The notes under the pieces: generated by a model | Told to the model about the DNA's origin: nothing | What the model saw: the letters and a program-made list of their open reading frames with translations, nothing else | The model's database searches: none | In this document: piece after piece, positions 1-54,549 of the stretch | Layout: each line of letters opens with the position of its first letter | How positions within the stretch are numbered: the stretch's first letter is position 1 | Assembly: GCF_004010195.1 (NCBI RefSeq) | Contig: NC_057758.1 | Location: 7,979,717 to 8,034,265, forward strand | DNA from: Chiloscyllium plagiosum | Lineage: Eukaryota | Reading direction: 5' to 3' | DNA: 54,549 nucleotides | Program-made: the position numbers and the translations under genes

Positions 1-430
1 CTGAAGATCCTAGGAATGTATTCATTAGAGTTTGGAAGGTTGAGGCGAGATCTAATAGAAACTTACAAAATAATGCATGGTTTAGAAAGGGTGGAAGCTG
101 GTAATTTGTTTGTCAAGCGGGAATACGAGGCAACGGTGGGCACAGCCTGAGGATTAAAGAGGTTCAATTTAAAACAGAGATGAAGAGACATTTCGTTAGC
201 CAGAGAGTGGCGGACCTGAAAAATTAATTTCCACGGAGCGCAGTGGAGACCGGGACATTAAATATCTTCAGGGCAGAATTTGATAAATTCATAATCTTGA
301 AAGAATTAAGGGATTGGCGAGAGTGCGGGTAACTGGCGTTGAAATGCCCATCAGCCATGGCTGACTGGTGTCGTGTACTGGATGGGTCGAATAACCTTAC
401 TTCCATTCCTATATCTTATGGACTTATGAA
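1..430 (+). mobile_element. CR1-type LINE 3' fragment (RT C-terminus and 3' UTR)
   Basis: Degenerate 'LEFGRLRRDLIETYKIM'-type RT C-terminal coding stretch, ending in a short-repeat tail (tcttatggacttatg). Confidence 0.75.
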
Positions 431-439
431 TGCTCCTGG

Positions 440-1450
440 CATTGATTTACACACATTTAAACCAAGATGCGGGTTGCCTGTAACCTCTCACAACCTTGTA
501 AATCTATCCCAGACCTCACTTCCCTCAACCTCCTGTCTGCTGCAACAATTGAAGTTCCCATCCGACTGTTGCATTGGATTATCTTCCTCCCGCCAGCCCC
601 CAGGGAGCAGAAGAAATTTTCTCACCCAGCATATTGATACCACTCTAGTTCAGATGAGACCATCCTGTTTGTCGATAACCCACCATTCTCAGAAAGAGCT
701 CCAATTATCCAAGAATCCAAAAGACGTCCAGCTGAACCATTCCAGCAGCCACGTGTTACAATCGATTCTCTCCCTATTCCTAGCATGTGCCACGGACAAC
801 AAACCAAAGATAATAACTCTGTTTGTTCCGTCTCTCAGCTTACAACCTAGCTCCCTGAACTTTTGCCTTAGGTCCTTACTTATCTTCCTTCCTCTGTCGT
901 TGGTGACAACTTAGACAACGACTTGGGTCTGCTTCCATTACCCGTCAAGGATAACGATAACATGATCAGAGATATCACAAACCTTGGCACCTGGGAGAAA
1001 TCAAACCAATCCTGAGTCACTCTAGTTCCCACAAAAGCTGCTTTCTGTCCTCCTGACTATGGACTCTCCAATGACTAAATCTCTGCTCCTCTTCCAGTTC
1101 CCCTCTGAGCAGCAGGGACAGACTGTCCACCAACGATCTATTCCCCATTACCTACCACTGTTGCGTCTTTCCCCCAACATTATCCAAAACGGGATACTAG
1201 TTGCTGAGGCGTACCACCACAAAAATAATTCCTGCACTGCCTAATGGTCCCTTTCCCTACCTCTGATGGTAAACTATTCACCTTCTTCATGTGGCTGTCG
1301 AGTAACTACCTCCCTGTAACTCCTCAAATTAACTGTCTCTGCCTTCTGAAAGACCCGACGTTCACCCAGCTCCAGCTGCAGCTCCCCAACTTGGTTCTCG
1401 AGGCAGTGGTTTTGGGTGCCGATGAAGTCAGCAATGAGCGTGAAGTGACT
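440..1450 (-). mobile_element. Decayed CR1 LINE 5' region (ORF1 esterase-like and start of ORF2)
   Basis: Minus strand reads ctcccaggtgccaaggtttgtgatatc (PGAKV-DI-like motif), similar to the better-preserved ORF1 at 20558-20863. Confidence 0.55.
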
Positions 1451-1975
1451 TAATTAACAAACGTGCATAAATCCGTTGAACCATCCTTGTTGTTTAAGAA
1501 TGATCCTTTTCTCCCCATTTCAATACACAGCGTAAAAAAAAAATATATTTATTTTAAATTACGTTGTATTCCAACAGACCAACTGTCTTGCTCTCGGTTC
1601 AGCCGGCTAAAAGAGCGACACATATACTCTGTAATTTTCTGAACTTAGTTTAACAAGCGCATTTAGGTTTCACAAAAAAGAAGTCTGGATTTTTAAGTGT
1701 GACTGAAATCAACTGAGTTTCACATAAAAAGACATTTGGATTTTTAGCTTTGACTGTAACTGGAATAAACAATCCAATTAACAAACTCACGTGTTGACGT
1801 GTTGATAGCAGTCCCACATCGATGAGTAATGTCTCTCAGGGACTTCTCTCTCTGCTCCATAGAAGGATTCGTGGCTGAACTGCACAGAATAATTCTCCAC
1901 CCACTGACGGGAAAGCGCCATGAATTTCAATGATTTCTATCCATACTTTCTCGAAGGATACGGCATCCATTTATC

Positions 1976-2063
1976 ATGGGTAATGGAGCCTTCTACATCC
2001 AAGGTATATTTCAGGATTTTGAGAGGATATACTACCCACTACTTGCTGTCATCAGTGTCCCCC
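1976..2063 (+). CDS. Putative first coding exon of a GPR139/GPR142-like rhodopsin GPCR (possibly a pseudogene; exon 2 not found)
   Basis: ATG at 1976 gives MGNGAFYIQGIFQDFERIYYPLLAVISVP plus 1 nt, then GTAAGT at 2064 (phase 1). 'IYYP-LA-I-VP' followed by a phase-1 intron resembles the TM1-entry exon of shark GPR139-like genes (recalled pattern). The upstream ATG at 1920 is in another frame. Confidence 0.6.
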
Positions 2064-2748
2064 GTAAGTGTTAAGCATCCTTATCAATTTTCTAAATCGT
2101 GTTGTACTCTTCACTCAATGTCCTGAAACGATTCCTAATCGACGTTTGCTGGTAGATCGATTGTTGATTCCTCCTTTCTCCCCTTGGTATATATGGTGAA
2201 CTGTTAAGCTATATTAGTCCAGTCTACCTTACATTGTCGACATAGTGACTACTGGAGACGAGTTGGATTGATTCGCTGCTTCTTATTCTCGTGCATATGG
2301 ATCTATTTATCTATGAACAAATGAGAAAGGTCACCTGCAGTCCTCTGCAGTAGGTTGGCGATATTTGTTTGATAGACCATGAATAATGTGTCCAAAATTA
2401 TGCGTCTGTAGATCCATTGTATTTAATATAAGATGAGAGCATAGCAGGATACAGACACATACATACACAATCTCTCACACAATCTCACTTTTACCAAAAT
2501 GCATACACCCACTATCACTCACATACAATCTTTCAGATTCTTTCCCAAATGCACATAAACATTCACTGTCTCACTTTCTCGCTGTATCTATTACAAACGT
2601 GCACACACACACACACACACACATAGACATACAGATACACACACACATTCACACCATAATCTGTGACAAACACGCAGATATTCAGACAGTCTCACCCGCA
2701 CACTGACAAAATACGCCCCATGTCGGGTCAGGGTGGGTTTCTTACCCC

Positions 2749-2988
2749 TTCCCGCCTCAGGCGACTGACTGTGTGGAGTTTGCACATTCTCCCCGTGTCT
2801 GCGTGGGTTTCCTCCGGGTGCTCCGGTTTCCTCCCACAATCCAAAGATGTGCAGGTCAGGTGAATTGCCATGCTAAATTGTCCGTAGTGTTAGTGTAGAG
2901 GTATGGGTGGTTTGCGCTTCGGCGGGTCGGTGTGGACTTGTTGGGCCGAAGGGCCTGTTTCCACACTGTAAAGTAATCTAATCTAATC
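2749..2988 (+). mobile_element. HE1-type V-SINE, 5'-truncated
   Basis: V-domain gtgtggagtttgcacattctccccgtgtctgcgtgggtttcctccggg, LINE-like tail gggcctgtttccacactgt and (TAATC)n end; near-identical to 37179-37493. Confidence 0.9.
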
Positions 2989-2989
2989 A

Positions 2990-5010
2990 TGTCGAAAAGG
3001 GTGGTGCTGGAAAAGCACAGTGGAGTGGCAGCATCCCAGGAGGAGAAGAGATGACGTTTAGAGCATCAGACTATCATCAGCAATGAGTGGGTGGGACAAG
3101 GGGCCTGAGGGATAAATGGGATTTGCAGGGAAAGATAACTGAGAATGCGATTTTTAGTTTGAGGTTGGCAATGATGGAGATTGTTTGGAAAGGAGGGCGG
3201 AGAGGAGAGGTGAAGTAAAATGGAGAGTTAGGGCAGTTCATGAGGGCGGAGCTGATTTTGAAGGTTGGCTGTGGAATAGGGTGGGGAGTGGGGTGGGAGG
3301 GAAGGAAAGAACCTGGTGAAATGTACATCGATCCGGTGCATTCGGAGGATCCCATGGGCGGAAGATAATGCCTTCTTCCTCCAGGCGTCGCGAGACGAGA
3401 GTCTGGCAGTGGAGGAGATCCAGGACTCGCATGTTCTTGACTGTTAAGACGGGGAGGTAAAGTGTTCTGCCACAGGGCGGTGGGATTATTTACTCCATAT
3501 TTCCGATAGATGATCTCAGAAACGTTCCACAAGTAGCCTTCCAGTCACACCAATTTCGAGGAGATTACACCAAAAGCAATGACAACAGTAGATGACGTGT
3601 GCAGAAGCAAAGCTAAATCTCTGTGCAAGTGCGAAAAGATCGTTTTGGAACATGGACGGGGGTGAGTTTGAAGGTGTGTGTTCAAATCCTGCTCATTCAG
3701 TGACGTTAACGAAAGGTGCCAGGAGTGGATAATGTGGTGGTGGAGGCCGTGGCCCTAACGAGGGAGTCACAGTGGTTGCTGCGAAATGCAGATAGCAGTG
3801 GAAAGATAAATATATCCCAGGTGGCGGACATGACTGAGGGTGTTAAGTTGTACCGAGAGGTTGGGTGGTGCAAGTTGAGGAGCGGGGAATTCTGACCTTG
3901 TTGCAATTGAAGGGGTAGGGTTTAAGGGAAGAGGTGAGCGAAATGGAGGAGATGCACTGGAGAGAGTTTTCGACTCGGCGGAGAGGAATTTGCAGACCTT
4001 GAAGAAAGAGGCCTTCTGGGAATTTCTTTGGTGGATTAGATGCGGCAGATAAATTGTACGGAATGGATCGAGCTTTCACTGATACCAAGGTGGGAGGAGG
4101 TGCTGTGCAGGTAGCTGTGGAAGGCAGTGGGATTCAGTTCGATATCAGTGTTGGGTCTGGCATTAGAAAAGAAGACGGAGAGGAAGTGGAGGGAGGTGCC
4201 CGAGATGGTCTCGGTGTATTTGAGGTCAGGGTAGAAGGTATTGGTTAGGCTAATAAATTGTTCATGCTGCTTGCGGGAGCGGGAGCTGTCGACGATACGT
4301 TCTTGATGAAGCGGTGAAAATGGTGGCAATTAGGAGATACGTTCTTGATGAAGCGGTGAAAATGGTGGCAATTAGGACCCATGCAGGTGGCCAGGATTAA
4401 CCCTTTTCACTTCAGGAAGTGAGATGATTGGAAGAAGGTTTTATTGAGGGTGAGGTCCAGTTCATCAAATCGGACGAACGTGTTCGTGGAACTGTACCAT
4501 TTGGGTGAGCGGATGAGGACGAATTTGAGGGTTTGCATGCCTTAGTTTGGAAGAAGACTATGAAGGGGATATACATATCCATGGTGAAGATGAGGCTTGG
4601 GAGCCAGATAAGTGAAAGTAATGGGTGAGGTGGATGGATTGGGTGACAGCCCGAACATATGCGGGGAGAACCTAGACCAAGCTGGACAGGAGAGGGCCGA
4701 GGTATGGATTAGCACGTTCTTTATGGAAGGAGATGTGTGAGACATTAGGTCAACCAGGACAGTCAGGTTTGTGAATTTTAGGTCGTAGATAGAACCGGGC
4801 AATGCAATGTTGCCGGCTGAGGTTTGAGGCTGTGGATGGGAGATCCCCGAGGTGATGAGTTTGTGGGCGGTCTAGATGATGATAGTTTGGTGTTGGAGGG
4901 TGAGCTCGTGGTTCAGTGGGCAGCAGGAAAAGGCGTCCCTGAGTTGATGCCAGTCTTCAGAGTTGTGGAGATTAGTGCACCAAACTACCACTGTGCCCGC
5001 TTTCTCAACT
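2990..5010 (-). mobile_element. Decayed Penelope-like element (pLTR, GIY-YIG and RT remnants)
   Basis: Terminal gtggtgctggaaaagcacag...catcag module; minus-strand RT-like remnants (EQFISLTNTFYPDLKYTETISGTSLHFL; PTAFHSYLHSTSSHL); 42-bp internal tandem duplication at 4294-4377. Confidence 0.75.
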
Positions 5011-5400
5011 GGTTTGCTGGGTAGTGATAGACATCAGCATTGCTCCCAGCAGTGCCTGCCTCTTCCTCGCGTATGGGGAACAGTGCATCTTCGCAGCTGC
5101 ACCGGCACCATTCCCAAACATTTCCCCCACTGTGTTGATGATTGTATCAGCGCCATCTCGTGCTCCAACGAGGTATTTGAACAGTACATACATTTTAATA
5201 AGACTTTATACCCTGACCACAAATTCACTTGGACCATTTCGCTCACCTCCCTCTCTTTCCTGTACCCCTCTATTTCCGTTTCTGGCGCCAGACTCACCAC
5301 AGAAAGTAATTTCCCGGCTCACTTCGTCGACGAGAGCCTTCAGCACATCACTTTTTCTGCACATATGCCCTTGAAGTGCACCAATCACAACAAGCACAGA
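5010..5400 (+). mobile_element. Penelope-like RT fragment, inverted relative to the adjacent copy
   Basis: ORF 4963 reads HCVDDCISAISCSNEVFEQYIHFNKTLYPDHKFTWTISLTSLSFL (degenerate YIDD region and 'LKFTWTIS' PLE motif). Confidence 0.7.
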
Positions 5401-5420
5401 CACACCCCCCCCCCCCCCCC

Positions 5421-6110
5421 NNNNNNNNNNNNNNNNNNNNNNNNNNNNNNNNNNNNNNNNNNNNNNNNNNNNNNNNNNNNNNNNNNNNNNNNNNNNNNNN
5501 NNNNNNNNNNNNNNNNNNNNNNNNNNNNNNNNNNNNNNNNNNNNNNNNNNNNNNNNNNNNNNNNNNNNNNNNNNNNNNGGAGATCATCTCCGAGACACAT
5601 GCACAAAGTCNNNNNNNNNNNNNNNNNNNNNNNNNNNNNNNNNNNNNNNNNNNNNNNNNNNNNNNNNNNNNNNNNNNNNNNNNNNNNNNNNNNNNNNNNN
5701 NNNNNNNNNNNNNNNNNNNNNNNNNNNNNNNNNNNNNNNNNNNNNNNNNNNNNNNNNNNNNNNNNNNNNNNNNNNNNNNNNNNNNNNNNNNNNNNNNNNN
5801 NNNNNNNNNNNNNNNNNNNNNNNNNNNNNNNNNNNNNNNNNNNNNNNNNNNNNNNNNNNNNNNNNNNNNNNNNNNNNNNNNNNNNNNNNNNNNNNNNNNN
5901 NNNNNNNNNNNNNNNNNNNNNNNNNNNNNNNNNNNNNNNNNNNNNNNNNNNNNNNNNNNNNNNNNNNNNNNNNNNNNNNNNNNNNNNNNNNNNNNNNNNN
6001 NNNNNNNNNNNNNNNNNNNNNNNNNNNNNNNNNNNNNNNNNNNNNNNNNNNNNNNNNNNNNNNNNNNNNNNNNNNNNNNNNNNNNNNNNNNNNNNNNNNN
6101 NNNNNNNNNN
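5421..6110. other. Assembly gaps (N runs 5421-5578 and 5611-6110)
   Basis: N runs flanked by poly-C and CT/CA low-complexity sequence. Confidence 1.
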
Positions 6111-6775
6111 TCTCTCTCTCACAAACACACCATCTTTCTCTGTCACACACGCAAACACAATCTCTCTGTCTCGTACATAGTTTCACTTTCTCACGTACAC
6201 TGACTGTCTTTGTCTCTCTAATAAAATTTCTGTGTCTCACGGGCTATGAATCTCACACATAGTCTCTCTGCCCCTCTAACACAGTCTCTGTGTCTCACAC
6301 ACGCTATTTCTACCTCAAACACACAGTCTCCCTTTCTCACATATACAGTCTCTGTACCTTGCACACATCCTCTCTCTCTCACACACAATACACATACACA
6401 CAAATTCACGCGTGCACACGTGCACACATACGGAAACATAAATATTCTCTCTCACACACACAGTATGCCTGTCTCACACACAGAGTCACACTCTCTCACA
6501 AAAACACAGCCTGTCTTGTCTCTCTAACACAATCTCTCTGTCTCACACACACTGTCTGTCTCTCTGTCTCTTGCGCAGTCTCCCTGTCTCTCTAACACAA
6601 CCTCTCTGTCTCACACACACCCTGTGTCCCTCTCGCTCTCTCTCTCTGTCTCTCTCTCAAACACACACACACAGTTTCCCTGTCTCTATAACACAGTTTG
6701 TTTGTCTCTCGCACCCACACTGTCCCTCAAACACAATCTCTCTGTCAGTCGAACACAGTCTCCCTGGCTCACACA
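6111..6775. repeat. Degenerate (CT)n/(CA)n low-complexity tract
   Basis: Mixed tctctc and cacaca units throughout. Confidence 0.9.
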
Positions 6776-6780
6776 CTGAT

Positions 6781-6985
6781 GGTAGCACGGTGACTCACTG
6801 GTTAGAGCTGCTGACTCATAGTGGCAAAGATCTGTGTTCGATCCCAACTTTGGACGGTTTTATGCATGGAGTTTGCACATTCTCCCTGTTTCTGCATGCG
6901 TGTCCTCTGGTTGTTCCGGTTTCCTCCCAGAATCCAAAGATGAGCAGGTTAGGTAAATTTGCCATGCCAACTGGCCCAAAGTATT
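6781..6985 (+). mobile_element. Old, diverged HE1-type SINE
   Basis: ggtagcacggtgactcactggttagagctgctgactca head and catggagtttgcacattctccctgtttctgcatgcg V-domain. Confidence 0.75.
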
Positions 6986-7134
6986 AGTGCATTAATCATA
7001 GAGAAATTGGTGAGGGTGAGTTTCTGTCTCGCATACACTTTCACTATCTCTCTCACTCTCTCGGTTTCACACACACTGACTCTGATTACAGCCTCACTGT
7101 CTCACACACAGTCTGCCAGTCTCTGTAAAACAGT

Positions 7135-7153
7135 CTCTCTCTCTCTCTCTCTC

Positions 7154-7210
<57 letters not shown>

Positions 7211-7229
7211 ACACACACACACACACACT
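7135..7229. repeat. (CT)n(CA)n microsatellite
   Basis: Direct reading. Confidence 0.95.
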
Positions 7230-7707
7230 CAGGCACAGGGAAACCTTGACATCCAATGGAATTCCCATTGCTGATTCCAACACAAGGAAACCCCTGGAAG
7301 TAACCTTTGACCAGAAAGCAACTGAAACAGCTACACCAATTTCATTGCTAAAAGAGCAGGCCAGACGTTTGGGGAGTTGTAGAAATCGCCCTGGTAAAAT
7401 AAAATACTGATTTCTTTCAGGATTTGCAATATTTACGACTTTTCAATTGTCGAAATAAAGCTCTGGGATATCCTGGGGCAGTAACCGATGCCAAAATTTC
7501 TTTCAATCCGTATTAATCCCGTCATCTCCTCTGCACTCACACGTCGTCAACTCTTCTTTCCTCCTTTCTTCTTGTCTCTTGCTCTCTCTGTATCTCTCCT
7601 GCCCTTGTCCAAGTGTGTCTGACACTTGCATTCCTTTAGCCTCTCCCAGCCCCACCGTTCCTCGCAGCTTGTCCTTCTCATCTCTTAAATGCAAAGGTGA
7701 AACGAGT

Positions 7708-8150
7708 TAGAACATAGAACATACATCATTACAGCGCAGTACAGGCCCTTCGGCCGACGATGTGATGCCGACCTGTGAAACCAATCTGAAGCCCAGCTAA
7801 CCTACGTTACTTCATTCACATCTGTATGCCTATCTAATGCCCATGTAAATGTTCTTAAAGTTGGCGAGTCTATTACTGGTTGTAAGCAGGGCTTTCCACG
7901 CCCCTACTACTCTCTGAGTATATTTTCATTCTATTTCATTGAGTTCAGAAAATTGAGAGGTGATCTAATCAAAACACAGAGGATTCTTAAGTGGCTTGAC
8001 CGGGTTAAAGCTTTGTTAGTGTCTCTCTATGTGGGTGAGTGCTGGACCAAACGGCATCATTTCAGGAAGAAATAGGCAAGCAAATTAACGACTAAAGTAA
8101 AAAAAGAATTATTTTTCTCAGAGGATTGTCTGCCTTTTGAATGCAAGATC
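7708..8150. mobile_element. Two CR1 LINE 3' fragments (7708-7920 minus; 7930-8150 plus)
   Basis: (AGAACAT)n tail and acagcgcagtacaggcccttcggcc, then 'FRKLRGDLIKT'-type RT C-terminal remnant. Confidence 0.75.
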
Positions 8151-8339
8151 GCGGTGATGGGGATGTGGTCCAGAGTCCTTATATTTCAGACTGAGAGAGT
8201 TGGAGTGGGAGGTCGAGTTGAAGTGTGAGACCATGGTGTGGCGGAATTGGTTGGTGCGGGTGTCGAATACGTGTTACTTGAATCGCTCCACAAGTTGGTG
8301 TCCAGTCTCAAAGATTCCTTTCGCATCTGACAGAGATTT

Positions 8340-8545
8340 ATCTGTAAGCGGGCCACTTCAACTCCCATCCTACTTCACTATGGACGTGCAGTTCCTGGGC
8401 CTTATCTATGTTTAAACCCAAACCATCTGAAGCCTGGAGGAAGAACGTCCCCTTTTCTGTCTTGGGACCCTCCAAAGCTACGGAATCAATAGGATTTTAC
8501 ATGTTTCCTGATTTCTGCTCTCTTCCACCTTATCCCAAATCTAAC
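8340..8545 (+). mobile_element. Penelope-like GIY-YIG C-terminal remnant
   Basis: cctggaggaagaacg...cttgggaccctcc matches the reverse complement of the 3330-3420 motif. Confidence 0.55.
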
Positions 8546-9121
8546 TCCAACTAATCGGCTCTCCGATTTATCTGTCTATGTGTGTGTGTGAGAGAGGGAG
8601 AGATAGAGATAGAGAGAGCGAAGCTCTGGCGTGGAGAAGGGCCTTGTGTGTGTCCGTGTGTGCAAGAGAGAGCGAGAGGGAGAATCAGTGGTTTGCAGAA
8701 GGTTTTATGTCTCTGTGTGAGAGAGTGTGGTTAACCATTGTGATATGGTTTGTATGCACAATTGATTGTGGGTTGTTAACTATGTGTGGCTTTTCCCCGG
8801 AGCACGAGATGTGGGAGTGTTTTGCTTTTATTTTACACTGTAGGGATTTAAGAGTGTTTAATTAGAGACGTTATTCAAGAAACTATTATTGATGTAGTGC
8901 ATTCTGCTGATGAAGTACTAGAGCAGTTTACTCAATACGAATGAGAATTGGTTGTTATAATTCATTATCTGAAACGACGGAGGTTTAGTGACTGATATAT
9001 TGGTAAGGGAAAATTGCATGTTGTAGATTAGGGAATACCTGTATTAAATGACGAGGCAGTAACCGACTTGTAAAACATAAGGGAACATTGTGAGAACAGA
9101 GATAATAGATAAGCTGCACTG

Positions 9122-9128
9122 ATATATG

Positions 9129-9180
<52 letters not shown>
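9122..9180. repeat. (TA)n(TG)n microsatellite
   Basis: Direct reading. Confidence 0.95.
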
Positions 9181-9181
<1 letters not shown>

Positions 9182-9195
9182 CGCAGCATGAATGC

Positions 9196-12100
9196 ATGAA
9201 TAAAGACACTGAAATTGAAACACTAAGTAAGCTATTTCCAGGAGCATGAAATAATATCGTTAAGTTTTCTGAAAAACGATAGAAGAACGAAGGATTTTTT
9301 AACTAAATGGCCGAAGAGAGTACTTTTGACGTAAATATGTGCGATGAAATGGAAGGATTAATTCAGAATTATAGACATAGGATAATTCAAAGAACAGAAT
9401 ACTGAAGTGAGAAGACGAGGTGGAAACCTTCAAGCTGTTGAAGGAGAGGAGTGGCAGAAAGTTTGTCAGGCATTAGTTGCAACTGATGGAGGTGCCAGAG
9501 AGGAGAATAAGCAATTTCTGTGCACAAAGGCTGGGGATGAAATCATGTCCCCGTGCTCAGTGCAGAACAAAGAGCCTTCATATATGGAGGCCCAGCAGGG
9601 ACAGCAAGTTTTATATCGCACGGTGGAAGACTTAGAAACCTCCCTCCCCCGCTATTTAGGTGAGCAAAATGTAACCCACTGTTCCTTAATGGGCTGTGCA
9701 ATACCGCTCTATGGGAAGTTGAATTGGGAAAAAAGCCTACATTGAACAGAATGTATTAAGAATAAAACTAGAGAAAAACTAGAGAAACAGACGAGGAGGC
9801 AACAGAATTAGAAGCTATTGATTGTAAAGAGAGAGATTGCGAGGGGAAATTCAGAAGCTATGCAGGTTAACAGAAGGAAGGGATTAGGAGACATACTTAA
9901 ATCATAGTAGGGATGTTAGGCAGAAACAGTCGGAGAGTGATAGGGGAGTGACCCGGGAAGGAAAGATTAGGAGGCAGTAGTGTGATCAGGAAAATTAGCC
10001 TGAACAGAACAAGCGGAAAAAAAGAATATCAAGATATAGAATTAGTTTGAAGTGGAATCTGATGAGAATTTACAATGTAGCAGCTTTAATAATGGCAAGA
10101 CAACCCCACCTGGGAACATATTGCCTTTGATTATAAAAGGGTGAAGACAGCCACAATACATTCCTTGTGGAGCCCAGGAACTGGAAGAGCTGATGAATGT
10201 GTTGAGAAGTTGACATAATGGGCAGGAAAGTGAATTACAGCCATTGAGGACGAAACCACAGAACGGTTCCTTGCATTGGGGGATTTGAAGGTACTGCTAA
10301 TAAAGGTAGTGGGACTATCGCAACTAAGAGAGATAATAAACTGCGCACGCTTGAAAAATGTAGTGGATAATCCGATGTTTGATGATGCTGGGTTTGATCG
10401 AGTCAGACAGAATGCATACCTGGCACGTGGAGATTGTTATACGCCTAATATTGATCCTTAAGGTTGAACAGAGACTCCACTCGGATACACTGAAAACCCG
10501 GCAGCTTATTTGGAAAACCAGTTGAAAACGTGGAGGCTTGAAACAAAAAAAAATCTGCAAGATAGTCAGCTGTTGAACACAATGTTCTGGACTGCTTTGT
10601 TGAAGCAATCTCCCCTCAAGTCAAATCTAAGTTAGAGGAGGTAGATGGTCTGACTTACATGGCAGCCAGGAATTCCGAGGTTACGCAATCCGAACGTTCA
10701 AAAGACTTGTGTGAAAGACAAGAAGATGCTGGTGGAACAGCAGGAGGAAGTGCAAAGAAATTTGACACTACTGCAGCTCCAGGAACTTAAAAAGAACGAG
10801 AGAGAGAAAAACACTGTTGCCAGTTACAACGGGATTGATTGTCGGCAAGTATGATGAGTAATATGGTGCTCCAGGAAAAACCATCTAAAGCTACCTGGCA
10901 AGGGCCAGAAAATGCTCATCAGATAATAAACATTTTTGGAGAGACTTTTCCACAGTTACCATACCAAGAGCAAAATGAATTTAAAACTTTGGGGCGAGAG
11001 TGGGGGTGGGGGTGGGTGGGAGGGGGCCGGGAGAGAGTGGAGCAAAGTGTATGGCGAGAAGTCAGATACAGAGAGGATCAGGACTTGTGTGTTGGGGGTC
11101 TTGTGACCCATGCCATTTAAGACGAAATTGCTCTTACTGGCCCTGGCCCTTCAGGTCCCAAGTTGGACCAATGAGTCAGAAAGGTCCGGCTGTCCTGCCA
11201 CAAATTCCTACAGGTTCGAGGGAACCTGTAAATCTGTATATGATGTGTTCGGATTGCCCAGAGAACCCGAGTGAGAAGGGGCAATATCCTGTGATAACGC
11301 AGGAAGCTGAACATGATACTTTTGTCCAGGTTAGTATCGAAGAAGGGTTGAGGCCTATGATGATAGATACTGGAGCTACGTATATTTGTGTTAAACCGCA
11401 TATGCCTCGCACCTTCCCACTTTAGGTACATGGTGCTGATGTGGGGAGAGTGAAATCACCGAATCCAGTAGAAATAAGATTAAAACCGGGGGCACTTTTG
11501 AGAAAAAATCTCAGTATCCTTGGATAGCTGAGGCAACAACAGCACAGGGAGTGTTGGAATCAGGAGTATTTAGGGAAACATGCAGCCCGTGTAATACTCA
11601 TTTGCGGCCTGTTGCAAGAAGTGGATAAGTCTAAATTTTCATAACATTGTACATCATTTTATGGCAGTTGTGTAAGATTGGCTAGCATTTGTTCCAAACC
11701 CACATTCTTTGCTAACATATGTACTACCGGCAGGACATTGGTTTTCAGTGATTGACTTGTGCACAGCTGCCTTTAGTCTTCCACTGGCAATATTTGTTCG
11801 TTTTTATGTACAGGGCAAGGCAGTATCCTTATAATCTAACGCCACAGGGGATTAAGCATTTGCCACATATATTTATTCAGGTGTTGAAGATGGATCTGGA
11901 GATTCTGCCATTGGACAGAACATTAATACAGTATGTTGATGATTTGTGAGTTTGCTTTTACAGTCAACGGTGAGCGTGAAACCACATCTATTCTGGAAAG
12001 CTTGGCCTGTGTTGGTCATAAGATGGCTAGGCAGAAGCTACAATGCTGTAAGCAGCTTACTGAGGATTTGGGTAGGCTTATATCGAAGTGAAGTAACGTG

Positions 12101-12830
12101 ATAGCACCTGATCAGATTTAGGCAACAATTCTGGATCCCACGCCTGTGAAAGCTGGATAGATGATGACATTTTAGTGGATGATAGAGTTTAACTCTGATT
12201 AGATTGAGGAGTGTTTCGAATTTCCCGCTCCTCTGCGGAAAATAATGACGGGGTCACGTCAACGGAGTCTGCAGAGTGTGCTGCATTGGAATGAGGACTC
12301 TGCAGCACCTTTAAATACTCTTCAGCAGGCATTGCAGTCGCCTCAGGCGTTGGGTCTAATTTTGAGAAACGTTTCTAACTTTAAGTGTTAAACAGACAGA
12401 GAGGATATTATGTTGCAGAACTCGCACAAGAGACGGGCTTTGGCGTGGGAGGGGTGGATCGCTAAGCAGCCTAATGCATATTATAGCAACATACTTGATG
12501 GAGTGGTTTAGGGATATCCACTCGTTACCAGGAGCTGGTGACGACTCATTTTGCCCATGAGAAGGCCTCCTCCGTAACGATGAGCCATCCTGTGATCTTG
12601 TGCACGCATCATGAGGTGGCGGCATTGTTAGATAAAGGGCAGTTTGCATTGATGCTGGGGTCCGAAACGGCTGGTTTGGTAAAGAGATCAAATGGTGCTC
12701 AGTGGCCTTTTTTTGTTCATATATAAGCAGCTAAGACTTTAGGCTAAAGCCTTAACGTTTTGGAACTGACCTGCATAATGACACATGAGTCGTTAGTCCG
12801 AAAAGCGGAAGTTTTATTTAAGTCAGTTCA
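9196..12830 (+). mobile_element. Decayed endogenous retrovirus: gag-pro-RT-tether; no integrase, env or LTR recognised
   Basis: Gag-like remnants (TKWP..STFDVNMCDEMEGLIQNY; QYIP; ALGDLKVLLIKVVG), degenerate zinc knuckle VCWGSCDPCHLRRNC (~11088-11131), protease MMIDTGATY (DTG at 11366-11374), RT TPQGIKHLPHIFIQVL..LIQYVDDL (YVDD at 11932-11943), tether-like EKASSVTMSHPVILCTHH; many stops and frameshifts. Confidence 0.85.
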
Positions 12831-12849
12831 GCAATGGAAACAGTTTGCT

Positions 12850-13167
12850 CAACCGTCTGTCCTGCTGCTTTTCGAACTTTGACGTATGTGCCTCTGTTTC
12901 AGCTTTACTCACTTTTTAAAGGTGTGTATTTATTGGGAGTGTTGTTTGCATTCGAAGCAGCATAAATAAGTCTCATTTGGATAGACTGCGTTCGATGGGT
13001 ATTCTATATTCTGTTCTTTTTGTTACGTTCCGTAATTTTGTTAAAAACATTTGTCCGTTTTGAAGGCTGGGTGATTTTTACTGTATACTTACCTCAACAA
13101 ATTGCAACGTTACAGTGTGTGCTTGCTGCTGAATAATGTGTTGCATGGACTGACCTTCTCCATAACT
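12850..13167 (+). mobile_element. 3' portion of the 5' LTR of a Gypsy (Gmr1-like) element
   Basis: Ends ...ccataac immediately before a PBS; shares motifs (ggtgtgtatttattgggagtgtt) with the LTR-like segment at 38440-38915. Confidence 0.55.
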
Positions 13168-13170
13168 GAT

Positions 13171-13193
13171 TGGGTGCGCGTCCGTGATTTGAA
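13171..13193 (+). promoter_or_regulatory. Primer-binding site complementary to tRNA-Pro 3' end
   Basis: tgggtgcgcgtccgtgat matches TGGGGGCTCGTCCGGGAT at 15/18 positions, and continues ttgaa as in the tRNA complement. Confidence 0.8.
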
Positions 13194-13266
13194 ACAGCAA
13201 GTGGTAGGTACCAGTCTCTATATTTTGGGTATTGATTTCGTTGGATAGACAAATATTGGAACAACA

Positions 13267-14895
13267 ATGGCACTTGCATATGCCAAGAGTTATCTGGAGG
13301 TGGACACAGTGACTTTGGACGTTTTTCAAAAGGTGAATACGGCCAGACTGCTGCAATTCGCAGACAAACCGGGGTTCTAGCTGCCTCATTTTTTGAGTAA
13401 AGGATAAATGATTAAAGAAGTAGCTCAGCAACTAAACTTGCTGGATAAACCATCAGAAACTTTGGAGACAGCAAAAGTTGAATTGCAAATGATGCAGCTT
13501 GAGCTCGAGGCGAGAGAGAAGGAAAGGGCAGCAGAAATAAAACAGTTGAGTTACGGTTAGGAGGTAAGAAAAGGAAAAGAACGAAGGGCTTTAGCGGGTG
13601 GGAAAGGAAACAGAGAGATTGAAATTCAAAACTTCACACTTAAAAAGGAAAGCCAGCTCAAAAGGATGGAGATGGAGTCTAAAAGCAAGTATCGTGAGGA
13701 CGGGAGTGGGAGTGAGGAACCCCATAGTGGGTAAAAACCGAGTGAGAAACTGCTGAGGTATGTTCAAGTATTGCTTATATTTTCTGAGAGGGATGTCGAA
13801 GCCTTTTTCATTTCATTTGAAAATGTCACGAAACAAATTCAGAGGCCAGTGGCAATGTGGTTTTCCTTGATCAAGATACGGCTACTGAACTCGTGGCATC
13901 ACTATCAGAGGCGCAACTGCAGAATATGAAGTGGTGAAAACGCCATCTTAAATGCATATGAGCTTGTACAAGAAGCCAACAGAGACGTTTCAGGAATCTT
14001 GGAGGGACCCTGGTCAAACTTTTATTGCGTTTCAAATGATCAAGCAGTGTAATTATGAGCGGTGGAAAAGAGCTTTAAAATCCAGCAAGCCTACGATGCC
14101 CTGAGAGAGGTAAGTATTTTGCAGGAATTCAAAAATTCACTTACTGAATCAGCGCAAAAACTTGTGAAAGAGTGGAGTGTTAAAACGGCGCAGTTAGCAG
14201 CCGAAGTGGCCGATGAATATGAGCTGATCCACATAACACGACTTGGCTTCAAATAATCAATTCAATTCCGTGATTGATAGAAATTGGGGCAAAGAGAGAG
14301 ACTCACGTAGAAAATGAATTGTAGATCTCAGTGAAGATCAATACGGATACCTTACCACAGGGTAAAAAAGGAAACCCTTGAAGGGGACAAATAAGGAACA
14401 GGCTGCGATGTTTTCAATGTAATAACGTGGACCACATGAAATCACGCTGTTGGTGGCCGAGGCGAAAGCCAGATGTCGGAAAACAGGGCAAGCCTGGGAG
14501 CCTTTTTGAACTCGTAACAAACAGCTCAAGAGAAATGAGACAACTGTGTTCGCGTGTACAAGATGATTAGAAGTTAATTTAGAACGAAGTGGAAGACCTG
14601 CTCATAAAAAGAAAACCTGCAATGATAATGTTTATCCACATAGGCTAGAGGTAGTAAGTGAATAGGTTATACTATTAAGGGATAAAGGATTCTTTCAGTC
14701 TGTAATGCTGAAGGATAAGGAGACATATACTCTGAAGGAGTATTGCCAGAAAATGCACTGGGAAAAGGGAATTAATGGTGAGACAAAAATGCTCAATTAT
14801 ATAAGGCAAGGCGAGAGTGTTCGGAAAATAGTGCAAAACTTGAGGGAGGAGTACTGGATGACCACTCAGCTCGTCCAGGCATCAAACCAACATTG
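13267..14895 (+). mobile_element. Decayed Gmr1-like Gypsy gag (SCAN-related capsid, CCHC knuckle) and protease start; truncated
   Basis: MALAYAKSYLEV start; FSERDVEAFFISFENVTKQ; ALREVSILQEFKNSL; CFQCNNVDHMKSRC (14409-14450); VILLRDKGFFQS (degenerate LRDTG). Confidence 0.8.
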
Positions 14896-15944
14896 AAATC
14901 ATTTTATGTTATGGCTGTAGATAGTTAAGTCCATCAATTGCATTGCGGAAAACATCAATAGTCTGTGTCTGTGTTTAATAGCATAACAAGTGGGCAGATA
15001 GTAATGTATTTCTTTATTTCAAAGACGCTGGAAGAATATGCCAAAACGGTCGATTCCCTGTACCCGATGGTTCTGTTGTGGCATTCTTTTCTAATTGCAT
15101 ACATACTTACAACTACCCAGGGCGCGCTGCTTCTTTCTTCCATTATCACGTCAGCTTCCAGCTCATCAACATTTCAAGCAACTTCCTTCATTTTTCGACT
15201 TAACATCTCCAAGTTTCCATTGGTTTATCTACCAGTTCCTGAACCCCCAAACTGACAGCATTTCTTGAAAACAGAAATCGACAGGTAAACTCGCCGCACC
15301 CCACCCCCCTTTACGCGGATCTTTGCACAAAAAATCCTTCTCGAATAGATCAATATTGGGAGCAGATTGCGTGCAAGTTGGCTGCCTTTATCTGCTTTAA
15401 TAATACGGTGGCAGCACGGACCTTGTAAGAGCATGCCCGGTCAATGAGATGTTCTGGAATTCTGAGAGGTGCTTTCTGTTATGCATTTATTTCTGAATCT
15501 GTCCTGATCTGCGACCTTCTCAGCAGCTCACATGACTTCTGTCTCTGTCTCTCCCCACCCCCTTCTTGCCTCTAAATATCTGGTCGTCTCCAGTTCGCTG
15601 CCTCTGTATTTTCACCCTCTCATTCTCACACTATCTCGTTAATTACTTTCTATCTCTCCCTTTCTCCTTCCACAATAGAATCCCACAAACTACTCATTTT
15701 ACCTTCTCAATAATTTTACCCTGATTCTACCTGCCCTTCGTCTTATGGATCACTCTTTCAACCTTCTATCTTCAGAATGTTTTTGTGCCGATGCTGGCCT
15801 TGCAGTGCTTAGTTGACACGCTGGTTGGTTTACAATGCAGAGTGATGCCTTCAGTGAATTTTGTTAGTTTTGATTTGATTTGATTTTTACGGTTACACCT
15901 ACATAAGTTGAGTGAAAGAACGATGTTGTGCATGTCATACAAAG

Positions 15945-18900
15945 AACAAAAGGTAAAGAAAATTTACAGCCCAGGGATAGGACATTCGCCCCCACCGCCA
16001 AGCCTGACCTGATCCAAATGTACTGTCTAAACGTGTCGGCCAATTCCTAAGCGTCTGTGTCCTTCTGCTCCCCACCTACTCATGCCTCTGTCCGGACGCA
16101 TCTTAAAAGAATCTGCCGTGCCTGCCTCTACCACCTCTGCTGGCAAGGCGTTCCAAACGACCACCACACTCTGTGTGAAGTACTTGCCGCGTGTTTCCCC
16201 CGTAAACATCCCACCTCTCACTTTGAAAGCGTGACATCTTGTTATTGAATCCTTCGCAGTGGGATAAAGCTTGTCGCTGTCCACTCTGTCTAGACCATTA
16301 ATGATTTTGTAAACCTCAATCAGCATAACCCCCAACCTCATTTTTCTACTGAAATAAGTCTAATCTCCTCAAACTCCCTTCATCGATAGCACCTGCCATA
16401 CCAGGCAGCTTCGTCGTAAACCTTCTCTGCACCCACTCCAAAGCGTCCGCATCCTTTTGATAATGTGGGGGCCAGAAATTTACACAGTATTCGAAATGCG
16501 GCGGAACCAAGATCTTGTACAATTTTATCATGACTTGCCAGCTCTTATCATGAATATCCTGTCCAATATGCTTCTTGAGCACTCCAGCCACCTGTGCAGC
16601 AAACTTCAAGGTACAATGGACCTGCACTTCCAGATCTCTCTGCCCATCAACTTTTCCCAAGGCTCTTCCGTTCATTGTATAATTCGCTCTAGTATTAGTC
16701 TTGCCAAATATATCTCTTCACATTTGTCTGGATTGAAATCCATCTGCAACTTGTTCGCTCAACTCTCCAGTCTAATTGTATCCCCCTGTATTCTCTGAAA
16801 GGCACTTATGCTTTATGATCCTCCACCAATCTTCGTGTCATCATCTGCAAACTTGCTGATCATACCAACAGTGCCCTCTTCCTAACACTGACCCCAACAC
16901 TGACTCCTGTGGAACACCACTGATCACCTTCCTCCATTTCTAAAAACTCCCTTCAACTTCTACTCTCTGTGTCCTATTGCTCAACCAGTTCTTTACCTAT
17001 ATAGCTAAACGACCCTGCACACCATGTGACTTCACCTTCTTTATTTGTCGTACGTGGGAAACCTTATCAAACGCCTTACTAAAGTCCATGTATATGACAT
17101 CAACCGCCGTTTCTTCATCTATCAACTTGGTCACTACCAACTTATTAAGTGGGCACGCCACGATCTCCTCCGCACAAAACCTTGTTGCCTGATAAATCCA
17201 TTCTTTTCGAAATACAAATAAATCCTATCCCTCGGTACTCTCTCCAGCAACTTTCACACCACCGACGTCAGTGTCACTGGTCTGTAGTTAGCTGGAATTT
17301 CCTTACTACCCTTCTCGTATGGGAGAACAACATGAGCAACATTCCAGTCCTCTGGCAACTCGCCGGTATTTAAGGATGCCCAAATATATCTATCAGAGCT
17401 CCAGCTATTTAATCTCTCGCCTCCCTCTGCAACCTTGGTTAGATCCCTACCTGTCCTGGGGATTTGTCCACCTTAATAACCTTTAGCCTACCCAAGACAT
17501 CTTCCCTATTTATGCAAACGTGATCCAGACTAATAAAACTTCTATTTCCCATCTCAAGACTCATCATTTTCCTCTTTTCAGTAAACACTGATACAAAGTA
17601 ATCATTCAGAATCTCCCTCAGTATCGACACACAGACTTCCATCATTATCCGTTCATGGATCAATCCTTTCTCGAGTTACCCTCTTGCTTCTCATACAAGA
17701 ATAAAATGCTTTTGGGTTATCCTTAATTCCGCTTGCTAAATCTATTTAATGACCCTTTTTAGTCCACTTGCTTCCTCGGTTAAGATTTGTCCTACTCTTG
17801 CGATATTTCTCCAGGACCCATTCTGTTCTTAGCTGCCTAGACCTTATGTACGCGTCCCTTTCCCTCTTGGCTAGTCGTACAATTTATCCGCTCATCCAGT
17901 TTCACAAATATTGCACTTCCTATCCTTTGCCTTCAGCGGGACATGCCTATCCTGCACTATCTTTAACCTATCCTTCAAAGCCTTCCTCATCTCAAATGTG
18001 GACTTCCCGGCAAATAGCTGTGTCGAATCCACATTTCCCAGTTCCTGCTTAATTTTGATATAATTGGCCTTGGACCAGTTAAGTACTCTTCCCTTACGAC
18101 CACTCTCTTCTTTTGTATGATTATTCTAAAACTTACAGAATTGTGGTCACTGTTCCCAAAGAAGTCCTCCACCGCAACTTCTACCACCTGTCCTGGCTCG
18201 TTCCCCATTACCAGGTCCAATATGGCCCCTTCCCTTGTCGGACTATAGACATACTTCTCTAGAAAACTCTCCTGGACCCTTCTTATAACTTCTCCCCCAT
18301 ACAGACCTCTGACGCTAATTGTTTCCCAGTCAATGTTCGGCAAATTAAAATCTCCCACCAACACACCCCTATTACCTCGACATCTGTTTACCAATGTGTT
18401 CTTCTACCTCACGTTCACTGTTGGGAGGCCTGTAATACGACCCAAACAATTTAGCTACACCCTGCTTTTTTCACAGCTCCACCCATAATGCCTCATTACT
18501 CAAGAGCTCCATAGTGTCCTCCTAGAGTACAGCCATGATATCGCCCCGACCAGCAGCATAACTCCAACCCCCCTTCAAATTCCCTCCCTGTCCTGTCTGA
18601 AGCGTCTATATCCTGGAACATTTACTTCCCAATCATCATGCCCTTCCTTCAACCAAGTCTCTGTGATTGCAATAACGTCATACTCCCAGGCACCAATCCA
18701 AGCCGTAAGTTCATCTGCTGAACACACTTTTCTCCTTACATTAAAGTCCATGCATTTCAGGCCACCACTTACTTTGTACCTGTCAGGCAGGAAGGAAAGG
18801 GTCGTGTACCTGTCAGGCAGGAAGGAAAGGGTCGTGCGAGGGAGCCGTGGTTTAATAAGGAATTGGAATCCCTTGTTAAATGGAAGAGGGCGGCCTATCT

Positions 18901-21640
18901 CAAGATGAGACGTGAGAGGTCCTGCTCGAGAGAGTGCTCCAATGAACAGGTCTCTTCTTGAAAGGCCTGCCAGTGGAGGCTATGCCAACCTGGTCTGGGG
19001 GTCAACACCCAGGTCAGTGCCATCTCTGGGGTAAGGAGGATTGGCCCACTGTGTAGAACCCAGGTCAATGACCATCTCGTCTCCACCAGGGTAGGTGCTG
19101 CATTCCACTTCCCCTTCCTGGTACCCCAGCCTGTTAATCCCACAGGATTAACACCCCACGTCATCACCCAACTTCCCACCCCACGTCATCACCCGACCCA
19201 TCTCCATTTCCCTACCCTTCCGTCCCAGAGCCTGGTTTATCATTTGTACATTCTCTGCCCCTCCATTGAAGCTAGGGGGTTTCTGATCATGGATAACCTG
19301 TACGGTCCCTCCACTGTCCCACCTTCCCATGGTACACAATTTCAGGCATGCTTCACACCGCTATTATTTATGCCCAGTGAGGAGTAGTTGTCACATCAAT
19401 GCAGTGTTGTTCCAGGGTGTGAAAGCCCTTACACAACAGGATTGAAATTTAACATTGCTATGTTTAAGAAAGTGACTCAATGTTGACTAATTTGTCAGGT
19501 CAGAGGTCAGATGTGATCAGTCCAGGCATCAGCACCTCGTAAAATAGTCAGGGCCCTTTTGTTTAAGGCTAGCCAGGTGCCTGCCTGATACACAAGTTCT
19601 GAGCACAGATTATATTGCCCACGTTTTATCAGGCATTTTGGAGAAGGTTCTAAAAGGACCAGAGGAAGCTGCTGACAGTAGATTGCAAATTCTTGAAAAA
19701 ACTTTTTTTATGTGGAGCTGAAAGGAGCACCACACTGTCCAATTGCTTCTACAATGATCGGTGGCTCCTGTCAATCCCCTCATCTCCCTCATCACTCCAA
19801 CCCCTCCAATCCCATAACCACTCGTCTGCCCAACCCTTGTCAATCACATCATCTTGTGTACAAGATGATTAGGGGGTTAGATAGGGTCGACAGTATGAAC
19901 CTTTTCCCGCGTATTGAGTCGGGTATTACAAGGGGGCATAGCTTTAAATTAAGGTGGGGTAGATATAGGACTGATGTTAGGGGTAGGTTCTTCACTCAGC
20001 GAGTCGTTAGTTCATGGGATGCCCTGCCAGTAACAGTGGTGGGCTCTCCCTCTTTATGGGCATTTAAGAGGGCATTGGATAGGTATATGGAGGATAGTGG
20101 GTTAGTGTAGTTTAGGTGGGCTTGGATCGGCGCAACATCGAGGGCCCAAGGGCCTGTACTGCGCTGTATTCTTCTATGTTCTATGTTCTATGTTCTATGT
20201 TCTATGCCCTTATCTGCCTATTCTTCCCTTCATTAATTTTATCTTCATAATTATTACAGTCCCCAGTTTACACCTCTCCTCCAACTTGTTTTCACTTCTG
20301 GTTCCCAGTCCCCTGCCACATCAGTTTAATCCTCCCCAACAAAAACTCCCCCAAGGACATTGCTTCTGGTCTGAATCAGATGTAGACCGTCCATTTTGTA
20401 ATAGCCCTACCTTCCCCAGAACTGGTCCCAATGCCCAACAAATCTATACCCCCTCCCTCCGGCACCATTTCTCAAGCTTCGTGGTCATCCTGTCTATTTT
20501 TTCATTTCTACTCTGGCGAGCACGTGGCACTGATAGTAATCCCGAGATCACTACATTTCAGTTCCTCCTCCTAAACTTCTCTCCTAGCACACTTAATTCT
20601 TCTTTCAGGACCTCATCTCGGTTTCTACTTATATCGTTGCTGCATGCATGCATCAGGAAAACTGGCTGTTCAAGCTCCCCTTTTTGAACGCTCTGCAGCC
20701 GCTTAGTGACATCCCTGACTCGAGCACCAGGGAGGCAACATACCATCCGGGAGTCCCGTTTTTGGCCACAGAAACGCCGAAATACTCGCCTCACAATAGA
20801 ATCCCCTCTGATTATGGACCTACGAGTCTTTTCCGAGCCCTTCAGAACTTCAGTGCCTGCCACGGTGCCATGATCTTGACAACCGCTGCCCTCTTCTGGT
20901 GAGCCATCTCCCCCAACAGTATCCGAACGGTATACCTGTTTTGGAGGGAGTTGACCGCAAGCGACACCTGCACTGCCTTCCTACTCTTTTTCTGTCTTTT
21001 GGTCACCCATTCACTTTATTCCTCAGCAATTCTAAACTACGGTGTGACAGATCACTAAACTTCCTACCCACGACCTCCTCAGCATCGCAGATGCTCCACA
21101 GTGATTCCATCCGCAGCTCCAGAGTCGTCATGCGATGAAACACGTGCTGCGGTTGGACACACGTCTTGCAAGTGTAAGAATCAGGAACGTTTCGACACGA
21201 TCCGAAACTCCCACATCAGGCAAAAGGCACATGCCACTGGTCTGCGATCCCATGCCATTGTATGCTTGGCTTCATATATTAAGAAACTAAAACCAAACAA
21301 AGCACTTACATATATGAGACAAAGATGAGAAAGAAATAAAAGCCTTACATTACAGAGTCTTTTTCTTCCATTTAGAGGAGGGGGAGCGGGAGAGAGATAC
21401 TACAAGTGTATTATCTCGGGTTGAGCCACTGCCCAAATATAAATTAAGTCCTTAACTTCCCGTTAGCCCTACGTTCACCTCAAATTCTCACTTCGCCGCT
21501 CTGGCAAAATGGAGGCCCGACTCCTTTTATAAGTCCTTTTTTAAGCGAGAAAACGTACCCGTCGCGCACCCCTCGCTTCACTTAACCTTCTCTCCTCGCT
21601 GCTCTGGCAAAATACAGCCGCCAAAAACACACAAATACAC
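15945..21640 (-). mobile_element. Near full-length decayed CR1 LINE (5' UTR, esterase-type ORF1, APE-RT ORF2), interrupted at ~18780-20207
   Basis: ORF1: SIIRGDSIVRR..MVCCLPGARVRDV (20558-20863). APE: LVGDFNLPNIDW..AILDLVMGNEPGQV..GNSDHNSV (17987-18394). DKSPG linker. RT C-terminus: HFEYCVNFWPPHYQKD. 3' tail near 15945. Confidence 0.9.
19855..20207 (+). mobile_element. Young 5'-truncated CR1 insertion with (TTCTATG)n tail, nested in the older CR1
   Basis: Open RT C-terminus VYKMIRGLDRVD..FFTQRVVSSWDALP..FKRALDRYM followed by tandem ttctatg units. Confidence 0.9.
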
Positions 21641-21974
21641 CAGGATCAGAGGGTGATTGAAGAGAGTGAGGAATACAAAATTAGGGCTAAAATGAAAGTG
21701 TGGACTTGAACTTTGAGACGTCCTCTCAGAGGTTTGATAACTGCGAGGAAGACTGTTTGTTTTGTCTCTTTTAGCTTTTGTATCTTCTGCCTGACAGAAG
21801 TGGTTTGGGGAGATTATTTCCGGAGTGGGAGTGATCTTTAATGATGATGGCTGATTTTCCATGACAGCGGACAATATTCATATTGTTTTCTTACGATGAA
21901 GGAACAGAAATTGGCATACCGAGCCATCGTCCATTTGGTGAAAATGCATTCTATGATGAATATGTAAAAGTTAA

Positions 21975-22165
21975 TAGGTGTTCTGGATTCATTTAAGAAA
22001 GAGTTGGATAGAGCTCTCAAGGACTGTGGAATCAAGGGTAATGGAGATAAGGCAGGAACAGGATACTGATTAATGACGATCAACCATGATTATATTGAAT
22101 GGTGGTGCAGGCTCGAAGGGCAGAATGGCCTACTCCTGCACCTATTGTCAATTGTCTATTGTCTT
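21975..22165 (+). mobile_element. CR1 3' tail fragment
   Basis: FKKELDRALKDCGIKG-type end and gaatggcctactcctgcacctattgtc tail. Confidence 0.75.
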
Positions 22166-22835
22166 AAATGAAGTATCACTTCCTCTATCAACCGTGGTAA
22201 AGACAATAAGACATGAAGAAATATCGTCCATTTGGCCCATAAAAGCTGCTCTGCTCATTAGCAGGATCATGATTTCAACCTATTATTATGTCATCTGCAT
22301 TTTTGGCAACAGGACGTTCACTTCCTTGGTACAAGTTATTAATGCTGTGCGTCTCCGAACTTCTGAAGCTTCACAGACGCCTGAGATGCGGTGGCCCTCA
22401 GATTAAACCAACACATAAGGTTAAACATTCCTTCTGAAAAGTTAGTATTTCTTTCAAAGTTTACCTGTGAAGCAGAAACTGTTGCCATCCTGTCTGAAAC
22501 TTTCTCAAGCTGCTGGGAATCTGGGTCCCAATGTTTTGGCAACGTGAGTGATTTTCTCAGTGTCAGCAGGAAACGAAATCGCCAAATACTTTCCATAACT
22601 AAAGAAAAATACCTAGTTCGAAAATGCAGTTATTTTACTCAAACCTTCACACTTCTCACATAATACAGTTGAGTGTCTCTTTACACTAATAAATAACTGT
22701 CCTGGCAGAAACACTTAGTCTTTGATTTTGTTTCAGTGAGTGAACTGTTTTGTGAATGAGCACAAGGTGTATTTAATCCTCCAAGTTCATCTGTGATCAT
22801 TAACTACAGAACGGCCTCTCTTTTCTGATACACAG

Positions 22836-22976
22836 CCTCGGTGTTCCAATCGTTCCTGCAGGACTCTGAGGACTTTCGCAGCAGAATGGTGAAAGCAGTG
22901 CTTTGGCTCCTCGTCGTTCTCGTGTTTGTCGATTCAATCACTGCTGATGAAAGACTGATTCCAAGGTTTATATTCG
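22836..22976 (+). CDS. Beta-defensin-like gene, signal-peptide exon (5' UTR 22836-22885; CDS 22886-22976)
   Basis: Acceptor ctctcttttctgatacacAG (22835); ATG at 22886 gives MVKAVLWLLVVLVFVDSITADERLIPRFIF plus G; donor G|GTAAGT at 22977 (phase 1); basic N-terminus, hydrophobic core and I-T-A cleavage-type motif. Confidence 0.85.
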
Positions 22977-23269
22977 GTAAGTATATGTCTGCAAAACCAT
23001 CACCAGGTGCATGATGAGGCCATTGACGTCTTCCAGTGCGTGGTTTTACGAAATTCGATCTTTAATACTATGCGACTTCACTCATTTGAATTTCATACCA
23101 AAGAGCATTCGATCCTAAATTGTTGCATTGTGAATACGCCAGTAGCAAGTGGAGAACGAGGGAAGTCCTACTCTTTGTCTTTGTTTTCCTGAGGCTAATG
23201 CAGATTCTGTCCATTCTGCAGTGAGTAAGCGCTCTGTATTCAGAAGGTTATATTTTTCGTTTTAAGATA

Positions 23270-23770
23270 TTCATTTGTACAGAGGCAGTTCAAACAATGT
23301 TCACTGTGATTATCTTTGCCATGGAGGGATTATCTCACGCAGAATTATTTCACAGTGTGGACTTCTATTCACTTGAATATACAACAATGGGAGGTAATTT
23401 CATTTTAACACAAGGAATTATGTTTAGAGCGGTCTTGAGGGTAAATGCAGAGGGGACGTATCCACTCAAAAGATAGACAAGGTTCAGATAGCATAGCCTC
23501 AGAATGAAGGAGCACCAATTTAAGACTGCGATATGGGCGGAAATTTTCTCTCACAAGCTTCGAATTACTTGCCATGGAGAGCTTTCCAGCAAGTTTCCAA
23601 ATTTACAATTAAGGCTAAGAGGGATAGATTTTTGATCAGTCACAGAATGCCTGCCTCTGTGGCAAGGGAAGGTACTTGGATATGAGGTGTGTCGGATCAG
23701 TCGTGATTTTTTGCACGAACAGACTTAAGGGAAGGTGTAGCCTACTCCTGTTCCTTTTTGTTATGGTCTT
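23270..23770 (+). mobile_element. Old CR1 3' fragment in the defensin intron
   Basis: Degenerate RT C-terminus and cctactcctgttcct..ttatggtcttat tail. Confidence 0.65.
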
Positions 23771-23899
23771 ATAGATGAGAATGTATTTCAGTGGACAATG
23801 TACCAATTCGTTCCAGTAATGAGGACCAGTCCACTCAGCTCCTCGAAGCAGTATATTGCTGATTGTGTTGCATCTCACTTGCAGCAGCAGTTTGCACAA

Positions 23900-25115
23900 T
23901 TACAGTCGTACAAACCTGATCGAGTTCATTGTCGAAATGGCAAAGAGGATTGCTGAGTGCACATCGGTAGGCATGATAGATATGGACTTCAGTCAGGCAC
24001 TAGACAAGGTTACCCATGGGAGAAAGATTAGCAAGGTTCGATCTTATGGAATACATGGAGAACTCGCCATTGGATACAGAACTGTCTCAAAGAGAGATGA
24101 CAGAATGAGATAGAGGAGGGCTGTTTTTCAAACTGGAGACCAGTGACAAGTGGAGTGCCACAATAATCGATGTTGGGTCAGCTATGTTTCGTCATTTATA
24201 TAAATGATTTGTATGTGAATTTAAGAGTTATAGTTAGTATGTTTGCGAATGACACCAAAATTGGAGGTGTGGTGAACAGCGAAGAAGATTACCTCGGATT
24301 GTAATGGAATCTTGAACAGATGAGTCTTTTGGCTGAGGAGAGGCAGATGCTGTTTAATTTATATAATTAGAATGTGCTCCATTTTGGGAAAACAAATGTT
24401 AGCACGACTTATACACTTAATGATAAGGTCCTCGGTAGTGTTGCTGAAAGAATAGAACTTGAAATGCAGGTTTATAGATTCTTGAAAGTCGGATGAAAGG
24501 TAGATAGGTTAGTGAAGAAGGCGTATGGTATGCTTTCCTTTATTGGTCAGAGTATTGATTTGATTAAAGGGATTGTAAGGTCATGTTGCACTGTACAGGA
24601 CATTGGTTCGGCTAGTTTTGGAATATTGCGTGTAATTCTGTTCTCCTTCCTACTGGATGGATGTTGTGAACCTTGAAAGCATTCAAAACAAAATTTACAA
24701 GGACGTTGCCAGGGTTGGAGGTTTTGCGCTCGAAGAAGAGGTTGAATAGTCGCGGGCTGTTTTTTTCCTTGAGCATCGCAGGCTGGGGCGCGACGTCATG
24801 GGAATTTATAAAATCATAAGGGATCTTGATAGGGTAAATAGACAAGGGGAAAGATATAATAGAGAACTAAGTGGTAACTTGTTCATGCAGTGGGTGGTGC
24901 GTGCGTGGAAAGAGTTGCAAGATGAAGTGGTGGAGGCTAGCACAATTGCAACATCTGAAAGATTTCTGGATGGGTTTATGAATAAGACGGGTTTGGAAGG
25001 ATATGGGCCGGATACTAGCAGTTGGGACTAGATTGGTATGGAACATCTGGTCAGCATGGACGAATTCGACCGAAGTGTCTGTTTCCATGCTGTACATCTC
25101 TTTGACTTTATGACT
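23900..25115 (+). mobile_element. HER1/CR1 LINE 3' part (RT) in the defensin intron
   Basis: DMDFSQALDKVTHG; SGVPQ; FANDTK; QWVVRAWKELQDEVVEA; tail gtttccatgctgtacatctctttgactttatgact. Confidence 0.9.
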
Positions 25116-25247
25116 CGATACACATTCGAGAGGTCACTCTTGGAGCACTGTACACAGTTCTCCCCTCTCACCACTTGATGACGACGAGCTCGAAGGCCAA
25201 ACTACTGTCAGGCACTGTACATAACTACACACGTTGGTAGGCTCTAT

Positions 25248-25498
25248 ATTAGAGTGGTGCTGGAAAAGCACAGCAGTTCAGGCAGCATCGGAGGAGCAGT
25301 AAAATCGACGGTTCGGGCAAAAGCCCTTTATCAGGATTACAGACAGAGAGCCTGAAAGGTGGAGAGATAAGTCACTTACCTCTCCATCCTTCACGCTCTC
25401 TGCCTGTGTTCCTGATGAAGGGCTTTTGCCCGAAACGTCGATTTTACTGCTCCTCGGATGCTGCCTGAACTGTTGTGTTTTTCCAGCACCACTCTAAT
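25248..25498. mobile_element. Palindromic Penelope-derived non-autonomous element (inverted pLTR pair)
   Basis: attagagtggtgctggaaaagcacagcagttcaggcagcatc... is the reverse complement of ...gatgctgcctgaactgttgtgtttttccagcaccactctaat; arms ~120 bp. Confidence 0.85.
25405..25445 (+). ncRNA. Minimal hammerhead ribozyme core (Penelope-type)
   Basis: CTGATGA (25412-25418), A, GGGC-TTTT-GCCC stem II, GAAA, then CGTC with a GUC cleavage triplet. Confidence 0.7.
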
Positions 25499-25704
25499 CT
25501 CGACTCTGCTTTCCAGTATCTGCACTCATTGTTTTTACCGCACTTTGGTTAACCCGACAACTCGGGAATCAGCTACAATCATTAAATCATTAGTTAGATA
25601 TCTCCCCGAGGGAATATTTGAAATGGTTCAGTTGTCGGTACCAGCCTAGATGCTCGAGGGTCCTGAACGATGGCATGGTCTATATCTTCCTTTCTATTTC
25701 ACAG

Positions 25705-25871
25705 GATGCCAAGCAGGGAGCTGCAGGCAGCACCGATGCAATAAAGGTGAGAAGACGGTTCCTTTCAGATGTTTCTGGATTTTCAAGTGCTGCGAGTCAA
25801 AAAAGAGCTTCATAACGGGAACACCTCCGAGTAAAAAATTGACTAAAACTGTGAAGGAGACTCACTTTTGA
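25705..25871 (+). CDS. Beta-defensin-like gene, mature-peptide (last) exon
   Basis: Acceptor ttcctttctatttcacAG (25704); phase-1 join gives G-CQAGSCRQHRCNKGEKTVPFRCFWIFKCC-ESKKSFITGTPPSKKLTKTVKETHF*; spacing C-x4-C-x4-C-x10-C-x5-CC with G-x-C before C2 and Glu in the C3-C4 loop. Confidence 0.88.
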
Positions 25872-25943
25872 TTTCTCGAATTCAGGCTATGCTCCATTGA
25901 TCAATATCACGATCCATTCGCCCTCTCCTTTCTGAAAGATAGG

Positions 25944-25949
25944 AATAAA
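25944..25949 (+). promoter_or_regulatory. Polyadenylation signal of the defensin-like gene
   Basis: AATAAA 72 nt after the stop codon, with T-rich sequence downstream. Confidence 0.65.
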
Positions 25950-26444
25950 ACGCACTGCATTGATCACCACCTCTTGACCATCTCTCTTTTTGAACTTTGA
26001 TTATTTTATCTCACTGTAGTCTGGGAGGGACGGGATATCCGAAAAAATACCTGCCCAAGCTGATATTTTGTAGGTCGCATACAGACATCCTCTGGTAATC
26101 ATACCTTACGCCAATGTCCTGATCACCTCCACCACCGTCCCTGGGGATAACATCCCCCATTGGCAGCACATACCAAAAAGAGACAAATAAAAGAGAACAT
26201 AGAAGTGTGAGATTCAGCGGGGCGTGTTCGTCTCGGGATTTTCCCAAGCGTATTAGATCCTCACTCACCAAGCTGACAAAGGTCAAGAAAGTGGAGGGTG
26301 AATTTGAGGGAGATACTAAATGTTGAAATTGAATGATTCATCCCTGTCAGGTCCCGTTATCCAACGTTGTCTCACAGTAGGGGAAGCTGGGTCCGATTTG
26401 TGTTACAAGCAAAATAACATGGACGAAAATGAACATATTTTAAG

Positions 26445-27190
26445 TTATTGGTAAAGAATCACACAGCACTAGCTCATCGGCCGACAGGTTTATTTGGATG
26501 TACAAGCTTTCGGAGCACTGCTCTTTCATCAGGTAGCTAGTGGGGCAGGATAATAGGACACAGAAGTTCTCGCAAAACATCATAGTGTCTTACAATTGTT
26601 GGTACGCAATGAAAAAAAACTCAGACTGTTGTTAAGTCTTTAATCACTTCCAATGGGTTGCAGTTTCCGATTCATTAACATGTGAATCTTAGAACTTCGT
26701 TCAAGTCATATTCCCGAGATAGCTTAAGCGTTTATAAAAAATAAATGTGTCAGCTGGGCTCAGACAATGAATTAAAGGTGTCATACTAGAAACCAGCTTT
26801 ATTTCAAACTTTATTGAGACTGTTTCTGTTTCCAAAATTGGAATTTCTGACATGTCATATTAACTAACTGCCGACAGATTGTGTGCTTTTTTCGAGACAG
26901 CGCTCTGAAATCTTGCACTTCCAAATAAACCTACTTGACTGTAATCTCATGTCGTAAGCTTTTTAAGTTTTTCCAACAAACCAGCTTTATTTCAAACTTT
27001 ATTGAGACTGTTTCTGTTTCCAAAATTGGAATTTCTGACATGTCATATTAACTAACTGCCGACAGATTGTGTGCTTTTTTTCGAGACAGCGCTCTGAAAT
27101 CTTGCACTTCCAAATAAACCTATTTGACTGTAATCTCGTGTCGTAAGCTTTTTAAGTTTTTCCAACCCCAGTCCAACACCGACACCTGTA
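26445..27190. mobile_element. Penelope-derived non-autonomous element with inverted terminal modules and an internal 188-bp tandem duplication
   Basis: Minus-strand ctgatgaaagagcagtgctccgaaagcttg (26503-26533); plus-strand gcgctctgaaatcttgcacttccaaataaacc...ccccagtccaacacc end; 26790-26977 repeated at 26978-27166. Confidence 0.75.
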
Positions 27191-29029
27191 CATTATATCG
27201 TCAGTGGTATGATGCATTTTTAACTGAAGTGTAAATCTAAAAGAACTGCACTCAATGTTGCTAGTGTTCTGCAATTTGCGGATATTGGGCCAAGAACTAC
27301 ATAGTGTTCCAGATGTGATCGAACTAAGGAAGACAATGAATTAAAATTTGTAGAAGAACTTACGCCTTGTGTATATCACTGACGGTCTGAGATCGCCCAG
27401 CATCCAGGATGGGGAAGTATGAGGATTCTCATTCACTTTCCATTTTTGTAACCGAAGCTCACTACGAGGTGTGCATAGACTGTGGTTCTGATCTGATGGG
27501 CATGGATCACAGAACTCTCGCCATCGCACATTTTTAACTCACCTGTGTTACGCATGTTTTATAACATAAATGCATTTCTGAATTAAGGAGAACCTCTTAT
27601 ATTTCAATATGTCTGATATCCTTCCCAACACTGTCCATTGAAATACAATTGATGCGAGTTAGAGATTGTTGAAAGTGTCCCAGCCAAGGTGATTCTTTGA
27701 AGTTGAATTTAATTTTCTGCTTTTATTAATTCATTTATGTTAGCTGGGAGTCTCTGTCTGAGCCATCATTCATTTCTCAGACAAATCTGTTTTCAATAAT
27801 GTAGTGAAGAGTCGGTTTCGTGAATTATTGCCAATCTAATCCTGTGTTGCGCTTGACTCAAAGGCTCTCATGGAGGCCCATGTGAACAGCTCTTCGCTTC
27901 GTTTTCAATTAATTATATCGATGTCAAGAACATTATTAAGTAGCCCAAGGCTGTCACTCAGCAGCAACTGAAATAAATGACGCCAAAATGGGCAGGAGAC
28001 CAGGAACTTGTCCAAACTGTTTTATTTCAAGGCCTATAATGAAGAAATGATACGATAGAAGGAGAAAGTGAGAAATATTGATAGAAAGAGAATAAGAGTG
28101 AGAGAGAAATGCACAATGGTCATGCGATCTTGTAACATTGACAAACATACAACAGAGAATCGATTCATCCGCAGTACTCTGGTACGTTCTGGAGTCGGAA
28201 GGTGAATTTTAAAATGCTGTTCGCATGTATCTTTGCCATCATTTCTTTCTCAAATTTCTTTCTGCATCTCCCCCGTTCAATTCTTCCAACTCATTCCCTG
28301 TTTTGGCAGTACAGCAGTACAGAATCGAGGCACCAAACGGCTTCTTCTAAACGGGATGTTACTTTGATTCCACGATTGTATACTGTCCTCTCATCCTTTA
28401 TTCCATTTATTTCTATCTCAGCCTTGATCTCAATGTACTCCCTGTCTCCGTCTCACTTCCTTTAATTATATCCCTCTTTCTCTCCACCTTTCTGTCTCTA
28501 TTTCAACAGTGTATGTGTACTTCTGCCTTACTGCATTTTGTCCTTTTATTTCTTCTTTCTCAATCGCTGCCTTTCACCTTCTCCACCTACCCGTCAGCCC
28601 ATACTCGTCTTTGTGTCGTTTTCTATTTGCTACTTCAGTCTGCACTTTCGCATCGTTATCAATCAATCATTGCTCCCCCTCTCCTTGTCCATATTGCCTC
28701 ATGCCACCTCGTTCCGTGGCTCTCCTGCTCTGCGTGATTCTTATGCCTAGACGGTTAAACAAGACATAATTAACGTTGACTTGTTAAATAATTGCCTCTG
28801 AAGCTATTCATTTTCTGAACAATCGCCATCAGGTGTGAAAACCTTTCGCTGAGTTGAAATTAATGATTTGTGATGGAATATGATCCAATAGCTCATCATC
28901 CATCTGTGGGAACAATAAGTGAATAACACATGAACATCAGATTAGTTCGCAAATATAGTGCAATAATAAGTGTTTTTTGTCTGAGTAGATTACTTCGGAA
29001 CAGAACCTTCAGACACACATGATTTCCAA

Positions 29030-29810
29030 GTGCTGGTATTGGACTGTGATGAACAAAGTTAAGAATCAGACAACATCAGATTATAGTTCAGAACCTTTAT
29101 TTGGAGGCACAAGCTTTCGAAGTGCTACGTCTTCATCAGGTGTTTCTGGTTCAGAATCATAGGACACAGAATTTTTAGCAACAGGATTTCAGTGCTCTGG
29201 AATATAACATTATACAAATTTCGGTTAATTCTTTCGTTTTTTTTTAGAATGGTACTCCTTGTTCTGGTTCCTTCATATCTAAATCCCAGAACTTGTTTTA
29301 AAATTAAATTCTCAGGATAGTTTTTAACAATAGGTTTCCTTTTCAGATCAGATAATGCTTTATAGGTGGGAAGATAAATTCTGTGCGTGTTCAAATGTTA
29401 GGTTAGACCGACATTTTTTTAAAAAAACTTACTTTAAAAATCTTACATGGATTTCTGCAGTTCTTGAGCAAAATATAATTTAATGCCGCAAATGCAAATT
29501 CACCCCACAAATTTATTTATGTGCGTCAGGGGGTAGCCAGTGGGCGTGTGTATATTGGAGTGTTTGAGGGGCGTGTGGTTGTCTGTGAAATAGCGTGCTT
29601 ATGTGAGTGGGTGTAATGTTTTGTAGATCTGTGAGAGTGTGCGTGTGTGGGTCTGTGTGTGATGTGCAGGCGTGAGCATTTGAAATGAGCGTGAGAGAGG
29701 TTACGCCGTGAATGTGTGGGTCTGTAGGAGTCTGCGTTTGATGGACCATAACCTGATGTTGCATAATGTTTAACCTTGTCCGTCCCAGTTCAAACCGGCA
29801 CCTGCAAATC
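29030..29810. mobile_element. Penelope-derived non-autonomous element (same family as 26445-27190)
   Basis: gtgctggtattggactgtgatgaacaaagttaagaatcagacaacatcag start; minus-strand ctgatgaagacgtagcacttcgaaagcttg; inverted end ccataacctgatgttg...cccagttcaaaccggcac. Confidence 0.7.
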
Positions 29811-29959
29811 AAATGTTGTGTCCATTATGGTCACGGGTGGACAAATATCTGGTCATACGATGTGATTAACTGTGGATAAATTCAGTATTTATAATCCTAT
29901 TCAGTTTCCACATCCCCACCCCCAGTCTTTTTCATTATTGATTGTCTTCACTGCAACTT

Positions 29960-30870
29960 CCATTCTCAGCTGGAGTTTAGCCCATAGTTCTGGACATCAC
30001 AGTCTGGGCTGCATATGAACATTTTAGAGAGACAGAGAGTGCCGAAGAGCTTTGCGAATGTTTTCTTGTTTTAAAAAAAATCTCACTTCTGTGGTTTGGA
30101 GAATGCGAGACTTCTTTCTATGGACAAGAGACAGGTAAAAGGGGGAGTGTCAGGGTGAAGTGATGATGGTTGTTGGATTTGACAGGGGAGTGCCAAATTC
30201 ATGAGGAACGTGGTCCACAGAGTGCCGCATAAATATCTTCCCATTTGCAAATGAACAGAGAACCGGGAAAATGGGGTCAGATACAGAATAAAAGGTAGTT
30301 GCAAAACAACACAAATGAATGGAGAAAACAATCTACCTTGCAAACCACGGAATTTTGTACAGGAATGCACAGGCCCTGAGTATATCGAAGGTACGCTCTA
30401 TTGAGGAGTTCAAAAGAGATATTGGAAGAAGATTTGCGAAAAATGGATACGTATTGTGCTAGCGAAATGCAAGGACACTGTCATTCAATCATGCTATGCT
30501 TTCGAAGGGCCAGTGCAGAAACGTTGGACCGAACGCCCTGCTCCTGTATCTTTACTACTGAAGATAAGACAAAGAACAATACAGCACATGAACAAGCCCT
30601 ACAGTTCGCAAATATTTGCTGACGCACTTTGCCTTACCATACTATAAGTTCCCACACTAATGTGATACGTATTCCTCTATTCCTTTCCTATTCATGAGTT
30701 TGCCCAAGTGTTTCGATTGTGTTGGATTGCATTACCTCCTCCGTCAGCGTGTTCCAGGCACTCAGAATCCGTTGCGTGAAAAACCTACCTCGCACATCTC
30801 AATAAAACACCAACACGCCACCCACCACCAACATCATATAAAAGTGTCTTATCATAATTGACCCTTCCAC
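29960..30870. mobile_element. Highly decayed CR1 3' fragments (plus ~29960-30500; minus ~30570-30870)
   Basis: Degenerate 'QLEF--*FWTS' and 'KRQVKGGV' RT-end motifs; aagaacaatacagcacatgaacaagccc tail. Confidence 0.5.
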
Positions 30871-31110
30871 CTTCTAAAAATACAGAATTCAAACAAAAGG
30901 AACGTGTAGAACTCGTTGGGAGTAATACGAACGGTGCAACCAACTCGGACTTGCAAAACAAGCGTCTTTGTCCGAAACTTCACTTGTTTCCTAAATGGGA
31001 GCAAGTAATTCTGCGTAAACCGTGAGAACAGACAAGTCTGACTTGCTTTGTGTCGAATAAGGCAGCTCTGTCACAGTGTAGTTTTGGTTTATCAGTGCTG
31101 AGAACTGTGT

Positions 31111-31610
31111 NNNNNNNNNNNNNNNNNNNNNNNNNNNNNNNNNNNNNNNNNNNNNNNNNNNNNNNNNNNNNNNNNNNNNNNNNNNNNNNNNNNNNNNNNN
31201 NNNNNNNNNNNNNNNNNNNNNNNNNNNNNNNNNNNNNNNNNNNNNNNNNNNNNNNNNNNNNNNNNNNNNNNNNNNNNNNNNNNNNNNNNNNNNNNNNNNN
31301 NNNNNNNNNNNNNNNNNNNNNNNNNNNNNNNNNNNNNNNNNNNNNNNNNNNNNNNNNNNNNNNNNNNNNNNNNNNNNNNNNNNNNNNNNNNNNNNNNNNN
31401 NNNNNNNNNNNNNNNNNNNNNNNNNNNNNNNNNNNNNNNNNNNNNNNNNNNNNNNNNNNNNNNNNNNNNNNNNNNNNNNNNNNNNNNNNNNNNNNNNNNN
31501 NNNNNNNNNNNNNNNNNNNNNNNNNNNNNNNNNNNNNNNNNNNNNNNNNNNNNNNNNNNNNNNNNNNNNNNNNNNNNNNNNNNNNNNNNNNNNNNNNNNN
31601 NNNNNNNNNN
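31111..31610. other. Assembly gap (500 N)
   Basis: N run. Confidence 1.
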
Positions 31611-32117
31611 ACACGACAGCCTACCCACCCTCCGGCTCTCAGGTTGATAGCTTTCAGGATGACCTATGAACCTTCCAGCTCACAGTGGCCTGCCAGACCC
31701 AGCGACACACAAGACACTGCAGGTGATAAAACCAACCAGCAAAAAATCAGAGTCCATTACCAAAAAATCAGAGTCCACTCCAGGATGCAAAGTCCATTTC
31801 CGAAGACAGCAAATGCACACCTCACAGCACACACACTCTGCAGTTCATTCTTTATAGAGGCCTGGTCCACCCACAGAGGCCCAGGCCATCTAACAGAGGA
31901 AAGCTTCACCTGGAAATGTGACTCACAGGGGCTCAGTCCAAACACCAAAAAGTGAAAACATGCAAAAAAGAAAGTGCAGACACTAAAAACCAGAGTGCAA
32001 GGGCTAAGCCCAGCCACAAAATCAGCATTGTCCTTGCTCAAAAAACAAAAAAGAGTTACACAAAAGGCTGCAACCAGCCAGTGAAACAACAGTTCTCTGG
32101 TGAGAACTATAAAACAA

Positions 32118-32290
32118 CAGGAACACACTGACTGTGAAGATCAGCCAGCTCAGAAATCAGTCCTCAAAAAGGAATACCAGGAACAAACCGGTTGTGTAGA
32201 TCAGCCAGTTCCAGAATCAGGCCCCCAAAAAGAGAACCCACAGTAACACACTGGCTGTGGCCAGCCAGCTCGGAGTCAGCCCCCTGAACT
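32118..32290. repeat. Imperfect ~59-bp tandem repeat, three copies
   Basis: aacacactgactgtgaagatcagccagctcagaaatcag / aacaaaccggttgtgtagatcagccagttccagaatcag / aacacactggctgtggccagccagctcggagtcag. Confidence 0.75.
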
Positions 32291-32949
32291 GAGGAGATTC
32301 TAAATCTCCTGGTTACATTTTTCTTTTCCCTCACACTACCACCAAACAGCAGTAGTGCTTATTTTTCCCCAGCACCCATGCTGTGTGTGTGCAGGTGTAG
32401 GACACAGTGAAAAACAAATGCAGAAAACTTTGTTCATTTGCCACTATCAGGAAGAAACACGGGAGCGGCCAGTGACAAGCAGTGCCCTGCTCAGCAGAAG
32501 GCAATGTCTGAGTGATCACAAAGGTGAAGGGGAGGGCTGGGACTATATCATCATAGAATCAGAGGGGCAAATCTGATCCAATCCAATCCGATCCGATCTG
32601 ACCCAATCCAATCAAGAATCTCATAATCTACAAGCTCCACCACCATTCTCATTGCGGATAGATGCTCTGAGTCAGTGCAAGCTGAGGGGGGGGGTGGGGT
32701 GGGTGAGGGGTTTCCTTATAAGGAGAGCATGCAAAACGTGGGACACAATGCTGTTCCAATAAAGCCCTGTTTCTATGAAATCATACCAGAAAAAAAATGC
32801 TTTATGTAGAAACACATTTAGGGAGACTGAAGAAAGGTCTAAATAGGGTGTGAGCCATGATTTGTAAAAGTGGTAGATTTGACTGCAAGAAGTAGTGGGT
32901 AACATTATTTGGCGGTGCTGATCAGTCAGCAGGAATTCACTTGCCAGTG

Positions 32950-33282
32950 TTAGATTAGATTAGATTAGATTACTTACAGTGTGGAAACAGGCCCTTCGGC
33001 CCAACTGTCAAGTCCACACTGACCCGCCGAAGCGTAACCCACCCAGACCCATTCCCTTACATTTACCCCTTCACCTAACACTACGGGCAATTGAGCATGG
33101 CCAATTCACCTGACCTGCACATTTTTGGATTGTGGGAGGAAACCGGAGCACCCGGAGGAAACCCAAGCAGATACGGGGAGAATGTGCAAACTTCACACAG
33201 AGAGTCGCCTGAGGCGGGAATTGAACCCGGGTCTCTGGCGCTGTGAGGCAGCAGTGCTAACCACTGTGCCACCGTGCCGCCC
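32950..33282 (-). mobile_element. Full-length HE1-type V-SINE
   Basis: Minus strand: gggcggcacggtggcacagtgg (A box), ggttcaattcc (B box), V-domain, (TAATC)n tail. Confidence 0.92.
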
Positions 33283-34104
33283 ACATGGGTTTATATGGGT
33301 TTGGGTTTGGGGACTAGGGATGCCCTCCTGAGCCATAGGAAAGCAATAAGAGCTTGCAATATTTAATCTGGTTTGTTTGACAGGTGTATGTCATGGATCA
33401 CTGAGCCAGATGCTTGGATGATTTCTGTTCACATTTATTCTGACTCATATGCTAAAGCATAGCCTAATCTGCTATAGGTACTGCTATTCCCTATAATGTA
33501 AACAGCTGGCAGGTGGGACTAGATTGGGTTGGGATATTTGGTTGGCATGGACGTGTTGGACCGAAGGGTCTGTTTCCATGCTTTACATCTCTATGACTCT
33601 GTGACTCTATACGCAAGGACTCCTATTCTTTACAATAAACACAGAGGCTGTTATTCACTGTGGTACACATGGGAACTGCTAATTGTTAAAAAATAGACAG
33701 AGTTATTCCCTTTAATAAACAGAGAGACTGATACTCTGTATGATCACACAAGGACTGCTATTCTCTGTAATAAACACAGAGGCTGCCATTCTCTATTAGA
33801 CACATAGTAAGTTCTATTCTCTCTGGTATATGCAGAGGCTGCTATTCTCTCTGGTATATGCATAGGGACTGCTATTGTATCAATATACCCAGGAACTGTT
33901 ATTCTCTATAATATACATGAATCTGCTATTCTCCATAATAGACACAGTGAATGCAACTCCTTATAGTCTACACAGGAATTACTGATCTCGATTATAGACA
34001 CAGGAATTACTCTTCTGTATAATGTACACAGGAGCTGCTATTCTCTACAATACACACAGTAAATTCTAATCTCCATAATATACTCAGGAACTGATATTTT
34101 CAAT

Positions 34105-34392
34105 AAGGGGGCACATTTTTAAGGTGAACGGAGAGAGATTTAAAAAGTCATAAGAGCAATTTGTTTACACAGAGGGTGGTTCACGTGTGGAATGAACTTC
34201 CTGAGGAAGTGATGGATGTGGGTACAGTTACAATGTTTAAAGACATTTGGATGGACACATGAATAGGAAAGGTCTGGAGGGACATGGTCGCACAGCAGGT
34301 AGGTAGGACTAGTTTAGTTTGGGAATATGTTCAGCATGGACTGGTTGTTCAAAGGGTCTGTTTCCACGCTGTACGGTTCTATGACTCTATTA
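34105..34392 (+). mobile_element. HER1/CR1 3' tail
   Basis: QRVVHVWNELPEEV; gggtctgtttccacgctgtacggttctatgactct. Confidence 0.85.
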
Positions 34393-34919
34393 CCCATAAT
34401 GTACAAGGGAGCTGCTATTCCCTGTAATACTCACACAAGTTCTTTTCCTTATAACATACACAGGAACAGATCTTCTATACAATGTACACAGAGACAACAA
34501 TTGCCTCTAAAATAGCCATGAACTGATGTTCCTCATACTATACAACGGTCTGCAATTCTACATTATATACACAGGGGCTGATATTGTCTATGATATACAC
34601 AGGGGCTGATATTGTCTATAATATACACAGGGCTGATATTGTCTATAATATACACAGGGGCTGATATTGTCTATAATATACACAGGAGGTGCTATTCTCT
34701 GTAAAACATGCAGTAGGTTCTATTCTCCACAATACGCACAAAGACTGCTATTCATTGCAATATATTCAGAGACAGTTAGTTTCCACAATATACACAGGAA
34801 CTGATATTCTCTGTAATTTATGAAAGGTCTTCTATTCTCTATAAAACACACTGTAAATGCTATTCCTTATATTCTGCGCAGGATTGCTGTTTTCTATTAT
34901 AACCACAAGAACTGATTTC

Positions 34920-35550
34920 TAGCTGCCAGCCACAAAAACGTCTGTCTGTGCCTGACTAGAGAGTACCCTATCACAATCGATCAATTGGAACCCAACGTAC
35001 TCCTCATTACATTAGAGCCATTCTTGCTACCAGAAACTTGGCTGTATGTGCTACATTCCCCTGAGAGTCCATCACCCCTTACATTTTCCAGAACAGCATA
35101 CTTGTTTGAGATGGGAATAGCGACTGGGGACTCCTGCACTACCTGCCTCCCTCTCCTACCTTTCCTGGAGGTCTCCCATCTACCTGACTCTATCTGTGGT
35201 TTTTCTCCCTTCCTATAACTACCATCCATCACATCCCCTAGCTCCTGTAAATTCCTTCTCATTGCCTCTAACTGCTGCTGCAACTGATTCATGTGATTTG
35301 ATAGGATTCACAACCTGCAGACATAATCATCAGTAACGTGGAAACTGTCTCTAATCTCCCACATCTCATAGGCAGAGCACATCACTCTACTAAAGGCCAT
35401 ACTTGCTCCTTAACACTCTAGACCCAGAAAATTGTAAACAACACTGCTCCAGGCTAACTTAGTGCTTATGTTTTATTCTTTTTTAGTTTTAATCAAGACA
35501 CAGATCTCAATAAGACAAAATAAAAAAGAACCCACTCTCTACTTAAACGA
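34920..35550 (-). mobile_element. CR1 ORF1 5' fragment
   Basis: ORF 34981-35292: MNQLQQQLEAMRR..VVQESPVAIPISNKYAVL, typical of the CR1 ORF1 coiled-coil linker. Confidence 0.8.
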
Positions 35551-35750
35551 GCTACCAGAGGAAGAATTGAAGGATGGTACGAATACAACATCTAAAAGGC
35601 ATCTGGATAGGTATGTGAATAGTAAGGCTTGAGAGAGATATGGGCCAAGTGCTGGCAAATGGGACTAGAGTAGGTTAGGATATCTGATCGGCATGGACAA
35701 GTTGGACTGAAGGGTCTGTTTCCATGCTGTACATCTCGATGACTCTATAA
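35550..35750 (+). mobile_element. HER1/CR1 3' tail
   Basis: KRHLDRYVN; gggtctgtttccatgctgtacatctcgatgactct. Confidence 0.85.
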
Positions 35751-36708
35751 CTGCTTTTCTCTATAATACACAGGAGCTACATTTCTCTATAATATGTGTA
35801 GTAAATTCTATTCTCTGTAATATTCTCCATAATATCGACAGTGACTGCTATTCTCAATAACATACACATTGTGATAATTCTGTCACTTTAAACATGTTTT
35901 TTGAAGAGACATAAAGCAGAGGTACGGCAGAGTCTAGGGAGCTTTTATAGAACATTACAGCACAGTACAGGCCCTTTGGCCCTCGATGTTGCACTGACCT
36001 GTGGAACCAGTCTGAAGCCCATCTAACCTACACTATTGCATTCTCATCCATATGTTTATCCAATGACCATTTAAATGTCCTTAAAGTTGGCGAGTCTACT
36101 ACTGTTGCAGGCGGTGCGTTCCATGCCCTACTACTCTCTGAGTAAAGAAACTACCTCTGACACCTGTCCTATATCTATCACCCCTCAATTTAAAGCTATG
36201 TTCCCTCATGCTAGCCATCACCATCTGAGGAAAAAAGACTCTCACTGTCCACTCTATCTACCCCTTTGATTATCTTATATGTCTCAATTAAGTCACCTCT
36301 TAATCTTCTTCTCTCTAATGAAAACTGCCTCAAGTCCCTTAGCCTTTCCTCGTAAGACCTTCCCTCCATACCAGGCAACATCCTAGTAAATCTCCTCTGA
36401 ACCCTTTCAAAAGCCTCCACATCCTTCCTATAATGTGGTTACCAGCACTGTATGCAATTCTCCAAATGTGGCCACACCAGAGTTTTGTACAGCTGCAATA
36501 TTATCTCATGGTTTTGGAACTCAATCCCTCTACCAATAAAAGCTGTATGCCTTCTTAACAACCCTATCAACCTGGATGGAAACTTTCAGGGATCTACGTA
36601 CCTGGACACGGAGATCTCTCTCCTCATCTACACTACCAAGAATTCTACCATTAGCCCAGTACTCTTTATTTCTGTTGCTCCTTCCAAAGGGAATCACTGC
36701 ACATTTTT

Positions 36709-36991
36709 GATTAGATTCCCCACAGTGTGGAATGTACACTTCGGCACACTCCAAAGAGGACCCACCTAGATCCATTCCCCTACACCTAACACTACGGGCA
36801 ATTTAGCATGGTCAATTCACCTAACCTGCACATCTTTGGACTGTGGGAGGAAACCGGAGCACCCAGAGGAAACCCACGCAGACACGGGGAGAATGTGCAA
36901 ACTCCACACAGACAGTTGCCCAAGGCAGGAATTGAACCTGGGTCCCTGGCGCTGTGAGGCAGCAGTGCTAACCACTGAGCCACCGTGCCAC
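36709..36991 (-). mobile_element. HE1-type V-SINE
   Basis: A and B boxes and V-domain on the minus strand; shortened tail. Confidence 0.9.
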
Positions 36992-37178
36992 ATTAAACTC
37001 CATTTGCTAACGCTCAGCCCAACTCTGCAACTTATTTATGTCTCTCTGTAACCTACAACATCCTTCATCACTATCCACAACACGGGGATGCACACAGCTA
37101 CCCCAGAGGGGCAAGACCAGCAGCAAATGGACAGTGTCAACCTTGTAAACTGTTAAAATGGGGTTAAAAAAAAATAGT

Positions 37179-37493
37179 GGGCGGCACGGTGGCCCAGTGG
37201 TTAGCACTGCTGCCTCACAGCGCCTGTAGACCCGGGTTCAATTCCCGACTCAGGCGACTGACTGTGTGGAGTTTGCACATTCTCCCCGTGTCTGCGTGGG
37301 TTTCCTCCGGGTGCTCCGGTTTCCTCCCACAGTCCAAAGATGTGCGGGTCAGGTGAATTGGCCATGCTAAATTGCCCGTAGTGTTAGGTTAAACGGGTAA
37401 AGGTAGGGGTATGGGTGGGTTGCGCTTCGGCGGGTCGGTGTGGACTTGTTGGGCCGAAGGGCCTGTTTCCACACTGTAAGTAATCTAATCTAA
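37179..37493 (+). mobile_element. Full-length HE1-type V-SINE
   Basis: gggcggcacggtggcccagtgg A box, gggttcaattccc B box, V-domain, taatctaatct tail followed by an A run. Confidence 0.93.
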
Positions 37494-38439
37494 AAAAAAA
37501 AAACTACCAACTTTAGTATCATCCACAAATTTACAAATCCATCCTTCAATGCCCTCATCCAGGCCATTTATATAAATGACAAACAGCAGTGGAACCAAAA
37601 CAGATCCTTGCGGTACACCACTAGTAACTGAACTCCAGGATGAACATTTCCCATCTACCATCACCCATCCCTTCTTTCATTTAGTCAATTTCTGATTCAA
37701 ACCACTAAATCACCCTCAATCCCACACTTCCATATTTTGTGCAATAGCCTCCTGTGGGGAACCTTATCAAATGCCAACTGCGTTTCCCTCATCCACCTGT
37801 TTGGTCACCTTCTGAAAGAACTCAATAAGGTTTGTGAGGCATGACCTATCCTTCACAAAATCGTGTTGACTATCCCTCATCAATTTATTATCTCTAGATG
37901 TTTATAAATCTCTTATAACCCTTTCCAACACTCGACCCACAACCAAAGTAAGGCTCACAGGTCTATAATTTCCAGGGTTGCCTCTACTCTCCTTTTTGAA
38001 CAAGGAAACACCATTTGCTAATTTCCAGTCTTCTGGCACTATTCCTATCGACAATGATGACGCAAAGATCAAAGCCAAAGGCTCGGTAATCTCCTCCCTG
38101 GCTTCCCAAAGAATCCTAGGGTAAATCCAATCTGGCCCAGGGGATTTATCCATTATTACATTTTCCAGAATTGCTAACACCTCCTCCTTATGCACCTCAA
38201 TCCCATCTAGTCTAGTAGCCTGTCCCTCAGTATTCTCCTTGACCACATTGTCTTTTTCTAGAGTGAATACTGATAAAAAGTATTCATTTAGCACTTCCCC
38301 TATCTCCTCGGACTCCATGCACAACGGCCCACTACTATGCTTGATTGGCCCTAATCTTACTTTAGTCATTCTTTTATTCCTGATATAGCTATAGAAAGCC
38401 TGAGGGTTTTCCTTGATCCTATCCGCCAATGACTTTTCA

Positions 38440-38915
38440 TGTTATTATAACAGTTTAACAAGTGGGAGTAACCATTTCTCCTAGTTCATTGTTTTCTGTT
38501 TATTTTTAGCTGTAGCAGTCACAAGATTTTGGAGTTCAGAAGGGTTGCACATTTCAGTGAAGGATTCCTAACTGACTCTCTATGAAATCCCTTCTGTCTG
38601 TAAGAATCTGTATTTGAATTTATCTTTTCCCAAGGGGTGTGTTTATGGGATGTTACTACATTGGAACAGTAAATTAGTTGTTATTGTATTGAATATTCAG
38701 TTAACTTTTCCAATAGTTAAGTTATTCTAAAGTCTGCTTTGTTTTGTGTTTTAATTGTAGTGTGTAAATAAATTGTTTTACTTGAAGCCGAGTGGTTTGA
38801 CCTGTAGCATCACACCTTGAATATTCACTTCACATCTGCCTCTAAAATAAAAAAAAATTAGGGTCGAGCCTATCTTCTTAAAATATTTTGAGGGGCTCTG
38901 CCTGGTGCATAGCAA
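38440..38915 (+). mobile_element. Probable solo or partial LTR (Gypsy-type)
   Basis: TG...CA-like ends, internal AATAAA, motif similarity to the LTR preceding the PBS at 13171; no TSD confirmed. Confidence 0.5.
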
Positions 38916-39749
38916 CAAGAATTGGTATTCTCTGTAATACAAATGGGGGCTGCTATCTTCGATAATATTCATAGAACATTTTATTCTACTTAATATACAG
39001 AGGAACTACTATTCAATATAATAGAACAGCTCTTCTATATAATGTACAGAGGAACTGCGATTGTCTCTAAAATATGCACAACCTGATGCTCCTCATACTA
39101 TACAAAGTGTCTCCAGCTCTACATAATATACATTGGGACTGATATTATCTGTAATATACATAGAGACTGATATTGTCTATAATTTATACAGGGACCGCTG
39201 TGCTCTCTTGTAAACACAGGAGCTCCTACTGTTTAATATAGACAGGGGCTGCTATTCTCTACAATGTAGATGATTTCTGTTATTTTCCATAATATACACA
39301 GATGCAGCTATTCTCTATAACACACACAAGGATTGCTAGTCACAATAATGGAAACAACTACAGCTATTCCCATTATACACAGAGGGAATGCAGTTTTGTA
39401 TGATGTACACAAGGACTGCTACTCTCTATAATATAGTTGCTATTCTCTATTATACACATAGTAAGTTCTATTCTTTATAGTTTAGACAGAGACTGCTATT
39501 CCCTATAATATAAATAGGGGCTGCTATTCTCTATGGTACAGACGGAAAGTTATATTCTATATAACATACAAGGACTGGTATTGTCTCAAATAGATTCATG
39601 AACTGATGTTCCCCATATTATACAAATGATCTAAGATTCTAATATACATAGGGACTGCTATACTATAAAATATAGACAACCACTGCTATTCTATATAATA
39701 TAGACAACTCTACAATATACACGGGGCTGCTATTCTCTATAACATACGA

Positions 39750-42200
39750 GGAGATTGAGTCGAGTATTATAAATCCGTGTGGTACCTGTCAAAGGCTTTG
39801 CTAAAGTCCACATAAACAAGGACTACGGCACTGCTCTCATCTAATTTCTTGGTCACCTCTTCAAGAAACTCAGCTATAGAGTCACACAGTTGTAGTGATG
39901 TAAAGCATGGAAACAGACCCTTCGGTCTAACTTGCCCCATGCCGACCAGATGTCCTAAATTAATCTGGTCCCATTTGCCATCATTTGGCCCATGGCCCTC
40001 TGAACACTGTCTATTCACATAGCCATCCAGATGCCTTTTAAATGTTGTAAGCAAGAATTCTACCTCTCATCCACTCGTGTCAGCACCCTGCCCACCCCCT
40101 CCACGTCCCCCCCCCACCCCCGCGCCCCCATATAATCCTGGCTGATCATTCAATTCACTACCTAGTTCCTGATTTCTACCTATATCCTTTGATCCCTTTA
40201 GCCTAAGAGCTATATCTAACTCCTTGAAAATATTCAATATTTTGACCTCAACCACTTTCTGCAGCAGACAATTCCACAGGCTCACCACTGTGAAGAAATT
40301 TCTTCTGATTTTACACCAAATGGTCTCCCCATGTCCTTACACAGTGGCCTCTGGTTCTGGACTCCCCAGTCATCAGGAACAGCCTTTCTATGACCACCTT
40401 GTAAAGTCTTGTTAGAACTTTCTAGGTTTCTGTGAGACTCCCCCTTCATTTTTCAAAATTCCTAACCGATCATGCGTTAGTCCTGCCATCCCAGGAAGCA
40501 GCCTGGTAAATCTTTGTTTCACTCTCTCCATAGCCAGAACATCCTCTCTCAGATAAGGAGACCGAAACCACACACAATACTCTAGGTGTGGTGTAACCAA
40601 GGCCTTGTACAATTGCAACAAGATATCTCCGCTCTGTGAGGACTTCGGATGCTGGAGATTGGAGTCAAGAGTGTGGTGCTGGAAAAGCACAGCAGGTCAG
40701 GCAATATCCGAGCAGCAGGCGAATTGATGTTTTGGGCATAAGTTGATGAAGAGCTTATGCCCGAAAAGTTGATTCTCCTGCTCCTTGGATGTTGCATGAC
40801 CTTCTGTGCTTTACCAGCACCACAATCTCGATCTCTGCTCCTGTACCTAGGAAGCTCCTGAATCCAGGCCCAGAGCCTGTACTCTTAGCAGTGGTCGGTG
40901 AGGGGGTGGCAGCAGCTGAGCTGGGGTACCCTGGGGCATTGATGTTGTCTTTGCAGTTCTTGGAATGGGACTTCTTGAGGACTTGAACACCTTGCAGAGA
41001 TCTTGCAGAAGCTCTGAAACCATGCTTGAGATCCCAGTTTGAACAAAAGATGAACACTTAAGTCATTTTTTTTACCCTAACTGTATGTCAAAATAGTGCC
41101 AGATTGTGGTGACAAAACACTTTTCACTGTAACTTCAAGATATATGTGACAACAAATCATTCATTCATCCTCAAAATCTCACACTATGAAGGCCAACATC
41201 TCATGTGCCTTCTTCACCACCTGCATGCTTACCTTCAGTGGCTGGTGTTCAAGGACACCCAGATCTTGCTGCACCTCCCTTTTCCAATCTATTGGCACTC
41301 AGCTAATAATTTGTATTTCTGTTTTGCTACTGGAATGGACAATCGTAAAGTTATCCACAATGTCTGTCATCTGCGATGGATTTGCCCATTCACTCAACTT
41401 GTCCAAATCACACCAACATACCTCTGCATCCTCCTCACAGCTCATGTTCCCACTCAGCTTTGTGTTAATCTGCAAACATGGAGATATTACATTTAGTTCC
41501 CTCATCTAAATTGTTAATATATATTGTGAATAATTGGTGTCCAAGCACTGATTCCTGCGGAATCTCACTAACACTCCCTGCCATCAGAAAAAGACTCATT
41601 TATCCCACTCTTTGTCTTCTATCTGTCAGCCAGTTCACTGTTCATGTCAGCACATTACCCCAATTCCATGCACTTTAATTTCACACATTGATCTCGTATG
41701 TGAAACCTGATCAAAAGCCTTCCGAAAGTCCAAGTAAACCACATCCAAGAGCTTTCCCTTATCAACTCGATTAGTTACATCATCAAAACATTCCAATAAA
41801 TTTGTCAAGCACAAATTCTCTTTTGTAAATCCATGCTGGCTGTCTCTAATTCTGCCACTGTTTTCCAAGTGCTCTGCTATTAAATCTTTTACAATGGACT
41901 ATAGCATTTTCCTTACTACAGATGTCAGGCTAACCAGTCTATAATTCACTATTCTTTTTCTCGATCTTTTTTAAATAAATCCAAGGAATTGTTATAGAGT
42001 CGATAGAATCTTGAAAGATAATCATCAATGCATTCATTAATTCTAGGAACACTTTCTTAAGCATCTGGGATGTAGCTTGGTTATCAGGCCTGGGGACTTA
42101 GTGATTTATAATCCCATCAATTTCCCCAATATCATTGTGTCACCTACAAACTTGGTGATATTATATTTAGTTCCTTCACCTAAATCATTAATATATATTG
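39750..42200 (-). mobile_element. Cluster of minus-strand CR1/HER1 fragments with nested inserts at ~40630-41165
   Basis: YVDFSKAFDR; FKRHLDGYVNR; HLEYCVWFRSPYLRED; SQHGFTKENLCLTNLLE..VVYLDFRKAFDQV. Confidence 0.85.
40660..40835. mobile_element. Palindromic Penelope-derived element (related to 25248-25498)
   Basis: tgtggtgctggaaaagcacagcaggtcaggcaat...gttgcatgaccttctgtgctttaccagcaccaca; central ttgatgaagagcttatgcccgaaa (decayed hammerhead core). Confidence 0.75.
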
Positions 42201-42209
42201 TGAGTAGTG

Positions 42210-42965
42210 ATTTTTGAGGAGATTTGTAGCTCAGGTTGAGGATAAGGGTGTAAGTTAGCTCGCTGAGCTGGATGATTTGTTTTCAGACATTTCATCACCA
42301 CACTAGGTAACATCATCAGTGAGAGTCTCTGGTGAAGCGCTAGTGGTATGTCCCACCTCTCCAGGTCTTGGCTTCTTTGGTGGGTTCTGTCATTTCCGGT
42401 TCATTTTTTCAAAGGAAGGTAGGTAGGATCTAAACTGATGTGATTATTGATGGAGTTTTGGTTGGAGGGCCGTGCCTCTAAGAATTCTTGTATGTGTCTT
42501 TGTATTGCCTGTCTTAGGATGTGTGTGTTGTCCCAGTCAAAGTGGTGTCCTTCTTTGTCTGTATGTATGGAAACTAGTGATAGTGGGTTGTGTCTTTTGC
42601 TGACTAGTTGGTGTACAAGTTTCCTGGTGGCAAGTTTCCTGCTTGTTTGTCTGATGTAGTGTTTTTATACAGTTCTTGCATGGTATCTTGTAAATGAAAT
42701 TGGAATTGCTGGTAGTATCTAATGGATCCTTTAGGTTCATTAGTCAGTGTTGGTAGGTTTGTGGTCTACCATGATGCCAAGGGGTCTGAGTAGTCTGGAT
42801 GTCTTTTCTGATATCTCTTTGATGTAAGGTAATGTGGCTACAGTTTTTGGTTGCGTTGTGTCTGCTTGTTTGGGTTAGTTTCTGAGGAATTGGAGGTTTG
42901 TGTTTATTAGGTATGCTATTGTTCTTGAAAACATTGTATAGATATTTTTCTTCTGCTTTTTGTAG
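42210..42965 (-). mobile_element. Penelope-like element 3' part (GIY-YIG endonuclease and pLTR)
   Basis: NLKDPLDTTSNSNFIYKIPCKNC on the minus strand; ctgatgatgttacctagtgtggtgatgaaatgtc hammerhead-like core. Confidence 0.85.
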
Positions 42966-42969
42966 TTAT

Positions 42970-43468
42970 ACAGTCATAGAGTCATAGAGATGTACAGTAC
43001 GGAAACAGATGCTTCGGTCCAACTTGACAATGGCAACCAGATATCCCAACCCAATCTAGTTCCACCTGCCAGCACCCGACCCATATCCCTCCAAATCCTT
43101 CCTACTCACATACCCATCCAGATGCCTTTTAAATGTTGCAATTGTACCAGCCTCCACCACTTCCTCTGGAAGCTCATTCCATGCACGTACCACCCTCTGC
43201 ATGAAAAAGTTGCCCCCACCCCAGGGAAAGAGACTTTGTCTATTTATCCTATCTATGCCCCTCATGATTTTATCAACCGCTATAAGGTCACCCCTCAGCC
43301 TCCGATTCTCCAGGGAAAACAGCCCCAGCGTATTCAACCTCTCCCAATAGCTCAAATCCTCCAACCCTGGCCACATCCTTGTAAATCTTTTCTGAACCTT
43401 TTCAAGTTTCACAACATCTTTCTGATAGGAGGGAGACCAGAATTGCACACAATATTCCAACAGTGGCA
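42970..43468 (-). mobile_element. HER1/CR1 3' fragment
   Basis: LLEYCVQFWSPSYQKDVVKLEKVQKRFTRM..FKRHLDGYV; (CTATGACT)n tail. Confidence 0.9.
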
Positions 43469-43469
43469 T

Positions 43470-44020
43470 CAGCCTCAGACCCCTTGGCATCATGATAGTC
43501 CAAAAGCCTACCACCACACTTAAACAGTGACTAATGCACCTAAAAGATCCATTAGACACTACGAGCAAAATGAACGTCATTTACAAAATACCATGCAAGA
43601 ACTGTAAAAAAAATTACATAGGGCAAACTAGCAGGAAACTTGCCATCAGGATACATGAACACCAACCAGCCACCAAAAGACATGAGCCACTATCACTAGT
43701 TTCTATGCATACAGACAAACAAGGACACACTTTGACTGGGACAACACACACATCCTAGAACAGGTGAAACAAAGACATGCACGAGAATTCTTAGAGGCAT
43801 GGCATTCTAACCAGAACTCCATCAGTAAACACATCAATTTAGATCCTATCCACCTCTCCTTGAAATAAACTACCAGAAATGACATCACCCACCTTAAGAA
43901 ACCAAGACCTATAAATAGAGAGGTGGGACATATCACCATAGACTCTCACTGATGATCTTACCTAGTATGATGACGAAACGTCTGAAAACAAACCTTCAAA
44001 CTCAGTGAGCTAACTTATAT
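43470..44020 (+). mobile_element. Penelope-like element 3' part (GIY-YIG and pLTR), inverted relative to 42210-42965
   Basis: NVIYKIPCKNCKKNYIGQTSRKLAIRIHEHQ (GIY-YIG); ctgatgatcttacctagtatgatgacgaaacgtc hammerhead-like core at 43949-43982. Confidence 0.88.
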
Positions 44021-44039
44021 ACATATATTGTGAATATTG

Positions 44040-44925
44040 ATTTCCTTCAGTTTTTCGTGAGACATGGTTTCCCATGCACACTATCTCAATTGAGTCCTTG
44101 CCTCTCCAAATGCCTGTAGATTCTGTCCGCCAGAATCCCCTCTAACAACTTACCCACCAGGAACATTATGTCTGTAATTCCCAAGCATTTCCCTGCAGCC
44201 TTTCTTAAATAATGGAACAACATTAGCCACCCTCCAAACGTAGCTGTCAATGATACAAATATTTCTGCTCGTGGCCCCGTAATTTCCTCCCTAACCTCCC
44301 ACAAAGTCCTGGGATACACTTCATCAGGTATTGGGCATTTACCTAACTTTTTGCATCTTAAAACTTCCAGCACCTCCTCTTCTGTAATGTGGACACACTT
44401 CAATACATCAATATTTATTTCCCAAGTTCCCTAGCATCCATACTTTTCTCAATGGTAAATACTGACAAGAAATATTCATTTCGGATTTCACCCATCTCTT
44501 GTGGCTCTGCACATAGATGACCTTGTTGATCTTTTAGAGGCCCTATTCTCTCCCTGGTTACTTCTTTACCCTTTGTGTACTTGTAGAATCTCTTTGGATT
44601 CTCCTTTACCTTATCTGCCAAAGCCATCTTGTGTCCTTTTTAACCTTCCTGATTTCTCTCTTAAATGTGCTCCAATATCCTCTATACTCCTCAAGGAATT
44701 CACTCAATCCCAGCTGCCTATACACGTCATATGCCTCTGTCTTTTTCAAGACCAGGGCATCAATAGCTCTGGTCATCCTGTGCTCTCTACTCCTGCCAGC
44801 CTTACCGTTCACTCACAGGAACATGCTAGCCCCGAACCCTCATTAACTCCCTTTTGAAAGCCTCCCTGTTACTAGGCGTCCCTTTGCCTGCAAACAGCCT
44901 CCTCCAATCAACTCTTGAAAGTTTC
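44040..44925 (-). mobile_element. CR1 ORF2 middle fragment
   Basis: ALADKVKENPKRFYKY..IGPLKD; PDEVYPRTLWEVREEI. Confidence 0.85.
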
Positions 44926-45534
44926 TAAGTCTAAGGTCTTCACCTGACAAAGGAGCAATGCTCTGAAAGCTTGTGATTTCAATTAAACCTATTGGACTAT
45001 AACCTGGTGTCATGTGACTTCTGACTTTGTCTCTATTATAAACACAGGCACTACTAATCTCTATAATAATTGCAGGAATATCCTAAAGTATCTGTATCAA
45101 AGATACTCTGTGCCAAAGATGGCGCTAAGAAGTGACATTACAAACTTTTCACTGCTCTCATTTGAGTGCATATACCAATAAAGGCTATTCTAAATTCTAT
45201 TCCAGATTCTAGGAATTGCAATTATCTATAAACATATAGTAAGATCTAATTTCTGTATTGTACACAGGGATTTTTTTTTTATATTACAGTGGGCTGCTTT
45301 TCAATATGATATAGACAGGGACTACTATTCTCTATGATATATTCAGGAAATTCTGTTCTCTATAATAATCACAGGGAATGCTTAACCCTATAATATGAAT
45401 AGGGACTGCTATTCCCTGTATTATAGACAGCTACTGTTATTCTCTATAATATACAGAGGCTGCAATTGTCCATGATACACACAAGAAGTTTTGTTTGTTA
45501 CAAATACACTTGCACTCCTATTCTATATCATAGG

Positions 45535-45800
45535 GATGGACAGGATTCCAGCAGAGATTTTTAAACTTGGAGGGGTAGCGTTTACCCATCTCCATCAACT
45601 GTTCTTGGAAATCTAGGACAAAGAAGAAATCACTGCCAATCTCAGGGATGCTGCCATTGCCATTGTCATCAAGTAATGAGACAAAGTAGACTGTGGAAAC
45701 TACCGAGGACTCTCCTGCTCTCTATCACCCAAAGCACCGATCTGAATCCATGATAGCCGCCTTTTCCCAGTCTCCCAAAAAATTCATCCTGAAAACTAGT
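45535..45800 (+). mobile_element. RTE-clade LINE RT fragment
   Basis: DRIPAEIFKLGG..LRDAAIAIVIK*..DKVDCGNYRGLS, an RTE/BovB-type pre-RT motif. Confidence 0.7.
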
Positions 45801-45981
45801 TTCCTTTCATTTTCTCTTAATATATGCAGGCCTTCCTCTTCTTCCTAATTGACAGAGGAGATCCTATTCTCTACAATATGTTTTCAAAACGTTTCTTGAG
45901 CTTCAATGATTGAAACAATTGCTCAATCAACACTTCTTTCTTCTTTTGCAAATTCTTCAAATGTCTAACTTATTTTGTTGC

Positions 45982-46294
45982 TTAGATTAGATTGCATTAC
46001 AGTGTGGAAACAGGCCCTTTGGCCCAACAAGTCACACCGACCCACCGAAGCGCAACCCACCCATACCCTTACATTTACCCCTAACCTAACACTACGGACA
46101 ATTTAGCATGGCCAATTCACCTGACCTGCACATCTTTGGACTGTGGGAGGAAACCGGAGCACCCGGAGGAAGCCCACGCAGACAATGGGGAAAATGTGCA
46201 AACTCCACACAATCAGTCGCCTGAGGCGGGAATTGAACCCGGGTCTCTGGCGCTGTGAGGCGGCAGTGCTAACCACTGTGCCACTGTGCCACCC
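45982..46294 (-). mobile_element. Full-length HE1-type V-SINE
   Basis: A and B boxes, V-domain and tail on the minus strand. Confidence 0.92.
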
Positions 46295-47197
46295 ACAAAT
46301 CGAGAAACATCATGTACAACTTCATAAGGATTGAGCAGTGATCCTTTAATGCCTCCAAAGTCTGTGTTTTGGTTTTCTGACAAACTGGTATGCACATTCC
46401 ATAGCAGTACCCACCAAGACACTGTAACAGTAAATTCCAAATATCTTTCTGCCACTTCATCCTCAAAGATGCCTCTTCAAATGAGTCAAAGTGTCTTCTA
46501 ACTCCATCCTTTGTAAATTAAAGCACAAAGTTCAAATTTTTGATTAAATCATATATCACATTGGAATCAGAATCATCCTCTGAGCTATTAACTCTCTTCA
46601 TTTACCCCAACCGTTGTGAAATTCTGCAGTGCAGTTTGTGTATGTGGTACCAATCAAGTGGTCTGCTTTGTCCTCAATGGTGTCACACTTCTTGAGTGTT
46701 AAGGAGCTGCACCCTTCCAGACAAGTGGGGATTATTCCATCACACTCCTGACTTGAGCCTTATAGATGGTGGACAGGCTTTGGGGAGTCAGGAAGTGATT
46801 TACTAACTTATTGCTATAATCCTAGCCTCTGACCTGCTCTTGTAGCACCTATGTTTGTGTGATAAGTCTAGTTGAGTTGCTGGTTAATGATAACCCAAAG
46901 GATGTTGATAGTGAGGGATTCAGTAATGGTAATGCTATTGAATGTCAAGGGATGGTGGCTAGATTATCTCTTACATGAGAGGCATGGCATGAATGTTACT
47001 TGTCACATGTCACCCCCGAGGGATTTGACTGTCCCTAATTGCTTTTCCAAATGCACATAAATCCTAACCCTAAGAATTCTCACCAATAGCTTCCCGACCA
47101 CTGATGTGAGACTCACTGGTCTATAATTTCCTGGCTTATCCCTATTTCCTTCCTTGAACAGAGGAACAACATTAACTACTCACCAATCATCTGGGAC

Positions 47198-47788
47198 CTG
47201 GCAGGAAGAGTTTAATTCAGATAAATGCGAGGTGCTGCATTTTGGGAAAGCAAATCTTAGCAGGACTTATACACTTAATGATAAGGTCCTGGGGAGTGTT
47301 GCTGAACAAAGAGACCTTGGAGTGCAGGTTCATAGCTCCTTGAAAGTGTAGTCGCAGATAGATAGGATAGTGAAGAAGGTGTTTGGTATGCTTTCCTTTA
47401 TTAGTCAGAGTATTGAGNNNNNNNNNNNNNNNNGAAGGACATGGATAGGGTAAATAGGCAAAGTCTTTTCCCAGGGATTGGGGAGTCCAGAACTAGAGGG
47501 CATAGGTTTAGGGTGAGAGGGGAAAGGTATAAAAGAGACCTAAGGGGCAACTGTTTCACACTGAGGGTGTTACATGTATGGAATGAGCTACCAGAGGAAG
47601 TGGTGGAGGCTGGTAAAATTGCAACATTTAAGAGGCATCTGGATGGGTATATGAATAGGAAGGGTTTGGAGGGATACGGGCCAGATGCAGGCAGGTGGGT
47701 CTAAATTGTGTTGAGATATCTGGTCAGCATGGACGGGTTGGACCGAAGGGTCTGTTTCCATACTGTATATTTCTATGACTCTATGACC
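47198..47788 (+). mobile_element. HER1/CR1 3' fragment containing a 16-N gap (47418-47433)
   Basis: FNSDKCEVLHFGKAN..QRDLGVQVHSSLKV; VWNELPEEVVEA..FKRHLDGYMNR. Confidence 0.9.
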
Positions 47789-47869
47789 TCTCCAGTGGCT
47801 TGATCTTGATCAAGGGTCCAGCAATCTCCTCTCTTGCCTCTCTCAATAACCTGGGGGCAATCATGGATA

Positions 47870-50110
47870 GGCCTGATGCCGGAGTGAAATCTGATTTGAC
47901 AGATCATAAGTTTATTTTTGTGGTTTAGTCAGGTGGTGATCGGGAACTTAACATATTCATAAAGGTTATCAGCGCTGGGGAAAGTGGAGTATCATGCTGG
48001 AACCAATGTTTTCGAGGTAGGGAGGGTTTTAACAAAGCAATGAGATAGTGTCAAGCCAGGAAAACAATATGCCAATATGGGAAGTAAAAGTTAGAGAAGA
48101 TGGGAAGGGACACAGAGAATACACAATAATCAATGTTACAAAGATAGGGAAAAAAAACACAAAACTAATGGCTCTGTATTTGAATGTAAATAGCATTTAT
48201 AACAAAGTAAACAAGTGTACTTTGAAGTAAATAAATTGGATCCAATAACCATTACAGAGACATGGCTACAAATGACAGGATTGGGTCCCGAAGATTGAGG
48301 AATATCTGACATTGAAGAAGAATAGGAAACTAGGTAAAGGCAGAGAAGCAGCAGTGTGAATCAGGAATGGCATTGGTGCCATAGTTAGAGATAACCTTGT
48401 TAAGGAGATCAGGGTTTAGGTGGACATGAGGAATAGCAAGGGAAAGAAGTCTGTACTTGGGATGATGTAAGGTCCCCTGACAGTAACCACAATGTGGGAC
48501 AATGGAGACAAAAAGAAATATTGGGTGTTTGTGATAGAGGGACCACAATAATAACTGGAAAAATCAGATGACACTGATAGACTGGATGAGGTTTTCCCTG
48601 ATTCTCTAACTCTGTTTTTAATCAGAAAGGGAATGAAAGGTTACGGGGAAAAGCTGGGAAAGTGAAAGTCATGGATTATCAGACCATGATGGAGCAGACT
48701 TGCTAAGCTCAATAGCTTACTTCTGTTCTTATGTCTAGTGGTCTTAAACAGAGCAGCACATTCTGGAACCAACCATAGTGCAGGTTTTACTCTACTTGGT
48801 ATTGTGTAACGTGACAGTCCTAAATAATTACCTCAAAGTAAAAGCACCTCCAGGTAACAGCATGATTGAATTTTACTTTCAGTTTGAGTGGGAGGAGTGG
48901 TTCTAAGACTATTATTTTAAACTTAAATGAAGAAGTGAAAGCCAAACCAGCTGAAATGAAGCAAGATAAAGGGCTGCAGATGCATCAACAGCGATGCAAT
49001 GGCAGACACATAAGTGGATATTTCAGAACACTCAAAATGTTGCAACTATAAAGAAAGATTCTGAGGAGATGACTCGTCATCTGTGATTAACTAAAGAAAT
49101 TAAGGAAAGCATTAAACTTAAATCATATAATTGACGAAAGCTGACCAGCTGATCGAATTATTTTTAGATTAGATTGCCTAAAGTGAGGAAACAGGCCATT
49201 TGGCCCAACTAGTCCACACAGACCCTCCGAAGAGTAACCCACCCAGCCCCAATCCCTTATCCAATATTTACCCCAGACTCATGCATGATTGGACAGAATA
49301 TAAAGAATGGCAGAGGAAGGGTTAATCAGGAGAAATAAATTAGACTATGAAACGAAGCTAGCTAGGAATGTAAAAACAGACAGCAAGAGTTTCTATAGAT
49401 ATTTATAATGGAAAAGAGCAAGTAAAGTGAGTGTTTGTCCTGTAAAGAGTGAGAATAGGGATTCAATAGTAGATAATAATGAATAAAATTAACCAATACT
49501 TTATTTCTATCTTTGTTATAGAAACAAATCCCCATAATGGCTATAATTCAGGAGGGTGGAAGGGAGAGAAGAATTGGTTAGATTATAATCACGAGAAAAG
49601 TCATACTGAGCAAACTGATGGAGTTGTGGGCTAACAGCTTCCTGGGTACTGATTGACTTCGCACTCGGGTCTTGAGGTTGTGGCTAAAAGTTGCATTTTA
49701 TGGAAAGGTTCCATCCGTCTAAAAGACAGCAAATCAAAAGTGACTTGATTGAGTGGTTAAAATCCTGAATGGTCTTTACAAGGTGGAAGAGGTAATGGTG
49801 TTTCTTCTTGTGAATCAATCCAGAAATTAGGGGGCACGGTTTTAAAATTAGCCAGTGTCTTTTTAGGACAGAGATGAGATGAAATTCTTTCTTTCACAAG
49901 CCTGTGGAACTTTGAAACTGTTTTTCTCAGAAGGTAGTGGATGTGGGATCAATGAATATTTTTAAGATGGGTTGATTTTTGTTAGACAAGGCAATCAAAG
50001 GTGTTCGGGGTAGATGGGAATGTGGAATTCAAAACAAAAACCAATTAGCCATGATCTTTTTGAATGGCAGAGTAGATTTGAGGGGCCATTTCTGCTCCTG
50101 GTTTATATGT
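47870..50110 (+). mobile_element. Old, fragmented CR1 (APE region to 3' tail) with small nested inserts
   Basis: LMALYLNVNSIYNKV and ITETWL APE motifs; KLARNVKTDSKSFYRY; 3' tail ttctgctcctggtttatatg. Confidence 0.7.
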
Positions 50111-51344
50111 TGTTATATAAGATCTGGGTCATGATGAAATCAACTGCACTCAAATACCCATCAGGCCAATGAGCATGTGATGCAGCAACAAAAATGACTA
50201 GTCTCATGTTCTGCTGGCATGAGACTGTATGTACTATATTTCTCCAGATTTAATTTTTTAAATGTGTTATCTGTCTTTGAAGTATTCTAAGCTCTCGCCA
50301 GGACTTCAATCCATCATTCTGATGAAGGGTTACAGAGCTAAAACATTAACTCTGTTTCTACTCTCCATAGATACTGCTGAATTAGCTAGTTCAGCAGTTA
50401 TTAATGTTCACAATAAAGTGGACAAATCAATTTATGGGCAAAATCATAGAGATCCGTGGGAGATGTTCAAAAAGGAACTGTATTTGGCATGGTATGTGTT
50501 TATACAGAATTGTACTTTCAGTAAAGGTAAGTTCCACTGAGAAAGGAAGAGCTGAAGAGGAGGACGGTGGGTAAGAAAGTTAAGGGTGGTGTCAAATTGA
50601 AAGAAAATGCTTAACATTCTGTGAAAATTCAATGTAGGTGACTAACTGGAGGAAATTTTGCAAACCAGGAAACAGTGGCGAAAACGATGAAAAGGGCAAA
50701 ATTAGATTAAGAGACAAACTAGCAAGAAATATAAAATTAGACTGTAAAACATTCTACAACTACATAAACAAGGAAAGTCTAGCAAAATTGAGCTTAATCA
50801 AGTAAAGGGTCTTCATTTTAAGGCAGAGGTGAAAGAAATTGAGTTGTTGGTCTGGACTCTTCCCCAAAGGCACGTAACTGGAGTTGTGACCAAAACCAGA
50901 TTAATCATGATCTTATTGAACGGTGGAGCAGGCTCGAGTGGCCAAAAAGGCCAAACATTGCTCCTATTTCTTCCTACCTTGTGGTGTTACAATTGGTGCC
51001 TGACATGAGCTCAACGATAACTCAACCTGCATTTCTTAATAAAATTAAATCATAGTGATTGAATTAACAACTTGGATTGGTTCCGATGTAATCCCATTTA
51101 GCCTCACAGACATGGGAATGAATCCAGCAGCAGCTGGTTTATGTTCATGTTGTAAGCAGATTCTCTTCAGTGGGACTTGGAGCATTTCACAGAACTACAG
51201 AGATTCTCAGAATGAGCTTTTCCCTTTGCATGAATTCCTTTTGCTTTGGTTGGAAGCAGTAATGAGTCGGCATTTCTGAACCTCGCTTCTCACAAGGTTC
51301 ATGTCTCTGTTAGAGCAGTACTTATGTTCACTCTCTTCCTGCAG

Positions 51345-51534
51345 GGCTCCCGCCCTATTTCTCCATCCAAAGAGTTTTAGGGGACCTGGCTGAACTGAAT
51401 GTGAGGAAGCACAAAGACAGATTGAAAGAAACCCCAGGGCAGAGTGCAAACCTGAATGGAGGCAGGAGGATTTACTTAACAAATCCAAGAATTGCAAAGA
51501 AAACAAATCAAAGAGTGACATAACAGCAGAGCAG
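51345..51534 (+). other. Putative exon of an unidentified gene
   Basis: Strong acceptor ttcactctcttcctgcAG and donor CAG|GTAAGT in apparently non-repeat DNA; phase-1 frame reads LPPYFSIQRVLGDLAELNVRKHKDRLKETPGQSANLNGGRRIYLTNPRIAKKTNQRVT* (stop at 51521-51523). Confidence 0.45.
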
Positions 51535-51719
51535 GTAAGTGAGTCTTTGGTGAGTGTTACTGTTCTGTCACTGTAAATGGAGGGTAGAGTAACAATGGGA
51601 TGTGGGACTGCATATTCACAGGTCTGGCAGAACCTAATGGTTGAAAGACTGATGTACACATTTATTACAGATACATGAAGGGTAGTGCAAGGGTTACTCG
51701 AGAACTTCACAAAACACTA

Positions 51720-52062
51720 GCTCAGGGACATGGATAGGGTAAATAGACAAGGTCTTTTCCCTGGGAGGGGGAGTCCAGAACTAGAGGGCAGAAGTTTAGG
51801 GTGAGAGGGAAAGGATTTAAAAGGGACCTAAGGTGCAGCTTTTTCATGCAGAGGGTGGTACGTGTATGGCCAGAGGATGTGGTGGAGGCTGGTACACTTA
51901 CAACATTTAAAAGGCATCTGGATGGGTATATGAATAGAAAGGGTTTGGACGGATATGGGCCAAGTGCTGGCAAATGGGATTAGATTAATTTAGGATATTG
52001 GGTCGGCATGGACGAGTTGGATTGAAGGGGTTACCTTCGTGCTGTACATCTCTATGACTCTA
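51720..52062 (+). mobile_element. HER1/CR1 3' tail
   Basis: FKRDLRCSFFMQRVV..FKRHLDGYMNRKGL; ctctatgactct tail. Confidence 0.9.
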
Positions 52063-52611
52063 GACAGCAGCTCGCATATTTCATACAGGAAGGATAACAC
52101 TGTACTGTTTATAGTAGCAGATTTACAAGGATGTTTCCAGCATGGGTTAATTCTAGAGATGAGGAAAGGATCATTTTCTTTGGGTGAGATTGAATGGAGG
52201 TGAATGGAGGAGTAGAGATTTCAGGGGCATTGGGGAGAATGTCTTGTTTTAACTTGGAAGACAGTGCTGGAGAAGACCATTGAGGCAGACACACCCATCA
52301 CATTGAAAAAGCATCTGGCAATACATTTGAGATACTGCAATGCATAGAGCTACAGAGTAAGAGTTGAAACTGTGATTGGGTAGAAAGGCTCTGTTTTGGC
52401 CAGAATAGAGATGATCAATTTCTGAGAGTTGAAATCCCTGCTCCAACCCACACAGCTGCGAGGTCAGGGTGGGGAAACCCCTGTGGGTTACTGTAGCTTT
52501 GTAGCAGACAATTATCTGTCAATGCCTGGTGGAGGTGGAGGTTCACTCATTTGGGACAGGAAGGCCCTCTCAGGGAGCTGTTGATTAATCAGAGGCTGAC
52601 AACTCATATCA

Positions 52612-52929
52612 GGGCGGCATGGTGGCACAGTGGTTAGCACTGTTGCCTCACAGTGCCAGAGACCCGGGTTCAATTCCCGCCTCAGGCGACTGACTGTGTG
52701 GAGTTTGCACAGTCTCCGCGTGTCTGCGTCGGTTTTCTCTGGGTGCTCCAGTTTCCTCCCACAGTCCAAAAATGTGCAGGTTAGGTGGATTGGCCATGAT
52801 AAAATTGCATGTAGTGTTAGGTGAAGGGGTAAAATGTAGGGGAATGGGTTTGGGTGGGATGCACTTCAGCGGGTCGGTGTGGACTTGTTGGGCCGAAGGG
52901 CCTGTTTCCACACTGTAAGTAATTTAATC
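52612..52929 (+). mobile_element. Full-length HE1-type V-SINE
   Basis: gggcggcatggtggcacagtgg, gggttcaattccc, V-domain, tail. Confidence 0.92.
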
Positions 52930-53346
52930 AGGAGTACCAGTGGCAATGGTCAGTACTCCACTCTGAGAGAGTAGGCTTGGGGTTAGGGTCAGGGGTTACA
53001 AGGGGCCAGGCTTTGAGATTCCATTGGTGAGGGAAGTTCATGCTGTTGGTCACCATGCCCCTTGTAGGTAATGGTGAGGTTAGGTAGACAGTTGGGCACA
53101 ACAGCCTGGGCACCCACCTTAACTTATATGACCATCCACCCAGTTTCTTGCCTATGGTGTCCAGTCAAATTTGTCCCTGTTATCTATGTTCTGAGTGAAA
53201 GGGAGAAACATAGACACTGCTCGTGTAACCAGCAAGTACCACATGACTGTTCAGGTGTCAGACACTGAATGGCCAACCGAAATCATCCCACTTATTAAAC
53301 TATCACAAAACCCTGTAGGCACTGAAAATCAGAATCTGAAACTGGA

Positions 53347-53689
53347 AATTTGAGAAATACTCAGTAGGTTTGACAGTGTCCAAGAGAAGACAAACTGATT
53401 GACTGTTCAGATCAATGACAGTTCAAAATCAAAGGCATTGTGAGAAAGTGAAATGGATGGTGTCATAGAGGTGTACAGCACGGAAACAGACACTTCGGTC
53501 AAAACCGTCCATGCAATTTGAGAAATACTCAGTAGGTTTGACAGTGTCCAAGAGAAGACAAACTGATTGACTGTTCAGATCAATGTCAGTTCAAAATCAA
53601 AGGCATTGTGAGAAAGTGAAATGGATGAGTCATAGTGTCATAGAGGTGTACAGCACGGAAACAGACACTTCGGTCAAAACCGTCCATGC
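53347..53689. repeat. ~170-bp tandem duplication spanning a LINE 3' junction
   Basis: 53347-53514 is repeated at 53515-53689 with small indels. Confidence 0.9.
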
Positions 53690-54549
53690 TGACCAGATAT
53701 CCCAACCCAATTTAGACCCACCTGCCAGCACCCGGCCCATTTCCCTCCAAACCCTTCCTATTCATGTACGCATCCAAATGCCTCTTAAATGTTGTAATTA
53801 TACTAGCCTCCACCACTTTGTTTGGTAGCTCATTCCATACACGCACCTACCTCTGTGTGAAACAGTTGCCCCTTAGGTCTCTTTTATATCTTGCCCCTCT
53901 CACCCTAAACTTCTGCCCTCTAGTTCTGGACTCCCCAACCCCAGGGAAAAGACTTTGCCTATTTACCCTATCCATGCCCCTCATAATTTTGTAAACCTCT
54001 ACAAGGTCACCCCTCAGCCTCCAACACTCCAGGGAAAACAGTCACAGCCTGTTCAGCCTCTCCCTATAGCTCAAATCCTCTAATCCTGGCAACATCCTTG
54101 TAAATCTTTTCCGATAGGAAGGAGACCAGAATTGGACGCAATATTGCAACAGTGGCCTAACCAATGTCCTGTACAGCCGCAACATGACCTCCCAACTCCT
54201 GTACACAATACTCTGACCAATAAAGGAAAGCATAAGAATGATTTTGGGATAGTGTAGGGGGATGAGCTGAGAATAGTTCACAGGTCGGCACAACATCGAG
54301 GACTGAAGGGCCTGTTCTGCGCTGCAGTGTTCTATGTTCTATGTTCTACACCAAACGCCTTCTTCACTCTCCTGTCTACCTGCGACTCCACTTTCAAGAA
54401 GCTATGAACCTGCACTCCAAGGTCTCTTTGTTCAGCAACACTCCCTAGGACCTTACCATTAAGTGTATAAGTCCTGCTAAGATTTGCTTTCCCAAAATGC
54501 AGCACCTCGCATTTATCTGAATTAAACTCCATCTGCCACTTCTCAGCCC
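53625..54549 (-). mobile_element. HER1/CR1 3' region, interrupted by a short plus-strand CR1 tail (54240-54346)
   Basis: LYRTLVRPLLQYCVQFWSP; FNSDKCEVLHFGKAN; inserted tail ends (TTCTATG)n. Confidence 0.9.

Follow-up and report, generated by a model that had tools for sequence, protein, structure and literature searches.

Gene Layout and Encoded Peptide

The window, the whole stretch of 54,549 nucleotides of Chiloscyllium plagiosum DNA that was analysed, harbors what reads as an intact two-exon gene; its predicted product is a six-cysteine beta-defensin-family peptide that would be secreted. The features of the locus are as follows.

22792..22804, + strand: conserved upstream element with an ATTAAC core, 87 nt 5′ of the ATG
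22827..22832, + strand: TATA-box position of the family, degenerate here (GATACA)
22886-22976, + strand: predicted exon 1, 91 nt, with ATG at 22886 and donor G/GTAAGT, phase 1
22886..22945, + strand: residues 1-20 within exon 1, a predicted signal peptide judged by a hydropathy peak and likeness to paralogues
22946..22976, + strand: part of exon 1, short acidic pro-piece with an Arg-Phe junction and three hydrophobic residues
22977..25704, + strand: predicted phase-1 GT...AG intron, 2728 nt, from its splice signals
25705-25871, + strand: predicted exon 2, acceptor a pyrimidine tract and CAG ending at 25704
25705..25793, + strand: part of exon 2, six-cysteine core, C-x4-C-x4-C-x10-C-x5-CC
25794..25871, + strand: tail of 25 residues, Lys/Thr/Ser-rich, with stop
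25803..25806, + strand: position of the ancestral stop, lost here; three older sisters have one base fewer
25869-25871, + strand: stop codon TGA, closing the spliced frame
25944..25949, + strand: polyadenylation signal AATAAA, shared in alignment by two older sisters and by paralogues

Joined in phase 1, exons 22886-22976 and 25705-25871 give a stop-free frame of 85 codons, the splice of 22976 to 25705 being a prediction from the DNA alone. The two-exon, phase-1 layout given in the preliminary description was verified in every element: both exons, donor, acceptor, open frame and AATAAA. The acceptor lies only 2 nt from Cys1, and high-copy repeats fill the intron from about 23997 to 25647, with depths of 10^3-10^6 in three DNA-like sequencing runs. 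Neither the window nor 39 kb of its flank yielded a second defensin gene.

Hydropathy peaks at 3.5 in residues 5-13, inside the putative signal peptide. At the DNA level, the signal part of exon 1 is about 70% identical to the first exons of paralogues at C49:7.86 Mb, C49:5.71 Mb and C101900. Most of the paralogue first exons compared encode Arg and then a hydrophobic residue at a similar position, and the Arg-Phe junction of the pro-piece may be the maturation site. The core has Gly-x-Cys2, a Glu in the C3-C4 loop and a net charge of +5; the described pattern of six cysteines ending in CC, with GxC before the second and an acidic loop residue, is present, here closing as x5-CC. Recomputation also reproduced the reported net charge of +9 (14 K/R against 5 D/E beyond residue 20). 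About half of it (+4) lies in the tail, in which 8 of 25 residues are Ser or Thr and pLDDT is mostly below 50 in the structure model.

Close Copies and Constraint

Five other contigs each carry both exons in the same order, separated by 2.6-3.4 kb, with 92-96% identity. These are not merely alleles, because six versions in one assembly exceed what two alleles allow. Across residues 21-60 (pro-piece and core), the five open-frame copies show no amino-acid change where 7.7 would be expected (P 0.0003), in a comparison of closely related sequences where local gene conversion could mimic part of the effect. None of the 120-nt non-coding windows is equally conserved (0/3478 sliding, 0/29 non-overlapping). 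The pro-piece varies at 0 of 31 sites, and the core at one of 89, synonymously; the signal part has four amino-acid-changing sites, which is the neutral rate. The deficit of changes indicates that pro-piece and core are kept by selection. The pseudogene copy C97797 does carry changes in the region of residues 21-60.

The donor is identical in four of the five close copies, while the polyadenylation signal is altered in two of the five, both open-frame, one of which also has an altered donor. Pseudogenes occur elsewhere in this short-spacing lineage: in addition to C97797, they comprise the older sisters C49:0.38 Mb, C49:3.31 Mb and C11194.

Of 12 paralogue first exons examined, 11 have an ATTAA(C/T) element 78-89 nt 5′ of the ATG. 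This gene has it too, and the element presumably resembles an HNF1/homeodomain site. TATAAA or TATAA is found 53-61 nt 5′ of the ATG in 10 of 15 paralogues, and GATACA occupies this position in our gene and in all four close copies aligned. Since the close copies share both the decayed TATA box and the tail, the core was still being constrained once these two changes had arisen.

An Unusual Member of a Large Family

The canonical paralogues (for example C49:5.71 Mb, C49:7.72 Mb, C49:7.86 Mb and C101976) have the same layout, upstream element, polyadenylation position and C2-to-C6 spacing as this gene, and amino-acid identity is 23-58% over a 26-residue stretch ending at Cys6. They differ at both ends. 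The C1-C2 spacing is 4 here and 6 (C-x6-C) in 40 of 40 other motif-passing paralogue sequences, and among 44 motif-passing sequences spacing 4 is confined to this clade. Relative to the canonical paralogues, 12 nt are missing 5′ of Cys1, where their acceptor mostly lies 14 nt upstream, and 6 nt are missing between Cys1 and Cys2. After the terminal CC, 21 of the 40 have 3 residues, compared with 25 in this gene. The gene is thus one odd member of a large family in this genome, with a shortened front end and a new tail.

The C49:5.71/7.86 Mb clade is the nearest to this gene in exon 1, at the end of the intron and in 3′ untranslated DNA; in the core, other clades are nearer. A chimeric origin was considered and set aside, as grouping the core with the C49:5.71/7.86 Mb clade is not rejected (p-AU 0.29).

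In the alignment, the three older sisters all stop at 25803..25806. One extra base abolished this ancestral stop and produced the 25-residue tail, 22 residues of which are read from ancestral 3′ untranslated DNA. Among the five open-frame copies 5 of 78 tail sites vary, all changing the residue; the 5 changes seen against 4.7 expected correspond to the neutral rate, and positive selection on the tail was rejected on the same count.

Assignment to the Beta-Defensin Family

The window contains a single instance of the six-cysteine pattern. Of 100 order-3 Markov simulations, 11 matched it as well, so by itself it is weak evidence. Two profiles were made from paralogues outside this clade. The protein profile, built from 34 other family peptides, found this exon at E 2.6e-8, with the next best of 1835 six-frame segments at 0.31, and the DNA profile found it at E 1.1e-10, with the next best at 0.85. 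At E 0.01 or better, PF00711 (Defensin_beta; best E 8.9e-6) and PF13841 each match 9 of 32 aligned family members. The Pfam comparison proposed in the preliminary description supports the family assignment through the paralogues. The peptide itself matched no family in a direct Pfam search and no sequence in the PDB; a PF13841 search across the whole genome gave nothing above its cut-off. The top four PDB matches to the family profile are beta-defensins (E 0.04-0.25). A separate Atlas match, "beta-defensin 121" (score 0.75), is a lead only.

A model of the core (pLDDT 80.7) has three strands (5-7, 15-18 and 27-31) in the three-stranded antiparallel defensin fold, and no helix. It superimposes on human beta-defensin-1 at an rmsd of 1.2 A over 29 residues with a weak Z of 3.8; alpha-defensins overlay it equally well, and with Z below 4 throughout these scores do not separate alpha from beta. 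Foldseek with the core model returned mostly defensins, all weak at E 2 or more, and a wide fold search with the first model gave nearly all defensin-type folds at Z of only 2.0-2.6. Cys1 of the core model aligns with residue 5 of human beta-defensin-1, which we take to be its Cys1, and all six cysteines align with those of the canonical paralogues. Beta-defensins pair Cys1-5, Cys2-4 and Cys3-6, and the register of the overlay with human beta-defensin-1 agrees with such a pairing.

The broad beta-defensin motif is C-X4-8-C-X3-5-C-X9-13-C-X4-7-CC (PMC515299), within which the spacing here, 4-4-10-5, falls with its first interval at the lower bound. The strict consensus, C-X6-C-X(3-5)-C-X(8-10)-C-X6-CC, has many exceptions reported by its source (PMC6716921); our gene departs from it in the first interval (4) and the last (5), the latter also being 5 in 40 of 40 canonical paralogue sequences. 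The strict consensus is the typical form and not the boundary of the family. A phase-1 intron preceding the cysteine region is a further beta-defensin feature (PMC7203481), and one is predicted directly 5′ of it here. With paralogues that match Pfam, a profile E of 2.6e-8 and a defensin-type fold in the model, the proposed beta-defensin assignment is upheld.

Expression Data, Context and Other Species

Four sequencing runs were compared with positions 22600-26400. Contigs of runs X1, X2 and X3 continue through intron DNA and behave as DNA; one X1 contig spans 22896-22979, with 33 unplaced letters. The 22976-to-25705 joint was absent among the 15 joints listed, beyond which another 202 exist. 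The single-cell RNA run X5, of which about 2 in 100 was read, has zero depth over both exons. The suggested MHC linkage finds no support: the chromosome-scale MHC class I matches are all on C37, with 0 of 50 on C49.

A search for exon 2 homologues in other species gave no candidate, and alignment A1 gave three candidates, none scoring. A representative-protein search returned two matches. One, repetitive in sequence, was judged spurious; the other is a protein of 334 residues with six-cysteine repeats in tandem. Titles and abstract openings in mostly open-access literature yielded no report of a chondrichthyan defensin. The part of a 2019 review that treats antimicrobial peptides of cartilaginous fish names transferrin, squalamine and kenojeinin I, and no defensin (PMC6795676).

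Function and Alternative Explanations

We favor, with somewhat better than even confidence, a functional gene of the beta-defensin family, whose product would be secreted for host defence and whose tail would be a passenger. The host-defence function is inferred from the family, and the mechanism is probably ordinary defensin biology. The signal peptide would direct the precursor to the secretory path, and the acidic pro-piece could be cleaved after Arg27, leaving a mature peptide of about 58 residues with cysteines 1-5, 2-4 and 3-6 paired. This peptide is predicted to fold into a defensin core of three strands locked by disulfides, the tail being disordered. At a mucosal or glandular surface, the cationic core (+5) with exposed Phe and Trp may bind to microbes through their anionic membranes or wall precursors; the peptide may also attract immune cells. 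The recent tail would add charge or be trimmed off, and would be dispensable for activity.

A precedent for other roles exists. Passages of two papers describe many beta-defensins acting in reproduction, those of mammals being mainly epididymal and affecting sperm (PMC4577578, PMC3812073). It is conceivable, if unlikely, that the gene is expressed with a main job other than killing, its product coating sperm, egg case or gland or serving as a receptor ligand, with the Ser/Thr- and Lys-rich tail glycosylated or used as a surface tether, as in tailed mammalian epididymal defensins. A core fully conserved from copy to copy is more in keeping with a fixed host partner than with an arms race, and nearly a third of the tail is Ser or Thr; however, the neutral rate of change in the tail counts against a tail-based role, and the core is cationic and aromatic. 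Improbable in our view is a silent or nearly silent copy or clade, a young birth-and-death duplicate that lost its TATA box and stop and has yet to decay. Degenerate TATA, pseudogene sisters (with C97797) and altered polyadenylation or donor signals in two open-frame copies do speak against a working gene, but the constraint on the core postdates the TATA and tail changes shared by the close copies, and this copy retains an intact donor, acceptor, upstream element and polyadenylation signal. We give very little credence to a change of chemistry through the short C1-C2 interval, whether a defensin sheet lacking the N-terminal helix, another cysteine pairing, or a ligand of ion channels or enzymes. 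Such a change would suit the restriction of spacing 4 to this clade, the helix missing from the model, and the scores of beta-defensins, which are no better than those of alpha-defensins and sea-anemone defensin-fold peptides; yet Cys1 registers with that of human beta-defensin-1 in the 1.2 A overlay, all six cysteines align with the canonical paralogues, spacing 4 is within the published range, and the absent helix may stem from the model starting at Cys1.

Implications

The beta-defensin family itself is known; what is new here is the C1-C2 spacing of 4 and a tail gained by stop-codon loss. One possibility, which we hold tentatively and with some doubt, is that this cartilaginous fish has a very large, two-exon, clustered, tetrapod-type beta-defensin radiation that we did not find in print. 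Jawed vertebrates would then have had large clusters ancestrally, the few three-exon genes of teleosts would be a derived condition, and the expressed lineage described here would have been trimmed to the most compact beta-type core and have just gained a cationic tail from 3′ untranslated DNA. Alongside at least 40 further motif-passing sequences, a constrained beta-defensin gene would close the defensin gap in cartilaginous fish, and would bear on the timing of vertebrate defensin clusters and of the two-exon layout. On the tentative reading above, living copies and dead sisters bracket the trimming and the tail gain, making the birth of the tail and its effect on activity directly testable. 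The locus is a natural experiment on minimum Cys1-Cys2 length and on the effect of a stop-loss tail on killing, salt tolerance and binding, with a peptide short enough for synthesis.

Comparison with Known Defensins

Invertebrate big defensins (6qbk, 8bgk) and mammalian alpha-defensins (HNP4 1zmm, cryptdin-4) have the same trans-defensin sheet as the core model. Big defensins also share the phase-1 intron before the cysteine region, but are defined by an N-terminal hydrophobic domain before the beta-defensin-like domain (PMC7203481). This assignment was rejected: the domain is absent, with three hydrophobic residues only, and just 11 residues separate the predicted signal from Cys1. The alpha-defensin motif, C-X1-C-X3-4-C-X9-C-X6-10-CC (PMC515299), was likewise rejected, the first interval being 4 and not 1.

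Teleost beta-defensins are likewise fish peptides with a six-cysteine mature part preceded by a signal peptide, the latter predicted in our gene. Their genes have three exons, with the cysteines split 4+2, and those of seabream and seabass are not clustered (PMC11541337), whereas this gene has two exons.

The tetrapod reference set comprised PF00711, PF13841, human beta-defensin-1 (2nlb/2nlq), hBD-2 (1fd3), 5ki9, chicken AvBD2 (2lg6) and spheniscin-2 (1ut3). Unlike these, the gene has a spacing of 4-4-10-5 rather than the strict 6-(3-5)-(8-10)-6, a peptide with no Pfam match, and a tail newly read from 3′ untranslated DNA; nor was a cathepsin-type (papain-family, cathepsin B type) flank found on C49 (0 of 119 matches listed, with 150 of 187 candidates scored). 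It shares with tetrapod beta-defensins a predicted signal exon and a single exon with all six cysteines, the predicted phase-1 intron, Gly-x-Cys2, the loop Glu, the terminal CC, a cationic character and the three-stranded core, modelled here. Also shared is a large clustered family with pseudogenes, as illustrated by the 66 beta-defensin genes of the Komodo dragon (PMC6716921).

Gene structure and homology evidence

The exon and intron boundaries proposed in the preliminary description are borne out by the window DNA, in which exons 1 and 2 join into 85 codons.

22886-22976: exon 1, 91 nt, starting with ATG at 22886 and ending in the donor signal G/GTAAGT
ending at 25704: acceptor of the intron, a pyrimidine tract followed by CAG
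25705-25871: exon 2
25869-25871: stop codon TGA, closing the joined frame
25944: AATAAA, downstream of the TGA

A count of residues likewise gives the net charge of +9 past residue 20 that had been claimed. The six-cysteine pattern alone is weak evidence, since it was found in 11 of 100 simulated windows. However, a DNA profile of 41 other family sequences matches exon 2 at E 1.1e-10, and a peptide profile of 34 unique other family peptides does so at E 2.6e-8, with no other family-profile match below E 0.3 in the window. The homology evidence is strong, and on sequence grounds we regard this as a real, constrained gene.

The remainder of the window looks like repeats: a Pfam scan of 14 longer frames gave one match, a retroelement endonuclease. 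A 146-residue stop-to-stop frame at 10985-11425 (+) is without a Pfam match and carries a motif that we take to be that of a retroelement-type aspartyl protease. Within the intron, 25251-25527 is a high-copy element that matches other loci on both strands and is therefore palindromic, like a miniature inverted-repeat element. Assembly gaps (5421-5578, 5611-6110, 31111-31610 and 47418-47433; 1174 N in total) leave the gene untouched.

Distribution of the family

The 3.56-Gb genome was searched with three single-peptide seeds. At a cut-off of E 10 two of them found 77 and 52 matches, and at E 1e-4 the third found 73, in overlapping lists whose weak rows include chance matches. Applied to the loci retrieved, a motif filter let through 44 distinct exon-2 sequences; it permitted only spacings of 4-6 (C1-C2), 4 (C2-C3), 9-10 (C3-C4) and 5-6 (C4-C5). 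The spacing is 6-4-10-5 in 40 of these, some of which may be haplotype duplicates or pseudogenes, and 4-4-10-5 in the other four, which form the clade of the gene under study. Members are spread over 0.38 to 8.0 Mb of C49, the contig on which the window occupies 7979717-8034265, and over C39, C43, C46, C50 and many small contigs. The proposed check against Pfam beta-defensin models succeeded for the family, with PF00711 and PF13841 each matching 9 of 32 aligned members, but the peptide under study matches neither. The family profile retrieved beta-defensins as its top four PDB entries (E 0.04-0.25), and Atlas placed the peptide (0.75) and one paralogue (0.87) in beta-defensin clusters, both as leads only. 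No relatives were returned from the protein collections searched.

One canonical-spacing clade is scattered over C6, C7, C8, C11, C16, C23, C32, C38, C39, C48 and many small contigs (L077-L083, L095, L106-L110). A cut-off of E 1e-4 gives 73 matches to it, many of them 84-95% identical. Its copies on C23, C38 and C8 have several kb of flank in common at 88-94%, beside a locally repeated unit. A filter search of about 13 kb upstream turned up no convincing signal exon, so these copies may consist of exon 2 alone, carried along by a unit that is mobile or was segmentally duplicated. In L047/L064 (C74664), L061, L062 and L063 the 3′ untranslated DNA holds a further Cys-rich frame, about 60 nt beyond the last core cysteine, that ends in CC and overlaps the poly(A) signal. 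This frame may have arisen by chance or be what is left of a double-domain defensin. Exon 1 of L021, L022, L025 and L031-L034 encodes an extra unpaired cysteine in the pro-piece, directly before the Arg-rich junction, that could lead to covalent dimers or retention. Tandem exon-2 copies lie 383 nt apart at L085 (C46, 3.86 Mb), and tandem exon-1 copies (L073/L038) are separated by 786 nt on C97797 and by about 1.26 kb on C101900. The family profile also matches P0004, a protein of 334 residues made up in part of six tandem copies of a six-Cys repeat that ends in CxCC (E 3.6e-5). Papain-family (cathepsin) exons are strongly expanded in the same assembly, with at least 119 matches, many clustered on C31 and C8 and others on small contigs.

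Close copies and constraint

Both exons are present at 92-96% identity on C99810, C88610, C88212, C96604 and C97797, while C13721 carries exon 1 alone. The blocks shared among close copies span 9885 to 31110 of the window, and we therefore attribute them to recent segmental duplication. The variation count covers five open-frame copies and excludes the one on C97797, whose frame is interrupted by stops at codons 7 and 59. Across these five, 7.9% of non-coding sites differ (285 of 3597), as against one of 120 sites in residues 21-60, a synonymous one (Fisher P 0.0013). Amino-acid changes in this stretch number 0 against 7.7 expected (P 0.0003), and none of 3478 non-coding windows of 120 nt is as quiet (minimum 3). 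The signal peptide (4 changes, 3.5 expected) and the tail (5, 4.7 expected) change at the neutral rate. These counts establish constraint on the core within the limits of five related copies, five masked core bases in C88212 and possible gene conversion.

A trimmed front and a new tail

In most paralogues the acceptor lies 14 nt before Cys1 and six residues separate Cys1 from Cys2; in the gene under study these figures are 2 nt and four residues. The trimmed start is common to three older sister copies (C49 at 0.38 and 3.31 Mb, and C11194; about 67-72% identical), all of them broken, and the trimming is thus old. The frame stops at the fourth codon after CC in all three relics and in 21 of the 40 canonical paralogues. 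In this clade one extra base at that site lets the frame run on for 22 residues, drawn from DNA that aligns with the 3′ untranslated region of the relics, with the position of the poly(A) signal kept. This alignment establishes the origin of the tail, which was therefore gained after the trimming but before the most recent duplications. We attach more value to the family as a whole, and to the dated gain of the tail, than to this one gene.

Predicted fold and function

The 33-residue core, modelled with a 32-sequence alignment, is predicted to form three strands (pLDDT 80.7); with the tail included, pLDDT is mostly under 50 past residue ~36. Almost every Foldseek match is an alpha- or beta-defensin, though none has an E-value below 2. 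With a second aligner the alpha-defensin HNP4 (Z 3.9, rmsd 1.7 Å over 30 residues) and human beta-defensin-1 (Z 3.8, 1.2 Å over 29 residues) tie, and the modelled core is defensin-like.

The most likely product, in our judgement, is a secreted host-defence peptide. By analogy with established beta-defensin biology, the signal peptide would be removed, the acidic pro-piece cleaved after Arg27 and three disulfides formed; the cationic aromatic core would then act on microbial membranes, and the tail would be a mere passenger. We think it unlikely, though possible, that the role is a reproductive or receptor one. Less probable still is a silent young duplicate. Of 15 paralogues, 10 have a TATA box 53-61 nt upstream of the ATG; this clade has GATACA there, which makes strong expression less likely. 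This gene and 11 of 12 paralogues retain an ATTAAC element 78-89 nt upstream. The altered box is common to four close copies, yet their cores stayed constrained, so that some expression after the change appears the simpler reading. In three samples, DNA-like runs cover the region of exon 2, with one similar in sequence to this copy and two carrying C99810-type variants; one of the three may be the assembly source. That the short first Cys interval altered the chemistry of the peptide seems very improbable, and a host-defence peptide is the reading we prefer.

Comparison with known defensins

We file the gene, from its sequence, as an atypical member of the beta-defensin family; alpha-defensin and big defensin identities were rejected. 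The suggested MHC linkage found no counterpart, there being no MHC class I match on C49. MHC class I genes elsewhere in the genome identify it as that of a jawed vertebrate, with 'shark' an inference of the preliminary description. A literature search for defensins of sharks and cartilaginous fish, mostly outside subscription journals, found no paper on them: the passages of PMC6795676, with its section 14, name no shark defensin, in those of PMC10707392 defensin appears only in a reference, and those of PMC13337447 hold nothing on shark defensins. The peptide fits the broad beta-defensin motif in PMC515299, and the gene follows the phase-1 intron rule of PMC7203481, in passages that make no mention of sharks. 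It departs from the strict consensus in PMC6716921, which the same paper calls often broken. Teleost beta-defensin genes, as described in part of PMC11541337, have a three-exon layout, whereas the gene under study has two exons.
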